From positions 3,072,001-3,136,000 of the forward strand of contig CBDDPY010000002.1 in NCBI GenBank assembly GCA_965232515.1: a stretch of 64,000 bases of DNA. The letters run 5' to 3'. This document shows positions 1 to 64,000 of the stretch, one piece after another; position 1 is the first letter of the stretch; each line of letters opens with the position of its first letter. Under the pieces are notes generated by a model. The model made no database searches, had not been told where the DNA came from, and saw nothing but the letters and a program-made list of their open reading frames with translations. This stretch comes from Alphaproteobacteria bacterium (GTDB lineage: Bacteria; Pseudomonadota; Alphaproteobacteria; GCA-2731375). The position numbers and the translations under genes were made by a program.

Positions 1-284
1 AGCAGCGTATAGCGCTGGCTGCCCTGAGCCAGCCCTTGAATGTCGCCCGGAACCAGGGTCTCGAGCGCCGTTGCGGGATCGTCGCCCCGGAGCCGCACCT
101 GCCCCATATGCGAGACGTCGAACAGGCCGGCCGCCGACCGCGCGTGTAGATGCTCCTTGAGCACCCCCAGCGGATACTGCACCGGCATGTCGTAGCCGGC
201 GAACGGAACCATCTTGGCGCCCAGCTCAACATGCAGGGCGTGCAACGGCGTTTGCTTGAGTGCTTGATCCCCGTTACTGGCCAT
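1..284 (-). CDS. gcvT: Glycine cleavage system aminomethyltransferase T, N-terminal part (runs off left edge)
   Basis: Manual translation from ATG 284: [62 protein letters not shown]; GGAG RBS; glycine riboswitch upstream. Confidence 0.95.
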   Translation of the reverse strand, partial: [94 protein letters not shown]

Positions 285-335
285 CCGATCCTCCGACACC
301 AGGTGCCTGACGACAGCCCCCTTGGCTGCGTCATG

Positions 336-558
336 CCCCCTCTGTCGTCGGACCTGAGATATTCACCCGGCACGGCGGCGAACCGCGTATCGGGCTTCCC
401 CCTTCGGTGGAGCGCGTTCGGGTCTATCGAACACGCCCGCTTTCCAGAGAGCCATCCCCCTGCGGTCCGGGTGCCTGAGAGTTTCCGGGGCGGTTGCTCC
501 TTCGGCGGCGACCACGGCCTGTGGCCCGTCGCGCTCTCCCGCAGGGATCATCTGTATG
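336..558 (-). ncRNA. Tandem glycine riboswitch
   Basis: Minus strand: aptamer 1 GGAGAG...CCGAAGGAGCAA...AACTCTCAGGCA...GGAC; aptamer 2 CTCTGGAAAG...CACCGAAGG...ATCTCAGG...GACAGAG; directly 5' of gcvT. Confidence 0.95.
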
Positions 559-650
559 GTCGGCGCCGCCTTGCGACCGCGTCGATAGATAGGATCATAG
601 GCCGTCACCGGCCCAAGTCAACGCGGACCCCCGGCCGCGCGGGCGGCCGC

Positions 651-1181
651 CTAGCGGCGGTTCTGCTCCAGCTGTTCGGCGGTCAGCTGGAAGCCAACCA
701 GGACCTCGTAGTTCGCGCCGCTATCCTCGCCCGAGAGCGGCAGCTCCTGGTCGATTTCCTCGCGAACGCCGGCCCGGCGCTGGCGCCGGTCGAATTCGAT
801 GACGCTGTCGAACACTTCCTTGGCCAGGATGTTCTGGCGCGAATCGGCAATGGCGACGAAGAACGGGAAGTTGGTGGATCCGTCCTCCGCCGCCGGCCCA
901 CGGGTGGCGACGATATCGATCGCCAGCGCCGCCGTCAGCCGGCCATCGCGCAGATAGCGGCAGCTGAACTGGACGTTGCTGATCTCGGCCTGATAGCGCA
1001 CGTCGGTCAGGTCGCGCCCAGCACCCTCGCGATACTGGGTCAGGCGCGCCGCATCGCTGACGATCGACACCGTGGGGCACGGTCCCTGCGGGCTCGGAAA
1101 AAGCGTATCGCAGCCTGTCAGCACGGCCACCGAAGCGACCGCCAGCAGACCCGAACCGACATGCCGGCGGGCTAATTTCAT
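651..1181 (-). CDS. Conserved hypothetical lipoprotein
   Basis: MKLARRHVGSGLLAVASVAVLTGC signal with lipobox LTGC; start trimmed from the longer ORF. Confidence 0.75.
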   Translation of the reverse strand: MKLARRHVGSGLLAVASVAVLTGCDTLFPSPQGPCPTVSIVSDAARLTQYREGAGRDLTDVRYQAEISNVQFSCRYLRDGRLTAALAIDIVATRGPAAEDGSTNFPFFVAIADSRQNILAKEVFDSVIEFDRRQRRAGVREEIDQELPLSGEDSGANYEVLVGFQLTAEQLEQNRR

Positions 1182-1188
1182 TGTCTCA

Positions 1189-1428
1189 TTAGAGAGCGTT
1201 GTGGCTGCCGTCGCACATGGGGGAATTCTTGGTGTTCTTGCAGCCGCAGAAGAACACGCTGCGGCTGGCCTCGGCCTTGTAGGCGACCGGCGTGAATTCG
1301 GAGCCCTTGTGGCTGCCGTCGCAAAACGGCTGCATCTTGCTTTTGCCGCAGGCACACCAGAAATAGGATTTGCCGGCCTCGACCTGCACTTCGTAGGGCG
1401 CGGTCTGCGCGACAACCGGATCGGCCAT
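1189..1428 (-). CDS. CDGSH iron-sulfur domain protein with two CDGSH motifs (MiNT/CISD3-like)
   Basis: WCACGKSKMQPFCDGSH and FCGCKNTKNSPMCDGSH in 79 aa. Confidence 0.93.
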   Translation of the reverse strand: MADPVVAQTAPYEVQVEAGKSYFWCACGKSKMQPFCDGSHKGSEFTPVAYKAEASRSVFFCGCKNTKNSPMCDGSHNAL

Positions 1429-1574
1429 GACTACCCTTTCCTCCGAACGGAGACTGTAATAGGTTGCGGCGCTGCCACGTCGAGGTTGACGGCCGCAACG
1501 GCGCCGCCACGTTAGAGATATGCGCCGCGATGCACAAGAACGGCGTCGGCGCAGGTTCACCGGTAGATGACGCG

Positions 1575-2537
1575 ATGACAAAACCGACGACAAAGCCGCC
1601 GTTGGATATCCTGCTGGCCGCGCCGCGCGGGTTCTGCGCCGGCGTCGACCGGGCGATTCAGATCGTCGAGCTGGCGCTGGCGAAATACGGACCGCCGGTC
1701 TACGTGCGGCACGAAATCGTACACAACCGGTTCGTGGTCGAGAACCTTGAGAAGGACGGCGCCGTCTTCGTCGACGAGCTGGACGAGGTGCCCGCGGATG
1801 CACCGGTCGTGTTCTCGGCCCATGGGGTGCCCAAATCGGTGCCAGCCGAGGCACAGCGCCGCAAGCTGTTCTATCTCGACGCCACCTGCCCCCTGGTCTC
1901 GAAGGTGCACCGCGAGGCCGAGCGGCATTTCGCGCAAGACAGGCACATCGTGATGATCGGCCATGCCGGGCATCCGGAGGTGATCGGCACCATGGGCCAG
2001 CTGCCAGATGGCGCCATCAGCCTGGTCGAGACCACGGCCGATGCCGAGATCGTCGACCCACCGGACCCGGCACGGCTGGCCTACATCACCCAGACCACCC
2101 TGTCGGTCGACGAGACCGCCGATGTCGTCGCCAAGCTGCGTCAACGCTTCCCCGAAATCGTCGGGCCCAAAAAGGAAGACATCTGCTACGCCACGACCAA
2201 CCGGCAGAACGCGGTCAAGGCCATCGCCGCGCGGTGCGACGCCTTCCTGGTGATCGGCGCGCCGAACTCGTCGAACTCGCTGCGTCTCGTCGAGGTCGCA
2301 CAGCGGGCCGGTTGCCCGCAGGCCATGCTGGTGCAGCGCGCCGGCGACATCGACTGGCCGGCGTTGGTCGAAGCGCGCGCCGTCGGCATCAGCGCCGGCG
2401 CGTCGGCGCCGGAACTGCTGGTCGAGGAGGTGATCGGCGCCTTCCGCGACCGCTACGCGGTCCGCATCGAGGAAGTCGAGGCGGCGTCCGAAAACGTCGA
2501 GTTCAAGCTGCCGCGCGAACTGCGCGCGAGCGCCTGA
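1575..2537 (+). CDS. ispH: 4-hydroxy-3-methylbut-2-enyl diphosphate reductase
   Basis: [35 protein letters not shown] motifs. Confidence 0.97.
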
Positions 2538-2561
2538 GCACGCCACCACGGCGACGGTTCC

Positions 2562-3524
2562 ATGGCTGTCTACACGGAAGTCGACGACGACGAACTGGCC
2601 GCATTCGTTGCCGGCTATGACATCGGCGAGGTCACGGCCTGCAAAGGCATCGCCGAGGGCGTGGAGAACTCCAACTTCCTGCTGCAGACCGACCGCGACA
2701 GCTTCATTCTGACGATCTACGAGAAACGCGTCCGGCCGGACGATCTGCCGTTCTTCCTGGGACTGATGAACCATCTGGCCATGCGCGACGTGCCTTGCCC
2801 GACGCCGCTTCACGGCCGCGACGGCGTCGCCCTGCGTACGCTCGCCGGGAAACCGGCGGCGATCGTCACCTTCCTGCAGGGGGTCTGGCCGAAGCGACCG
2901 ACGGCGCAGCATTGCGGCGAGCTCGGCGCGGCCATGGCGCGCATGCATCTCGGCGGCGACGGCTTTGCGCTGACCCGCGCCAACGATCTGTCGGTCGACG
3001 GCTGGCGGCGGTTGGTGGTGTCGACGGAGTTGCGGGCGGACACCGTGATGCAGGGACTCGCGCGTGAGATCGCATCAGAGTTCCGCGACCTCGAACGCAA
3101 CTGGCCAAGCGGCCTGCCGTCGGGCGTGATCCATGCCGACCTGTTTCCCGACAACGTATTCTTCCTGGGCGAGAAGCTGTCGGGTCTGATCGACTTCTAC
3201 TTCGCCTGCAACGACGCGCTGGCCTACGACCTTGCGGTCTGCCTCAACGCCTGGTGCTTCGAGGGCAATGTCGAGTTCAACATTACCAAGGCCCGCCGGC
3301 TGCTGCGCGGTTACCGCGAGGTCCGCGACATCGGCGCCGACGAGATGGAGGCCCTGCCATGGCTGGCGCGCGGGGCGGCGCTCCGGTTCCTGCTGACGCG
3401 GCTGTTCGACTGGTTGAACCAGGTCGACGGCGCGCTGGTGAAACCGAAGGATCCGCTGGAATACCTGGCCCGGCTTCGCTTTCACCAGCACGTGCCCGGC
3501 GCCGGCGCCTACGGATTGGACTAG
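2562..3524 (+). CDS. thrB: Homoserine kinase (type II)
   Basis: MAVYT start, [27 protein letters not shown]. Confidence 0.95.
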
Positions 3525-3526
3525 AT

Positions 3527-3967
3527 ATGGCTGATGTTGTTGAGATCTATACCGATGGCGCCTGCTCGGGCAATCCGGGGCCGGGCGGCTGGGGCGTGCT
3601 GTTGCGGTTCGACGGGAACGAGAAGGAGCTGAAGGGCGGCGCGCGGGAGACCACCAACAACCGGATGGAGATGACGGCGGCCATCGAGGCGTTGTCGGCG
3701 TTGAAGCGGCCGTGCCAGGTACGCCTGCACACGGACAGCACCTATCTGAAGGACGGTATCACCAGCTGGATTCACAACTGGAAGCGCAACGGCTGGAAGA
3801 CCGCGGCCAAGAAGCCGGTCAAGAACGAAGACCTCTGGCGCCGACTGGACGCGCTGTTGGCCAATCACGAGATCGCGTGGCATTGGGTGAAAGGCCATGC
3901 CGGCCACCCCGAAAACGAGCGCGCCGACGCCCTCGCCCGCGAGGGCATGACCCCCTACCTGCGCTAG
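3527..3967 (+). CDS. rnhA: Ribonuclease HI
   Basis: [37 protein letters not shown]. Confidence 0.97.
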
Positions 3968-3979
3968 CGCCAATCGCGG

Positions 3980-4435
3980 CTAGGGCAGGCTGGCCTCGAC
4001 CTGCAGCACGACGCCGTCAACACCGGTCACTCTGACCTGCGCCCCGGTCGGCAGATCCGGCCCGGACAGTTTCCACATCGTATCGTCAATATGCGCCTTG
4101 CCGTTGCCGTTCACGATCGGCTCGGCGAGCGTCAAAGTGCGACCGACATACTGCTCGCCGCGGCGGTTCAAAGTCGGATGATCGGTCTCGATCGGGCTGC
4201 GCTTCAGATAGCGCCGGGCGGCGGCGATACTGATGACCGACAGCGCCGCGAAGATCAGGAACTGGTAGCGCCAGTCGAGGCCCGGCACGAACAGGACGAC
4301 GAGGCCGACAACGCCGGCCGCGATGCCCATCCACAGAAACACCGCGCCGGGGATGACGATCTCCAGGATGACGAGCGCGACGCCGGCGACCCACCAGGCC
4401 CAATAGTCCAGCGTCATCAGCCACTGTTCGATCAT
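3980..4435 (-). CDS. NfeD family membrane protein (YbbJ-like)
   Basis: N-terminal TM helices, [12 protein letters not shown]-terminal OB-fold; ATGA overlap with the SPFH gene. Confidence 0.9.
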
Positions 4436-5481
4436 GCGCCGTCGCTCCACGGCCCGGCTGGCCGGTTGGGACCGGCGGATGCCGGCGGCGTTGTCGGCGC
4501 CGGCGGGGTCGGCCGCGGCGGGGATGGCGGCTGGCTGCCGTTACCCTGACCGCCTCCGGCGCCGAAGGCCTGCGCGGCGATTTCGCCGATGCCCCCCAGC
4601 GCGCCGATCACGGACGACGCCTCCAGCGGCATGAACAGAATCTTCTGGTTCGGCGAGGTGGCGAACTGGCCCAGCGCTTCGACGTAGCGCTGCGCCACGA
4701 AGTAATTGATCGATTGCACGTCGCCCTGCGCGATCGCCTCCGACACCATGGTCGTCGCCTTGGCCTCCGCTTCGGCCTCGCGCTCGCGTGCCTCGGCATC
4801 CCGGAAGGCGGCCTCGCGCCGGCCCTCGGCCTCCAGGATCGCGGACTGCTTCTGTCCCTCGGCGCGCAGGATCTCGGCGTTCCGATCACCCTCGGCTTCC
4901 AGAATCGTGGCCCGCTTTTCGCGCTCGGCCTTCATCTGCCGGGCCATGGCGTCGACCAGATCGCGCGGCGGCGCGATGTCCTTGATCTCGATCCGCGTGA
5001 CCTTCACGCCCCACGGCGTGGTCGCCTCGTCGACCACGGTCAACAGCCGGTGATTGATCTCGTCACGCTTGGACAGCAGTTCGTCCAGGTCCATGGAACC
5101 CATGACCGTCCGGATGTTGGTCATGGTCAGGTTCAAGGTTGCGAGCTCGAGCTGGCGAACCTCATAGGCCGCCTTGGCCGCATCCAGGATCTGATAAAAG
5201 ACCACACCGTCGACGGCCACCATGGCGTTGTCCTTGGTGATGACTTCCTGCGTCGGCACGTCCAGGACCTGCTCCATCATGTTCATTTTGGCGCCGATCC
5301 GGTCGATGATCGGTACGATCAGATGCAGGCCGGGCCGAAGTGTCCGCGTGTATCTGCCGAACCGCTCGACGGTGTATTCCATGCCCTGCTCGACAGACTT
5401 CACGCCCATCGCCACCAGCAACAACGCCAGCACGACAATGGCGAAGACGAAAATCGTAAATCCACTCAATGAAATGAACAT
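4432..5481 (-). CDS. SPFH/band 7 (stomatin-like, QmcA/YbbK) protein
   Basis: [40 protein letters not shown]; paired with NfeD. Confidence 0.93.
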
Positions 5482-5575
5482 GGCCCGATCCCCTTAACTA
5501 TTCCCATTGCCATGACCGTAACTTTGCCGCAGGCTGCCGCGATTACAACCGGAATAGCTGTATGGAAGTCCGGGC

Positions 5576-6061
5576 ATGCAAAGCCGCAGCCGAATTCATT
5601 CATTCCATCCCGATCGTTACGGCGACGTTAAGACGGCGGTACGCGCGCTGCTGCACGCCGCCGGCGGCGAGGCGAAAGCCGCCGAAATGTGCCGGGTTTC
5701 GAAGTCGACGCTGTCCGAATACGGCAATCCGGCGCATGCCGACCGGCATATGCCGATCGACGTCGTGCTGGCGCTGGAAACGGCCACCGGCGAAATGCCG
5801 GTCAGCGGACACCTGGCTGCAACGCAGGATTGTGTGCTGTTGCGCCTTCCCGATGCCGATGCGGAGCCGGAATGGCTGGCGCATCTGACCAATATCGGCA
5901 AGGAAGCAGGCGACGTCTTCAACCGGGCCGGCGAGTTCCTGGCAGATGACGGCGACATCGACGCAACCGAGGCGCCGGCGCTGCTGCGCGAAGTCGACGA
6001 ACTGCTGATGGCCGTTGCGGGCATGCGGGCCGCGGTGCGCGGCCGTCTGTCGACCGATTGA
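5576..6061 (+). CDS. Phage regulatory CII-like (CP76-type) HTH protein, orphan
   Basis: AAEMCRVSKSTLSEYGNP HTH-like segment, MPIDVVLALE, C-terminal KEAGDV...ADDGDIDATE...LLRE pattern resembling P2/186-type CII homologues. Confidence 0.6.
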   Translation: MQSRSRIHSFHPDRYGDVKTAVRALLHAAGGEAKAAEMCRVSKSTLSEYGNPAHADRHMPIDVVLALETATGEMPVSGHLAATQDCVLLRLPDADAEPEWLAHLTNIGKEAGDVFNRAGEFLADDGDIDATEAPALLREVDELLMAVAGMRAAVRGRLSTD

Positions 6062-6086
6062 TTCCGCCGAGCACCGGCCGGCCGGC

Positions 6087-6124
6087 AAAGAAAAACGCCG
6101 CCCGCTATGTTTCGGACGGCGTTT
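6087..6124 (-). terminator. Intrinsic terminator inside the arfA coding sequence
   Basis: Minus strand AAACGCCGTCCG-AAACATAG-CGGGCGGCGTTT followed by TTCTTT. Confidence 0.8.
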
Positions 6125-6229
6125 GTAGGAGCCCTTGCCCTTTTTGGCGCTGACCACCCGCTGTCGAAGCAACGGCTGGGTCAACGCGCGGGCGACCGGA
6201 TTGCCCGATCGTCTGATGCGCCGGCGCAT
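6087..6229 (-). CDS. arfA: Alternative ribosome-rescue factor A; transcript predicted to end at an internal terminator (frame has no stop until 5600)
   Basis: GGAGG RBS then MRRRIRRSGNPVARALTQPLLRQRVVSAKKGKGSYKRRPKH, matching the ArfA core N..AL..PL.RQRV...KKGKGSY.R..KH. Confidence 0.88.
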
Positions 6230-6277
6230 GTTCACCTCCATCGCTGGTTTGGTCCGCCTATGTAAACAAACAGAGGT

Positions 6278-6305
6278 AAAAGAAAAAGGGGCCGAAGCCC
6301 CTTTT
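6278..6305 (-). terminator. Intrinsic terminator of the peroxiredoxin gene
   Basis: Minus strand AAAAGGGGC-TTCG-GCCCCTTTT then TCTTTT; UUCG tetraloop. Confidence 0.88.
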
Positions 6306-6340
6306 CGATCACTATGGCCGGTTGAGGCGGGTATCTGGTC

Positions 6341-6826
6341 TCAGACCTGCCCCATGATGGTGTCGGCGCCGGATACGGCCATTTCGCCCGGGTTTTCCTC
6401 GATATTGATGGCCTTGACGGTACCGTCGTCGACCAGGATCGAGAACCGGGTCGCGCGCACGCCCATGCCACGGGCCGTCAGGTCAAGCTCAAGGCCCAGC
6501 TTCTTGGTGTAGTCGGCCGAACCGTCGGCCAACATCATCACTTTGTCGCCGGCGTTCTGGTCCTTGCCCCAGGCGCCCATGACGAAGGGGTCGTTCACCG
6601 ACATGCAGGCGATCGTGTCGACGCCCTTGGCCTTCAGATCGTCGGCATGCTGAACGTAGCTCGGTACGTGCTTGGCCGAGCAGGTCGGCGTAAATGCGCC
6701 CGGCAGTCCGAACAACACCACTTTCTTGCCCGAAAACAATTCGGATGTCGGCACCGGTTGCGGGCCACCGTCGCCCATCGTCATCATGGTGCCTTCCGGC
6801 ATCTTGTCCCCTACGCTGATCGTCAT
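6341..6826 (-). CDS. Peroxiredoxin, Prx5/type II
   Basis: PGAFTPTCSAKHVP, SVNDPFVMGAW; GGAGG RBS. Confidence 0.95.
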   Translation of the reverse strand: MTISVGDKMPEGTMMTMGDGGPQPVPTSELFSGKKVVLFGLPGAFTPTCSAKHVPSYVQHADDLKAKGVDTIACMSVNDPFVMGAWGKDQNAGDKVMMLADGSADYTKKLGLELDLTARGMGVRATRFSILVDDGTVKAINIEENPGEMAVSGADTIMGQV

Positions 6827-6973
6827 CGTCATCCCTCCAAGTGTCCCGGATTGCCCCGGCAATCCCCTGCGCACCGGCTTATAGCCGTCCGACGGTGCAT
6901 TGAAAAGCATGCCGCCCGAGGCGACAACGGAAATCGGTAAATGACGATCCGATCGGCCCGCTGGCGCGTCGAG

Positions 6974-7822
6974 TCAGCTTCCGGGCCGGGCCTTGGTCTT
7001 GAACTCGACCGCCCGCTTGCCGTCGACCAGCGTCAGCACGAGGTTCTGATCGGCCAGCACTTGTGCCGTGCCGCTGGCATGGACAGGCAGCCGCAGACGG
7101 GCGCGGCGGCCGTCGTCATCGAGCTGCACGTCGGGCCGGCCGAAGCGAAACGGGAACGGCGCTTCGACAAACATGTCCGGCGCCTGGAACGCCGTTTCGC
7201 CGCGGACCACGACTTCCAGAACCTGATCGTCGCCTGATTTGAGGACGTTGATCGCCTCGATGCTTTCGGGGCCGTCCGCAGGCAGGCGATGCAGATAATC
7301 GTTGATCAGCGCGGCATGCGCGGTCGAGGCCGCCGGTCCGGCCGGCAGGTCGAGTGCCAATTCAGCGCTCGCCGGCACGCAGATCTCGGCGCAGACCATG
7401 TATTCCACCGCGACCCGGGCGGCGACGGGCTGGCCCGGCCGCTGCAGCTTGATGTCGATCGGAAAAACGATTTCCTCGGCATAGCCGAAACTGTCGAAAC
7501 CGAACGCCGTGAACCGCTTCGGCGCCGGCCAGGCGATCTCGGCGTTGGCAACATTGCGCGAGCCCGACCAGTCCAGTCGCGGCGGAAGACCGGCATCGCC
7601 CGGATCGCGCCAGTAGGTCTTCCAGCCGGGCTCCAGGCGGATCTGCAGACCGACCGAAATGCTGGCGCCGTCGCCGACCGTGGATTGCGCCGAGACCAGG
7701 CGGATGTGACTGTCCTGGTTGTCGACCCAGGCACTGTCAGCCGCCATGGCCGGCGTTACGGCGACAAACAGACCGATTGCCGCGGCGGCGCCGCATTGAG
7801 ACATTCTTAACGCCATTGCCAT
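6974..7822 (-). CDS. Exported DsbD N-terminal domain protein
   Basis: Signal peptide, LEPGWKTYWRDPGDAGLPP, VCAEICVP. Confidence 0.88.
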   Translation of the reverse strand: MAMALRMSQCGAAAAIGLFVAVTPAMAADSAWVDNQDSHIRLVSAQSTVGDGASISVGLQIRLEPGWKTYWRDPGDAGLPPRLDWSGSRNVANAEIAWPAPKRFTAFGFDSFGYAEEIVFPIDIKLQRPGQPVAARVAVEYMVCAEICVPASAELALDLPAGPAASTAHAALINDYLHRLPADGPESIEAINVLKSGDDQVLEVVVRGETAFQAPDMFVEAPFPFRFGRPDVQLDDDGRRARLRLPVHASGTAQVLADQNLVLTLVDGKRAVEFKTKARPGS

Positions 7823-7904
7823 GATCCTAGCCCGGTCAGCAAATGATTGCGCCCCGCCGGTTATATGGGGCTAAATGTAAAACTGGTTTTGACAATCTCG
7901 TGAC

Positions 7905-7931
7905 CTTGCATCGGCAGCCCAAGGCCTAAAT
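7905..7931 (+). promoter_or_regulatory. Putative RpoH (sigma32)-type promoter of the yqgE/algH gene
   Basis: CTTG-N16-CCTAAAT just upstream of the ATG. Confidence 0.4.
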
Positions 7932-7940
7932 CTCTTTAGC

Positions 7941-8516
7941 ATGAGCAACGACGAAAATCTTGAAGGCTACCTGGAAGGGCAACTGTTGATCGCCATGCCC
8001 TCGATGCAGGATCCGCGCTTCGAGCGTACCGTGATCTATATGTGCGCCCATTCGGCGCAGGGCGCCATGGGATTGGTCGTAAACAAGCTCGCCGATCACA
8101 TCTCGTTCCACGATCTACTGGATCAGCTGACCATCGACGTGCCGGAGGTCGAGAACGAAATCCGCGTCCATGTCGGCGGACCGGTCGAGACCGGACGTGG
8201 CTTCGTCCTGCATACCGGCGATTACCAGCAGGAATCGACCCTGTTGGTGAACCCAGAATTCGGCCTGACGGCCACGGTCGATATCCTGCGCTCGATCGCG
8301 GTCGGCGAAGGACCGCGGCGCAGCCTGCTGGCGCTGGGCTACGCCGGCTGGGCGCCAGGTCAACTCGACAGCGAAATCCAGGAAAACGGCTGGCTGCACA
8401 CGCCGGCGGATCTGGATCTGGTCTTCGACAGCGATCTCGAAGGCAAATGGGAACGCGCGATCAACAAGTTGGGGATCGACGTCTCGTTCCTGTCATCCGA
8501 CGCGGGCCACGCTTAG
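7941..8516 (+). CDS. YqgE/AlgH family protein
   Basis: LLIAMPSMQDPRF, GGPVETGRGFVLH, LGYAGWAPGQL, C-terminal AGHA. Confidence 0.95.
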   Translation: MSNDENLEGYLEGQLLIAMPSMQDPRFERTVIYMCAHSAQGAMGLVVNKLADHISFHDLLDQLTIDVPEVENEIRVHVGGPVETGRGFVLHTGDYQQESTLLVNPEFGLTATVDILRSIAVGEGPRRSLLALGYAGWAPGQLDSEIQENGWLHTPADLDLVFDSDLEGKWERAINKLGIDVSFLSSDAGHA

Positions 8517-8537
8517 CCCGCATTCGACAGCACCTGA

Positions 8538-9167
8538 TCAGGATCCGACGGTCGCGCCTTCGGCCGGCGCGGGAACGGCTTCGCGCTTGTCGCTGCCGAG
8601 CATGGCGAACAGCACATGATCGCGCCAGGCACCGTTGATCCGCAGGTATTCGCGCGCCAGCCCTTCCTCGCGAAAACCGACCCGGCGAAGAACGGCTTTG
8701 CTGCGGTCGTTATTGGGCAGGCAGGCCGCCTCCAGCCGGTGCAGCCGCAGCTCGCCGAACACGAACGGCAGGATCGCCTTCACCGCGTCCGACATGTGCC
8801 CCTTGCCGGCATAGTCCTTGCCCATCCAGTAGCCGAGCGAGCAGGACTGGGTGACGCCGCGACGGATGTTGGTCAAGGTGACGCCGCCCACCAGCCGGTC
8901 ATCGGAGCGCCGGAACACGAAAAATGCATAGCCGAAGCCGTCGCGGGCATCCCGGTGATAACGCCGCAGCCGCCGGCGGAACGCGTTGCGCGTGAGTTCG
9001 TCGACCGACCAGGTCGGCTCCCATGGCGTCAGGAATTCTCGGCTGGCCGCGCGCAGACGCGCCCAATCGGCCCAATCGGTCAATTGCGGCGGGCGCAGAT
9101 AGACCCGATTGCCCTGGACCACCGGCGCCGGGCCGGACCATGGTGGATTACGGAGAAATGCTGACAA
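8538..9167 (-). CDS. RimJ-like GNAT N-acetyltransferase
   Basis: FLTPWEP, LGYWMG, LHRLEAACLPNN, YLRINGAWRDH; TTG start inferred. Confidence 0.88.
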   Translation of the reverse strand: MSAFLRNPPWSGPAPVVQGNRVYLRPPQLTDWADWARLRAASREFLTPWEPTWSVDELTRNAFRRRLRRYHRDARDGFGYAFFVFRRSDDRLVGGVTLTNIRRGVTQSCSLGYWMGKDYAGKGHMSDAVKAILPFVFGELRLHRLEAACLPNNDRSKAVLRRVGFREEGLAREYLRINGAWRDHVLFAMLGSDKREAVPAPAEGATVGS

Positions 9168-9193
9168 GGACCTTTGACCGCCACCCTTTTCGT

Positions 9194-10453
9194 TCAGCCA
9201 AATTTTGCCGCGATGAGGTCGTAGCTTGCAAGCTTGTCGATGGGTCCGAGCGCCGCCACGGCCGGTTGGCCGGCGCCGCAGATCCGCGCCGCCACGCGTC
9301 GCACGGCCGCGGTATCGACCGCTTCGATCTCGCCGACGATCTCGTCGACCGGCAGCGGACGGCCGTGAATCAGCATCTGCCGGCCCAGTTGCTCGGCCCG
9401 ACCGGACGAGCTTTCGAGCGACATCAAGGTGCCGGCCTTCAGTTGCGCCCGGGCCCGCGCCACCTCCTCGTCGCCGGCATCGTCGGCCAGCCGGGTCAGC
9501 TCGTCGCACATGACCGGCACCAGCTCGGCCACCTGATCCGCGCCGGTGCCGGCATAGACGCCGAACATGCCGCCGTCGAGATAGGACGAGGCGAAGCTGA
9601 ATACCGAATAGCAGAGGCCGCGCTTCTCGCGCACTTCCTGGAACAGGCGCGACGACATGCCACCGCCCAATACGGTCGACATCACCTGAGAGGCATAGAA
9701 ATCGTCGTCGTGATAGCGCAGGCCCGGCAGGCCCATGGCGAAATGCACCTGCTCCAGCTCGCGCTGATCGCGGTAATCGCCGCCGGCATAGCTGGCCGGC
9801 GCGAAACTGGGCGCGTCGGCCGCGGACAGGTCGCCGAAGGCCGCTTCGGCGAGCGCGACGATGGCGGCGTGCTCGACGGCGCCCGCAGCGACCAGCACCA
9901 TGCGCGGGCCCAGATAATGCCGCTGCATGAAACCGGCCAGCGCCTCGCGGGCCATGTTCTCGACCCGCTCGACTGTGCCCAGGATCGACCAGCCGAGCGG
10001 CTGATCCGGATAGGCTGTCGCCTGGAGTTGATCGAAGATGATGTCGTCGGGCGTGTCCTCGGTCTGGCCGATCTCCTGCACCACGACCGTGCGCTCGCGC
10101 TCGAGTTCGTCCGCGTCGAACACCGAATGCTGCAGAATGTCCGCCAGGATATCGACGGCGAGCGGCACATCGTCCCGCAGGACGCGGGCGAAATAGGCTG
10201 TTTGCTCGCGGCTGGTGTAAGCGTTCAGGTGGCCGCCCACCGCCTCGATCTCCTCGGCGATCGCCTGGGCGCTGCGCCGTTTGGTGCCCTTGAAGGCCAT
10301 ATGCTCGAGCAGGTGCGCGACGCCGTTAACCTCGGGCGTCTCGTAACGGGCGCCGGCATCGACCCAGACGCCGACCGAGGCGCTCTGGAGACGCGGCATG
10401 GCGTCGGTGACGACGCGCAGGCCATTGGCAAGGGTGGTTACGTCAACGGTCAC
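9194..10453 (-). CDS. M16B peptidase (pitrilysin family, MPP-like)
   Basis: HLLEH inverted zinc motif, LNAYTSREQT, SSRLFQEVREKRGLCY. Confidence 0.95.
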   Translation of the reverse strand: MTVDVTTLANGLRVVTDAMPRLQSASVGVWVDAGARYETPEVNGVAHLLEHMAFKGTKRRSAQAIAEEIEAVGGHLNAYTSREQTAYFARVLRDDVPLAVDILADILQHSVFDADELERERTVVVQEIGQTEDTPDDIIFDQLQATAYPDQPLGWSILGTVERVENMAREALAGFMQRHYLGPRMVLVAAGAVEHAAIVALAEAAFGDLSAADAPSFAPASYAGGDYRDQRELEQVHFAMGLPGLRYHDDDFYASQVMSTVLGGGMSSRLFQEVREKRGLCYSVFSFASSYLDGGMFGVYAGTGADQVAELVPVMCDELTRLADDAGDEEVARARAQLKAGTLMSLESSSGRAEQLGRQMLIHGRPLPVDEIVGEIEAVDTAAVRRVAARICGAGQPAVAALGPIDKLASYDLIAAKFG

Positions 10454-10476
10454 GGGCGCAAGCCTCCGGTTGAAAT

Positions 10477-11871
10477 CTATGCCTGGCCGCCGATCAGCCC
10501 GCGGATATGCGCCTGGACGGCGGCAAGCTCGTTCGGCAGCACGTCGTAGCGTTCCTCACGATCGTAAAGATCGGCCAAACGCGGGGGCAGCTCGGGGCGC
10601 CGGCGGGTCGCCTTCTCGACGGCATCGGGGAACTTCGCCGGATGCGCCGTGCCCAGCACCACGACCGGCGTGTCGTCCGGCGTCCGGCCGCGGGCGGCGG
10701 CGACGCCGACGGCGGTGTGCGGGTCCAGTAGCAGGCCCGTCTCGGCGTGAACCCGGCCGATCATGGCGGTGGTCTCGGCCTCGTCGGCCCGGCCGCTGTC
10801 GAAGAGCGCACGGGTATTGGCGAGACGCGCGGCCTCGATGGCGAAACCGCCGTTCGCCGACAGATCGCGCATATGCGCCGACACGGTGGCGCCGTCGCGG
10901 CCCGCGAGATCGAACAGCAGGCGCTCGAAGTTGCTGGCGACCTGGATGTCCATGCTCGGGCTCTGGGTCGCGTGCACCTCGCCAACACGGTATTCGCCGG
11001 TCTGGAAGAAGCGGTGCAGGATGTCGTTGCGGTTGGTGGCGACGACAAGCCGTTCGACCGGCAGGCCCATGGCGGCGGCGACATAGCCGGCATAGACATC
11101 GCCGAAATTACCGGTCGGCACGCAGAACGCGACCGGCCGGTCGGGGCCGCCGAGCGCGGCCGCGGCGGTGAAATAGTAGACTGCCTGCGGCAGCACGCGG
11201 GCCCAGTTGATCGAGTTGATCGCGGAGAGCGCGATCTCGTCGCGAAAGGCCATGTCGTTGAACATCGCCTTCAGCAGCGCCTGGCAATCGTCGAACGTGC
11301 CTTGAACGGCAATATTGTGCACGTTCGCCGCGGTCACGGTGGTCATCTGCCGGCGCTGCACCTCGGACACCCGGTCGAGCGGATGCAGGATGACCACGTC
11401 GATGCCGGCGCGGTCGCGGAAGGCCTCGATGGCGGCCGCGCCCGTGTCGCCCGAGGTGGCGCCGACGATGGTCAGGCGCTGCGAACGGCGGGCCAGCACA
11501 TGCTCGAACAGCCGGGCCAGCAACTGCATGGCCACGTCCTTGAAGGCGAGCGTCGGTCCGTGGAACAGCTCCATCAGCCACTCGTTCGGCCCAAGCTGAC
11601 GCAGCGGCGCCACCGAATGGTGGTCGAAGACCTCGTAAGTGGTCCGGACGATATCGGCGAAAGCATCCGGCTCGATACCGTCGGCGAACGGCGCCATCAC
11701 CCGGGTGGCGACGGCGTGATAGGGCATGGCGGCGAACGATCTGATATCGGCGGCCGAAAGGTCCGGCCAGGCGTCGGGCACGTAAAGGCCGCCGTCGCGC
11801 GCCAGGCCGGTCAGCAGCACGTCCTCGAAGCCCAATTCGGGCGCCGTTCCTCGGGTGCTGATGTAATTCAA
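10477..11871 (-). CDS. thrC: Threonine synthase
   Basis: YISTRG, ELFHGPTLAFKD, ATSGDTG, VPTGNFG, TAHPAKF. Confidence 0.97.
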   Translation of the reverse strand: MNYISTRGTAPELGFEDVLLTGLARDGGLYVPDAWPDLSAADIRSFAAMPYHAVATRVMAPFADGIEPDAFADIVRTTYEVFDHHSVAPLRQLGPNEWLMELFHGPTLAFKDVAMQLLARLFEHVLARRSQRLTIVGATSGDTGAAAIEAFRDRAGIDVVILHPLDRVSEVQRRQMTTVTAANVHNIAVQGTFDDCQALLKAMFNDMAFRDEIALSAINSINWARVLPQAVYYFTAAAALGGPDRPVAFCVPTGNFGDVYAGYVAAAMGLPVERLVVATNRNDILHRFFQTGEYRVGEVHATQSPSMDIQVASNFERLLFDLAGRDGATVSAHMRDLSANGGFAIEAARLANTRALFDSGRADEAETTAMIGRVHAETGLLLDPHTAVGVAAARGRTPDDTPVVVLGTAHPAKFPDAVEKATRRRPELPPRLADLYDREERYDVLPNELAAVQAHIRGLIGGQA

Positions 11872-11910
11872 CGCGGTGATCTCCGACGGCGTGGCAAAGC
11901 GGGCGCTAGC

Positions 11911-13401
11911 CTACCCCAAATAGCGCGCCTGTAAATGCGCCTTGAACGGCGCCGCGTCCAGCGGCCGGCCGGTCGCCCGCTGGAGCAGGCCGTCGGCATC
12001 GTGCCGCCGCCCCTGGCCATGCACGTTGTAGCGCAGCCAGGTCAGCAGCGGCGTGAAGTCGCCGGCTTCGATCCCGGTGACGATATCCGGCGACTGCGCC
12101 ACCGCGGCGGCATAGAACTGCGCCGCGGCCATGGCGCCCAGCGTATAGGTCGGGAAATAGCCGATCGCGCCGTCCATCCAGTGGATATCCTGCAGGCAGC
12201 CGTCCCGGTCGTCGGGCGGGCGAACGCCCACCAGCTCCGCCATGCCGTCGTTCCAGGCCGCCGGCAGGTCGGCGACCGGCAGATCGCCTGACAGCAATGC
12301 CCGCTCGAGCCGGTAACGCAGGATGATGTGCAGCGGATAGGTCACCTCGTCGGCGTCGACCCGGATCAGCCCGCGCTCGACGCGCTGATAGAGCCGCAGG
12401 ATGTTGTCCTGGCCCCAGGGCGCGCCGTCGCCGCCGAAGGCCGCGGCCATGCGCGGCAGGGCGTAACCGAGGAAGTGGTCGCCGCGGCAGACCTGCATCT
12501 CGATCAGCAGCGACTGGCTCTCGTGCAGCAGCATGCCGCCGGAGTTGCCGACCGGCTGCCGCCGCCAGGCCGACGGCAGGCCGCGTTCGTAAAGCGCATG
12601 GCCGGTCTCGTGCAGGACGCCCATCAGGGCCGACGTGAAGTCGTCGGTGGTGTAGCGCGTTGTGATACGGACGTCGTCGGGCACGCCGCCCGTGAAGGGA
12701 TGCGCACTGACGTCGAGCCGGCCGTGCGCGAAGTCGAAACCTAGCGCGGTCATGAAATCGGCGGCGAGACGCTGCTGCGCCGCGATGTCGAACGGCCCCT
12801 CGGGCCGCAGCGGCGGCTCGGCCGCGCCCTGCCGCATCAGCACATCGTCGAGGAAGTCGGGCAGGAACTCGGCAAGGTCGTCGAACACGCGATCGACGGT
12901 CGCCGAGGTCAGGCCGGTTTCATATTCATCGAGCAGGGCATCATAGGGCGCGCAGCCGAAGGCCTGGGTCCGGCAGTCGGCGATTTCCCTTGTCAGCCGC
13001 AGCACCTCCTCCAGATGGGGTTGCTGCCGCGCAAAATCGTTCTGCGGCCGGGCCTCGCGCCAAACCATCTCGGAGGCGCTGCCGGCGCGCTCGATCTCGG
13101 CGACCAGCGACGACGGGACCGCCGTGGCATAGCGCCAGGCGCGGCGCATCTCGCGCAGGTTCGCGGCTTGCCAGTCGTCGAGATCGCCGGCCGCGGCCTC
13201 GGCCGCATCCAGCAGGTCGGCGACGCGCGGTTCGGTCAGCATGTCCTGCGCCAGCACGGCGAGCGTGGCGATCTGCTCGGCCCGGCCCTCGGCCGCGCCC
13301 GCCGGCATCATCGTCGCCCGGTCCCAATGCAGCATGCCGCGGGCTTCGGACAACAGCGCTCGGCGTTCGAAGATGCGCTCCAGATCCTGATAAGCGGTCA
13401 T
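11911..13401 (-). CDS. Carboxypeptidase M32 (Taq-like)
   Basis: HPF, DVRITTR, HETGH, HESQ, IRVDADE, GYFPTY. Confidence 0.96.
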   Translation of the reverse strand: MTAYQDLERIFERRALLSEARGMLHWDRATMMPAGAAEGRAEQIATLAVLAQDMLTEPRVADLLDAAEAAAGDLDDWQAANLREMRRAWRYATAVPSSLVAEIERAGSASEMVWREARPQNDFARQQPHLEEVLRLTREIADCRTQAFGCAPYDALLDEYETGLTSATVDRVFDDLAEFLPDFLDDVLMRQGAAEPPLRPEGPFDIAAQQRLAADFMTALGFDFAHGRLDVSAHPFTGGVPDDVRITTRYTTDDFTSALMGVLHETGHALYERGLPSAWRRQPVGNSGGMLLHESQSLLIEMQVCRGDHFLGYALPRMAAAFGGDGAPWGQDNILRLYQRVERGLIRVDADEVTYPLHIILRYRLERALLSGDLPVADLPAAWNDGMAELVGVRPPDDRDGCLQDIHWMDGAIGYFPTYTLGAMAAAQFYAAAVAQSPDIVTGIEAGDFTPLLTWLRYNVHGQGRRHDADGLLQRATGRPLDAAPFKAHLQARYLG

Positions 13402-14111
13402 GCCGTGTCTCCGTCGCGGCGGCGGTGATAGACGATGTAGATCACCACCAGCACCACCGCCAATGAATACCAGGTGAGCGCATACTCCAGATGCCGATTG
13501 GGGATCTCGGCGCGGAATTGCCCACCGACGGGCAGACCGCCGGGAATCTCATCGGCATCGGCCTCGAGAATGGCAGGCCGGAGCGGCAGACCGGTTGCCT
13601 CGACCATCGCCGGCAGATCGTAGCTGAACCAGAGATTGTCGGCCGGCTGGTTCTCCGGTGTCAGCCAGCCGGCATGGGCGTTTACGCGCAGAATGCCGAT
13701 CACCGTGACCGGACCCGGCACCTGTCCGTCACGCCGGCTCTCGGGATCGCGCCGGTCGAGCGGCACCCAGCCGCGGTTGACCAACAGAACGGTGCCATCC
13801 CCGATCTGAAGCGGCGTAAGCACGTGATAACCGGCCTTTCCGCGGTTGGTGCGGGAGCCGACATAGAGCTCGCGATCGTGCAGAAACCGGCCGCTCGCCG
13901 TAACCTTGCGAAACTCCAGCGCCGCCAGCGCGGCGTCATCCGCCGGCAAGGGCACGGCCGCCGCCGCCAGACCGGCATCGCGCTCGGCGATCAGTTGCGT
14001 CTTCCATTCCAGCCGCTGCAGTTGCCAGGTGCCGAGCCCGACCAGAACCACCAGCATCGACACCGTCAGCAGCGTCGGCCAGAAGGACGGCCGAATTCCA
14101 AAGCCTGTCAT
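13398..14111 (-). CDS. SURF1 family cytochrome c oxidase assembly protein
   Basis: LGTWQLQRLEWK, LVNRGWVP, HLEYALTWY. Confidence 0.95.
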   Translation of the reverse strand: MTGFGIRPSFWPTLLTVSMLVVLVGLGTWQLQRLEWKTQLIAERDAGLAAAAVPLPADDAALAALEFRKVTASGRFLHDRELYVGSRTNRGKAGYHVLTPLQIGDGTVLLVNRGWVPLDRRDPESRRDGQVPGPVTVIGILRVNAHAGWLTPENQPADNLWFSYDLPAMVEATGLPLRPAILEADADEIPGGLPVGGQFRAEIPNRHLEYALTWYSLAVVLVVIYIVYHRRRDGDTA

Positions 14112-14113
14112 GG

Positions 14114-14467
14114 TCAGTCGGTGTCGAAGCCAGGGGTCTTGTGCTTGAACTGATAGGCGATCAGCACGGCCTTGAAGATCCGCAGCAGCAGCACGGAGAT
14201 CCCGATGACGAACGGAACCTGGTAGGCCAGATGCACGATCGCCGGCGGCGCGAATGTCATCTCCACGATATAGGCGAGCAAGACGGCGAGAAAACCGGCA
14301 ACGAAGATGACGAACACCGCCGGGCCGTCGCCACTGTCCTGGGCCGACAGGTCCAGGCCGCAATAGTCGCAACTCGCAGCCACGCGCAGGAGCCCGTCAT
14401 AGAGCTTTCCCCTGCCGCAGCGCGGACATCGGCAGGTCAGGCCGGCAGCTAATGGCGATTGCTCCAT
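14114..14467 (-). CDS. DUF983 family membrane protein
   Basis: CRCPRCGRGKL...CDYCGLD...DSGDGPA plus two TM helices; between cox3 and SURF1. Confidence 0.88.
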   Translation of the reverse strand: MEQSPLAAGLTCRCPRCGRGKLYDGLLRVAASCDYCGLDLSAQDSGDGPAVFVIFVAGFLAVLLAYIVEMTFAPPAIVHLAYQVPFVIGISVLLLRIFKAVLIAYQFKHKTPGFDTD

Positions 14468-14491
14468 GCCGGCCCGATGCCGTGTGCTCCG

Positions 14492-15304
14492 CTAATGCCC
14501 CGCGATCGTGCCGGCGCCCCAGACGTAGATGCAGGAGAACAGGAAGATCCAGACCACGTCGACGAAGTGCCAGTACCAGGCGGCTGCCTCGAGCCCGAAG
14601 TGATGATCGGGCTTGAAGTGGCCCTTGGCGGCACGGAACAGGCAGACGATCAGGAACAGCGTGCCGATGATCACGTGCGCGCCGTGGAACCCGGTCGCCA
14701 TGAAGAAGGTCGAGCCGTAGATGCCGCCGGTAAAGGCGAACGGCGCGACGGCGTATTCATAGGCTTGCACGCAGGTAAACAACAGGCCGAGCAGCACGGT
14801 GACGGTGAGACCCTGCACGGCGCCCTTCTGGTTGCCCTCGCGGACGGCATGGTGGGCCCAAGTAACGGTCGTGGACGACGTCAGCAGGATCAGCGTGTTC
14901 AGCAGCGGCAGATGCCAGGGATCGAAGGTCTCGACGCCGTCGGGCGGCCAAATGCTGCCCATCTGCTCTGTCGGAAACAGCGCCGCGTTGAAATAGGCCC
15001 AGAACCAGGCGACGAAGAACATCACTTCGGACGCGATGAACAACACCATGCCGTAGCGCAGGCCAAGCTGAACCACCGGCGTATGGTCGCCCTCGACCAC
15101 GGCCTCGTGGATCACGTCGCGCCACCAGACGAACATCGTATAGGCGATGATCAGCAGGCCGATGATCATGACCCACGGCGGACCGTCGTGCATGTACCAG
15201 ACCAAGCCGACGGGCAGCACCAGGCCGCCGATCGCCGCCAGCGCCGGCCAGGGGCTGGGGTTGACCAGATGGTAGTCGTGTGCGGGGGCGTGGGCGTCAG
15301 CCAT
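14492..15304 (-). CDS. coxC: Cytochrome c oxidase subunit III
   Basis: HLVNPSPWP, SEVMFF, TGFHGAHV, WYWHFVDVVW. Confidence 0.97.
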   Translation of the reverse strand: MADAHAPAHDYHLVNPSPWPALAAIGGLVLPVGLVWYMHDGPPWVMIIGLLIIAYTMFVWWRDVIHEAVVEGDHTPVVQLGLRYGMVLFIASEVMFFVAWFWAYFNAALFPTEQMGSIWPPDGVETFDPWHLPLLNTLILLTSSTTVTWAHHAVREGNQKGAVQGLTVTVLLGLLFTCVQAYEYAVAPFAFTGGIYGSTFFMATGFHGAHVIIGTLFLIVCLFRAAKGHFKPDHHFGLEAAAWYWHFVDVVWIFLFSCIYVWGAGTIAGH

Positions 15305-15364
15305 TACGAGTTAGCTCCCAATTACTTACGTTTTTCATCGTTTCGGTTCCGATCCGCGCGCCAG

Positions 15365-15970
15365 CTAATTCAGCGACGTATCGTCGGTCGCGTCCGGATC
15401 GGCACGCTGCGTGACCTTGACCGGTTCGTCGTCATCGTCGTCCTTCATCGGGAAGAAGGTATAGGACAGCGTAATCGTCTTCACGTCGTCCAGGTTCGGA
15501 TCCTCCGAGATCGCCGGATCGACAAAGAATGAAACCGGCATATCGATGGACTGTCCGGCCGTCAGCGTCTGCTCGGTGAAGCAGAAACATTCGATCTTGT
15601 TGAAGTAGATGCCAGCTTTCAGCGGCGTCACGTTAAAGGTGGCGGTGCCCTTGACGCTTTTATCGGTCGGGTTCTTGGCGACGTAGAAACCGAGCGCGGA
15701 CTCGCCCACCCGGACCTCCATCTCGCGCTGGACCGGCTGAAAGCGCCACGGCATGCCTTTTGCCGTGTCGGCGTTGAAGCGGACCTTGATGCGGCGCTCG
15801 CCAATCTCGGATGGCGCCGCTTCCGCGACCTGCGTGGTGCCGCCATAGCCCGTTACCCGGCAGAACAGCTCGTATAGCGGGACCGAGGCATAGGACAGTC
15901 CGATCATCCCGACGACGATTCCCGCCGCGGCGATGGCGGTCTTGCGGTTGCGCTTTTGCAGATCGTTCAA
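15365..15970 (-). CDS. ctaG: Cytochrome c oxidase assembly Cu chaperone Cox11
   Basis: VPLYELFCRVTGYGG, KIECFCF; TTG start. Confidence 0.96.
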   Translation of the reverse strand: MNDLQKRNRKTAIAAAGIVVGMIGLSYASVPLYELFCRVTGYGGTTQVAEAAPSEIGERRIKVRFNADTAKGMPWRFQPVQREMEVRVGESALGFYVAKNPTDKSVKGTATFNVTPLKAGIYFNKIECFCFTEQTLTAGQSIDMPVSFFVDPAISEDPNLDDVKTITLSYTFFPMKDDDDDEPVKVTQRADPDATDDTSLN

Positions 15971-16089
15971 CTCAACCCTCCCATCTTCACAAGGGAGACA
16001 ATGAAAAACAGCACGACCAGGACCAGCAGCACGCCGGCCAAGGCGTAGTTCCGGCCCCGTCTTTTGCGATGCATGTCGGAAACCGGCAT
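15967..16089 (-). CDS. Small single-TM protein (CoxF-like), 40 aa, absent from the ORF track
   Basis: Manual translation MPVSDMHRKRRGRNYALAGVLLVLVVLFFIVSLVKMGGLS*; starts 1 nt after the ctaB stop, TTGA overlap with ctaG. Confidence 0.8.
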   Translation of the reverse strand: MPVSDMHRKRRGRNYALAGVLLVLVVLFFIVSLVKMGGLS

Positions 16090-16090
16090 C

Positions 16091-17017
16091 TCAGCCCCCG
16101 AACCCGAGCAGCCGATCGGCCAGCAGCAGGCTGAAAATCAGGAACAGATAGAGGATCGAGAAGCCGAACATGCGTCGGGCGGGGCCGTGATCCTCGTCGT
16201 TGCCGCGCCAGACGCGGACAGCGTGGCCGATGAACATCAGGCCCAGGACGCCGGCCGCGACGCCGTATGCCCATGACACCAGGCCGATCAGGCTCGGCGC
16301 AAGCGTCAGCGGCACCAGCGCTAGCGTATAGAACAGGATCTGCCGGCGGGTTTCGCGGCTGCCCCGGGCGACCGGCAGCATCGGCACGCCGACGCGGCGA
16401 TAGTCGCCGGAGCGATAAAGCGCCAGGGCCCAGAAATGCGGCGGCGTCCACATGAATATGATGGCGAACAACACGACGGAGGCCAACGACACGTCGCCCG
16501 TGACCGCGGCCCAGCCGATCATCGGCGGAAACGCGCCGGCGGCGCCGCCGATGACAATGTTCTGCGGCGTGCGCCGCTTCAGCCACATGGTATAGACGAG
16601 GACGTAGAAGCTGATGGTCAGGGCCAGAATGCCGGCGGCCGCCACGTTGACGAACAGCCCCATGGCCAGCACGGAACCGATCGCCAGCGTCATGCCAAAG
16701 CCGAGCGCCTGACCGGGGTCGACGCGGCCGGCCGGTATCGGCCGGCCCGCCGTGCGGGCCATCTCGGCGTCGATATCGGCGTCGTACCACATATTGATGG
16801 CCCCCGACGCGCCGGCGCCGACGGCGATGCACAACAGCGCCATGACCGCGATGATCGGATGGATCTCGCCCGGCGCCAGCACCAGGCCGACGAACCCGGT
16901 GAACAGCACCAGGCTCATCACCCGCGGCTTCAGCAGCGCCACATAGTCGGCGACGCGCGCCGGGTCCGAGCCCAGACGCGCGTTGGCCGTGGATATGACG
17001 ACCGTTGTGTCCGACAA
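16091..17017 (-). CDS. ctaB: Protoheme IX farnesyltransferase (heme o synthase)
   Basis: [46 protein letters not shown]. Confidence 0.96.
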
Positions 17018-17056
17018 AAGCCTATCGCCCTCGTTGCTTTCCTCGCGATGCCACCG

Positions 17057-19556
<2,500 letters not shown>

Positions 19557-19777
19557 GAATCACCCTTGCGCTTTCGTCGAGGCATAACAAATCACACCTG
19601 CGCCCCCGGATTACTGGATCTTATGTACACTACGGTTAAAGACGCGAACAACCGGAGAGCCTGGACGTCACCAGTACGTCACCCCCGAACAGGGGCGGCA
19701 GTCTTGCCATTTTGTCCTGTGAAATCAAACGGTAAGCCAGACCGGTCGACACGGCGAGACGGCGGTGCGGGGCGTTC

Positions 19778-19792
19778 GCGACCAAATGTCGC
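19778..19792. promoter_or_regulatory. RegA/PrrA/RegR-type box between coxB and tldD
   Basis: GCGAC-CAAAT-GTCGC matches the GCG(G/A)C-N5-GTCGC palindrome. Confidence 0.55.
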
Positions 19793-19950
19793 AGAAATAT
19801 TAAGAAAGTCGCGTCCAACCTCACGAGCCGCGGCCGTTGTTCAGGTCGCCTAGCCGGGGGTGACGATGGCGCTCCGGCGCGCCATATTGACAACGGAGAC
19901 ACCGATTCACGCCGTCGCGCCGGCGGCAACCGACGAAGGGATTTTCCCGC

Positions 19951-21384
19951 ATGACCGATCGCCTCGACGCCAAGGATCTGTTCTTCAAGCGCACCGATCT
20001 GGACGAGACCAAGACCGAGGCGATCGTCGCCGAGGCTTTGAAGGACTGCGAGGACGGGGAGCTGTTCCTCGAGTACCGGCAGACCGAAAGTTTCGCGTTC
20101 GACGACGGCCGGTTGCGTAGCGCCAGCTTCGATACCAATCAGGGTTTCGGCCTGCGTGCGGTGGCGGGCGAATCGACCGGCTACGCGCATGCCTCCGAAT
20201 TGTCGGAAGACGCCATCCGCCGCGCCTCGGACGCGGTCCAGGCGGTAAAGGCCGGCCATTCCGGCACGCTCGCCGACGCCCCGCCCGGCACCAACCGGAC
20301 GCTCTATCCCGACGACAGCCCCCTGAATGAGGTCGAGTTCGGCGCCAAGGTCAAGCTGTTGGAGGATATCGATGCGTACGCCCGCAACGCCGACGAGCGT
20401 GTGCGGCAGGTGTCGGCTTCGCTGTTCGGCGAATGGCAGGCGGTCGAGATCATCCGCGCTGACGGCAAGCGGGTGCGCGACGTGCGGCCGCTGGTCCGCC
20501 TGAATGTCGGTATTGTCGTCGGCGACGGCGATCGGCAGGAGTCAGGCAGCCACGGTGTCGGCGGCCGGCTGGGCTACATCGATCATATCAAGGCGGAAAA
20601 CTGGCAGGCCCAGGTCGACGAGGCGCTGCGGCAGGCGGTGGTGAACCTGGACTCGGTGCCGGCGCCGGCGGGCGAAATGGATGTGGTGCTGGGGCCGGGC
20701 TGGCCGGGCATTCTCCTGCACGAGGCCATCGGCCATGGCCTGGAAGGCGATTTCAACCGCAAGCAGACTTCGGCGTTCGCCGGCCTGATGGGCCAGCGCG
20801 TGGCCAGCGACGGCGTTACCGTGGTGGACGACGGCACGCTCGACGGCCGGCGCGGCTCGCTGACCGTCGACGACGAGGGCACGCCCAGCGAATACACCGT
20901 GCTGATCGAAGACGGCATTTTGAAAGGCTATATGCAGGACCGCCTGAACGCCCGGCTGATGGGTGTGGCGCCGACCGGCAACGGCCGCCGGCAGAGCCAC
21001 GCCCACATGCCGATGCCGCGCATGACCAACACCTACATGCTGGCCGGCGACCGCGACCCGCAGGAGATCATTTCCGGCGTCACCAACGGTATCTATGCGG
21101 TCAATTTCGGCGGCGGCCAGGTCGACATCACCAGCGGCAAATTCGTCTTCACCTGCACCGAGGCCTATCGCATCGAGGACGGCAAGGTCGGCGCGCCGGT
21201 GAAGGGCGCGACGCTGATTGGCAATGGGCCCGACGCGCTGACCCGCGTGAAGGCGATCGGCAACGACCTGCAGCTCGACACCGGCATCGGCACCTGCGGC
21301 AAGAACGGCCAGGGCGTGCCCGTCGGCGTCGGCCAGCCGACGCTGCATCTTGAGGCGCTGACCGTCGGCGGCACCGCCGCCTGA
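19951..21384 (+). CDS. tldD: Metalloprotease TldD
   Basis: LLHEAIGHGLEGDFNRK, PMPRMTNTYM, TCGKNGQGVPVGVGQPT. Confidence 0.97.
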   Translation: MTDRLDAKDLFFKRTDLDETKTEAIVAEALKDCEDGELFLEYRQTESFAFDDGRLRSASFDTNQGFGLRAVAGESTGYAHASELSEDAIRRASDAVQAVKAGHSGTLADAPPGTNRTLYPDDSPLNEVEFGAKVKLLEDIDAYARNADERVRQVSASLFGEWQAVEIIRADGKRVRDVRPLVRLNVGIVVGDGDRQESGSHGVGGRLGYIDHIKAENWQAQVDEALRQAVVNLDSVPAPAGEMDVVLGPGWPGILLHEAIGHGLEGDFNRKQTSAFAGLMGQRVASDGVTVVDDGTLDGRRGSLTVDDEGTPSEYTVLIEDGILKGYMQDRLNARLMGVAPTGNGRRQSHAHMPMPRMTNTYMLAGDRDPQEIISGVTNGIYAVNFGGGQVDITSGKFVFTCTEAYRIEDGKVGAPVKGATLIGNGPDALTRVKAIGNDLQLDTGIGTCGKNGQGVPVGVGQPTLHLEALTVGGTAA

Positions 21385-21388
21385 GCAG

Positions 21389-21685
21389 TCAGAAGGCGCC
21401 GTCGACGAGCAGGATGTCGGCCTTGGAGCCGGCCTTGCGACGCTCGATGAAGGGCGCGTAGTCCGGATCGTTGTACCAGGCGCGCGCGGCCGCCATGTCC
21501 GGAAACTCGATCACGACGAGGGCGTCGGGCACGGTCGGCGCACCCTCCAGCGCCTCGGTGTCACCGGCGAAGGCCAGGTACCGGCCGCCGTGCTTTTCGA
21601 CCAGCTTCGTGACCTCGGCGCCGTAGTCGCCCTCCGACCATGACTCGTCCCAGACCGTGAAATAGCCGATCGCGTAAGCCGTCAT
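21389..21685 (-). CDS. DUF1330 family protein
   Basis: KHGGRYLA, VVIEFPDMAAARAWYNDPDY. Confidence 0.88.
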   Translation of the reverse strand: MTAYAIGYFTVWDESWSEGDYGAEVTKLVEKHGGRYLAFAGDTEALEGAPTVPDALVVIEFPDMAAARAWYNDPDYAPFIERRKAGSKADILLVDGAF

Positions 21686-21748
21686 CGCCGCCTCCCGATT
21701 CGTTGCCACCGGCATGATCGGCGATTGCCTAAGCCGGTGCAAACACGG

Positions 21749-23461
21749 CTACCGCCGCCTGCGGAAGCCGACCGATGTCAGCAAGGCGAGCAGGAACAGC
21801 GACCAACCGGGCGGCCCCGGCACCGCCTTGGCCTCAAACGTGAAAAACACCTTGTCCTGGATCTCGTCCGCGCCGGTGTTCCAACGGATCAGGTCGGCGA
21901 GCGACAACGAGTCGAGCCAGGCGATCGTTTCGGCACCGAACCGGCCGGCGGCATACCAGAACGGGTCGCCGTCCCTGAGCGCCTCGAACTGCTCCTTCAG
22001 GACGGTATGCAGGAGCTCGCCGACAACGCCGTCGCCGAACGGGTCCTCGGCCAGCGCGCCGACCCAGAAGTCGATGCCATCGGGGTTCATGATGCCGTTT
22101 TCAGAATAGGCATCGAAGACATGCTGCGGGATCGGCAGATCCGTGGTGCCGAGCGCATCGAGCCCGAGCAGAAGCCGAGCCTCCTCGTAACTCGGCAAGC
22201 CATGATCGCGGCCGCGCTGGATGTTCAGCGCGAACAGATCGACCAGGATCGCCATGCCCGGGCCCGTGATCAGGTTGTTGCGGACGGCATCGACGATCTG
22301 GTTGTCGATGGTCTGTGCATAGCGCTCGGCGAGACCGCGGAACACGGCATCGACACCGACGTCCTGCAGGCAGGTCGGATTGAAGAAGCAGTCGCCGAGC
22401 GGACGCACCTCGGTCGACCCGTCGCCGAAGCGGAAATGGAATTCATTGGAGAGCTGCGTATGCCCGAACCGGAACGTTCCCGTCGAAAACACGTTGCTGA
22501 TCGAGGGATCGACGTCGTCGCGGTAACCGGCATAGTCCGACAGCGCATCCGTTCCCAGCACCGTCGGCAGGTATTCGTTGACGGTGATAGCCTGGACCTG
22601 CGCGGCGACGATCTCGCGCGCGCGGTGATAGACCTGATCGCCGGAGAGGCCGGGATCGGCGGCTTTGATCCCATCGGCCAAGCGGTTGTGCTCGCGTAGA
22701 AACAGCGTGTGCAATGCGGTCAGCGCCGGATTTTCATTCGCGCGCTCATCGCCGGCGACGAACTGGCCGGAAGGATCGACGGGCAGCATGTCGCCCGCCG
22801 AGGTGCGGAGCTTGCCCGAGCCGTCATTCGCCCGCAGCGCGTTCGCCTGCGTTGCGTCAGACCCGTAAACGAACGAGGCGTCGATCCAGCTGGTGATTTG
22901 GTTGATCTGCTGTCGCGGCGTCGATCCGCCTGTCGCCGGATCGAAACGCGAGCGTTCGAACGGGATGGCGCCGGCGGCGCCGACGCTGTCGCCCGGCGGA
23001 ATCGGAATGTCGAACGATTCAGGGGCCAAGGTCGGCGGCTGGGTCAAATTGGTGTCGTGCGCCAGCATTTGGCCGAAGGCCCAGACCATGTCGCTCAAGC
23101 CGCGCGTATTGGGATTGGACGCGGTCTGCGCGCCGAGCTGGTTGCTGAGCTGGCGCGGATTCGGCCGCGCGGCGCCGGCCGGACTGTCGTTGCCGTCGGC
23201 ATAGCCGGACGACAGCCTTCGGCGAAGTTGTGTGCCCGCCCGACCGTAGGACGGATCGGCGGCCGCCACGTAAGAGCCGTCGAACGATCGGAAATCGCCG
23301 AAAACGTCGAAGCTGTCGGGAAAGGCCGTGATCACCTTGGCCTGTACCAGCGCCGGCAGCACGCACACGGCCATCCCCGGCCCGAAACCGGTTCGGATGG
23401 CGCGACCGCATCGTCGCAGAAACTTGCGATGCCGACGCATGGCCCCCACAGCAACTTTCAT
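21749..23461 (-). CDS. Animal-type heme peroxidase (peroxidase-cyclooxygenase superfamily) with PEP-CTERM-like tail; start uncertain
   Basis: GQMLAHD, TSWIDAS, GDERANE, LREHNR, FRFGH, NIQRGRDHG, LRDGDPFWY; C-terminus VPGPPGWSLFLLALLTSVGFRRRR. Confidence 0.9.
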   Translation of the reverse strand: MKVAVGAMRRHRKFLRRCGRAIRTGFGPGMAVCVLPALVQAKVITAFPDSFDVFGDFRSFDGSYVAAADPSYGRAGTQLRRRLSSGYADGNDSPAGAARPNPRQLSNQLGAQTASNPNTRGLSDMVWAFGQMLAHDTNLTQPPTLAPESFDIPIPPGDSVGAAGAIPFERSRFDPATGGSTPRQQINQITSWIDASFVYGSDATQANALRANDGSGKLRTSAGDMLPVDPSGQFVAGDERANENPALTALHTLFLREHNRLADGIKAADPGLSGDQVYHRAREIVAAQVQAITVNEYLPTVLGTDALSDYAGYRDDVDPSISNVFSTGTFRFGHTQLSNEFHFRFGDGSTEVRPLGDCFFNPTCLQDVGVDAVFRGLAERYAQTIDNQIVDAVRNNLITGPGMAILVDLFALNIQRGRDHGLPSYEEARLLLGLDALGTTDLPIPQHVFDAYSENGIMNPDGIDFWVGALAEDPFGDGVVGELLHTVLKEQFEALRDGDPFWYAAGRFGAETIAWLDSLSLADLIRWNTGADEIQDKVFFTFEAKAVPGPPGWSLFLLALLTSVGFRRRR

Positions 23462-23562
23462 CCGCCGCGTGATCGCGGGCGGATCGATTACACCTAGCAG
23501 TCGAAGATGGTAGGCACATCCCCCATTTGGGGGTCAAGCCCCTGGTGCGATCCAGCGATCAG

Positions 23563-24933
23563 TCAGTAGGCGCACTCGGTGAACAGCGGATCGACCGAGC
23601 CCTGCCAGCGGCCGTGGAAGCGTTCCAGCAGTTCTTCGGCCGGCGTCGTGCCCCGGTCGACGATGAGCTGCAGCGCCTCGAGATACTCCGTTTCGTCCGG
23701 CGCTGTACTGCCCTGGCGTCCGCGCGCCTTCAGACCGGACTCGGCGATGGCGATGACCTCGGCGGCAATGTCGCGCACCGCCCGGCCCCGGAACGCGGTT
23801 GCCAGCGCCGTCCGCGGCACCTCGTTGCGCAGCGTCTCGCGCTCCTCGGCCGTCCAGTCCTTGACCAGGTCCCAGGCCGCGTCCAGCGCAGAGCCGTCAT
23901 AGAGCAGGCCGACCCAGAGCGCCGGCAGCGCGCAGAGCCGGGCCCAGGGCCCGCCGTCGGCGCCGCGCATCTCCAGGAACCGCTTCATGCGGACTTCCGG
24001 GAACAGCGTCGTCAGATGGTCTTCCCAGTCGCGGATCGTCGGCCGCTCGCCCGGCAGGGCCGGCAGCTCGCCGGCCATGAACGACCGGAAGGACTGGCCG
24101 GTGGCGTCGATATACTTGCCGTCCCGGTAGACGAAATACATCGGCACGTCGAGCGCGTGGTCGGCATAGGCCTCAAAGCCGAAGCCGTCATCGAACACGA
24201 ACGGCAGCATGCCGGTGCGGTCGGGATCGGTATCGGTCCAGATATGGCTGCGGAAGCTGAGGAAACCGTTCGGCTGGTTCTCGGTGAACGGTGAATTGGC
24301 GAACAGCGCCGTCGCGATCGGCTGCAGTGCCAGGCCGACCCGGAACTTCTTCACCATGTCGGCTTCCGACGCGAAGTCCAGGTTCACCTGCACCGTGCAG
24401 GAGCGGAACATCATGTCGAGACCGAGATCGCCCTTGGCCGGCATATAACGCCGCATCAGGCCGTAGCGGCCCTTCGGCATCAGCGGCATGTCGGCGCGCG
24501 ACCATTTCGGATTGAAGCCGAGGCCGATGAAGCCGGCGCCGATCTCGCCCGCGACCTCCTTCACTTGGGCCAGGTGGGTATGCACCTCGTCGCAGGTCTG
24601 ATGCAGGGTTTCGAGCGCGGCGCCGGACAGTTCGAACTGTCCGCCCGGCTCGAGCGAGACCGAGGCGCCGCCCATGCTCAGCGCGATGACGTTGTCGCCC
24701 TCCATGACCGGCTGCCAGCCGAACCGCTGCAGGCCCTCCAGCATGGCACGGATGCCGCGATCGCCCGCATATTCGAGCGGCCGCAGATCGTCCAGGTGAT
24801 AGCCGAATTTTTCGTGTTCGGTGCCGATACGCCACGCGGACGCCGGCTTGCAGCCCTGCGCCAGATATTCGACGAGTTCGCGCTCGCTCGCGACCGGGCC
24901 AACCGGCACCTTGGACGGACTTAACATCGGCAT
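23563..24933 (-). CDS. gshA: Glutamate--cysteine ligase (alphaproteobacterial/plant type)
   Basis: [42 protein letters not shown]. Confidence 0.96.
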
Positions 24934-25015
24934 CGCTTAGCGGAACCGACGGGCGGATGCAAGCCCTTGGCACGCATGGCAAATATGCGCTGATCGCCGG
25001 CGTTTGACGGCCGCA

Positions 25016-25753
25016 CTAGCGGCAGTCGCCGAGGATCCCCTGCCAGAGAGTCAGCGCCGCCAGCGCCGCCGTCTCGGCGCGCAGGATACGGGGACCCAGG
25101 CTGACCGGCGTGACGAAAGCTTCGCCACGTAGCCGCTCGCGCTCATCGGCCTCGAAACCACCCTCCGGGCCGACCAGAACCGCCCAGTCGCCCGTCGGCG
25201 CGCCGGCCAGCGCCGCCGGCAGCGGCGGCGCCGTCCCGGCTTCGTCGCAGAACAGCAGCCGCCGGCCGCTCGGCCAGGCATCGAGAAGGTCCGGCAGCGA
25301 CGCCATCGGGCGCACGTCAGGCACGGTCAGGCGACCGCACTGCTCTGCGGCCTCGATGGCGTTGGCCTGGAAGCGCTCGAGATTGATACGATCGGCGACC
25401 GTGCGCCGGGTCGTGACCGGTTGCAGCACCGCGACACCCAGTTCGGTCGCCTTCTGCGCCAGGAAGTCGGTACCGGCGCGCTTGACCGGGGCGAACACCA
25501 GCCAGAGGTCGGGGCCCGCGGCCTGCGGCCGCAACGGCTCGACCGGTCGCAACAGGCTGTCGCGCTTGCCGACGGCGTCGATCTCGGCACGCCATTCGCC
25601 GTCGCGCCCGTTGAACACCGCGATCTCGTCGCCCGGCGCGCTGCGCATCACATGGCTCAGGTAGTGCGCCGAATTGCCGCTGACCGGAAACTGACTGCCG
25701 GCCGTAAGATCGTCCGTGACGTAGAGCCGGATTTTCGGGCGCGATGGCGGCAT
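25016..25753 (-). CDS. rsmE: 16S rRNA m3U1498 methyltransferase
   Basis: QKATELGV, EAAEQC, VGPEGGF, LGPRILRAETA. Confidence 0.96.
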   Translation of the reverse strand: MPPSRPKIRLYVTDDLTAGSQFPVSGNSAHYLSHVMRSAPGDEIAVFNGRDGEWRAEIDAVGKRDSLLRPVEPLRPQAAGPDLWLVFAPVKRAGTDFLAQKATELGVAVLQPVTTRRTVADRINLERFQANAIEAAEQCGRLTVPDVRPMASLPDLLDAWPSGRRLLFCDEAGTAPPLPAALAGAPTGDWAVLVGPEGGFEADERERLRGEAFVTPVSLGPRILRAETAALAALTLWQGILGDCR

Positions 25754-25792
25754 GCTTGTCGGGTCCCGGTTAAGACGCTATGAGCCTAACCT

Positions 25793-26713
25793 ATGGTGGC
25801 CGGACGCAGAATCGATATCACCTCGGCCCGCACCGACATCCGGCCCGACCACTGGACGCTGCGGGCGGCGCCGGCGGCCTGGCGGCCCTACCTGCGGCTG
25901 GCGCGCCTCGACCGCCCGATCGGCACCTGGCTGCTGCTCTGGCCGTGCTGGTGGTCGCTGGCGCTGGCGGCCGACGGCTGGCCCGATCCGGTGCTGTTCC
26001 TCCTGTTCGGCCTCGGCGCGCTGATCATGCGCGGCGCCGGCTGTTGCTGGAACGACATCACCGACCGCGACTATGACGGCCGGGTCGAGCGCACCGCGGC
26101 CCGGCCGATCCCAAGCGGCGAGATCAGCGTTACCCAGGCCGTCGTCTTCATGATCTGCCTGTCACTCGCCGGTCTCGGCATCCTGCTGACATTCAACGCC
26201 TTCGCCATCCTGGTCGGCGTCGCCTCGCTGCTGCCGGTGGCGGTCTATCCGTTCATGAAGCGGATCACCTGGTGGCCGCAATTCTTCCTCGGCATCGCCT
26301 TCAACTGGGGCGCCCTGCTGGGCTGGGCGGCGGTCCGCGGCGAGCTCGGCTGGGCGCCGCTGCTGCTCTATGTCGGCGGCATCGCCTGGACACTGGGCTA
26401 CGACACCATTTATGCGCACCAGGACAAGGAAGACGACGCACTGATTGGCGTGAAGTCGTCGGCGCGGCGGCTCGGCGCCGGCACGCGGCCAGCGTTATGG
26501 GCGTTCTATGCCGTCGCCATTGCGCTGTTCACGGCAGCCGGCTGGACGGTCGGCCTCGGTTGGCCGTTCTATGCCGGCATGGCGGTCGCCGCCGCGCAGC
26601 TCGCCTGGCAGGCGGCGCGGACCGATTTCGACGACCCCGGCAATTGCCTCACGGCGTTCAGGTCCAACACCTGGTTCGGCTGGATCGTGCTGGCCGCCGT
26701 TGTCGCCGGCTGA
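25793..26713 (+). CDS. ubiA: 4-hydroxybenzoate octaprenyltransferase
   Basis: RLDRPIGTWLL, NDITDRDYD...RPIPSG, YDTIYAHQDKEDD. Confidence 0.96.
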   Translation: MVAGRRIDITSARTDIRPDHWTLRAAPAAWRPYLRLARLDRPIGTWLLLWPCWWSLALAADGWPDPVLFLLFGLGALIMRGAGCCWNDITDRDYDGRVERTAARPIPSGEISVTQAVVFMICLSLAGLGILLTFNAFAILVGVASLLPVAVYPFMKRITWWPQFFLGIAFNWGALLGWAAVRGELGWAPLLLYVGGIAWTLGYDTIYAHQDKEDDALIGVKSSARRLGAGTRPALWAFYAVAIALFTAAGWTVGLGWPFYAGMAVAAAQLAWQAARTDFDDPGNCLTAFRSNTWFGWIVLAAVVAG

Positions 26714-26717
26714 GCGC

Positions 26718-27041
26718 CTATTCCGCCGCCTCCTTCTTCGGCTTGCCGAAGTCGTAGTGCGGCGCGACGCGGTAGGGCAGCACCTCGATATCCCGCCAGA
26801 CGTCGCCGGTGACGTAGGGGTCGGTGCGCAGCCATTCGTCCAGCTCCTCGCGGCTGTCGAACTCGGCGACCGCGGCCGAGCCGATCATGCCGCCGTCGTC
26901 GCCCAGCAGCGCCCCGCCGATCAGCAGGTGGCCGTCCGCCTGAAGTCGTGATGCGTTGGCGAGATGCGCTTCGCGGGCCGCAAGGCGCCGCTGCAGCGCC
27001 TCTGCGTCGGTGCCGTCGCGGGCGATAATCAGGAACTGCAT
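26718..27041 (-). CDS. YciI family protein
   Basis: RRLAAREAHL, GGALLGDDGGMIGS, DPYVTGDVW; GGAG RBS. Confidence 0.88.
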   Translation of the reverse strand: MQFLIIARDGTDAEALQRRLAAREAHLANASRLQADGHLLIGGALLGDDGGMIGSAAVAEFDSREELDEWLRTDPYVTGDVWRDIEVLPYRVAPHYDFGKPKKEAAE

Positions 27042-27067
27042 ATCGGTCTCCCTCGCTTCCTCGTGTC

Positions 27068-28150
27068 TCAATCGACCTTGAATTCGCGCATCACCTCGCG
27101 CTTCACGGTCAGGCCGTGGCCCGGACGTTCCGGAGCGCGGAAAACGCCGTTCTCGGGCAGCACCGGCTCGACCCAGAGATCGTCCAGCCAGCCCATGTAT
27201 TCGATCATGTGCGCGTTCGGGATCGACGCCATCAGCTGCACCATCAGCTCGGAGAACAGGTGCGGCGCCATCGTCATGCCCCAGGTATCTGCCAGCACCG
27301 CGATCTTGCGCAGCTCGGTCAGGCCGCCACGCATGACGTCGGGCTGCAGGATCGGCAGCTTCGGGTTCTCCAGGAACGGCCGCAGGTCGAAGCGGGTGAA
27401 ATGGCTCTCGCCGCCGACGATGCGTAGGTCGAGCGCGTCCGCGATCCGCATGTAGCCGGCGAAATCCTCGGCCACGACCGGCTCTTCCAGCCAATAGACG
27501 TCGTAGTCCTCGAACTTGCGGCCGGCCTGGATGGCCTGATCGGCGGTCCAGCCCATGTTGACGTCGATCATGATATCGATGTCGGGTCCCAGCGCCTCGC
27601 GCATCTGCCGGACGTGCGCCACATCGGTGCGCCAGTCGTGCAAATGCGCCACCTGCATCTTGATGGCGTCGAAGCCCTGGTCGACATAGCGCTGCGCCTT
27701 TTCGACCATGCCGTCGCCGCCCAGGCCGCGCCAGCAGCCGCTGCCGTAGGCCGGGATCTCGTCGCGGCAATGTCCCCACAGCCGGTGCAGCGGCAGATTG
27801 GCGCGTTTGCCCAAAATATCCCAAAGCGCGATGTCGACCGCCGACATGGCGAACAGCGCCACGCCCATGCGGCCGATCCAGTATGTGCCGCGCCAGAGGT
27901 CCTGCCAGATGCCCTCGATGTCGCTGGCGTCACGGCCGACGAGGCGCGGCGCGATCAGCTCGTTCAGGCAGGCCTCGACCGTCTTCAGGCCGCCGCCCAG
28001 CAGCTGCAGATAGCCCATGCCGACGAGCCCTGAAGCCGTCTCGACCTCGACCACCACCAGTTCGCGGAACTGCTCGATGCTGAGCCCGGCCCGCGGCGGC
28101 TCGACCCAGGGCACACGCAGCAGCGTGGTGCGAATTTCCTTGACGATCAT
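27068..28150 (-). CDS. Mandelate racemase/muconate lactonizing enzyme family (enolase superfamily)
   Basis: DIALWD, IKMQV, IDVN, WLEEP, GGES, QPD...PH. Confidence 0.92.
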   Translation of the reverse strand: MIVKEIRTTLLRVPWVEPPRAGLSIEQFRELVVVEVETASGLVGMGYLQLLGGGLKTVEACLNELIAPRLVGRDASDIEGIWQDLWRGTYWIGRMGVALFAMSAVDIALWDILGKRANLPLHRLWGHCRDEIPAYGSGCWRGLGGDGMVEKAQRYVDQGFDAIKMQVAHLHDWRTDVAHVRQMREALGPDIDIMIDVNMGWTADQAIQAGRKFEDYDVYWLEEPVVAEDFAGYMRIADALDLRIVGGESHFTRFDLRPFLENPKLPILQPDVMRGGLTELRKIAVLADTWGMTMAPHLFSELMVQLMASIPNAHMIEYMGWLDDLWVEPVLPENGVFRAPERPGHGLTVKREVMREFKVD

Positions 28151-28269
28151 GCTTGAGAGGCCTCCATCCCGATACCAGATCATAGCAAGTGCAGCGCCGC
28201 GGGGCCTGCACTTCCCGCCCGTGTTCCGGCGACTGTAGAATTGGCGCAAGCGACGATGGAGATCCAGCC

Positions 28270-28635
28270 ATGCTTCTGGGGCCGATCGATGCCATTCGCG
28301 TCTTTACATTCGATATGCGGACGGCGCGGCCGTTCTACACTGATACTCTGGGCCTGAAGGCCACCCTGACCACCGACGACATCGCCGTTTTCGACACCGG
28401 CGGGGCGCGCCTGATCCTGGAAACCGCGAACCCCGACGACGCGGAGGAACGTGAACTGGTCGGCCGCTTTGTCGGTCTGTCCTTCGCCGTCGATAATATC
28501 GACAGCGTCTGCACCGAATTGCAGAACCGGGGCGCACGATTGGACGACCCGCCGGCGCAGCAGGACTGGGGCGGCACCTTGGCCCATGTCCAGGATCCGG
28601 ACGGCAATATTCTGACGCTGGTTCAGTATCCCTGA
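28270..28635 (+). CDS. VOC/glyoxalase family protein
   Basis: FYTDTLGL, QDWGG...QDPDGN. Confidence 0.9.
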   Translation: MLLGPIDAIRVFTFDMRTARPFYTDTLGLKATLTTDDIAVFDTGGARLILETANPDDAEERELVGRFVGLSFAVDNIDSVCTELQNRGARLDDPPAQQDWGGTLAHVQDPDGNILTLVQYP

Positions 28636-28856
28636 GATTGTCCCGGCAGGCGTGTTTTCCCGCAATCGATCCACACAGGCGGGGGTGCTGCGCTCTGTGA
28701 AACCTGGGGAGAATCGGCTAAACCCGCGTAACTTTGGCCGCCGGCGGGGCCCGTCCTGTGGACAAACCGGCGCATGAAGCATCGGCAAATTTCCGTTAAG
28801 TTATTGCAACATAAGTGTTATTTTCCATCCGACGAAGCGAGAGCGGATTGACGCGG

Positions 28857-30038
28857 ATGAGCGTGGATACCCTGAACGACCGGCCCGACCCGGACACCGA
28901 CGATCTGTTTGCCGACGCCGGCACGACGCCGGCACGAAAGGCCTCGACTCGGGCCGGTATCCTGCCCTCCTCGGCGCTGACGGAGATGATCCACGCCGGC
29001 CAGATCCAGGCGACGGAGCCGATCGGCAAGGGCCAGATCCAGCCGGCCAGCCTGGACCTGCGGTTGGGCGAGCATGCCTATCGCGTACGGGCGAGCTTCC
29101 TGCCGGGCGCCCGATCGGGGGTGAAGGACAAGATCGACCAGTTCCGCATGCACCGCATCGATCTCACCGACGGCGCGGTGCTGGAGCGCGGCTGTGTCTA
29201 TATCGTGCCCCTGATGGAGCATCTGAAGCTGCCGGCCGGCATCTCGGCGATCGCCAATCCGAAGAGCTCGTCCGGTCGGCTCGACATTTTCACCCGGCTC
29301 ATTACCGACAACGCCGTCTCGTTCGACCGCGTCGAGGCCGGCTATCAGGGACGGCTTTACGCCGAAATTGCGCCGCGCACGTTCAGCGTGCTGGTCCGTA
29401 AGGGCACGCGGCTGAGCCAGGTTCGCTTCCGTCGTGGCAGCCGCGAGTTCACCGATGCCGATCTGAAACGCCTCCAGGAACATACGCCGCTGGTGCACGC
29501 GCCGGACGGCGGTCCCGACATCGCCAACGGCATCGCCGTTTCGGTCGACCTGAAGGGCACCGATGCGTCGCGCCTGATCGGCTACAAGGCCAGACGGCAC
29601 ACGGCGCTGATCGACGTGGAAAAGGTCGGCGAGTACGAAGCCGAGGAGTTCTGGGAGCCGATCTACAATCGCAACGACGAAGGGCTGATCCTGAACCCCG
29701 ACGATTTCTACATCCTGGCCTCGCGCGAGGCGGTCACCGTGCCGCCGGACCACGCCGCCGAGATGGTCGCCTACGACACGCTGGTCGGCGAATTCCGGGT
29801 GCATTATGCCGGCTTCTTCGATCCGGGCTTCGGCTATGCCGAGGCTGGGGGTCAGGGCACGCGGGCGGTCCTGGAAGTGCGCAGCCACGAGGTGCCGTTC
29901 CTGCTGGAGCATGGCCAGATCGTCGGCCGGCTGATCTACGACCGGCTGACCGACGTCCCCGACAAACTCTACGGCACCGACATGGGCTCGCACTACCAGC
30001 GCCAGGGCCTTGCGCTGGCCAAGCAGTTTCGCCGCTGA
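28857..30038 (+). CDS. dcd: dCTP deaminase (alphaproteobacterial long form)
   Basis: QIQPASLDLRLG, ANPKSSSGRLD, RVHYAGFFDPGFG, YQRQGL. Confidence 0.93.
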   Translation: MSVDTLNDRPDPDTDDLFADAGTTPARKASTRAGILPSSALTEMIHAGQIQATEPIGKGQIQPASLDLRLGEHAYRVRASFLPGARSGVKDKIDQFRMHRIDLTDGAVLERGCVYIVPLMEHLKLPAGISAIANPKSSSGRLDIFTRLITDNAVSFDRVEAGYQGRLYAEIAPRTFSVLVRKGTRLSQVRFRRGSREFTDADLKRLQEHTPLVHAPDGGPDIANGIAVSVDLKGTDASRLIGYKARRHTALIDVEKVGEYEAEEFWEPIYNRNDEGLILNPDDFYILASREAVTVPPDHAAEMVAYDTLVGEFRVHYAGFFDPGFGYAEAGGQGTRAVLEVRSHEVPFLLEHGQIVGRLIYDRLTDVPDKLYGTDMGSHYQRQGLALAKQFRR

Positions 30039-30167
30039 GCCAGTTTCCTCCCCGATCCACGCGTTGCAAAAGGCGCGTGCGTTCCGTCCTGCTGTTGCGC
30101 TAACCTTTTCGCATTAATGGTCCCTAGGGGTCGTTAGGGACGCAATTTGCAGTGGGGAGGAAAGCAT

Positions 30168-31235
30168 ATGACATCAATAAGGACACTCACGATCGCAGGC
30201 GTCGTCGGCACCGCGATGGCCGTGACGGCCGGCGGCGCATCGGCCGCCTGCAAGGACGATTGGAAGGACTGCAAAGGCAAGGCCTGGGTCGACGGCGATG
30301 TGATGGAGACGCCGCTGGGCTCGAAGTGGTGGCCGCATCCGATGTGGGGTGAAGGCGACGAGGCCGGCTCGACCAACTGGTACACCAAGCCGGAAGTGGT
30401 CATGCGCGCGGTCGCGATGATCAAGCAAGGCAAGACCATGCAGTTGGGGCACCAGTACGAGGCGGCGATGCCGATGTTCGGCGACCGAAAGTTCGTGCTG
30501 CGCATCCCCGGCACGCCGACCGGCGGCCCGTTCGGCGCCATGAAGCTGATGTACAACGATGAGTTCCTGTCGACCGAGATCGGTCAGGCCGGCACACAGT
30601 TCGACGGCCTGGGCCATATCGGCGTCGCCATCGGCGACCCGTCGGACAAGGCGAACATGCGCTGGTACAACGGCTTCACGGCCGCCGAAATGGGCTCGGC
30701 CTACGGTCTGCTCAAGCTCGGCACCGAGAAGCTGCATCCGATCATGGCCCGCGGCATCCTGCTCGACATCGCCGGCGCCCGCGGCGTCGAGGCCATGGAA
30801 GTAGGCGACCTCGTGACCATGGATGACGTCAGAGCCGCCCTGAAAAAACAGGGCATGGAGAACTTCCAGTTCATGCCCGGCGACGCCATCGTGATCCGCA
30901 CCGGTTGGTCGAAGTATTGGATCACCGACAACGAGAAGTACAACTCAGGTGTCCCGGGTATCGGCATGGAAGTCGCGCGCTGGATCGCCGAGGACGTACA
31001 GGCGGGCGTGACGGGTTTCGACACCTGGCCCGGCGACGCGGTGCCGAATCCGGATCCGGATTGCGTGTTCTGCGTGCACACCTACCTGCAGACACGGCAC
31101 GGCATCGTCAATCAGGAGAACCTGAACCTGACGCCGCTGGCCGAAGCGGGCGTGTATCAGTTCGCTTACTTCTACTCGCCGGTGCCGATCAAGGGCGCCA
31201 CCGGTTCGATCGGGCATCCGGTCGCCATGTGGTAA
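30168..31235 (+). CDS. Cyclase family (kynurenine formamidase-like) metallohydrolase with signal peptide
   Basis: WGEGDEAGSTN, GTQFDGLGH, GDAIVIRTGW, ENL, IKGATGS; N-terminal hydrophobic signal ending ASA. Confidence 0.9.
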   Translation: MTSIRTLTIAGVVGTAMAVTAGGASAACKDDWKDCKGKAWVDGDVMETPLGSKWWPHPMWGEGDEAGSTNWYTKPEVVMRAVAMIKQGKTMQLGHQYEAAMPMFGDRKFVLRIPGTPTGGPFGAMKLMYNDEFLSTEIGQAGTQFDGLGHIGVAIGDPSDKANMRWYNGFTAAEMGSAYGLLKLGTEKLHPIMARGILLDIAGARGVEAMEVGDLVTMDDVRAALKKQGMENFQFMPGDAIVIRTGWSKYWITDNEKYNSGVPGIGMEVARWIAEDVQAGVTGFDTWPGDAVPNPDPDCVFCVHTYLQTRHGIVNQENLNLTPLAEAGVYQFAYFYSPVPIKGATGSIGHPVAMW

Positions 31236-31257
31236 GTCGGAAGCATCCGACAAAACG

Positions 31258-31291
31258 AAAGGGCGCGTCGCTGGACGCGCCCTTTTTCTTT
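31258..31291 (+). terminator. Intrinsic terminator after the cyclase gene
   Basis: AAAGGGCGCGTC-GCTG-GACGCGCCCTTT then TTCTTT. Confidence 0.9.
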
Positions 31292-31337
31292 GCCGCCTCG
31301 CGTGCCGGGGGCATTCCATCGGCCATGAAGACCGGCT

Positions 31338-31420
31338 CTTGACCCGTCCCGCTCCCCCACCCGACCACCCATCAAGCATACTTCCGTGGGTGGTCGGGTG
31401 GGGGAGCGGGACGGGTCAAG
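31338..31420. repeat. Perfect 34-bp inverted repeat with 15-nt spacer (REP/MITE-like palindrome)
   Basis: CTTGACCCGTCCCGCTCCCCCACCCGACCACCCA (31338-31371) and its exact reverse complement (31387-31420). Confidence 0.9.
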
Positions 31421-31437
31421 CCCAATGACTATTGATA

Positions 31438-32469
31438 TCAGCCGTGGTCGCGCTCGTTGTGAGCCCGCAAAAGATCGGCGCCGAAGCCGTCGCGGGGATT
31501 GTGCCAGACGGAATGCACGTGATTGGCCCCGCTGCGCGTGTTGTCGTATTCGATGATCACCGTAGGACCGTGCAATCGATAGTAATGGCCGGCGTCCGGC
31601 GTCGTGCTGCCGGCCCAGGCGAAATGCACGTTGTCGAGGCCGGCCGCGCGCAGATCGCGCATTTCCCGCTCGGCGATCGCCGGCGCCATGTTGCCGAGAT
31701 AGCTGTCGATCAGCGTCAGCGCCTGCCCGCGCAATGCGTCCGGCATCTGGCCGAGCGGCAGGCCCTGCGGCTGGCGCAGGCTGTCTTCGCGTCCCGGTCC
31801 GGTCAGAATGTCGCCGAAGCTTCGCGGCCGCAGGATCGCGGTCTCGCGCCCCGCGCCGGTCAATCCGTTGACGATGCCGAAGGCGAGGTCATGTTCGTCG
31901 TCAAGGACCCGCAGTCCGGCATGGCGATGTCCCGGCCGGACGACCGCTGGATTGGTGCCCAAGAAGGCCGGCGTGGCGGCGATGCCGGCGCCCGGCGCGA
32001 CGGTAAAGCTGAGCGACAGATGATGACCCTCGAACCGCCAGCCCCAGGGCGCGGCGCCGGCGGGGTCGCCGAAGATGGCGACGGCATAGTTTTCCGGGTC
32101 GCGAAAACCGGGATTGCCGGTGATCTCGCCGAGAATGCCTTCCAACAGGATGACTTGATCGACCTTGCGCGTTCCTTGCTCGCTGAGCACGGTCCGCAGC
32201 AGGCGGAAGACAAGCGCGCGCTGACCATCGTTCATGTCGCGCAGCGCCAGGCCGGGACGCGACCGCGGCGTGTAGTGCCAGTCGCGCCGTTCGGCATCGT
32301 CAAAGCCGTGCACCACTTGTCGTCGCCGGTCCGGGTCGAGGCTCTCCAGGAGATCCAGCGCGGCCTGCGCGACGGGATCGCGCGCTCGCCCGACCGCCGG
32401 GACGGCGAAGGCACTGCCGATTACCAAAGCGCCCATGCCACACACGATATCGCGCCGACGCATGTTCAT
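31438..32469 (-). CDS. DUF3500 family protein with twin-arginine signal
   Basis: RRRDIV signal; WHYTP, WGWRFEGHHLS, YYRLHGP...IEYDN...NHVHSVW...DFG. Confidence 0.88.
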   Translation of the reverse strand: MNMRRRDIVCGMGALVIGSAFAVPAVGRARDPVAQAALDLLESLDPDRRRQVVHGFDDAERRDWHYTPRSRPGLALRDMNDGQRALVFRLLRTVLSEQGTRKVDQVILLEGILGEITGNPGFRDPENYAVAIFGDPAGAAPWGWRFEGHHLSLSFTVAPGAGIAATPAFLGTNPAVVRPGHRHAGLRVLDDEHDLAFGIVNGLTGAGRETAILRPRSFGDILTGPGREDSLRQPQGLPLGQMPDALRGQALTLIDSYLGNMAPAIAEREMRDLRAAGLDNVHFAWAGSTTPDAGHYYRLHGPTVIIEYDNTRSGANHVHSVWHNPRDGFGADLLRAHNERDHG

Positions 32470-33047
32470 AGCGGTTGAATCCTGCCTGCGACCTCGAAGC
32501 CGCCCGCGCCGTCCAGCTTCAGAACAACGATTTCGCCCGATCTCGGGAAGACGCCGGTCAGCGCCGTGATGTTCACCTGATGCGTCACCATGACGAAGCT
32601 GGCGCCGTCGCGCGGCAGTTCGGCTATCCAGGTACGAACGGCCCCGGTCTGCTCGGGCTCGCGCTCGCGCGCCCGAAAGAAGGAATTGAGCGCCGGAAAT
32701 GCCTCGACGTCACCTAGCGCGAGCAGTTCGGCCGTTTCAAGGCAACGGCACCACTGGCTCGAAAGAACCCGGTCGACGACAACGCCATTCCGCCGAAACG
32801 CTTCGCCGATGCGCCGCGCCTGCGCCCTTCCCTCGCCGTTCAGATTGCGTTGCGTCTCGCAGGCATCGATCCGGAATTCGCTCGGATCGCCCGTACCCGG
32901 GGCAAGCGCATGCCGCATCAACGCGATGTGGCCGCCCTTGGTCAGCGCCGACCACAGCCGGCCCGCGTCCTGCGCCGAACCCGTCGCCGGCAGCAGCAAC
33001 AGGGACAGGATCAGGACAATGGCGCCGCAAACGCCTCCGCGGCGCAT
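32466..33047 (-). CDS. Exported histidine phosphatase family protein
   Basis: MRHA motif, QRNL, SSQWCRCLETA, VTHQVNI; signal peptide. Confidence 0.9.
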   Translation of the reverse strand: MRRGGVCGAIVLILSLLLLPATGSAQDAGRLWSALTKGGHIALMRHALAPGTGDPSEFRIDACETQRNLNGEGRAQARRIGEAFRRNGVVVDRVLSSQWCRCLETAELLALGDVEAFPALNSFFRAREREPEQTGAVRTWIAELPRDGASFVMVTHQVNITALTGVFPRSGEIVVLKLDGAGGFEVAGRIQPL

Positions 33048-33055
33048 GCCGACGC

Positions 33056-33718
33056 TCAGGCGGACGACCGGCCGTATTTTACCGAGCAGCCGTAGGCGCG
33101 CGCCGTGGGCGTCGCCACCGGCCGGCCGGCGGCGATGTCGTCGAGCGCCGCGCGGACATAGTTCGTGGCGCCTTCCACATCGGCCCAGTTCGCCGTCGGA
33201 CGGTCGTCGATGCCGCCCATGTAGACCAGCTTGCCCGCCGCGTCGATGACATACATATGCGGGGTGGTGCGGGCGTCGTAGCTGCGCCCGACCTTGCCTT
33301 TCGGATCGAGCAGGACGGCCGCCGGCACGGCGTCGCGCTCCTTGCTCAGGCGGTTCGCGTCTTCAGCCTCGACATAGCCCTGCCGTCCCGGCGCCGACGA
33401 GATGACGGACAACCAGACGACGCCCTTGTCCGCGGCGTCGCGCTGCAACGTCTGCATGTTGCCGGTGCCGTAGTGCTTTTGGACGAAGGGACAGCCATGG
33501 TTGGTCCATTCCAGGACCACCGTCCGGCCCCGGTAATCGGCAAGCGAATGCGATTTGCCGTTGCTGTCGACCGCCGTGAAATCGGGAGCCGTCTTGCCGA
33601 CCTTGGGCTCGGCGAATGCCGGGCGCACCAAGCCCAGCGGTCCGGACAGCAGCGCCGCGGCAAAGCCGACACCGCCAATGACGAGCATCTCGCGTCGTGT
33701 TACCGGCAACGTAGTCAT
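33056..33718 (-). CDS. Exported thioredoxin-fold/redoxin (AhpC/TSA-like) protein
   Basis: TRREML Tat-like signal, APDFT, EWTNHGCPFVQKHY, YMGGIDD, YGCSVKY; GGAGG RBS. Confidence 0.9.
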   Translation of the reverse strand: MTTLPVTRREMLVIGGVGFAAALLSGPLGLVRPAFAEPKVGKTAPDFTAVDSNGKSHSLADYRGRTVVLEWTNHGCPFVQKHYGTGNMQTLQRDAADKGVVWLSVISSAPGRQGYVEAEDANRLSKERDAVPAAVLLDPKGKVGRSYDARTTPHMYVIDAAGKLVYMGGIDDRPTANWADVEGATNYVRAALDDIAAGRPVATPTARAYGCSVKYGRSSA

Positions 33719-33887
33719 GTGAGCCTCCCTATGGTCCGAAGTCCGAGGTCGATCGCGCCGATAGGTCGCCGGCCCCATCACCGGCCCTATCCGGACGATG
33801 CCATCTTGACCACGATTTGGTGGGATCGCCACGGCCGTCAAGCCGCATGGCGAAAATTGTGATCGGACGCGTGAACGCCGCCGGCCG

Positions 33888-34433
33888 CTAGTTCGCGACC
33901 TGTCGTGCCTCGCTGAGACGGTAGTAGAGGCCCGTGGGATCGTCCTTCAGGATCTCGAACCGGCCTTCGATCAGCACGGCTTCCTGCGTGTAATCGACCG
34001 CTTCGGCGCCCTTGATCTCAACAAGGTTGGTCGGTCCGCCGGGAAGGCAGAACGGACAGCCCGGCGGATAGGCGCTCAACAGGAAGTATTCGTGGCTCTC
34101 GCCGCCTTGCAGCGGGAAGATGAAGCCCTGCAGCTTGACGGTCGTGCCGTCGAGCGAACGCACCGACTCGCCGAAATCCCGGGTCATGGTCGTCTGGAAC
34201 GGCGCCGGCGCCGACACCGTGACCTCGATGTCGGCCAGGGTCTGCCACGGCACCGTGCCCTCGCTGAGCTGCGTCGGATCGTGATAGAACTGAAGCGCCT
34301 CGACTTCGGTTTCGCTGAGTGCCTGCTCGGTCAGCGCCCAGGCGCCGCCTGCCAACGTCACAACGCTCAATCCGGCCGCGGCGGCAATGGCCGCAATAAC
34401 TCGACGTGTTTTCGTCTGTCTCATGGGCATCAC
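33888..34433 (-). CDS. DUF3299-like (ZrgD-like) exported OB-fold protein; start uncertain
   Basis: LDGTTVKLQGFIFPL, FLLSAYPPGCPFC, downstream of ABC permease. Confidence 0.75.
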   Translation of the reverse strand: MMPMRQTKTRRVIAAIAAAAGLSVVTLAGGAWALTEQALSETEVEALQFYHDPTQLSEGTVPWQTLADIEVTVSAPAPFQTTMTRDFGESVRSLDGTTVKLQGFIFPLQGGESHEYFLLSAYPPGCPFCLPGGPTNLVEIKGAEAVDYTQEAVLIEGRFEILKDDPTGLYYRLSEARQVAN

Positions 34434-34456
34434 TTGGTCGCTATGAGGCAGACATG

Positions 34457-35719
34457 CTAACGCGTCGCCAGCGTTTTGGCGATATCCGTGCGATAGGCCC
34501 GGACCGCCGGCAGCAGCGCCGCGACGACGCCGACCGCCAGCACCAGCAGGACGATCAGAAATTCTTCCGGCTCCCAGGTGAAGCCCGTCAGGCCCATGGC
34601 CGCGGCTTCCGGCAGCAGCCGTCCGAGCAGCTCTGTGACCGCATGCCCGGCGGCAAGGCCGAGCGCGGTCCCGACCGTCGCCAGCAACAACGCTTCGAGC
34701 AGGATCTGGCCCATCAGCTTGGCCGGCGACGCGCCCAGGCTGCGCATCACGGCGAGGTCGTAACGGCGTTGCTGCGTCGCGTTGTAGAGCGCGATGAAAA
34801 CGCCCAGCGCGGCGCTGGCGATCAGCAGCAGTCCGAAACCGCGCAGCGTGTCGAGGCCGGCGCCCACCAGCGTCAGCAGACGCGCCGTTTCCAGCGCCGG
34901 CGCCGCGGCCTGCAGCGCGCTGCGACTGTTGATCTCGCGCGGCATGCTGACGGCCGCCAGCGGCGTGCGATAGCGCACCAGGAGCGAGGTGATCTCGCGC
35001 GCGTCACGATCCGCCGCCTCGTCGGCATGGTCGTGGTCGTGATCGTCCTCAGCCTCCGGCTTTGCCTCGTCGGCCTGCGCCGCCGCACCGGTCTCCCGGT
35101 GCTCGATATCGTGGACCTGCCAGACGCTTTCGATCGACGTCAGCACCAGGCGATCGATCACCGTGCCGGTGCGTGCCAGGACACCGACCACGCGATAGGG
35201 GTGATCGCCATGGGTGAAATCCGCGCCGACGAGTCCGTGACTGCCGACAAAAGCGTCGCCCAACCGCCAGCCGGTCGACCGCGCCACCTCGGCCCCGATT
35301 GTGGCCTCGAACGGCGCCTGCCACAGCCGGCCGTCCGCCGGCATGGCACCGTAGTGCGCGGGATAGTCGGGCACCGTGCCGACGATGCGGAAACCGGCGG
35401 CGTTGTCGCCCAAGGCAAGCGGGATCGCGGCCGCGACCATGGGATGGCCCGCCAGCGCCTCGGCTTCGGCGAGCGGGATGTTCCCGGTCGGCACGTCGAC
35501 ATGATAGATGCTCGACAGGATCAGCTGCATCGGACTGCCCTTGGCGCCGACCACCAGATCAATGCCGCGGGCGTCCTTGGCCAGCCGATCCCGCATCTGC
35601 GCGCTGAACAGGATCAGCGCCGTGATCGTCGCGACGCCGATGGCCAGCAGCAGGATGTTGAGCAGCGAGTTCAGCGCCCGTTCGCGGAGATAGGCCAGGC
35701 TGAGCACGAACAAATTCAT
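34457..35719 (-). CDS. ABC transporter permease, MacB/FtsX-like (ZrgC-like)
   Basis: DLVVGAKGSPMQLILSSIYH...PTGNI, ALGD, His/Asp insert EDDHDHDHADE, LLPAVRAYR. Confidence 0.9.
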   Translation of the reverse strand: MNLFVLSLAYLRERALNSLLNILLLAIGVATITALILFSAQMRDRLAKDARGIDLVVGAKGSPMQLILSSIYHVDVPTGNIPLAEAEALAGHPMVAAAIPLALGDNAAGFRIVGTVPDYPAHYGAMPADGRLWQAPFEATIGAEVARSTGWRLGDAFVGSHGLVGADFTHGDHPYRVVGVLARTGTVIDRLVLTSIESVWQVHDIEHRETGAAAQADEAKPEAEDDHDHDHADEAADRDAREITSLLVRYRTPLAAVSMPREINSRSALQAAAPALETARLLTLVGAGLDTLRGFGLLLIASAALGVFIALYNATQQRRYDLAVMRSLGASPAKLMGQILLEALLLATVGTALGLAAGHAVTELLGRLLPEAAAMGLTGFTWEPEEFLIVLLVLAVGVVAALLPAVRAYRTDIAKTLATR

Positions 35720-36402
35720 GGCCGGGCCGGCAGATCGAGGCGGTTGGGAAAAACGTCCTTCAGGCGCTGGTCATGGGTGGCGATCAACAGGGTCGCGCCA
35801 TGCGCCGCGGCCTGCCGACGCAGGAGCGCGACGACCTGTTGGCAATTCGCGTCGTCCAGCGCCGAGGTCGGCTCGTCCGCCAGCAACAAGGTCGGGGCGT
35901 TCACCAGCGCCCGCGCGATCGCGACGCGTTGCGCTTCGCCCTGGCTCAGGTCGGCCGGCTTGGCCGATGCTCTTTCAGCGAGGCCGAGCGCGTCCAGCAG
36001 CCCCGCAATCTCAGCATCGTCGTTCGGGAGTTTGGCGAGATAGCGGGCCAGGCGCAGGTTGCCGGACACCGTGAGCGCGCCGACCAGATGCAACGACTGG
36101 AACACGATGCCGATCTGACGGCCGCGAAACACATCGAGCTCGGCCGGTCGCATTTGGGCGAGATCCCGGCCGGCAACGGCAACCGAGCCGTCCGTCGGCC
36201 GCAACAGGCCGGCCAAAAGGTTCAAAAGCGTGGTCTTGCCGCTGCCCGATGGCCCGAGCAACAGCGCCTGCCCGCCCGGCGCCACGGACCAGTCCGGCAC
36301 GTCGAGGACCTTTCGGCCACCAACATCGAACCGCAGACCGTTGATTGCGACCGATGCGCCCTCGGCCGCGGTGTCCGCCGCCGGCGCGGACGCCAACGCC
36401 AT
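35716..36402 (-). CDS. ABC transporter ATP-binding protein (LolD/ZrgB-like)
   Basis: GPSGSGKTT, LSQGEAQR, LLADEPT, ATHD. Confidence 0.95.
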   Translation of the reverse strand: MALASAPAADTAAEGASVAINGLRFDVGGRKVLDVPDWSVAPGGQALLLGPSGSGKTTLLNLLAGLLRPTDGSVAVAGRDLAQMRPAELDVFRGRQIGIVFQSLHLVGALTVSGNLRLARYLAKLPNDDAEIAGLLDALGLAERASAKPADLSQGEAQRVAIARALVNAPTLLLADEPTSALDDANCQQVVALLRRQAAAHGATLLIATHDQRLKDVFPNRLDLPARP

Positions 36403-36500
36403 GTCCCGCTCCCCGTTCCGCCCGTAACGACCGGAACTGTAGCCTGCTCAGGCGCATAGGAAAACGCCGCCGCGGCAGTGCCGACGAGAACGTGAAACGA

Positions 36501-36896
36501 TCAGATGCCCGCGTACTGGGTAATCAGCCAACAGCAAATGCTGGCAACGGCGAAAATGATCACGTTGCCGATCTCGAAGCGGCGGTGGACCGACGCCGAT
36601 TGGAAGGCCTGCCGCTCGCCGCTTTGACCACCGAAAGCCTGCGGATCGAAGTCATCGCTATTGGCCTTGGCGATAACGTCGCGGCTGAACGTCGCGACCC
36701 AGGCCGGCACTTCGCCGCTTTTCAGGTAGCGCATGAAATGCGGCTCGACATCGCGGTCCGTCGCCGGTCGACCCAGCTGCCGTCGGCGGGCCAGCGTGAA
36801 GAGATGGTATTCGCGCACGTTCAGCAGGTCGGCAGCGGTCGCGGCATGACGGGCATCGGTTGACATACGAAGGATCGGAACGGGACCGGGCGACAT
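36501..36896 (-). CDS. Hypothetical protein with C-terminal TM helix; start uncertain
   Basis: AADLLNVREYHLFTLA...HFMRYLKSGEVPAWVATF reads as a real globular domain; GGAG 7 nt before ATG 36896. Confidence 0.6.
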   Translation of the reverse strand: MSPGPVPILRMSTDARHAATAADLLNVREYHLFTLARRRQLGRPATDRDVEPHFMRYLKSGEVPAWVATFSRDVIAKANSDDFDPQAFGGQSGERQAFQSASVHRRFEIGNVIIFAVASICCWLITQYAGI

Positions 36897-37114
36897 CTGG
36901 TTCTCCATACACGGCACGTCCGCTTCGACGTACGTCACGCATTGCCGGACCATCCTCGCGGGCATTCGTAAAAATCTCGCAAAACGGTTCGCAGGTTTGC
37001 AGCATCGTTCGTCCACGTGCACGATCTGCAGCGTTGCCAGACCTAGGCGCTGTCATATATGTGCTAGTGTCCGGCCGCATCGTTTCGAACCGACATCCCG
37101 AAGGAGCATGCTAC

Positions 37115-38470
37115 ATGCCGCAGCCGAACGGCGGCGCCAGCGACTACCTGAATCTGCTGAGCGATCTCATCGATAAGGCGAAACGTGCCGGCGCCGATGC
37201 AGCCGACGCGGTGGTGTTCGACGGCATATCGCTTGATGTCAGCTACCGCACCGGCAAGCCGGAAGACCTGCAGCGCTCCGAGGGCCGCGACCTTGGACTG
37301 CGCGCCTTTGTCGGCAAGCGCCAGGCCTTCGTCTCGTCGAACGATTTCAGCGGGCCGGCGCTCGATGAACTCGTCGAGCGCGTCGTCGCCATGGCGCGCA
37401 CGGCGCCGGAAGATCCCAATTGCGGCCTCGCCGACGAGGCGCTGCTATGCAAATCCGTCGCCGATCTCGATCTTGACGATGCCAACGAGCCAGACGCGCG
37501 GGCCCTTTACGACCAGGCCGCCGCGGCGGAAGCCAGCGCGCTGGCGGTCGAGGGCGTCACGCTCTCCGAAGAAGCCGGCGCCAGCTGGAGCCGCGCCCGG
37601 ATCGCGCTCGCCACCAGCCACGGCTTCGCCGGCGGCTATGCCACGTCGACGCACGGTTTCTACGCTTCCGTGGTCGCCGGCAGCGGCACGGCCATGGAAC
37701 GGGACTACGAGCACTCCACGGCCCGCCATGCGGAAGACCTCGACGATCCGCAGAGCGTCGGCCGCAAGGCCGGCGAAAGCGCGGTTGCCCGGTTGAACCC
37801 GAAGAAAGTGGCGACGCAGCAGGTGCCCGTCGTCTTCGACCCGCGCGTTTCGCGCAGCATGCTCGGGCATTTCGCCGGCGCGATATCCGGAGCCGCCGTC
37901 GCCCGCGGCACCAGCTTCCTGAAGGACCGGATGGGCGAGCAGGTATTCGCCGACGGTCTGCGCATCGTCGACGATCCGCACCGCCGCCGTGGCCTGGCCT
38001 CGAAGCCGTTCGACGGCGAAGGCGTTGCCAACCGCAAAACCGTCCTGATCGAAAACGGCCGGCTGGAAACCTGGCTGCTGGATTCGAGCTCGGCCCGACA
38101 GCTGGGATTGACCAGTACCGGTCATGCCAGCCGCGGCACCGCCGGTCCGCCCTCGCCGTCCACCAGCAACCTCTATCTCGAGCCCGGCAGCCTGTCGCCG
38201 GACGAACTGATCGGCGAAATCCCGGCCGGTCTTTACGTCACCGAGCTGATCGGCTTCGGCGTCAATGGCGTGACCGGCGACTACAGCCGCGGCGCCGCCG
38301 GGTTCTGGATCGAGAACGGCAAGAAGGCCTATCCGGTCAGCGAGCTGACCATCGCCGGCAATCTGAATGACATGTTCAGGGCCATGACGCCGGCCAACGA
38401 CCTGGAATTCCGCTACGGCAGCAACGCGCCGACACTGCGCATCGACGGCATGACGGTCGCCGGCACTTGA
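37115..38470 (+). CDS. pmbA: TldE/PmbA protein
   Basis: GLRAFVGKR, RGTSFL, PFDGEG, GVNGVTGDYSRGAAG; no HExxH; AAGGAG RBS. Confidence 0.93.
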   Translation: MPQPNGGASDYLNLLSDLIDKAKRAGADAADAVVFDGISLDVSYRTGKPEDLQRSEGRDLGLRAFVGKRQAFVSSNDFSGPALDELVERVVAMARTAPEDPNCGLADEALLCKSVADLDLDDANEPDARALYDQAAAAEASALAVEGVTLSEEAGASWSRARIALATSHGFAGGYATSTHGFYASVVAGSGTAMERDYEHSTARHAEDLDDPQSVGRKAGESAVARLNPKKVATQQVPVVFDPRVSRSMLGHFAGAISGAAVARGTSFLKDRMGEQVFADGLRIVDDPHRRRGLASKPFDGEGVANRKTVLIENGRLETWLLDSSSARQLGLTSTGHASRGTAGPPSPSTSNLYLEPGSLSPDELIGEIPAGLYVTELIGFGVNGVTGDYSRGAAGFWIENGKKAYPVSELTIAGNLNDMFRAMTPANDLEFRYGSNAPTLRIDGMTVAGT

Positions 38471-39273
38471 GCGGCCTCAGTCAAGACCACGCCCTGCTGA
38501 TCGATGCCGTGCGGTCGGCGGGCCCGACCGCCCTGCACTATTTCCATGGCGAGGTCGAGAGTTGGGAAAAGGGTCCGGGCGACCCGGTCTCGGAAGCCGA
38601 CCACGCCATCGACGACGTCCTCAAATCGCGGCTGACGGCGGCGCGCCCCGACTATGGCTGGCTCTCCGAAGAAACCGAAGACGATCCGGCACGGCTTGAA
38701 CGGCAGCGGGTCTGGGTCGTCGATCCGATCGACGGCACGCGGGCCTTCTTGCAGAAAAAGCCCGAGTTCACGATCAGCGCCGCCCTGGTCGAGGACGGCC
38801 AGCCGATCGCCGGCGTGGTCTTCAATCCAGCCACCGACGAGCTGTTCGAGGCGCTCGATGACGGCGGCGCCCGTCTGAATGGCCAGCCGATCACCGTCAG
38901 CAGCCGCGCCGATTTCCATGGCGCCAAGCTGCTGAGCGGCAGCCGGATGTTCGAACGGGCCGGCTGGTCGGCGCCGCCCGAGGATCTGGAGTTCGCGGCG
39001 ATCAACTCGATCGCCTATCGCATGGCGCTGGTCGCCTGCGGCCGTTATGACGGCTGCGTCTCGCTCAATACCAAGAGCGACTGGGACATCGCCGCAGGCG
39101 AGTTGATTGTGCACGAGGCCGGTGGCCGCACCAGCGATGCCCGCGGCCATCCGCTGTCCTACAATGATCCCGAGCCGTTGCACAATTCGGTGATCGTCGC
39201 CGGCCCGGCCCTGCACGACCACCTGATGGACTTCCTCGCCACCGTGAAACGCCCAGCCGGGGTGAATTGGTAG
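38467..39273 (+). CDS. cysQ: 3'(2'),5'-bisphosphate nucleotidase / inositol monophosphatase family
   Basis: PVSEAD, WLSEE, WVVDPIDGTRAF, WDIAAG. Confidence 0.85.
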   Translation: MSGLSQDHALLIDAVRSAGPTALHYFHGEVESWEKGPGDPVSEADHAIDDVLKSRLTAARPDYGWLSEETEDDPARLERQRVWVVDPIDGTRAFLQKKPEFTISAALVEDGQPIAGVVFNPATDELFEALDDGGARLNGQPITVSSRADFHGAKLLSGSRMFERAGWSAPPEDLEFAAINSIAYRMALVACGRYDGCVSLNTKSDWDIAAGELIVHEAGGRTSDARGHPLSYNDPEPLHNSVIVAGPALHDHLMDFLATVKRPAGVNW

Positions 39274-39309
39274 CCGCCGTTCGGGGTATCGGCCACACTC
39301 ATTTGAAAA

Positions 39310-39389
39310 TGAGAATTGATCGCAAGAAAACGCTTGCGCAAGCATCTGCGTGTGTGTAGCGTCAAATCCGGTTTTGCGAATCATTCGCA
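39310..39389. promoter_or_regulatory. Fur-type boxes upstream of the porin
   Basis: Perfect 7-1-7 palindrome TGCGAAT-C-ATTCGCA (39375-39389) plus degenerate TGAGAAT-T-GATCGCA (39310-39324). Confidence 0.7.
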
Positions 39390-39455
39390 TTATCAGGCTC
39401 GATGTTCCGACCAATCGTCGAGCCCGCGTATGTGTGCCGAGAGGGGGCGCGGAAG

Positions 39456-40586
39456 TTGACAAAAAGAACAGCGTTACTGCGTTCGACTGCGTTGATCGCG
39501 GTCAGTCTGGCGGCCGGCCAGGCCGTTGCCGCCGATAAAATCCGCGTCGGGCTCGGCGGCTATTTCAATGCGTTTTTCGTTTATGGCGATCAGGATGACG
39601 GCGAAGGCGAGGCGGCCGACGGCCGCCGTGACCATAAAATCGCGCGCGAGGCGGAGGTTGCCTTCTTCGGCGAGACGGTGCTCGACAATGGTCTGACGGT
39701 CGGCGTTAACATCAAGCTCGAGGCGGAGACCTGCGAAGACCAGATCGATGAGAGCTACATCTACTTCGAGGGCGCCTACGGACGCCTCGAGGTCGGCTCC
39801 GAGGACCCCGCGACCGACGCCATGTTCTACGGCGCGCCGGTGCCGATCGCCGGCGTCGGCCTGTCGACGCCGGACGACGTCTTCGCCTCGCTGACGAATT
39901 CTGTCGGTACGCCGGCGACCATCGTCAACATTTCCGGCGACTCCGAGAAGCTGACCTATTTCACGCCGCGCATCGCCGGCATTCAGCTCGGCCTGTCCTA
40001 CACGCCGGACAACTGCGAGGAGAACACCGCCGGCGGCGATTCCGGTTTCGCATGCGGCGGCAGCTACAGCGGCTTCCAGAGCGAGGAGACCCCCGGCCAG
40101 CAGTCGGAAATCGTCGAAATCGGTGTGAACTACGTGAACTCGTTTGGCGATATCGATGTCGGAGCATATGCCGGCTATGCCGCCGGCGACCTCGAGGTCA
40201 GCGACCCGACGGCCGAAAACCAGAACCAGTGGGGTCTCGGGTTCGAGGTCGGCTATGCCGGCTTCACCTTCGGCGCCGAATACAAGGAAGACGACCAGGG
40301 CTCCAGCGGGCGCAACACCGATCGCACCGACTGGGCCGTCGGTCTCGCCTATGCCCATGGCCCCTGGACCGTGGGCGTGCAGTATGTGAATGCGGAAGTC
40401 GAGGAAGGCGCCGGTCTGGGCGAGGACGAGACCGAAGGCTTCCAGATCGGCGGCACCTACGATCTCGGGCCCGGCGTGCTGCTGACCGGCGGCGTGACCA
40501 TCTGGGACGTCACCGACAACCTCGACGACCCCGCGGCCGAGAATGATGCCACCAGCGTCATTATCGGCACGATTATCGAGTTCTGA
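39456..40586 (+). CDS. Outer membrane porin (alphaproteobacterial Porin_4 type)
   Basis: Signal peptide, GETVLDNGLTVG, IDESYIYFEGAYGRLEVG, KLTYFTPR, C-terminal Phe; TTG start after GAGGGG. Confidence 0.92.
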   Translation: MTKRTALLRSTALIAVSLAAGQAVAADKIRVGLGGYFNAFFVYGDQDDGEGEAADGRRDHKIAREAEVAFFGETVLDNGLTVGVNIKLEAETCEDQIDESYIYFEGAYGRLEVGSEDPATDAMFYGAPVPIAGVGLSTPDDVFASLTNSVGTPATIVNISGDSEKLTYFTPRIAGIQLGLSYTPDNCEENTAGGDSGFACGGSYSGFQSEETPGQQSEIVEIGVNYVNSFGDIDVGAYAGYAAGDLEVSDPTAENQNQWGLGFEVGYAGFTFGAEYKEDDQGSSGRNTDRTDWAVGLAYAHGPWTVGVQYVNAEVEEGAGLGEDETEGFQIGGTYDLGPGVLLTGGVTIWDVTDNLDDPAAENDATSVIIGTIIEF

Positions 40587-40666
40587 TCGTGCCCGGGTCG
40601 CCGCGCTGATTGAAGGACCGGCGCCCGACCCGCTTTCGTTCTAGCCGACCCTCCCGAATGTCGGCT

Positions 40667-40724
40667 GCCGGCCCCCGTCTCGCCTTTCCATCCTCAGTCG
40701 CGGCGGGGGCCGGTTCTTTTTTTT
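40667..40724 (+). terminator. Intrinsic terminator after the porin
   Basis: GCCGGCCCCCGTC...GGCGGGGGCCGGT followed by TC and T8. Confidence 0.8.
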
Positions 40725-40859
40725 CGAAGAGCCCTCTATTCACCCGCGATTTGGGCCGCGACGGCGCGGCGCGAGTGACAAACTTCCTAGCTGTCGCATT
40801 TCCTTGCCGCGAACGCTAATCTTACCGACAACATCATGCAGCGATTGGGGATGCGGTAA

Positions 40860-42032
40860 ATGAACCTGAACGAGAATATTGTCAGCTTCCACGACGAGAT
40901 GACCAAGTGGCGGCGGGATCTGCATCGCCATCCCGAAACCGCGTTCGAGGAATACCGCACCGCCGACATCGTCGCCGAAAAGCTGGAAAGCTTCGGTCTC
41001 GAGGTGCATCGCGGCCTCGCCAAGACCGGCGTCGTCGGCGCGCTGCATGCCGGCGGCGGCAACCGAGCCATCGGGCTGCGCGCGGATATGGACGCGCTGC
41101 ACATCCATGAGCTGAACGAGTTCGAACACCGCTCGGTGAATGACGGCAAGATGCACGCCTGCGGCCATGATGGCCACACGACGATGCTGCTGGGCGCGGC
41201 CAAGCACCTGGCCGAGGCCCGCGATTTCGACGGCACCGTGTATTTCATCTTCCAGCCGGCCGAGGAGAACGAGGCCGGCGGCAAGGTCATGGTCGACGAC
41301 GGTCTGTTCGAGAAATTCGCCGTCGAGAGCGTCTACGGCATGCACAACTTCCCCGGCATCGAGGTCGGCCAGTTCGCCGTGCGCACCGGCCCGCAGATGG
41401 CCTCGGCCGACTTCTTCACCTGCGAGATCAAGGGCGTCGGCGGCCATGGCGCCTTCCCGGACCGGGCCCGCGACCCGGTTGTGGCCGGCGCCGAAATGGT
41501 CATGGCCTTTCAGAACATCGTCAGCCGGCGGCTGAACCCGCTGGAGCCGGCGGTGATCAGCGTGACCCAGTTCCATGCCGGCCATACCGGCAACGTCATT
41601 CCGGAGACCGCCACCCTGAACGGCACGGTCCGGGCCTTCAGCACCAAGGTGCAGGACCAGATCGAAGCGGCCATGCGCGAGATCGCGGCCGGGATCTGCG
41701 CGTCGCACGGCATCGAGATGGACTTCCGCTACGAGCGCAAGTATCCGCCGACAATCAACAGCGCGGACGAGACCAAGATCGCCGCGCGCGCCGCCGCCGC
41801 CGTCGTCGGCGAGGCGAACGTCAACACGAAACTGGAGCCGGTCATGGGCTCGGAGGATTTCGGCTGGATGCTGCTGGAAAAACCGGGCAGTTACATCCTG
41901 GTCGGCAACGGCACCAGCGGGCCTTCGGGCTGCATGGTCCACAACCCGACCTACGACTTCAACGACGAGATCCTGCCGATCGGCGCCAGTTACTGGGTGG
42001 CGCTGGTCCAAGAACTCCTGCCCGCCGCCTGA
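40860..42032 (+). CDS. M20D amidohydrolase (hippurate hydrolase-like)
   Basis: HRHPE, LRADMDAL, MHACGHDGH, FQPAEE, SEDF, VHNP. Confidence 0.95.
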   Translation: MNLNENIVSFHDEMTKWRRDLHRHPETAFEEYRTADIVAEKLESFGLEVHRGLAKTGVVGALHAGGGNRAIGLRADMDALHIHELNEFEHRSVNDGKMHACGHDGHTTMLLGAAKHLAEARDFDGTVYFIFQPAEENEAGGKVMVDDGLFEKFAVESVYGMHNFPGIEVGQFAVRTGPQMASADFFTCEIKGVGGHGAFPDRARDPVVAGAEMVMAFQNIVSRRLNPLEPAVISVTQFHAGHTGNVIPETATLNGTVRAFSTKVQDQIEAAMREIAAGICASHGIEMDFRYERKYPPTINSADETKIAARAAAAVVGEANVNTKLEPVMGSEDFGWMLLEKPGSYILVGNGTSGPSGCMVHNPTYDFNDEILPIGASYWVALVQELLPAA

Positions 42033-42073
42033 GCTCATAGGATTCCACGGCGCCGATAACGGTTCGAAACCAT

Positions 42074-42097
42074 GCGAGACGAGACGTCTCGTCTCGC
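42074..42097. promoter_or_regulatory. Perfect 24-bp palindrome, likely TetR operator
   Basis: GCGAGACGAGAC|GTCTCGTCTCGC, 14 nt upstream of the TetR ATG and abutting a TATA-like -10. Confidence 0.75.
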
Positions 42098-42111
42098 TTA
42101 TATACCGCATC

Positions 42112-42705
42112 ATGTTGATGACGGACCCCTCGCCGCCACGCTCACGCCGCTCGCCGGCAAAGCATCGGGCGATCCTGGCCGCCGCGGCCGACGCCGTGGT
42201 CGCCGACGGCTACCACGCCACCACGATCGAGCACATCGCCGCCCGTGCCGGCGTCGGCAAGCAGACGATCTATCGGTGGTGGCCGTCCAAGCCGGCGTTG
42301 TTTGTCGAGGTCTACAACGATCTCGTGCCGCGAGACGCGCTAAATGCCGATACCGGCGACGTTTTCCGGGATCTCGAAAGCCTGCTCGCCGGGCTGTTCT
42401 CGATCTACCGGCGCACACCGGCGGCCCGGGTGCTGGCCGGCCTGATCGCCGAAGCCCAGCACGACCCGGCCGCTGCCGACGCGGTGCGCGGCGGCCTGGT
42501 AATCGGCCGCCGCGGGCTGCTGACGGAACCGCTGCGGCGCGGCGTCGATCGCGGCCAGCTCGCCGCCGACTTCGACATCGAATGGGCAAGCGACGCCATC
42601 ACCGCGCTGATCTGGCATCGGCTGTTGAGCGGACGCACGCCGTTGACCGATGCCGACGCCCATGACCTGGTGGCGAAGCTGCTGAGCAAACGGGAGGCAA
42701 GCTGA
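42112..42705 (+). CDS. TetR/AcrR family regulator
   Basis: TIEHIAARAGVGKQTIYRWWPSK. Confidence 0.93.
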   Translation: MLMTDPSPPRSRRSPAKHRAILAAAADAVVADGYHATTIEHIAARAGVGKQTIYRWWPSKPALFVEVYNDLVPRDALNADTGDVFRDLESLLAGLFSIYRRTPAARVLAGLIAEAQHDPAAADAVRGGLVIGRRGLLTEPLRRGVDRGQLAADFDIEWASDAITALIWHRLLSGRTPLTDADAHDLVAKLLSKREAS

Positions 42706-43208
42706 TGCCGATCGACAGCCATGTCGAGATCACCGGCTACCGACCTGGCGCGCTGTCACGGGTCTGCGAGATGCAAACTCTCTACTACGCGCGCGAATGG
42801 GATTTCGGCTTGGCCTTCGAGACCAAGATCGCGGCCGAAATGGCGACATTCCTGACGAACTTCGATGCCGAAAAAGATCTGTTCCGCATTGCCGTCCGCG
42901 ACGGCGAGATCCTCGGCTCGATCACCATCATCGGCAACGACATCGGCGCCGATGAAAACATGGCGCATCTGCGTTGGTTCATCATGGATGACCGCCTGCG
43001 CGGCACCGGCACCGGTGGTGAGTTATTGCGCCAGGCCGTCGACTTTTCCCGCGAGAGCGGCCGCCGCGGCATCTACCTCTGGACCTTCGAAGGCCTGACC
43101 GCCGCCCGGCACCTGTATGAAAAAGCGGGCTTCCGACTTGTCGACTCGAATCCGGGTGTGACCTGGGGCAGGCAGGTCACGGAACAGCGTTTCGACCTGT
43201 TGTTCTGA
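42705..43208 (+). CDS. GNAT family N-acetyltransferase
   Basis: AHLRWF, LRGTGTGGELL, ARHLYEKAGF; TGATG overlap with TetR. Confidence 0.92.
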   Translation: MPIDSHVEITGYRPGALSRVCEMQTLYYAREWDFGLAFETKIAAEMATFLTNFDAEKDLFRIAVRDGEILGSITIIGNDIGADENMAHLRWFIMDDRLRGTGTGGELLRQAVDFSRESGRRGIYLWTFEGLTAARHLYEKAGFRLVDSNPGVTWGRQVTEQRFDLLF

Positions 43209-43219
43209 CCAACGCGGCG

Positions 43220-45307
43220 TCAGAGGGCCTTAATCCATACCGCGTTGTCGTGATAGGCGGCGCCGCCGACCGGGGCGGCGGGATCGGCGCCGGTCAGCGC
43301 ATTGATGCCGATGCCCTCCTCGAAGGCGTGGTTCGGCCAGATGCTCTCGACGATCACGACGCCGCGCTGCACGCCGTCGAAAATCTGCGTGTGGATGACG
43401 ATATCGCCGCGCCGGTTGCCCATGCGCACCCGCGCCCCGTCGCCGACGCCGACGCCGAGCGCCGATGCGTCATCGGGATGCAGCATCACCGTCGGCCGCT
43501 GCTCGCGTTTGATCGAGGTCGGCGTCTCGGTGAAGCTGGAATTGAGGTAGTTCCGCGCCGGCGCCGTCACCAGCCGGAACGGCAGCTCGTCGGTGGCCTC
43601 TTCGATCGCCGTCCAATGATCCGGCAGCGCCGGCGGTTCCGAGCCTGCGCCGTTCGGCCCGAAGCCGTGCGGCTTGGGCTCGGACCAATCGACCTTGAAA
43701 TGGAATTTGCCGTCGGCGTGGCCGAAGCCGTGCAGATAGTGCGCCGTCTCGAAATCCGGCTGGCAGTCGATCCAGCGTTCGCGCTTCACCGTCTCGGCGT
43801 CGGGCCAGCCCGAGGATTTCAGCGTCTCGTCGATGATCTCCCAGGGGCTCATCTGGAAACCGCGATGCTCGGCGCCCAGCCGGGACGCCAGCGCGCAGAT
43901 CACCTCATGGTTCGAGCGGCATTCCTCGGGCGGCTCGATCACCTTAGCGCCCATCAGGATGTGCTGGTGGCCGCCGCCCTGATAAAAGTCGTCGTGCTCC
44001 AGGAACATCGTCGCCGGCAGCACGATATCGGCCATTTTCGCCGTCTCGGTCAGGAACTGCTCGTGCACGCAGACGAACAGATCGTCGCGGTTGAAGCCGG
44101 TATGCACCTTATTCAAATCGGGCGCGATCATCATCGGGTTGGTGTTCTGAATCAACAGCGCCGATACCGGCGGTCCACCATGCAACGCCTCGGCATCGCC
44201 CGTCAGGATCGGCCCGATGCGGGCCTGATCGAGCACGCGGATCGATTTGTCGCGCGCATCCAGACCCTCGATCAGGGTCTTGTCCCAGTGAAAGATCGCC
44301 CCGTTGTTGTGAAAGGCGCCGCCGCCCTCGTACTGCCAGGCGCCCGTCACCGCGGCGATGCAGAGCGCCGCGTGCATGTTCACCGACCCATTGCGGCCGC
44401 GCGTGAAGCCATAGCCCAGCCTCAGGAAAGTCCGCTTGTTTTCGCCGATCAGCTTGGCGAAGGCCTCGATCTCGTCGACGCCCAGGCCGGTGATCTCCGA
44501 CGCCCATGCCGGTGTGCGCGACTGCAAATGCTGCTCCAGCTCGGTCGGCACGTCGGTATAGCGCTCGAGATAGGTGCGGTCGGCATAGCCGTCGCGGAAC
44601 AGCACGTGCATCACAGCGCAGGCGAGCGCGCCGTCGGTGCCCGGCCGCACGCAGAGGTGCATATCGGCCTGCTGCGCCGTGCCGTTGCGGTAGGTGTCGA
44701 CGGCGACGATCTTGGCCTGGCGTTCCTTGCGCGCCTTGACCGCATGCGTCATCACATTGACCTGGGTATTCACCGGATTGGTGCCCCAGATCACCACGAC
44801 ATCGGCCTTGGCCATCTCGCGCGGGTCGACGCCGGCGAGCTTGCCGGTGCCGGCGATGAAACCGGTGAAGGCCAACGTGGTGCAAACCGTCGAATACTGG
44901 CCGGAATAATTCTTCGCGTGCCGCAGACGGTTGATTCCGTCGCGCATCACCAGGCCCATGGTGCCGGCGTAGTAGTAGGGCCAGACGGCTTCCGAACCGT
45001 GCGCCTGCTCGGCCCGCAACATGCCCTCGGCGACCGCGTCCAGCGCGTCATCCCAGGAAATTCGCTCGAACCGGTCCGACCCCTTCGGCCCGACCCGGCG
45101 CATCGGATATTTCAGCCGGTCCGGGTGATGAATACGCTCCGCATAACGGGCGACCTTGGCGCAGATCACACCGTCGGTGTAGAGATTCTCGGCAGCGCCG
45201 CGCACCCGCCCAATGGTAAAATCGTCCAGTTTTTCGACCTCCAGCGCGCAGGTCGACGGACAGTCGTGCGGACAGGCGCTGGGATGGATCTCCGGCTTGG
45301 CGTTCAT
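43220..45307 (-). CDS. Molybdopterin (bis-MGD) oxidoreductase family protein
   Basis: CPHDCPSTC...ICAKV Fe-S domain, WGTNP, ADIVLPATMFLE, LNSSF. Confidence 0.93.
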   Translation of the reverse strand: MNAKPEIHPSACPHDCPSTCALEVEKLDDFTIGRVRGAAENLYTDGVICAKVARYAERIHHPDRLKYPMRRVGPKGSDRFERISWDDALDAVAEGMLRAEQAHGSEAVWPYYYAGTMGLVMRDGINRLRHAKNYSGQYSTVCTTLAFTGFIAGTGKLAGVDPREMAKADVVVIWGTNPVNTQVNVMTHAVKARKERQAKIVAVDTYRNGTAQQADMHLCVRPGTDGALACAVMHVLFRDGYADRTYLERYTDVPTELEQHLQSRTPAWASEITGLGVDEIEAFAKLIGENKRTFLRLGYGFTRGRNGSVNMHAALCIAAVTGAWQYEGGGAFHNNGAIFHWDKTLIEGLDARDKSIRVLDQARIGPILTGDAEALHGGPPVSALLIQNTNPMMIAPDLNKVHTGFNRDDLFVCVHEQFLTETAKMADIVLPATMFLEHDDFYQGGGHQHILMGAKVIEPPEECRSNHEVICALASRLGAEHRGFQMSPWEIIDETLKSSGWPDAETVKRERWIDCQPDFETAHYLHGFGHADGKFHFKVDWSEPKPHGFGPNGAGSEPPALPDHWTAIEEATDELPFRLVTAPARNYLNSSFTETPTSIKREQRPTVMLHPDDASALGVGVGDGARVRMGNRRGDIVIHTQIFDGVQRGVVIVESIWPNHAFEEGIGINALTGADPAAPVGGAAYHDNAVWIKAL

Positions 45308-45541
45308 TGGCTCGTCCCTGGAATTGCGGCCTGATTATCCTCGTCTCACGTCGGCACGGCAAGCCGTCGCCTGGTTAGCTGTTTGGAAACGCCTCTACCG
45401 GCACGAAAACGGGCCGGTCGTCCCGTATTTTGATCAGACTCTCTACGCACCCAATTTGTCGCCGATTCACCACGCGTGGTATGTTATGCAGCAACTTTTC
45501 GTGGCACGAACTGCGACCTTGCACCGCCCTGCCCTCGGAAT

Positions 45542-47329
45542 ATGGCTCAAAACCAAGCAGATTCGACCGGCGCGCTGCTGACCCGGCTGTTGCGCGAAAA
45601 AGTGCGGCCCCATGCCGGCCGCATCGTGCTGGCCGCCGTCTGCATGGCGCTGGTCGCGGCCTTGACCGGCGCCAATGCCTGGCTGCTGCAGCCAGCCATC
45701 GACGAGGTCTTCATCAAGCAGTCGACACTGATGCTGTATCTGGTGCCGGCAGCCGTGCTGGCGGTGGCCGTGGCCAAGGGCCTGGCGACCTATGGCCAGA
45801 GCGTGTTGATGGCGAATGTGGGGCAGCGCATCATCGCCGAGACACAGGTGCAGATGTATGCCCGGCTGATTCGCGCCGATCTGGCGCATCTGCACGAAAT
45901 CCATACCGGCAAGCTGATCTCCAGCTTTCTTTACGACGCCAACTTGCTGCGCGACGCGGTCAGCCGGGCGATTACCGGCATCGTCAAGGATCTGCTGACA
46001 GTCGTCGCGTTGGCCGTCGTCATGTTTATCCAGGACTGGAAACTGGCGTTTCTGACCATCTTTGTCTTCCCCCTCGCGGGTTTCGCCATCCGCAAGCTCG
46101 GCAAGCGCATGCGCAAGGTATCGGCCGCGACCCAGGTCGAGACCGGCAAGCTGACCCAGCATCTTGCGGAAACCCTGGACGGCGTCCGGCTGGTCAAGGC
46201 CTATGGCATGGAAGCGCACGAAACCGCTCGCGCCGGCGAGGCCGTCGAGCGGCGGCTGAAACATATTCTGAAGGGTATCCGAACGCGCTCGGCCGCGGCG
46301 CCGTTCACGGAGGCGCTGGGCGGCATCGCCGTTGCCGTCGCCATCCTCTATGGCGGCTGGCAGGCCCACGCCGGCGCGATGACGCTCGGCGCCTTCACCT
46401 CATTTCTGGCCGCGCTGCTGCTGGCCTACCAGCCGGTAAAGAGCCTGGCGAGCCTGAACGCGGCGCTGCAGGAGGGCCTGGCCGCGGCGCAGCGGATCTT
46501 CCAGGTACTGGACCGCGAGCCGCAGATCGTCGATGCGTCCGATGCCAAGCCGCTGTCCGTCACGGGCGGCGAAGTCGTGTTCGAACGGGTCGGCTTCCGC
46601 TATGTCGACGGCGCGCCTGCGGTGACCGATGTCAATCTGACGGCGCCAGCCGGTAAAACGGTGGCGCTGGTCGGCCCGTCGGGCGCCGGCAAGTCGACGC
46701 TTCTTAACCTGATGCCGCGGTTCTACGACGCGACCGACGGCCGGATCACCATCGACGGCCAGGATGTCCGCGACGTCACCATCGCCTCGCTGCGGGCGGC
46801 GATCTCGTTGGTCAGTCAGGACACGACGTTGTTCGACGACAGCGTCCGCGCCAACATCGCTTACGGCCGCCTCGATGCCGACGAGGACGAGATCGTGGCC
46901 GCGGCCAAGGCCGCAGCGGCGCACGACTTCATCATGGCCCTGCCCCATGGCTATGACACCACTGTGGGCGAAGACGGCGTCAAGCTGTCCGGCGGCCAAC
47001 GCCAGCGCGTCGCCATCGCCCGGGCGATGCTGAAGAACGCGCCGATCCTCCTGTTGGACGAGGCGACGTCGGCGCTCGATTCCGAATCCGAACGCCAGGT
47101 TCAAGCCGCTCTGACGGAACTGATGCAGGGCCGGACCACGCTGGTCATCGCCCATCGATTGTCGACGGTGGTGGCGGCCGACCGGATTTACGTGATTGAG
47201 AATGGCAGCATTATCGAAGCCGGCAGCCATGCGGAACTGCTCGCCCGCGGTGGCCGCTATGCCAAGCTCTACGCCCTGCAGTTCGACGACGAGCAGCAGC
47301 AGGTGCGGCTGGCCGGCGCCAGCGGTTGA
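45542..47329 (+). CDS. msbA: Lipid A flippase-type ABC transporter
   Basis: TM domain plus GPSGAGKST, LSGGQRQR, LDEATSALD; heads the waaA-lpxK cluster. Confidence 0.8.
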   Translation: MAQNQADSTGALLTRLLREKVRPHAGRIVLAAVCMALVAALTGANAWLLQPAIDEVFIKQSTLMLYLVPAAVLAVAVAKGLATYGQSVLMANVGQRIIAETQVQMYARLIRADLAHLHEIHTGKLISSFLYDANLLRDAVSRAITGIVKDLLTVVALAVVMFIQDWKLAFLTIFVFPLAGFAIRKLGKRMRKVSAATQVETGKLTQHLAETLDGVRLVKAYGMEAHETARAGEAVERRLKHILKGIRTRSAAAPFTEALGGIAVAVAILYGGWQAHAGAMTLGAFTSFLAALLLAYQPVKSLASLNAALQEGLAAAQRIFQVLDREPQIVDASDAKPLSVTGGEVVFERVGFRYVDGAPAVTDVNLTAPAGKTVALVGPSGAGKSTLLNLMPRFYDATDGRITIDGQDVRDVTIASLRAAISLVSQDTTLFDDSVRANIAYGRLDADEDEIVAAAKAAAAHDFIMALPHGYDTTVGEDGVKLSGGQRQRVAIARAMLKNAPILLLDEATSALDSESERQVQAALTELMQGRTTLVIAHRLSTVVAADRIYVIENGSIIEAGSHAELLARGGRYAKLYALQFDDEQQQVRLAGASG

Positions 47330-47338
47330 TCCGGTTCC

Positions 47339-48073
47339 GTGCGCCTGAGCAAACGCATTCTGCGAAGCAACGCGGTACACGGCATCGTCTGTTGGCTGAC
47401 CGCGCAATACATTCGGCTGTGCTACGCGACCGGCCGCTGGCAGGTCATCGGCGGCGAAATCCCCGGCCGGCTTTGGGATCGGCAACTCCCCTTCATTCTC
47501 GCCTACTGGCATGGGCGCCTGTTGATGATGCCGTATAGCTGGCGGCGGTCGCAGCCGGTCCGGGTGCTGATCTCGCAGCATCGCGACGGCGAACTGATCG
47601 CTCGGACCATCGGGCATTTTGGCTTCGACACAATCCGCGGCTCGAAGCAGAAAGCGGGAAAAGAGAGGGACAAGGGTGGCGCCGCGGCACTGCGGGCGAT
47701 GATGAAGGCGCTGAAATCAGGCGAGTGCATTAACATCACGCCCGATGGACCGAATGGTCCCCGGATGCGCGCCAGCGACGGGATTGTCACACTGGCGCGG
47801 CTCAGCGGCGTCCCGATCGTTCCGTTGGGTCAAGCGACGTCGCGCCGCATAACCTTGAACACCTGGGACCGGTTCGTCATCCCGTTGCCGTTCAGCAGGG
47901 GCGTCTTTGTCTGGGGCACGCCCATCGAAGTGCCGCGCGCGCTCGACGCAGAAGCGCTGGAGGATGTCCGGCTGTCGGTCGAAACCGCACTCAACGCCGT
48001 ATCGGATGCCGCCGACCGCGAGGTCGGCCAGCAATCGATCGAACCGGCCCCCTTGGGACAGACCTCGACATGA
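47339..48073 (+). CDS. DUF374 / lysophospholipid acyltransferase family protein
   Basis: WHGRL, LISQHRDGE, ITPDGPNGP, WDRFVIPLPF. Confidence 0.9.
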   Translation: MRLSKRILRSNAVHGIVCWLTAQYIRLCYATGRWQVIGGEIPGRLWDRQLPFILAYWHGRLLMMPYSWRRSQPVRVLISQHRDGELIARTIGHFGFDTIRGSKQKAGKERDKGGAAALRAMMKALKSGECINITPDGPNGPRMRASDGIVTLARLSGVPIVPLGQATSRRITLNTWDRFVIPLPFSRGVFVWGTPIEVPRALDAEALEDVRLSVETALNAVSDAADREVGQQSIEPAPLGQTST

Positions 48074-49371
48074 CATCGTCCCTCGTCACGCCTTTCCTTT
48101 ATCGCACGGCGACAAAGGTGTGCAGCCCGCTGATCAACACCTATCTGCGTCGTCGCCTGGCCCAAGGCAAGGAGGACGGCGCCCGGTTCCGGGAGCGACT
48201 GGGCTTTCCCAGTCAGCCCCGCCCTCACGGCATTCTGATCTGGGTACATGCGGCAAGCGTCGGGGAATCGATGTCGGTGCTGCCGCTGATCGAGGCGCTG
48301 GTCGCCGAGCGGTCGGACATGCATGTCCTTCTGACCACCGGCACCGTAACGTCGGCCAAGCTCATGGGAAGCCGGTTGCCCGCTCGCGCCTTTCACCAAT
48401 ACGTGCCCGTCGACCGCATTGCCGGGGTGCGCAGCTTTCTCGACCATTGGCGGCCCGACCTCGCCATCTGGGTCGAGTCGGAGTTCTGGCCGAACCTGAT
48501 CATGGAGACCCACGGCCGAGGCGTGCCCATGCTGTTGCTGAACGCGCGGGTATCGGAAGCCTCGTTTCAGAACTGGCAGCGCTATCCCCGCCTGATCGCG
48601 CCGATGCTGCAATGCTTCGATCTTTGCCTGGCGCAGACGTTGACGGATATCGGTCGCCTGACCTCGCTCGGCGCCGCCAGCGCAACCTGTCGCGGCAACC
48701 TGAAATGGGCCGGCAATCCATTGCCGGCGGAAGGGAAAGACCTGGAAAAGCTTGACCGCATGTTCGGTGACCGGCCACGCTGGCTCGCCGCCAGCACGCA
48801 TGCAGACGAAGAACTGATCATCGGCGAGGCGCATAAGATCCTGCGCCGCAACTTTGCCGGAACGCTGACCGTCATCGTGCCGCGGCATCCCAATCGCGGG
48901 CCCGAGATCGCCAAGGCGCTGAAAGAGGCCGGATTGAAGGTCCGCCGCCGGGCCGGATTCGAGCCGGCGGATGCCGAGACCGACATTTATCTGGCCGACA
49001 CCATCGGCGAACTCGGTCTGTTCTATCGTCTGGCCGATATCGTCTTTGTCGGCGGGTCGTTGATTCCCCATGGCGGTCAGAACCCGTTGGAGGCGGCGCG
49101 TCTCGATTCCGCGATCCTGTACGGGCCGCACATGTTCAACTTCTCCGAAACGGTCGATGCGCTTGAAGCCGCCAACGCCACCGCGACCGTCACCGACGCC
49201 GCCAGCCTGGCGGCCGAAATCATGCGGCTGACGAAGGACGAGGGTCTTCTGGACCGCCGGGCGTTGGCCGCCGCCAAGGTCGCGGCCGAAGGCCGGGAGG
49301 TGCTCGAAGCGGTCAAATCGGAGATACTCGGATTCCTGCCACCGGCCGAGAGCCTGCGTGAAAGCGCCTGA
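48070..49371 (+). CDS. waaA: Kdo transferase
   Basis: WVHAASVGE, ESEFWPN, ASTH, VPRHP, DTIGELG, GGQNPLE. Confidence 0.96.
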   Translation: MTSSLVTPFLYRTATKVCSPLINTYLRRRLAQGKEDGARFRERLGFPSQPRPHGILIWVHAASVGESMSVLPLIEALVAERSDMHVLLTTGTVTSAKLMGSRLPARAFHQYVPVDRIAGVRSFLDHWRPDLAIWVESEFWPNLIMETHGRGVPMLLLNARVSEASFQNWQRYPRLIAPMLQCFDLCLAQTLTDIGRLTSLGAASATCRGNLKWAGNPLPAEGKDLEKLDRMFGDRPRWLAASTHADEELIIGEAHKILRRNFAGTLTVIVPRHPNRGPEIAKALKEAGLKVRRRAGFEPADAETDIYLADTIGELGLFYRLADIVFVGGSLIPHGGQNPLEAARLDSAILYGPHMFNFSETVDALEAANATATVTDAASLAAEIMRLTKDEGLLDRRALAAAKVAAEGREVLEAVKSEILGFLPPAESLRESA

Positions 49372-50341
49372 GTTCTGGCGCTACGACGGCGCGCTTTCGC
49401 GGCTGCTGGCGCCGGCCGCTTGGGCCTATCAGGTCGGGACCGATCTGAACCGCCGCCGCGTGACGCCGAGAGGCGTCGGGACGACGGTGATCTGTATTGG
49501 CAATCTGGTTGCCGGCGGCGCCGGTAAGACGCCGACCGCGCTGGCCCTTGCCGGGATGCTGCGCGGTCGCGGGCGGCGGCCGCATTTCCTGACCCGCGGC
49601 TATGGCGGACGCATTTCGGGGCCGGTTCGCGTCGACCCGGCGCTGCACACGGTGGCCGAGGTCGGCGACGAGGCCCTGCTGCTGGCGGCGCGGGCGCCGA
49701 CCTGGCTGGCCCACGACCGCGTCGCCGGCGCAACGGCGGCGGTTGCCGCCGACGCCGATACCATCGTCATGGACGACGGTTTTCAGAACCCTTCATTGAT
49801 CAAAGACCTGTCCATCCTGGTCATCGATGCCGGTTATGGCTTCGGTAATGCACGGCTGCTGCCGGCTGGCCCCCTGCGCGAGCCGGCGCGGCATGGCCTG
49901 GCGCGCGCCGATGCCGTCGTGCTGATCGAAACCGCTGGCGCCGCCGCGCGGGCGCCGCTGCCAGTCTTGCCGAAACACCTGCCCGTGCTGCCGGCGCGAC
50001 TGATCCCCGACGAGGACGCCATGCGTTTCGCCGGCCGCCGCGTGTTCGCCTTCGCCGGCATCGGCCGGCCGGAGAAGTTCTTTCACACCGTCCGGTCCGT
50101 CGGCGCCGAACTGGTCGGACAACGCAGCTTCCGCGACCATCACGTCTACGATCCGCAGGAAATCATGCGCCTGGTCGAGGACGCCAGTGCCGCCGACGCC
50201 ATCCCGGTCACCACGGCCAAGGATCACGTGCGCCTGCCTGCCGAAGCCCGGCCCATGGTCGAAGTCCTGAATGTGCATCTGGCGTTCGACGCCCCGACGG
50301 CCGTGATGGAGCTGCTCGACAGCGTGGCTGTGAATGCTTAG
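49358..50341 (+). CDS. lpxK: Tetraacyldisaccharide 4'-kinase
   Basis: GNLVAGGAGKTP, RGYGG, DDGFQN, LPAGPLRE, TTAKD. Confidence 0.96.
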   Translation: MKAPEFWRYDGALSRLLAPAAWAYQVGTDLNRRRVTPRGVGTTVICIGNLVAGGAGKTPTALALAGMLRGRGRRPHFLTRGYGGRISGPVRVDPALHTVAEVGDEALLLAARAPTWLAHDRVAGATAAVAADADTIVMDDGFQNPSLIKDLSILVIDAGYGFGNARLLPAGPLREPARHGLARADAVVLIETAGAAARAPLPVLPKHLPVLPARLIPDEDAMRFAGRRVFAFAGIGRPEKFFHTVRSVGAELVGQRSFRDHHVYDPQEIMRLVEDASAADAIPVTTAKDHVRLPAEARPMVEVLNVHLAFDAPTAVMELLDSVAVNA

Positions 50342-51197
50342 CGACCGTTTGGCGGCCGCGGCGGCGCACGTCTTCTATCGCCTGTTCGGCATGCTGCCGC
50401 TGGATATGGCATCGGCGCTGGGCGGCGGTCTCGGCCGGCTGGTCGGCCGGTTCGCCGGCGGCGCGTCGCGGCAGGCGCGCCGAAACCTAACCCATGTTTT
50501 GCCGGACGTACCTGTCGCGGCAACCCTGTCGGAGATGTGGGCGCATCTCGGCCGCTGCATCGCCGAACTGCCGCATCTCGATCGGATGACGTTCACGGAC
50601 GAGCCGGGCGGCCGGATCGAGATTGTCGGCCGCGACACGCTGAACGCCCTGGCCGCGGATGGCGGTCCGGCGTTGTTCATGACCGGTCATATCGGCAATT
50701 GGGAGATTCTGCCGATCGTCGCCCAGCGTCACGGCATCGACATGCACCTGGTCTACCGCGCCGCCAACAACGCGGCCGTCGATCGGCTGGTCCGCCGGTC
50801 GCGCGAGACCCGGGTCGCCGGGCAGATCCCCAAGGGCGCAGGCGGTGCGCGGCAGATCCTTTCGGTGCTGTCGAAGGGCGGTGTCGTCGGCATGCTGGTC
50901 GACCAGAAGATGAACGACGGCATCTCGGCGCCGTTCTTCGGCCGCGAGGCCATGACCGCGCCGGCGCTGGCGCAACTGGCATTGCGGTTCAAGGCCCGGG
51001 TCATCCCGGCGGTCTGCGAACGGCTCGGCGGCGCGCATTTCCGGGTCACTGTGCTGCCGCCGATGCCGCTGCCGGATAGCGGCGACCGCGCGGCCGATGT
51101 GCTGACGCTGACGACACAGTGTAACGCGCTGCTGGAGCAATGGATCCGCGCCCGACCGGCGCAATGGCTGTGGCCGCACCGGCGCTGGCCGGATTGA
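50334..51197 (+). CDS. Lipid A late acyltransferase (LpxL/HtrB family)
   Basis: HIGNWE, LVDQK, PFFG, QWLWPHRRW. Confidence 0.92.
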   Translation: MLSDRLAAAAAHVFYRLFGMLPLDMASALGGGLGRLVGRFAGGASRQARRNLTHVLPDVPVAATLSEMWAHLGRCIAELPHLDRMTFTDEPGGRIEIVGRDTLNALAADGGPALFMTGHIGNWEILPIVAQRHGIDMHLVYRAANNAAVDRLVRRSRETRVAGQIPKGAGGARQILSVLSKGGVVGMLVDQKMNDGISAPFFGREAMTAPALAQLALRFKARVIPAVCERLGGAHFRVTVLPPMPLPDSGDRAADVLTLTTQCNALLEQWIRARPAQWLWPHRRWPD

Positions 51198-51206
51198 CCG
51201 CTGCCG

Positions 51207-52040
51207 TCAGTTTTTCGTTGTCGACGCGCCGAGCATCGGGCCGGCGAGCAGGGCCGGGTCCAGGCGCTGCTTGAACCAGTTGACGCGCCAGTCGAGATGC
51301 GCGCCGGTGGAGCGGCCGGTCGAGCCGACCGCGCCGATCCGGTCGCCCTGCCGTACCTTGTCGCCGACGGCCACGTCGATGCGCGACAGATGCGAGTAGA
51401 CCGAGGTCAGGCCGTGGCCGTGATCGATCATCACGGTGCCCCCGGTGAAGTAGAGATCGTCGTTCGCCAACGCGATCTCGCCGTCGGCCGGCGCCGTCAC
51501 ATCGGTACCGGTGGGTGCGGCGATATCGATGCCGAAATGAGGACGACGCGGCTCGCCGTTCAGCACCCGCTGGCTGCCGAAGACGCCAGTGATCCGACCT
51601 TGTGTCGGCCAGACGAAACCGGTCTGGAACCAGGTCGCCGGGGTATCGCGCCGCCGCACCTCGGCGATCCAGGCATTCTCGCGCCGGATGCGCTGCAACG
51701 CCTCGGCCGACGGCGTCACCATCTTCGGCGGCAGGCCGTCGATGCGCTGAATATCGTATTGCCGACGCTTCACCTCGAGCTGACGCCGAACCACCTTGCC
51801 ATCGGGAAGGGTGACCGTCAGCTCCGCCATTGGCGCGAAATCCCGGCCGAAGCCGAAAACGAAGGCGCCGTCGGCGGCGACGCGGACGGCCACGTCGTCG
51901 AACACCACGCGGGCGTCGGGTTGGGTCCAGCCGCGCACTAGCCCGCCCTGCACCATATCGCCGTCGAGCCTGAGCACATCGGCCCAGGCGGTGCTGACAA
52001 ACGTGAACGCGGCCGCTAACGCCAACAATACCCGACGCAT
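51207..52040 (-). CDS. M23 family metallopeptidase
   Basis: Signal peptide, HFGID, HGHGLTSVYSHL, GRSTGAHLDW. Confidence 0.93.
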   Translation of the reverse strand: MRRVLLALAAAFTFVSTAWADVLRLDGDMVQGGLVRGWTQPDARVVFDDVAVRVAADGAFVFGFGRDFAPMAELTVTLPDGKVVRRQLEVKRRQYDIQRIDGLPPKMVTPSAEALQRIRRENAWIAEVRRRDTPATWFQTGFVWPTQGRITGVFGSQRVLNGEPRRPHFGIDIAAPTGTDVTAPADGEIALANDDLYFTGGTVMIDHGHGLTSVYSHLSRIDVAVGDKVRQGDRIGAVGSTGRSTGAHLDWRVNWFKQRLDPALLAGPMLGASTTKN

Positions 52041-52045
52041 ATCCG

Positions 52046-52252
52046 CTACCCGTCCTCCCGCTCGCCGCATTCCGCCGTCAAGCCGTCCGCCGCGGTGGCA
52101 TAGGCTTCCTGTCGCGCGACGCTCCAGTAACGCAGGGCGTTGACGGCGATGCGCTGGCCGGTGATGGCACAGGTGACGTAGCTGCCCGGCCGAACGACCT
52201 CGTAGAGCCCGGCACCATACAGCAACACGGCTTCGCGTTCCGGCAGATCCAT
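52046..52252 (-). CDS. DUF2093 family protein
   Basis: PGSYVTCAITGQRI...LRYWSVARQEAY; TGATG overlap with xseA. Confidence 0.88.
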   Translation of the reverse strand: MDLPEREAVLLYGAGLYEVVRPGSYVTCAITGQRIAVNALRYWSVARQEAYATAADGLTAECGEREDG

Positions 52253-53685
52253 CAGAGCAACGTGCCCTGGCCGTCGGGCGTCTTTTTGCGCCGTGTCGCG
52301 CGGCGGGCCGGCGCGGCCTCGCCATCGACCGTCGCGCTGGCGCTGCCGTCATGGAATTCGATGCTGAGCGCCATGCCGGGCTTTGTCGCCGCCGCCGCGG
52401 TCACCGGTCCGCCGCCCGCTTCGCGCACCACGGCATAGCCGCGCGCCAGCACGTTGCGGTAGGACAGACTTTCGAGCAACTGGGTAGCCGCGGCCAAACG
52501 GCGCTCGGCGTCCTGGATCTGACGGCCGCCGGCGCGCTGCAGGCGCTCGATCAAACCGGCAACCCCCTCGCGCTGCCGCGCCACGTCCTGGGCCAGCAGC
52601 GCCGGCCGCAGCTGCGCCGCCACGGCCCGGAGGTCAGCGGCGCGCTGCGCGACGATCCCGCGCAGGCCCAGCCCCAGCCGTCCGCCGGCGTCGTCCAGCC
52701 GCTGCGCCGCCATGGCCAGCAGGTCGCCGGCCCGCGGCAGGCCACGCACCAGGCCTTCGAGATGCCGGCGGCGCTCGACCACCAGACGTTGCGTCGCGGC
52801 GCCGGCGCGTTGTTCAAGATCGCGCAGCTGGGCCAGCAGTTCGCTGCGCACCGGCACGGCGATCTCGGCTGCGGCCGTCGGCGTCGGCGCGCGCCGGTCG
52901 CTGACGAAGTCGATCAGCGTCGTGTCCGTTTCGTGGCCGACGGCCGAAATCAGCGGGATCTTGCTCGCGGCCGCGGCCCGGACCACGGGCTCCTCGTTGA
53001 AGGCCCAGAGATCCTCGATCGAGCCGCCGCCGCGGGCGACGATCAGCAGGTCCGGCCGGGCCACCGGCCCGTCGGCCGGCAGCGCGTTGAAACCCTGAAT
53101 GGCGGCGGCGATCTGCTCGGCGGCGCCCTCGCCCTGGACCAGCACCGGCCAGACCACGACATGGCTCGGAAAGCGGTCGCGCAGGCGGTGCAGGATGTCG
53201 CGGATCACCGCGCCGGTGGGCGACGTGACGACGCCGATCACCCGGGGTAGGAACGGCAGCGCGCGCTTGCGGTCGTCGTCGAACAGGCCCTCGGCGGCGA
53301 GCTTCTTGCGGCGCTCCTCCAGCAATGCCATCAGCGCGCCGACGCCGGCCGGCTCCATGCGCTCGATGACGATCTGATAGCGCGAACGGGCGGGATAAGT
53401 GGTCAGGCGGCCGGTGCAGACGACTTCCAGGCCGTCCTCCGGCTTGAAGCGCAGGCCGTTCGCCGTGCCGCGCCAGCAGACGCCGTCGATCACCGCCTTG
53501 TCGTCTTTCAGCGACAGGTAGAGATGGCCGGAGGCGGCGCGCTTGAAGCCGGAAATCTCGCCGCGCACGCGGACATAGCCGAAGCTGTCCTCGACCACGC
53601 GTTTCAGGGCGAACGACAGCTCGCCGACCGAATATTCCGGCAGGTTCGGCGCCGCGCCGGCTGCCTCCGTGGGCGACTCGCTCAT
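52252..53685 (-). CDS. xseA: Exodeoxyribonuclease VII large subunit
   Basis: [48 protein letters not shown]. Confidence 0.97.
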
Positions 53686-53758
53686 GGCCTATGTGTGCGC
53701 CAGATTGGGCTGTGATACAAGGGGGGCGACGGGCGGATCGGAGGGCAAAGCTAGAGCC

Positions 53759-55033
53759 ATGAACGTTTTGGTGGTGGGCTCGGGCGGGCGCGAACATGCG
53801 CTGTGCTGGGCATTGTCGGCATCGCCGCTGACGGACGCGCTGTTCTGCGCGCCGGGCAATGGCGGCATCGCCGAGGTCGCGACCTGCATCGACATCGATG
53901 TCATGGACTTCGCAGGGCTGCTCGGTTTCTGCCGCTCGGAAGAAATCGATTTCGTCGTCGTCGGACCGGAAGCGCCGCTGGTGGCGGGCCTGGTCGACCA
54001 GCTGGAGGCGGCCGGCATCAAGGCCTTCGGGCCGACCGCGGCGGCGGCGGTGCTGGAGGGTTCGAAGGCCTTCACCAAGGACCTCTGCGCGCGCGCCGGC
54101 ATTCCGACCGCGGCCTACAAACGCTTCACCGACGCCGGCGACGCCAAGGCCTATATCGCCGCCGAGGGTGCGCCGATCGTGGTCAAGGCCGACGGCTTGG
54201 CCGCCGGCAAGGGCGCCATCGTCTGCGAAACGGTCGCTGAAGCCAACGACGCGGTCGACGAGATCCTGGGCGGCCGCTTCGGCGAGGCCGGGGCCGAGAT
54301 CGTCATCGAGGCGTTTTTACAGGGCGAGGAAGCCAGCTTCTTCGCGCTCTGCGACGGCAAAAACGCGCTGCCGCTGGCGACGGCGCAGGACCACAAGACG
54401 GTCGGCGACGGCGACGTCGGCCCGAACACCGGCGGCATGGGCGCCTACTCGCCGGCGCCGGTGATGACTGACCAACTCTGCGAAGCCGTGATGCAGCGCA
54501 TCATTCAGCCGACGCTGGAAGCCATGGCCGCCGAGGGCCGGCCCTACAAGGGCGTGCTCTATGCCGGGCTGATGATCACCGCGAGCGGCCCGCAGCTCAT
54601 CGAATACAACGTGCGCTTCGGCGACCCGGAATGCCAGGCGCTGCTGCCGCGGTTGATGTCTGATCTGCTGCCGGCGCTGATCGCGGCGCGCGACGGCGTG
54701 CTCGACCGCTTCGACCTGCGCTGGTTTCCCGAGACCGCGCTGACCGTGGTCATGGCCGCGCGCGGCTATCCAGGCGACTACGAGAAGGGCGGCGAGATCA
54801 AGAACCTGGGCGCCGCGGGCGAGCTGCCTGACATCACCATCTTCCATGCCGGCACGCGCGCCGAGGCCGGCCGCATCTACGCCAATGGCGGCCGGGTGCT
54901 GGGCGTGACGGCGCTCGGCCAGGACGTCGCCGAGGCGCAATCCCGCGCCTACGACGCCGTCGACGTGATCGACTGGCCCGGCGGCTTCTGCCGCCGCGAC
55001 ATCGGCTGGCGGGCCATTGAGCGCGGCGGTTGA
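53759..55033 (+). CDS. purD: Phosphoribosylamine--glycine ligase
   Basis: [22 protein letters not shown]...[16 protein letters not shown]. Confidence 0.98.
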
Positions 55034-55089
55034 TGGGCTAACATGCGGCAGCAACGAATAACCGTTTTCCGGGAGGCAGGCCGGCGGCC

Positions 55090-56151
55090 ATGAGCAGAGA
55101 TCAGCACCAATTCACCGGCACCCAGCCGGTGCGCGAGCAGCACCGGTTCGACGAGGCGGCGCTGCAGCGCTATATGGCCGAAAACGTTGAAGGCTTCGAC
55201 GGCGACCTCACCGTCGAGCAGTTCCGGGGAGGCCAGTCGAACCCGACCTATAAGCTGAACGCGGGCGGCAAATCCTACGTGCTACGCCGCAAGCCGCCGG
55301 GCAAGCTGCTGCCGTCGGCGCACGCCGTCGACCGCGAGTACCGGGTGATCACGGCGCTCTACGACACCGACGTGCCGGTGGCGAAGACCTATGCGCTCTG
55401 CGAGGACGAGGACGTCATCGGCACCGCCTTCTACATCATGGACTGCGTCGAGGGCCGGGTGTTCTGGGACCCGACCTTGCGGGACCTGCCGAAGGACGCA
55501 CGCGCGGCGATCTACGACGGCATGAACAAGGCCTTCGCCGACCTGCACAAGGTCGACTACATGGCCGTCGGCCTAGACGGTTTCGGCAAGGCCGGCCAGT
55601 ACCGCGAGCGCCAGATTTCGCGCTGGACCAAGCAGTACCGGGCGTCGGAGACCGAGCCGATCCCGGCCATGGAGCGGCTGATCGAATGGCTGCCCGAGCA
55701 CATCCCACCGGGCGACGAGGTTTCGATCGTGCATGGCGACTACCGGCTCGACAACATGATCTTTCACCCGACCGAGCCGCGGGTGCTGGCGATCCTCGAC
55801 TGGGAGCTGTCGACGCTCGGCCATCCGGTCGGCGACTTCACCTACAACCTGTTGTCCTGGCGCCTGGGCGGCAACCTGTTCCGCGGCTTCGCCGGCGAGG
55901 ACCTGGAAGCGCTCGGCCTGCCGAGCGAGCAGGACTATACCGACGCCTATTGCCGCCGCACCGGCCGCGACGGCATCGAGCATCTCGACTGGTACCTCGC
56001 CTACAACATGTTCCGGCTCGCCGCGATCCTGCAGGGCATCATGAAACGCTACCTCGACGGCACGGCGTCCAACGAGCACGCGCTCGCCCAAGGCAAGCGC
56101 GCCATCCCCATGGCCGAAGCCGCCTGGGCCCAGGTCGAAGCGATCGCCTAG
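55090..56151 (+). CDS. Phosphotransferase family protein (APH-like, ACAD10/11 N-domain type)
   Basis: GGQSNPTY, LLPSAHAVDREY, HGDYRLDN, LDWELSTLGHP. Confidence 0.93.
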   Translation: MSRDQHQFTGTQPVREQHRFDEAALQRYMAENVEGFDGDLTVEQFRGGQSNPTYKLNAGGKSYVLRRKPPGKLLPSAHAVDREYRVITALYDTDVPVAKTYALCEDEDVIGTAFYIMDCVEGRVFWDPTLRDLPKDARAAIYDGMNKAFADLHKVDYMAVGLDGFGKAGQYRERQISRWTKQYRASETEPIPAMERLIEWLPEHIPPGDEVSIVHGDYRLDNMIFHPTEPRVLAILDWELSTLGHPVGDFTYNLLSWRLGGNLFRGFAGEDLEALGLPSEQDYTDAYCRRTGRDGIEHLDWYLAYNMFRLAAILQGIMKRYLDGTASNEHALAQGKRAIPMAEAAWAQVEAIA

Positions 56152-56186
56152 GCCGGCCCTGCCGGCCGAGGCTCTCTTTGCGCTCA

Positions 56187-56264
56187 CCCGCAGTCGCTCT
56201 ACGAGCTATGGCGGGGTAACGGAGGGGCTTGCCCCGCCGAAGCCCATTTGGGCGGGGGGGGGGG
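56187..56264. repeat. Inverted pair of short REP-like palindromes ending in a G11 tract
   Basis: CCCGCAGTCGCTCTACGAGCTATGGCGGGG (rc CCCCGCCATAGCTCGTAGAGCGACTGCGGG) and CCCCGCCGAAGCCCATTTGGGCG...; both fit CCGCC-NNAGC-hairpin-GCG. Confidence 0.5.
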
Positions 56265-56513
56265 TCGCGCGGCGGAGATCACGGAACAACCCCATGCACA
56301 GGGACAGTCAAGAAGAAAGAGTAATTTGAAATCAATATATTACGATATTTCTAGAAATACCGTAATAAATCCAATGCCCGTCATCACCAGGCGGGGTTCG
56401 TTACTGCCGTGCATACGGCTCAGCTGCCATAACTGGTCGAGGTCGTGTGAATTCCAGTTGATTTAAAATAAACAATTATTGTATGTTTCTTTTGGCGATG
56501 GGAGCATGACCGA

Positions 56514-57182
56514 ATGATCGAGAACACTGGCGCGCGGGACGAGGCGGCGAGGCCACGGCGGAAGCGGCGGACGCAGGAGGAACGGCGGGCGGAGACACGC
56601 AACGCCCTGATCGAGTCCACGATCGAGCTGCTGGCCGAGAGCGGCTACGCGAACGCGACGACGACGCGGATCGCCCGGCGGGCCGGCGTCTCGCTCGGCG
56701 CCATGCAGCATCACTTCGGCTCGAAGGACGAGCTGCTGATGGGCACCTTCGATCAGCTGATGGTCGAGCAGGCGGCGCAGACGAGCCTGGATCCCGGCAA
56801 GGGCCAACCGCTCGAACAGCGGGTCGAAACACTGGTGGCCCGGCTTTGGAACGTCTATTGCACGCCACGCTATGTCGCCGTGTGGGAGCTGTTCCTGGGC
56901 ACCCGGGCCGAACCGCATCTGCGCGATGAGGCCGTCGAGCACCGGGCCCGGGCGCTTAGAATCTTCGCCGATGTCTGGTGGTCGTTCTTCAAGGACGTCG
57001 GCGCGCCCGAGCAGGTCGTCGTCGATGTCATGCATACGACCCACGCCATGCTGCGCGGCTTCGCCTTCTACAGCGTGTTCGATCGCGACGAGGCCTTCTT
57101 CGCCCGGCAGCGGGCGCTGCTGAAAACCTTCGTGCTGGACGGGCTGCAGTCGGGCGCGCGGGCCGGGCCCCAGCGGCACTGA
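56514..57182 (+). CDS. TetR/AcrR family regulator
   Basis: RRTQEERRAETR, TTRIARRAGVSLGAMQHHFGSK. Confidence 0.93.
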   Translation: MIENTGARDEAARPRRKRRTQEERRAETRNALIESTIELLAESGYANATTTRIARRAGVSLGAMQHHFGSKDELLMGTFDQLMVEQAAQTSLDPGKGQPLEQRVETLVARLWNVYCTPRYVAVWELFLGTRAEPHLRDEAVEHRARALRIFADVWWSFFKDVGAPEQVVVDVMHTTHAMLRGFAFYSVFDRDEAFFARQRALLKTFVLDGLQSGARAGPQRH

Positions 57183-57200
57183 CGTTCGACGGCCACCGCC

Positions 57201-59270
57201 ATGAACGCCCCACATCCGACATTCGAGATCGGCGTCGACACCGGCGGCACCTTCACCGACCTGATCTGCCGCGGGTCCGACGGTTTCGCCTACCTGACAA
57301 AGGAGCCGAGCACGCCGGACGATCCCAGCCGCGCGGTGCTGCGGGCGGTCGACAGGCTGGTCGCCGAATGCGGCATCGACCCCCGGCGAATCGCGCGGTT
57401 CGTGCATGGCACCACGGTGGCGACGAACGCCATCATCGAGCGCCAGGGCGCGCGCGTCGGGCTGCTCGCGACCCAAGGCTTCAAGGATGTGCTGGAAATC
57501 GGCCGCCAGATGCGCAGCGGCCTCTACGATCTGATCCTGGCGCCCGAAACGCCGGTCTTTTTGGCCTCCGGTCGCTATCGTCGCGACATCGTCGAACGCG
57601 TCGCCGCCGATGGCAGCGTGCTGGTGCCGCTCGACGAAGCCAACGTGCGCGCCGCCGTGCGGTCGCTTCTGGAACTGGACGTCGAGGCGATCGCGGTCAG
57701 CTATCTCTTCTCATTCCGCCGGCCCGATCACGAACAGCGCACGCGTGAGATCATCGAGGAGATGGCGCCCGGGCTGGCGGTGTCGATCTCGAGCGACGTC
57801 GATCCGGCGGAACGCGAGTACGAGCGTACGGTCGCGACCGCGTTCGACGCCTATGTGAAGCCGGTCGTCGACACCTATCTCGGCAACCTGCAATCGGGCT
57901 TGCGCGACAAGGCCGTCGGCGCACCGCTGCAGGTCATGCAGTCGCGCGGCGGCATCGTCTCGGTGGCGAGCGCCCGCCGCCGTCCGGTGCGCCTGACCCT
58001 GTCGGGGCCGGCCGGCGGCATCGTCGGCGGCCGGCGGGCCGCGACAGGCGCCGGAATCGACAATGCGATCACCGTCGATATCGGCGGCACGAGCTGCGAC
58101 ATCGCGCTGATCTCGGACGGCAAGGCGCTGACCCGCGCCGAGGGCGACGTCGGCGGCTATCCGGTCCGGGTATCGATGGTCGACGTCAACGCCATCGGCG
58201 CGGGCGGCGGCAGCATCGCCTGGATCGACGCCGCCGGCGGCTTGAAGGTCGGCCCGCGCTCGGCCGGTTCGATGCCCGGCCCGGCCTGCTATGGCCGCGG
58301 CGGCACCGAGGCCACGGTCACCGACGCGTCGGTCGTGCTGGGTTACCTCAATCCGGACTATTTCGCCGGCGGCAGCCTGACGCTGGATCCGGCGCTGTCG
58401 TATCAGGCAATCGAGGAAATGATCGCCGGACCGCTGGGCCTCCGGGTCGAGGACGCGGCGCTGGGCATTCACGCCATTCTGAACGGCCAGATGGCGGAAG
58501 GCATCCGCTTCGTCTCGATCAAGCAGGGCTTCGACGCGCGCCGGTTCGCGCTGGTGCCCATGGGCGGCGCCGGCGGCCTGCACGCCACGGCGCTCGCCGA
58601 CGAGCTCGGCAGCGACACCGTTCTGGTCCCACCGCACCCGGGCGTGCTGGCCGCGGACGGCCTGCTCGCCGCGACCGTCGAACACGAGCTCTCGGCGCCT
58701 TTGCTGGCACCGCTCGACACGCTCGACGCGGACGCACTGCGCGGCGCCTTCGCGGCGCTTGACGCGAAATGCGCCGATCTCGTCACGGCCGACGGCCTGG
58801 CACCACGGGACACCGAGCTGTCGCACTTCGCCGACCTTTGCTACACGGGCCAGTCGTTCCACCTGGAGGTGCCGGCCGATCCGGGCGCAGCCGATCCCGC
58901 AGCCGCGCTGCGGCGGGCGTTTCATGCCGCGCACGACCGGGTGTTCGGGCAAAGCAATGACGGGGCCGTGCGCGTCGTCAATCTTCGCGTCGTGCGCCAG
59001 GCGCGCGCGACAGACCTGACGGCGGAAAATGCACCGCCGCCCGCCCCCGTCGCTGCCGTCCGGGCGACGGCGGACCGCGCGATTCACCTTCCCGGCGTGG
59101 GAGAGGTCGACGCGATCGTGCTGCATCGTGACGCCCTGCCCGAGGGATGCGGCATCGATGGCCCCGTTATCGTCGAGCAGAAGGACACGACCCTGTTGGT
59201 GCCGCCGGCCTGGCGCCTGCGCGTCGAACACGGCGGCAATATCCTGCTTACGCGCCGAAAGACCGGCTGA
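57201..59270 (+). CDS. Hydantoinase A/oxoprolinase family (ATP-binding subunit)
   Basis: DTGGTFTD, HGTTVATN, SGPAGG, DIGGTSCD, IGAGGGS, TVTDA. Confidence 0.95.
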   Translation: MNAPHPTFEIGVDTGGTFTDLICRGSDGFAYLTKEPSTPDDPSRAVLRAVDRLVAECGIDPRRIARFVHGTTVATNAIIERQGARVGLLATQGFKDVLEIGRQMRSGLYDLILAPETPVFLASGRYRRDIVERVAADGSVLVPLDEANVRAAVRSLLELDVEAIAVSYLFSFRRPDHEQRTREIIEEMAPGLAVSISSDVDPAEREYERTVATAFDAYVKPVVDTYLGNLQSGLRDKAVGAPLQVMQSRGGIVSVASARRRPVRLTLSGPAGGIVGGRRAATGAGIDNAITVDIGGTSCDIALISDGKALTRAEGDVGGYPVRVSMVDVNAIGAGGGSIAWIDAAGGLKVGPRSAGSMPGPACYGRGGTEATVTDASVVLGYLNPDYFAGGSLTLDPALSYQAIEEMIAGPLGLRVEDAALGIHAILNGQMAEGIRFVSIKQGFDARRFALVPMGGAGGLHATALADELGSDTVLVPPHPGVLAADGLLAATVEHELSAPLLAPLDTLDADALRGAFAALDAKCADLVTADGLAPRDTELSHFADLCYTGQSFHLEVPADPGAADPAAALRRAFHAAHDRVFGQSNDGAVRVVNLRVVRQARATDLTAENAPPPAPVAAVRATADRAIHLPGVGEVDAIVLHRDALPEGCGIDGPVIVEQKDTTLLVPPAWRLRVEHGGNILLTRRKTG

Positions 59271-59273
59271 GCC

Positions 59274-61010
59274 ATGACCGCTACGGAGGCAATGGCCGCG
59301 GAGCAGCCGCTCGACCCCGTCACCGTCGAAGTGCTGCGCCATAAGCTCGACGGCATCTCGAACGAAATGCAGCTGAAGCTGATCCGCTCGTCCTTCTCGC
59401 CGCTGGTGAAGGAGGGCTTTGACGCGGCCGCGAGCCTGTTCACGACGGGCGGCGAGGTGCTGTCCCTGTCGTTGTCTGTGCCCGGCCATCTCTCGGCGTC
59501 TATACCCTGCGTGCAGGCGCTGCTGCGCGCCTTTCCGCTCGCCGACGCCAAGGACGGGGACGTTTACATCATGAACGACCCCTATCTGGGCGGCACCCAC
59601 ATACCCGACATCGCCATGGCCGTGCCGGTGTTTCACCGTGGCCGGCCTATCGCGCTGAGCTGCACGATTACGCACCATCAGGACCTCGGCGGCATGGTGC
59701 CGGGCTCGCTGCCGACGAACGCGACAGATATCTACCAGGAAGGCCTCCGCATCCCGCCGGTCAAGCTGCGGGATGCTGGCACCGAGAACGAAACGCTGGT
59801 CGGCATCATTCGTCAGAACGTGCGGTTTCCCGACATGCTGATGGGCGACCTGAACGCCCAGCTTGCGTCCTGCACCGTCGGCGCACGCCGACTGCGCGCG
59901 CTGGCCGACGCCTTCGATGCCGAGCATCTGCAACGGATGTTCGACGATCTGCTGGACCGGTCGGAACGCCTGACCCGGGACGCGTTCCGCAAGATCCCGA
60001 ACGGCAGCTACCGGTATACGGACTATTTCGACAACGACGGCATCGAGCTGGACCGCCGGGTGCGGATCGAGGTGCGCGTCGACGTTTCGGACGACGCCGT
60101 GCATGTCGATTTCGCTGGCACGGACAGGCAGCTGACCGGCCCCTTCAACTGTGTGCCGTCGGCCTCGCAATCCGGCGTTTACTTCGCACTGCGCGCCATC
60201 GCCGGACCCGAGATCCCGTCGAACGGTGGCTGTTTCCGCCCGATCACCATCGACCTGCCGGAAGGTTCGTTCGTCAATCCGGTCGAGCCGGCGCCGGTGA
60301 ATTCGCGCTCGGCGGCGATCAAGCGGATCGCCGGCACCATCCTCGGCGCTTTCCGCGACGCCCTGCCCGACCGGATCACCGCCGATCCGGCCGGCCAGCT
60401 GCTGTTGCTGATCTTCGCCGGTTCACGGGACGACGACAGCCGCTACATAACCGGCGAGCTGCTGGTCGGCGGCAGCGGTGCCGGAGAGTCCTCGGACGGC
60501 GTCGACGTGATCGAGACCGACAGCACCAACTGCACCAACATCCCGATCGAGACGCTGGAGCTGGGCGCGCCGATCCGGGTCCTACGCGCGGCGCTTAGAA
60601 CGGATTCGGGCGGTCCCGGACGCCACCGCGGCGGGCTGGGCCTGGTCAAGGAATTCGAGCTGCTGGAGGGCCGGATGATCCTGACCCACCGCGGCGAGCG
60701 ACATTATTATCCCGCCCAGGGCTATGCCGGCGGCCAGGCCGGCGCCCGCGCCCGCAGCATCATTCGCCGGGACGGGAGCGAGTCTGAAATCCCCTCGAAG
60801 ATCGTCACCGATCTCGTCGCCGGCGACCGGCTGCTGATCGAGACGGCCGGCGGCGGCGGCCAGGGCGATGCGCGCGAACGCCCGCGCGACGCCGTGGCGC
60901 GCGACCTGGCCGACGGCAAGGTCTCGGCCAGCGCCGCCGCGGACACCTACGGATATGTCGGTCCCCCCAAAGAAGGTCCCGCAAAAGCAGAAGAAGGTGA
61001 AGGAGGCTAG
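59274..61010 (+). CDS. Hydantoinase B/oxoprolinase family subunit
   Basis: LDPVTVEV, NDPYLGGTHIPD, HHQDLGG, QEGLRIPP, DSGGPGRHRGG. Confidence 0.95.
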   Translation: MTATEAMAAEQPLDPVTVEVLRHKLDGISNEMQLKLIRSSFSPLVKEGFDAAASLFTTGGEVLSLSLSVPGHLSASIPCVQALLRAFPLADAKDGDVYIMNDPYLGGTHIPDIAMAVPVFHRGRPIALSCTITHHQDLGGMVPGSLPTNATDIYQEGLRIPPVKLRDAGTENETLVGIIRQNVRFPDMLMGDLNAQLASCTVGARRLRALADAFDAEHLQRMFDDLLDRSERLTRDAFRKIPNGSYRYTDYFDNDGIELDRRVRIEVRVDVSDDAVHVDFAGTDRQLTGPFNCVPSASQSGVYFALRAIAGPEIPSNGGCFRPITIDLPEGSFVNPVEPAPVNSRSAAIKRIAGTILGAFRDALPDRITADPAGQLLLLIFAGSRDDDSRYITGELLVGGSGAGESSDGVDVIETDSTNCTNIPIETLELGAPIRVLRAALRTDSGGPGRHRGGLGLVKEFELLEGRMILTHRGERHYYPAQGYAGGQAGARARSIIRRDGSESEIPSKIVTDLVAGDRLLIETAGGGGQGDARERPRDAVARDLADGKVSASAAADTYGYVGPPKEGPAKAEEGEGG

Positions 61011-61011
61011 A

Positions 61012-62049
61012 ATGACGTACCTGCAATTCCATGGCACGGCCCGGGCGGCCGGCCTGGCCGCCGCGGCGGCCATGATGATGTCGAGCAGCGCCGGACTGGC
61101 GGCCGACGTGCAGTGGAAGATGCACGCTGCCGTTGTCGATACGCGCATCGAAGCCAAGGACACCCAGTGGTTCGCCGACCGCGTCGGCGAGTTGACGAAC
61201 GGGTCGTTCGCGATCGAGCTCTATGCCGGCGGGTCGCTGGGCATCAAGGACCCCGATCTGTTGCGGACATTGCCGCGGGGCAATGTCGTCCAGGCGGCGC
61301 TGCTGTATCCCGGCTATCTCGCCCGCGAGGCGCCGGAATACGCCCTGACGCTGCCGCCGGGCGTGGTCGGCGAGCCGGCCGTCGTCAGCGATCTGCTGCC
61401 GACATTGCGGGGCATCTATCAGCGCAGCTATGACGCCGCCGGCATCACGCTGGTCGGCTTTGTCGGACACGCGGCGGCGAGGACGCATGTCTTCTGCCGC
61501 GAGCCGATCAACTCGCTGGCCGCCCTGAAGGCAAAGAAGGTCCGGGTTTGGGAGGCCTTCCAGATCGAAATCTTCGAGAAGCTGGACGTGGCCGCGCAGG
61601 TGATCGGACAGAACGACCTGTACGTCGCCATGAGCACGGGCGTGGTCGACTGCGCCGTCTACCCGGCGGCCTTCGCGTCGACGATCTCGCTGCACGAAGT
61701 CGCGCCCAACGGCAGCTACCTGTTTCCCTACGTGCTGCATCCGCTGAACATCATCGTCTCCAGCTCGGCTTACGACGCGCTTTCGGACGCGCACAAGACG
61801 GCGCTGCGGCAGGCCGCCGAGGAGGCCACCGCACGCAGCTTCGAGGCCTATTTGACCGGACGTCACGACGCCGAGGCCGAAGCCAAGTTCGCCGGCGGCA
61901 AGGCCAATCTGATGCCGGACTACAGCGCTTCCGACCGGCAGGCTTTCGCCGAGGCGGCGCGTGCGGTCTGGCAGGGTAAGGCCGAGAAGATGGGCGGCCA
62001 GGCGCTGGCCGACTACAAGCTGATCTCCGAAGTGATCGGCAACCGCTAG
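61012..62049 (+). CDS. TRAP transporter substrate-binding protein (DctP family)
   Basis: Signal peptide, ELTNGSFAIELYAGGSLG, LKAKKVR, LYVAMSTGVVD; AGGAGG RBS. Confidence 0.9.
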   Translation: MTYLQFHGTARAAGLAAAAAMMMSSSAGLAADVQWKMHAAVVDTRIEAKDTQWFADRVGELTNGSFAIELYAGGSLGIKDPDLLRTLPRGNVVQAALLYPGYLAREAPEYALTLPPGVVGEPAVVSDLLPTLRGIYQRSYDAAGITLVGFVGHAAARTHVFCREPINSLAALKAKKVRVWEAFQIEIFEKLDVAAQVIGQNDLYVAMSTGVVDCAVYPAAFASTISLHEVAPNGSYLFPYVLHPLNIIVSSSAYDALSDAHKTALRQAAEEATARSFEAYLTGRHDAEAEAKFAGGKANLMPDYSASDRQAFAEAARAVWQGKAEKMGGQALADYKLISEVIGNR

Positions 62050-62071
62050 CATGCGGCAACGCGGGGCATTC

Positions 62072-62093
62072 GGGGGCCGGTTCACCGGTCCCC
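62072..62093 (+). other. Intercistronic stem-loop after dctP (likely mRNA-stabilising)
   Basis: GGGGCCGGT-TC-ACCGGTCCC with no U-tract. Confidence 0.45.
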
Positions 62094-62118
62094 GAGCGGC
62101 ACTCGGAATCCACCGCCC

Positions 62119-62625
62119 ATGAATACCGTACTGACGGCGATCTGCCGGTTGTCGACGGCCGTCGCCGTCGTGCTGATAGCGGTGATGGCGGGCTTCGTCG
62201 TCCTGAGCTCGGTCATGCGCTACGCCGTCGGCGCGCCGTTCCATTTCACCGAGGAGATTGTCGGCCTCTTGTTCTGCGCCATGGTCTTCCTGGTGCTGCC
62301 GGGCGTCCAGCTTCGCCGTCAGCACATCAAGGTCGATATTCTGACCGACAGGTTCGGCGGCCGTGCCGGCAAGCTGCAGCAGCTGTCGGCGCTGGCGCTG
62401 ACGATCGTCTTCGGCGCCGCCTTCGGTTGGGAAGCCTATGACTACTTCGCTTACGTATATGCGCGGCAGTCGCTCACCTATATCGGCGACATCCCGCTTT
62501 ATCCCTGGGTCGGGATCATCTTCGGCGCCGTCATCCTGATGACGCTGGTGGCCGTCTGGCAGTTCCGCGGCGCGACGCGACGGCCCGACGACGGCGACGA
62601 TCCGGCGGAGCCGCCCGTGCCATGA
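62119..62625 (+). CDS. TRAP transporter small permease (DctQ)
   Basis: 4 TM helices, VMRY, EE, HIKVD. Confidence 0.9.
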   Translation: MNTVLTAICRLSTAVAVVLIAVMAGFVVLSSVMRYAVGAPFHFTEEIVGLLFCAMVFLVLPGVQLRRQHIKVDILTDRFGGRAGKLQQLSALALTIVFGAAFGWEAYDYFAYVYARQSLTYIGDIPLYPWVGIIFGAVILMTLVAVWQFRGATRRPDDGDDPAEPPVP

Positions 62626-63911
62626 TCTGGGTCGTCTTCGCCATCGGCCTGATCGTCACCGGCCTGACCGGCGCGCCGCTGGGCGTCGGCCTAGCGCTGA
62701 CGGGCTTCGCGATCCTGCATCTGTTTCTCGGCGGCGCGACCGAGCTGGCGTTCACGGCAATATGGAACACGTTCAACGAATTCACACTGAGCGCCGTGCC
62801 GCTCTACATCCTGATGGGTGAGATCATGTTGCTGAGCGGCGTCAGCACCCGGGTCTACAACGCGCTGACGCCGCTGTTCCAGCGCGTGCCCGGCAAGCTG
62901 TTGCACACCAACATCGCCGTCTGCACGGTGTTCGGCGCGGTCAGTGGCGCTAGCACTTCGACGGCCGCCGCCGTCGGCTCGGTCGCCTATCCGGAACTGC
63001 GCACGCGCGGCTACGACAAGCCCTTCGTCGTCGGCACGCTGGCGGCGGGCGGGACGCTCGGCCTGCTGATCCCGCCGAGCCTGTCGCTGCTGCTCTACGG
63101 CGCCACCCAGGGCGTCTCGATCGGCCAGCTGTTCCTGGCCGGCATCGGGCCCGGACTGATGTTGGCCGCCGCCTTTCTGGTCGTCATCGCCATCGCCGCC
63201 GTGCGGCGCGCCGGCCTGGCTCCCGATGACGAACCCGGTATGGTCTGGCGGATCGCGCTGCTGCGGGTCCTGTCCGTCTGGCCGCTTGTCATCCTGATCT
63301 TCGCGGTGCTGGGCACGATCTATCTCGGCCTCGCCACGCCGACGGAAGCGGCCGGCCTCGGCGTTGCGGCGGCCATTCTCGTCGGCGTCGCCTGGGGCGA
63401 TCTTACCTGGGCCAAGCTGATCGAGGCGCTGTACAAGGCGACGACGACATTCGGCACGGTCCTGTTCGTCGGCGTCGGCGCGCTGATCCTGGCGCAGGCG
63501 ATCAGCGCGCTGGGTCTGCCGCGCGACATTATGGCCGGCCTCGCCGCGATGGAACTGTCGCCCTACGCGGTTCTGGCCGGCATGGTGGCCATCTATCTGG
63601 TGCTGGGGTGTTTCTTCGACGGACTGTCGCTGTTGTTGATGACCGTGCCGATCATGTTTCCGGTGATGGTCGGCTTCGGCTTCGATCCGGTCTGGCTCGG
63701 CGTCGTGATCACGGTCTGCATCGAGATCGGCATGCTGACCCCGCCCGTTGGCGTGAACCTCTATGTCCTGACCGGCATCACGCGCGGCGAGGTGAGCCTG
63801 GCGGAAGCCGCGCGGGCGGCGCTGCCATTCTGGTTTGTCATGCTCGGCGGTATCGTCGTGCTGACCATCGTGCCCGACATCGCGTTGTTCCTGCCGAACC
63901 TGATGCGGTGA
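62622..63911 (+). CDS. TRAP transporter large permease (DctM)
   Basis: AVPLYILMG, GGTLGLLIPPS, ATPTEAA, LTPPVGVNL. Confidence 0.95.
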   Translation: MIWVVFAIGLIVTGLTGAPLGVGLALTGFAILHLFLGGATELAFTAIWNTFNEFTLSAVPLYILMGEIMLLSGVSTRVYNALTPLFQRVPGKLLHTNIAVCTVFGAVSGASTSTAAAVGSVAYPELRTRGYDKPFVVGTLAAGGTLGLLIPPSLSLLLYGATQGVSIGQLFLAGIGPGLMLAAAFLVVIAIAAVRRAGLAPDDEPGMVWRIALLRVLSVWPLVILIFAVLGTIYLGLATPTEAAGLGVAAAILVGVAWGDLTWAKLIEALYKATTTFGTVLFVGVGALILAQAISALGLPRDIMAGLAAMELSPYAVLAGMVAIYLVLGCFFDGLSLLLMTVPIMFPVMVGFGFDPVWLGVVITVCIEIGMLTPPVGVNLYVLTGITRGEVSLAEAARAALPFWFVMLGGIVVLTIVPDIALFLPNLMR

Positions 63912-64000
63912 CGGCGGCGGGGCGGTCCCCCGGAAACAATCGAAACCATTTTGCCGGTTCCGGCGCTGTTTCGGACACAGTTCTGAGACGTGCGGCCGCC

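What the first reader, a model, noticed from the sequence alone, without database searches (positions are those of the whole stretch)
6087..6241. Alphaproteobacterial ArfA encoded on a built-in non-stop mRNA
Seen: an RBS followed by the ArfA core (PLLRQRVVSAKKGKGSYKRRPKH). The codons for KRRPKHSGRRF themselves form a 12-bp hairpin plus U-tract, so transcription should end near codon 46-47, just after the functional core. The next in-frame stop is about 490 nt further (5600). Known: in gamma/beta-proteobacteria arfA mRNA is truncated by RNase III or a terminator, so tmRNA tags and destroys ArfA unless trans-translation fails. Inference: the same negative-feedback backup rescue circuit runs here, in a class where ArfB and two-piece tmRNA are the better-studied routes. 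Gene callers would miss it or call a 213-aa protein.
Basis: partly seen in the sequence, partly recalled or inferred. Interest (0 to 1): 0.75.

Follow-up and report, generated by a model that had tools for sequence, protein, structure and literature searches.

The report
ArfA ribosome-rescue gene lacking a stop
A tiny gene in a probable alphaproteobacterial genome encodes a relative of the ribosome-rescue factor ArfA, and a transcription terminator inside it should cut the message before any stop codon, which matters because published surveys say this bacterial class has no ArfA.

Summary
On the minus strand a GGAGG ribosome-binding site precedes an ATG at 6229. The 47-residue product matches Pfam ArfA above the curated cut-off (41.3 vs 25.5 bits) and aligns to E. 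coli ArfA residues 13-48.

Codons 36-46 fold into a 12-pair hairpin followed by a U tract. Only two sites of that strength occur in the 64 kb window. The next in-frame stop is 494 nt further on.

The 213-aa ORF is a shadow frame over a convergent phage CII-like gene; that gene's frame is the conserved one.

The same in-ORF hairpin plus T-rich tail occurs in 11 of 12 relatives from alphaproteobacterial or unclassified proteobacterial MAGs. It shows compensatory changes and its 3' arm is read in different frames.

Best reading: ArfA made from a non-stop mRNA created by intrinsic termination, so it accumulates only when trans-translation fails. The feedback itself is inferred.

Reviews and two surveys say ArfA is absent from Alphaproteobacteria. 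NCBI and JGI pipelines already name such MAG proteins ArfA, and phages of alphaproteobacteria carry homologues.

Verdict: a new member of a known kind; moderate interest.

The parts
6235..6239 (-). Shine-Dalgarno GGAGG, 5 nt upstream of the ATG at 6229
   Evidence: Read directly. The block is also present in the syntenic locus L001.
6087..6229 (-). arfA coding part, about 47 codons, from the ATG to the predicted transcript end
   Evidence: Pfam PF03889 at 41.3 bits against a cut-off of 25.5. Aligns to E. coli ArfA 13-48. 41 of 47 residues identical in L001.
6093..6124 (-). 12-pair hairpin made from codons 36-46 (K-R-R-P-K-H-S-G-R-R-F)
   Evidence: -21.1 kcal/mol, z -4.77. Conserved with covariation in 12 sequences.
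6087..6095 (-). U tract (TTTTTCTTT) after the G-C core of the stem; predicted transcript 3' end near 6089-6087
   Evidence: The position of the end is inference from how intrinsic terminators work.
5600..6086 (-). Read-through frame with no stop codon until 5600; judged not to be a real protein
   Evidence: Window against L001: 109 of 161 residues identical in this frame, against 152 of 161 in the opposite-strand gene.
5576..6061 (+). Convergent gene for a phage CII / CP76 / YmfL-like regulator, 161 aa; its stop lies 32 nt before the hairpin
   Evidence: Pfam PF06892 at 46.2 bits. NCBIfam YmfL match below its cut-off. 31.6% identity to a Labrenzia phage gene.
6283..6306 (-). Terminator of the upstream peroxiredoxin gene, about 53 nt before the arfA start
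6341..6910 (-). Upstream peroxiredoxin gene (Redoxin / AhpC-TSA)

Best explanation
The locus encodes a small ArfA-type alternative ribosome-rescue factor whose message is non-stop by design. Translation starts at 6229. The codons for the basic tail (K-R-R-P) and the following codons (G-R-R-F) pair into a G+C-rich stem followed by a U tract. RNA polymerase would therefore terminate at about codon 47, with no stop codon on the transcript.

Ribosomes reaching that 3' end would normally be resolved by tmRNA-SmpB, which tags the nascent ArfA for degradation. When trans-translation is saturated or lost, untagged ArfA of about 46-47 residues would accumulate. Its tail would bind the empty mRNA tunnel of stalled ribosomes and it would recruit a release factor (RF2 in E. 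coli).

Shown here: family membership, the hairpin and U tract, the absence of a stop before them, and their conservation in relatives. Inferred: the transcript end, the tagging, and RF2 recruitment.

The gene was probably acquired horizontally, possibly through phages.
For: Family:
- Pfam ArfA above the gathering score.
- Alignment to E. coli ArfA 13-48. This covers the A-site segment with the conserved proline (window P19 aligned to E. coli P23) and the tunnel-binding tail 31-48. Roles are from passages of PMC5378476.
- The predicted end corresponds to E. coli residues 50-51. That is beyond Asn47, the shortest truncation reported active.

Hairpin:
-.
- Only 2 sites of this strength in 64 kb.

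Conservation:
Of these, 11 carry alphaproteobacterial titles and L005 is titled only 'Proteobacteria'.
- 11 of these 12 loci have a stem over the R-R-P codons, then a T-rich tail, with no stop before it. L008 is the exception.
- On the 12-row alignment (window plus 11 loci), 95.5% of cells pair, against 35-63% with partners slid by 1-3 columns.
- Pair 21-53 occurs as A-U 5, C-G 3, G-C 3. Pair 27-47 occurs as U-G 6, U-A 5, C-G 1.
- The covariation score is 0.222 against 0.129 for shuffles, reached by 0 of 500.
- Loop lengths differ and the 3' arm is read in different frames (G-R-R-F, G-G-A-F, D-G-G-S). This argues for selection on the RNA rather than the protein.

Long ORF not real.

Precedent:
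- E. coli arfA transcripts end just after the inverted repeat even without RNase III (PMC3989581 passages).
- B. subtilis brfA has a rho-independent terminator before its stop (PMC8012679 passages).
Against: - No transcript, protein or activity data exist for this or any related locus.
- No sigma-70-like promoter was found between the peroxiredoxin terminator and the start (0 sites), so expression is unproven.
- Pfam profile positions 1-16 are unmatched. The N-terminus is basic and 4 residues shorter than the hydrophobic E. coli minidomain needed to open RF2. Ala18 of E. coli aligns with Arg14.
- Covariation rests mainly on one pair with changes on both sides. The 5' arm is constrained by conserved codons and the sequences are related.
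- T-rich tails are weak in L009-L011 and L014.
- In L002 the stop begins only 8 nt after the stem core, and in L009-L011 14 nt, so some transcripts there may carry a stop.
- L008 and the four Verrucomicrobiota loci end at ordinary stops, so a non-stop design is not universal in the family.
- A long open antisense frame is common in DNA of 62-70% G+C, so the 494-nt distance to the stop is not itself meaningful.
- No ssrA, smpB, prfB or arfB lies in the window.
Confidence: 0.7

Rival explanations
1. The same ArfA and non-stop logic applies, but the hairpin acts mainly as a cleavage site for RNase III or another nuclease, as in E. coli, rather than as an intrinsic terminator.
For: E. coli arfA mRNA is cut by RNase III in its stem-loop (PMC3989581 and PMC8012679 passages). 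A perfect 12-pair stem could be a substrate. In L009-L011 and L014 the T tract is weak while the stem is strong.
Against: 8 of the 12 sequences carry 6-8 T in the 9 nt after the G-C core, the canonical terminator form. A 12-pair stem is short for RNase III (recalled knowledge). Nothing here tests cleavage.
Confidence: 0.12
2. The peptide gene is a silent or decaying remnant of a phage or mobile element. The hairpin then serves as the end signal for the convergent CII-like gene and neighbouring transcription.
For: - arfA is paired tail-to-tail with a phage-type CII-like gene.
- No promoter was detected.
- Homologues occur in phages of alphaproteobacteria.
- Three of the 11 other loci examined (L004, L006, L007) have HicB-like or DNA-methylase neighbours.
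Against: - ArfA is 41 of 47 identical between the window and L001, with Shine-Dalgarno site and start kept.
- The hairpin travels with arfA into unrelated neighbourhoods that lack the CII-like gene.
- On the plus strand the stem has no T tract after it, and the scan reports no plus-strand terminator there.
Confidence: 0.1
3. The 213-aa (or 209-aa) ORF is a real protein with an ArfA-like N-terminus.
For: The frame is open for 642 nt with GC3 0.75.
Against: - The tail is only 68% identical to L001, while the opposite-strand gene is 94% identical and has a Pfam family.
- The tails of relatives are unrelated to each other.
- The exact sequences are absent from the protein collection.
Confidence: 0.02

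Closest known systems
E. coli ArfA (YhdL), Pfam PF03889
   Same: Shares the P-L-(L/F)-R-Q-R-V ... K-K-G-K-G-S-Y ... K-H core. A stem-loop lies inside the ORF before the stop, and the mRNA is expected to be non-stop. Premature termination at the stem is documented in E. coli.
   Different: - The N-terminus is basic and 4 residues shorter, and is unmatched by the profile.
- The tail reads R-R-P-K-H instead of R-K-G-K-H.
- The stem is built from the tail codons themselves, giving a product of about 46-47 aa.
- The signal is a terminator with a U tract, whereas E. coli relies mainly on RNase III.
- The host class is reported to lack ArfA.
Neisseria gonorrhoeae ArfA (Schaub et al. 2012)
   Same: As I recall it, the non-stop arfA mRNA there is made by an intrinsic terminator inside the ORF rather than by RNase III.
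   Different: This is recalled only: the paper is not held and no passage I read states it. It is a betaproteobacterium.
Bacillus subtilis BrfA
   Same: A small RF2-dependent rescue factor with a rho-independent terminator before its stop codon, controlled by trans-translation (PMC8012679 passages).
   Different: Its sequence is unrelated. The window peptide is a true PF03889 member.
ArfA-like genes of phages infecting alphaproteobacteria
   Same: - Ochrobactrum phage vB_OspM_OC p093, annotated putative ArfA, has 55.9% identity and its own in-ORF hairpin plus T tract.
- Roseobacter phage CRP-212 has 62.9% identity.
- Pelagiphage HTVC027P gp30 and Citromicrobium phage RXM g10 are reported as ArfA.
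   Different: These are phage-borne. The CRP-212 copy ends at a normal stop. None is close enough to be a direct donor.
ArfB and two-piece tmRNA of Caulobacter
   Same: The same cellular problem, rescue of non-stop ribosomes in Alphaproteobacteria (PMC4235212 passages).
   Different: ArfB is itself a GGQ hydrolase and is unrelated in sequence. None is encoded in this window.

Membership tests
ArfA (PF03889) | Match to the family HMM above the curated gathering score | tested here: met
   41.3 bits against 25.5, E 1e-10, profile positions 17-44 of 44. 118 of the 120 listed relatives carry a precomputed PF03889.
ArfA (PF03889) | Positively charged C-terminal tail that fills the mRNA tunnel (E. 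coli aa 31-48) | tested here: met
   Window residues 27-44 align to E. coli 31-48, with K-K-G-K-G-S-Y and K-H identical. The role is from PMC5378476 passages. Binding itself was not tested.
ArfA (PF03889) | Mid-region lying in the A site, with the proline that contacts A1492/A1493 (E. coli H21-E30, P23) | tested here: met
   P19-L-L-R-Q-R-V aligns to P23-L-F-R-Q-R-V.
ArfA (PF03889) | Hydrophobic N-terminal minidomain (aa 2-16, Ala18) that switches RF2 to its open form | tested here: inconclusive
   Profile positions 1-16 are unmatched. Window residues 1-8 are basic (M-R-R-R-I-R-R-S). Ala18 aligns to Arg14. A different conserved N-P-x-A-x-x-L motif is present in relatives.
ArfA (PF03889) | Made from an mRNA truncated inside the ORF (non-stop) | tested here: met
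   At the sequence level only: hairpin plus U tract with no prior stop in the window and in 11 of 12 related alphaproteobacterial or unclassified proteobacterial loci. Transcript ends cannot be mapped with these tools.
ArfA (PF03889) | RF2-dependent peptidyl-tRNA hydrolysis on non-stop ribosomes; synthetic lethality with ssrA | not testable with these tools
   Needs biochemistry and genetics. No prfB, ssrA or smpB lies in the window.
Intrinsic (rho-independent) terminator | G+C-rich stem directly followed by a U tract | tested here: met
   12 pairs, 8 G-C, then TTTTTCTTT after the G-C core. z -4.77.
Intrinsic (rho-independent) terminator | Transcript 3' ends mapped in the U tract | not testable with these tools
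   No transcript data are available.

The most novel reading that the evidence does not exclude
This is one representative of a distinct ArfA subfamily, marked by a basic N-terminus, an N-P-x-A-x-x-L motif and an R-R-P-K-H tail.

- The codons of the tunnel-binding tail double as the 5' arm of the terminator that makes the mRNA non-stop.
- The subfamily would be spread sporadically, perhaps by phages and other mobile elements, into Alphaproteobacteria and beyond. That contradicts the repeated statement that ArfA is confined to beta- and gammaproteobacteria.
- Its divergent N-terminus may mean a different way of engaging the release factor.
Probability: 0.35. Interest if true: 0.6.

Novelty: new member of a known kind. 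Interest (0 to 1): 0.5.

Why it matters
Reviews and two genome surveys state that ArfA is limited to some beta- and gammaproteobacteria and is absent from Alphaproteobacteria:
- 0 of 2,376 genomes by nucleotide profiles;
- 'not present' by the Pfam HMM on annotated complete proteomes.

This locus and its relatives show that the family does reach that class. It is missed because the ORF has no stop codon, is tiny and is poorly called.

It also shows the self-limiting non-stop design rebuilt with a different hairpin sequence, made from the tail codons themselves. That argues the feedback through trans-translation, and not just the peptide, is what selection keeps.

Homologues in phages of alphaproteobacteria point to a route of spread. 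They also raise the idea that phages use ArfA during infection.

In practical terms, rescue-pathway inventories, and arguments about whether tmRNA is essential, should be based on six-frame searches rather than on annotated proteomes.

Tried and rejected
- The word-indexed protein search with the 47-aa peptide found nothing. The full HMMER scan and the profile search later found relatives, so that blank was a sensitivity limit.
- NCBIfam gave no family for the peptide at E <= 1e-5.
- Rfam at gathering threshold found only two glycine riboswitch aptamers, and ARAGORN found no tRNA or tmRNA. The window therefore says nothing about ssrA.
- The promoter scan found 0 sites in 5400-6600. I looked by eye at the block shared with L001 upstream of the Shine-Dalgarno site but could not assign a promoter.
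- The covariance-model search recovered all 12 hairpin sequences at 58-79 bits. Its alignment A3 mixed in reverse-strand and weak matches, so I did not count pairs on it.
- MAFFT misaligned the 3' arm of L014 in A2. That accounts for part of the unpaired cells.
- My hairpin table script stopped with an error at L012, so the 12 gamma-type loci and the 4 Verrucomicrobiota loci were not tabulated. Its loop limit also mis-scored L011. For those loci I rely on the folds.
- Bidirectional terminator for the CII-like gene: rejected as the main role. There is no T tract on the plus strand, and the hairpin follows arfA into other contexts.
- I did not run structure or complex prediction. The peptide is short and disordered off the ribosome, and the cognate RF2 is not in the window.
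- Schaub et al. 2012 is not held.

Full report
**What is there.** On the minus strand, GGAGG (6239-6235) lies 5 nt before an ATG at 6229. The ORF lister starts the frame at an ATG at 6241 that overlaps this ribosome-binding site, and runs it to a stop at 5600-5602, giving 213 aa.

The first 47 codons from 6229 match Pfam PF03889 (ArfA) at 41.3 bits, E 1e-10, against a curated cut-off of 25.5. The match covers residues 15-42 on profile positions 17-44 of 44. A phmmer search of PDB sequences returns six distinct E. coli ArfA chain sequences (E 1.6e-6 to 6.4e-6). Window residues 9-44 align to ArfA 13-48. The five other matches are unrelated, at E above 0.03.

**The hairpin.** Codons 36-46 (K-R-R-P-K-H-S-G-R-R-F) form a stem at 6124..6093: 12 pairs, 8 of them G-C, one G-U, with a loop of 8. 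After the G-C core the sequence reads TTTTTCTTT.
- Folded alone it gives -21.1 kcal/mol, against -8.56 +/- 2.63 for 200 shuffles (z -4.77; none as good).
- In a 66-nt frame that includes G+C-rich flanks the z-score is only -1.5.
- The number of terminator-like sites in the 1.2 kb around it (3, against 1.3 +/- 1.3 expected) is not significant in itself.
- A stricter scan of my own finds just two such sites in the 64 kb on both strands. The other, at 31258-31285, sits between convergent genes.

If release occurs 7-9 nt after the stem core, as established knowledge of intrinsic terminators suggests, the transcript ends near 6089-6087, in codons 47-48. No stop codon lies before that point.

**The long ORF is not a protein.** Downstream of the hairpin the frame runs antisense to a plus-strand gene, 5576-6061. 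That gene matches Pfam Phage_CP76 (phage regulatory protein CII) at 46.2 bits. Its NCBIfam YmfL match is below cut-off.

The syntenic locus L001 shares 82-90% nucleotide identity, with peroxiredoxin 89%, the CII-like gene 95% and the SPFH protein 98% identical at the protein level. Against L001:
- the ArfA part is 41 of 47 identical;
- the CII-like protein is 152 of 161 identical;
- the read-through frame is only 109 of 161 identical, with an indel.

Selection therefore acts on ArfA and on the opposite-strand gene, not on the 160-codon tail. A long open antisense frame is unremarkable in DNA of 62-70% G+C. The 494-nt distance to the stop is therefore not evidence by itself.

**Relatives.**
- The word-indexed search found nothing.
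- HMMER against 1.84 billion representatives found 48 proteins at E <= 1e-3 and none at <= 1e-10. The best was 78% identical. One of the 48, of 1,282 aa, had no aligned stretch.
- A profile of 22 sequences (A1) then found 2,051 proteins at E <= 1e-3. Of the 120 listed, 118 carry a precomputed PF03889.

By record title they are:

| Title group | Loci | Count |
|---|---|---|
| Alphaproteobacteria (Rhodospirillales, Thalassospiraceae, Hyphomicrobiales, Rhizobiaceae, Rhodobacteraceae, Magnetospira, unclassified) | L001-L004, L006-L011, L014 | 11 |
| 'Proteobacteria' | L005 | 1 |
| Moraxellaceae | L012, L013, L015, L017, L019-L021, L024, L026 | 9 |
| 'Pseudomonadota' | L018, L022 | 2 |
| 'bacterium' | L016 | 1 |
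| Verrucomicrobiota | L023, L025, L027, L028 | 4 |

The window's own genome is not among them.

**Is the window alphaproteobacterial?** The evidence is indirect.
- There is synteny and 82-90% identity with L001, titled 'Alphaproteobacteria bacterium'.
- The gene content is ordinary core chromosome. I recognise it, from my own knowledge, as typical of that class: alternative-type thrB, thrC with M16 peptidases next to the ctaCDBGE oxidase cluster, plant-type glutamate-cysteine ligase, and the PRK07559 dCTP deaminase.

**Conservation of the design.** Folds were made from the K-G-K-G codons onward. They show a strong stem starting in the (K/R/N)-R-R-P codons, followed by a T-rich tail, in the window and in L001-L007, L009-L011 and L014. 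That is 11 of the 12 alphaproteobacterial or 'Proteobacteria' loci. L008 instead ends at an ordinary stop (..K-H-R-A-A-T-V) and has no T tract.

I left L008 out and aligned the other 12 sequences (A2). For an 11-pair stem:
- 95.5% of 132 cells pair, against 35.5-62.9% when partners are slid by 1-3 columns;
- five pairs never vary;
- pair 21-53 appears as A-U (5), C-G (3) and G-C (3);
- pair 27-47 appears as U-G (6), U-A (5) and C-G (1);
- pair 20-54 appears as A-U (9) and G-U (3);
- the covariation score is 0.222, against 0.129 +/- 0.021 for shuffles, reached by 0 of 500.

Only one pair changes on both sides, and 439 of 500 shuffles also give at least one such pair. The sequences are related, and the 5' arm is held by conserved codons. 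This is therefore support, not proof. Some unpaired cells come from MAFFT misplacing the 3' arm of L014.

Two further points favour selection on RNA.
- The loop varies from 6 to 16 nt.
- The 3' arm is translated in different frames (G-R-R-F, G-G-A-F, D-G-A-F, D-G-G-S) while complementarity is kept.

A covariance model built from A2 recovers all 12 at 58-79 bits and L008 at only 29 bits.

The first in-frame stop begins at these distances after the stem core:

| Locus | Distance to stop (nt) |
|---|---|
| Window | 494 |
| L001 | 548 |
| L003-L007, L014 | 63-107 |
| L009-L011 | 14 |
| L002 | 8 |

What is conserved is 'no stop before the terminator', not the length of the tail.

**Mechanism.** E. 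coli ArfA is made from an mRNA truncated in a stem-loop, by RNase III or by premature termination at the stem. It is tagged by tmRNA and degraded unless trans-translation fails (passages of PMC4235212, PMC3989581 and PMC8012679). B. subtilis BrfA uses a rho-independent terminator before its stop for the same purpose.

From passages of PMC5378476, for E. coli ArfA:
- residues 21-30 lie in the A site, with Pro23 against A1492/A1493;
- residues 31-48 fill the mRNA tunnel;
- truncation at Asn47 leaves activity, while truncation after Met40 abolishes it;
- the hydrophobic N-terminal minidomain (aa 2-16, Ala18) is needed to open RF2.

With window residue n corresponding to E. coli n+4:
- P19 corresponds to P23;
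- residues 27-44 correspond to the tunnel tail;
- the predicted end (46-47) corresponds to residues 50-51, long enough for activity.

The N-terminus differs. It is 4 residues shorter, strongly basic, and unmatched by the Pfam profile. Ala18 aligns to Arg14. Relatives instead conserve N-P-x-A-x-x-L (A13 and L16 are invariant in A1). Whether this still activates RF2 is open.

My best reading, at confidence 0.7, is the ArfA non-stop feedback circuit driven by intrinsic termination. An RNase cleavage variant stands at 0.12, a silent mobile remnant at 0.10, and a real 213-aa protein at 0.02.

**Origin.** The neighbourhoods differ among relatives.
- Only L001 shares the window's flanks.
- L009-L011 share a prs - arfA - TauE arrangement.
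- L004, L006 and L007 have HicB-like or DNA-methylase neighbours.
- In the window and L001, arfA is tail-to-tail with a phage-type CII-like gene. Its best phage match is in a Labrenzia (Roseibium) phage, at 31.6% identity.

A tblastn of the peptide against 50,697 phage records finds 5 records:
- Roseobacter phage CRP-212, 62.9% identity;
- three Salmonella records, at least two of which are bacterial genome contigs to judge by their names.

The Ochrobactrum phage gene has its own in-ORF hairpin and T tract. The CRP-212 copy is a 41-codon ORF with a normal stop. Two papers report ArfA genes in a pelagiphage and in a Citromicrobium phage (passages). Horizontal spread, possibly by phages, is plausible but not shown.

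**Known or new.** Published statements:
- arfA was found in 0 of 2,376 alphaproteobacterial genomes by nhmmer profiles (PMC11633108, Table 1 as quoted in the passages).
- It is 'not present in Alphaproteobacteria' by the Pfam HMM on annotated complete proteomes (PMC10070815 passages).

My searches of the held library found no paper describing a chromosomal alphaproteobacterial ArfA or its terminator.

Databases are ahead of the literature:
- NCBI names L005's protein 'ribosome alternative rescue factor ArfA [Proteobacteria bacterium]';
- NCBI names another 'alternative ribosome rescue factor ArfA [Alphaproteobacteria bacterium]';
- JGI uses 'stalled ribosome alternative rescue factor ArfA'.

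The kind of system and its regulatory logic are known. The host class, the compact hairpin made from the tail codons, and the divergent N-terminus are the new parts. I rate it a new member of a known kind, interest 0.5.

**Left unchecked.** Only one narrow genome scan was possible, so the frequency of this gene in Alphaproteobacteria is unknown. Supplementary tables of the two surveys were not opened. Schaub et al. 2012 is not held, so what I say of Neisseria is recalled.

Noticed in passing
L012, L013, L015-L022, L024, L026 (about 20-60 nt after the K-G-K-G codons): The 12 loci titled Moraxellaceae, Pseudomonadota or 'bacterium' carry an ArfA-like ORF (tail R-R-P-R-N..D-S-G-P). All have a hairpin of different sequence (AGGCCCCG.AATC / GATT.CGGGGCCT) at the same place, mostly followed by a T-rich tail and with no stop before it. 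L015 shows a compensatory change. This is the same design built from another stem.
   Followed up: partly
L008; L023, L025, L027, L028; proteins P0014, P0018-P0020, P0024, P0028: Some family members end at an ordinary stop 2-10 codons after the K-H motif. In the four Verrucomicrobiota loci a classical terminator follows the stop, and the N-terminus is different (..K-P-R-V-R-I-K-W-N-T-G..). Not all ArfA-like peptides appear to be made from non-stop mRNAs.
   Followed up: partly
L029:1198-1323 (Roseobacter phage CRP-212): A 41-codon ArfA-like ORF with a normal stop lies out of frame inside the 3' part of the annotated large gene gp38. It is not annotated itself.
   Followed up: partly
L030:1180-1377 (Ochrobactrum phage vB_OspM_OC p093): This phage gene, annotated as putative ArfA, has a hairpin plus T tract inside its ORF over the K-G-K-G-A-Y..K-P-L-F codons, before its stop. 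A phage copy may use the same non-stop trick.
   Followed up: partly
window 5576-6061 (+): A phage CII / CP76 / YmfL-like regulator gene sits alone between core genes (SPFH/NfeD pair and peroxiredoxin), tail-to-tail with arfA. It is 94% conserved in L001. No integrase or tRNA gene is nearby. The convergent 3' ends could allow antisense interplay, as reported for E. coli arfA-mscL (PMC10070815, abstract in the listing).
   Followed up: partly
window 338-551 (-): A tandem glycine riboswitch: two aptamers, at 70.5 and 32.7 bits. The second is barely above the gathering score. It points toward the window start.
   Followed up: no
window 31258-31285: The only other strong hairpin with T-rich tails in the window. 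It scores on both strands, so it is a likely bidirectional terminator between the genes ending at 31235 (+) and 31438 (-).
   Followed up: no
window 21749-23461 (-): A 570-aa protein matches Pfam 'Animal haem peroxidase' across the full profile (E 2.5e-130). A plant-type glutamate-cysteine ligase lies next to it at 23563-24933.
   Followed up: no
L009-L011: Three Rhodospirillales or Alphaproteobacteria MAGs share a prs (ribose-phosphate pyrophosphokinase) - arfA - TauE/SafE exporter neighbourhood. In all three the peptide ends ..G-G-S-L-L-(G/A) with a stop 14 nt after the stem. In L011 prs is on the opposite strand, downstream of TauE, so the order differs there.
   Followed up: partly
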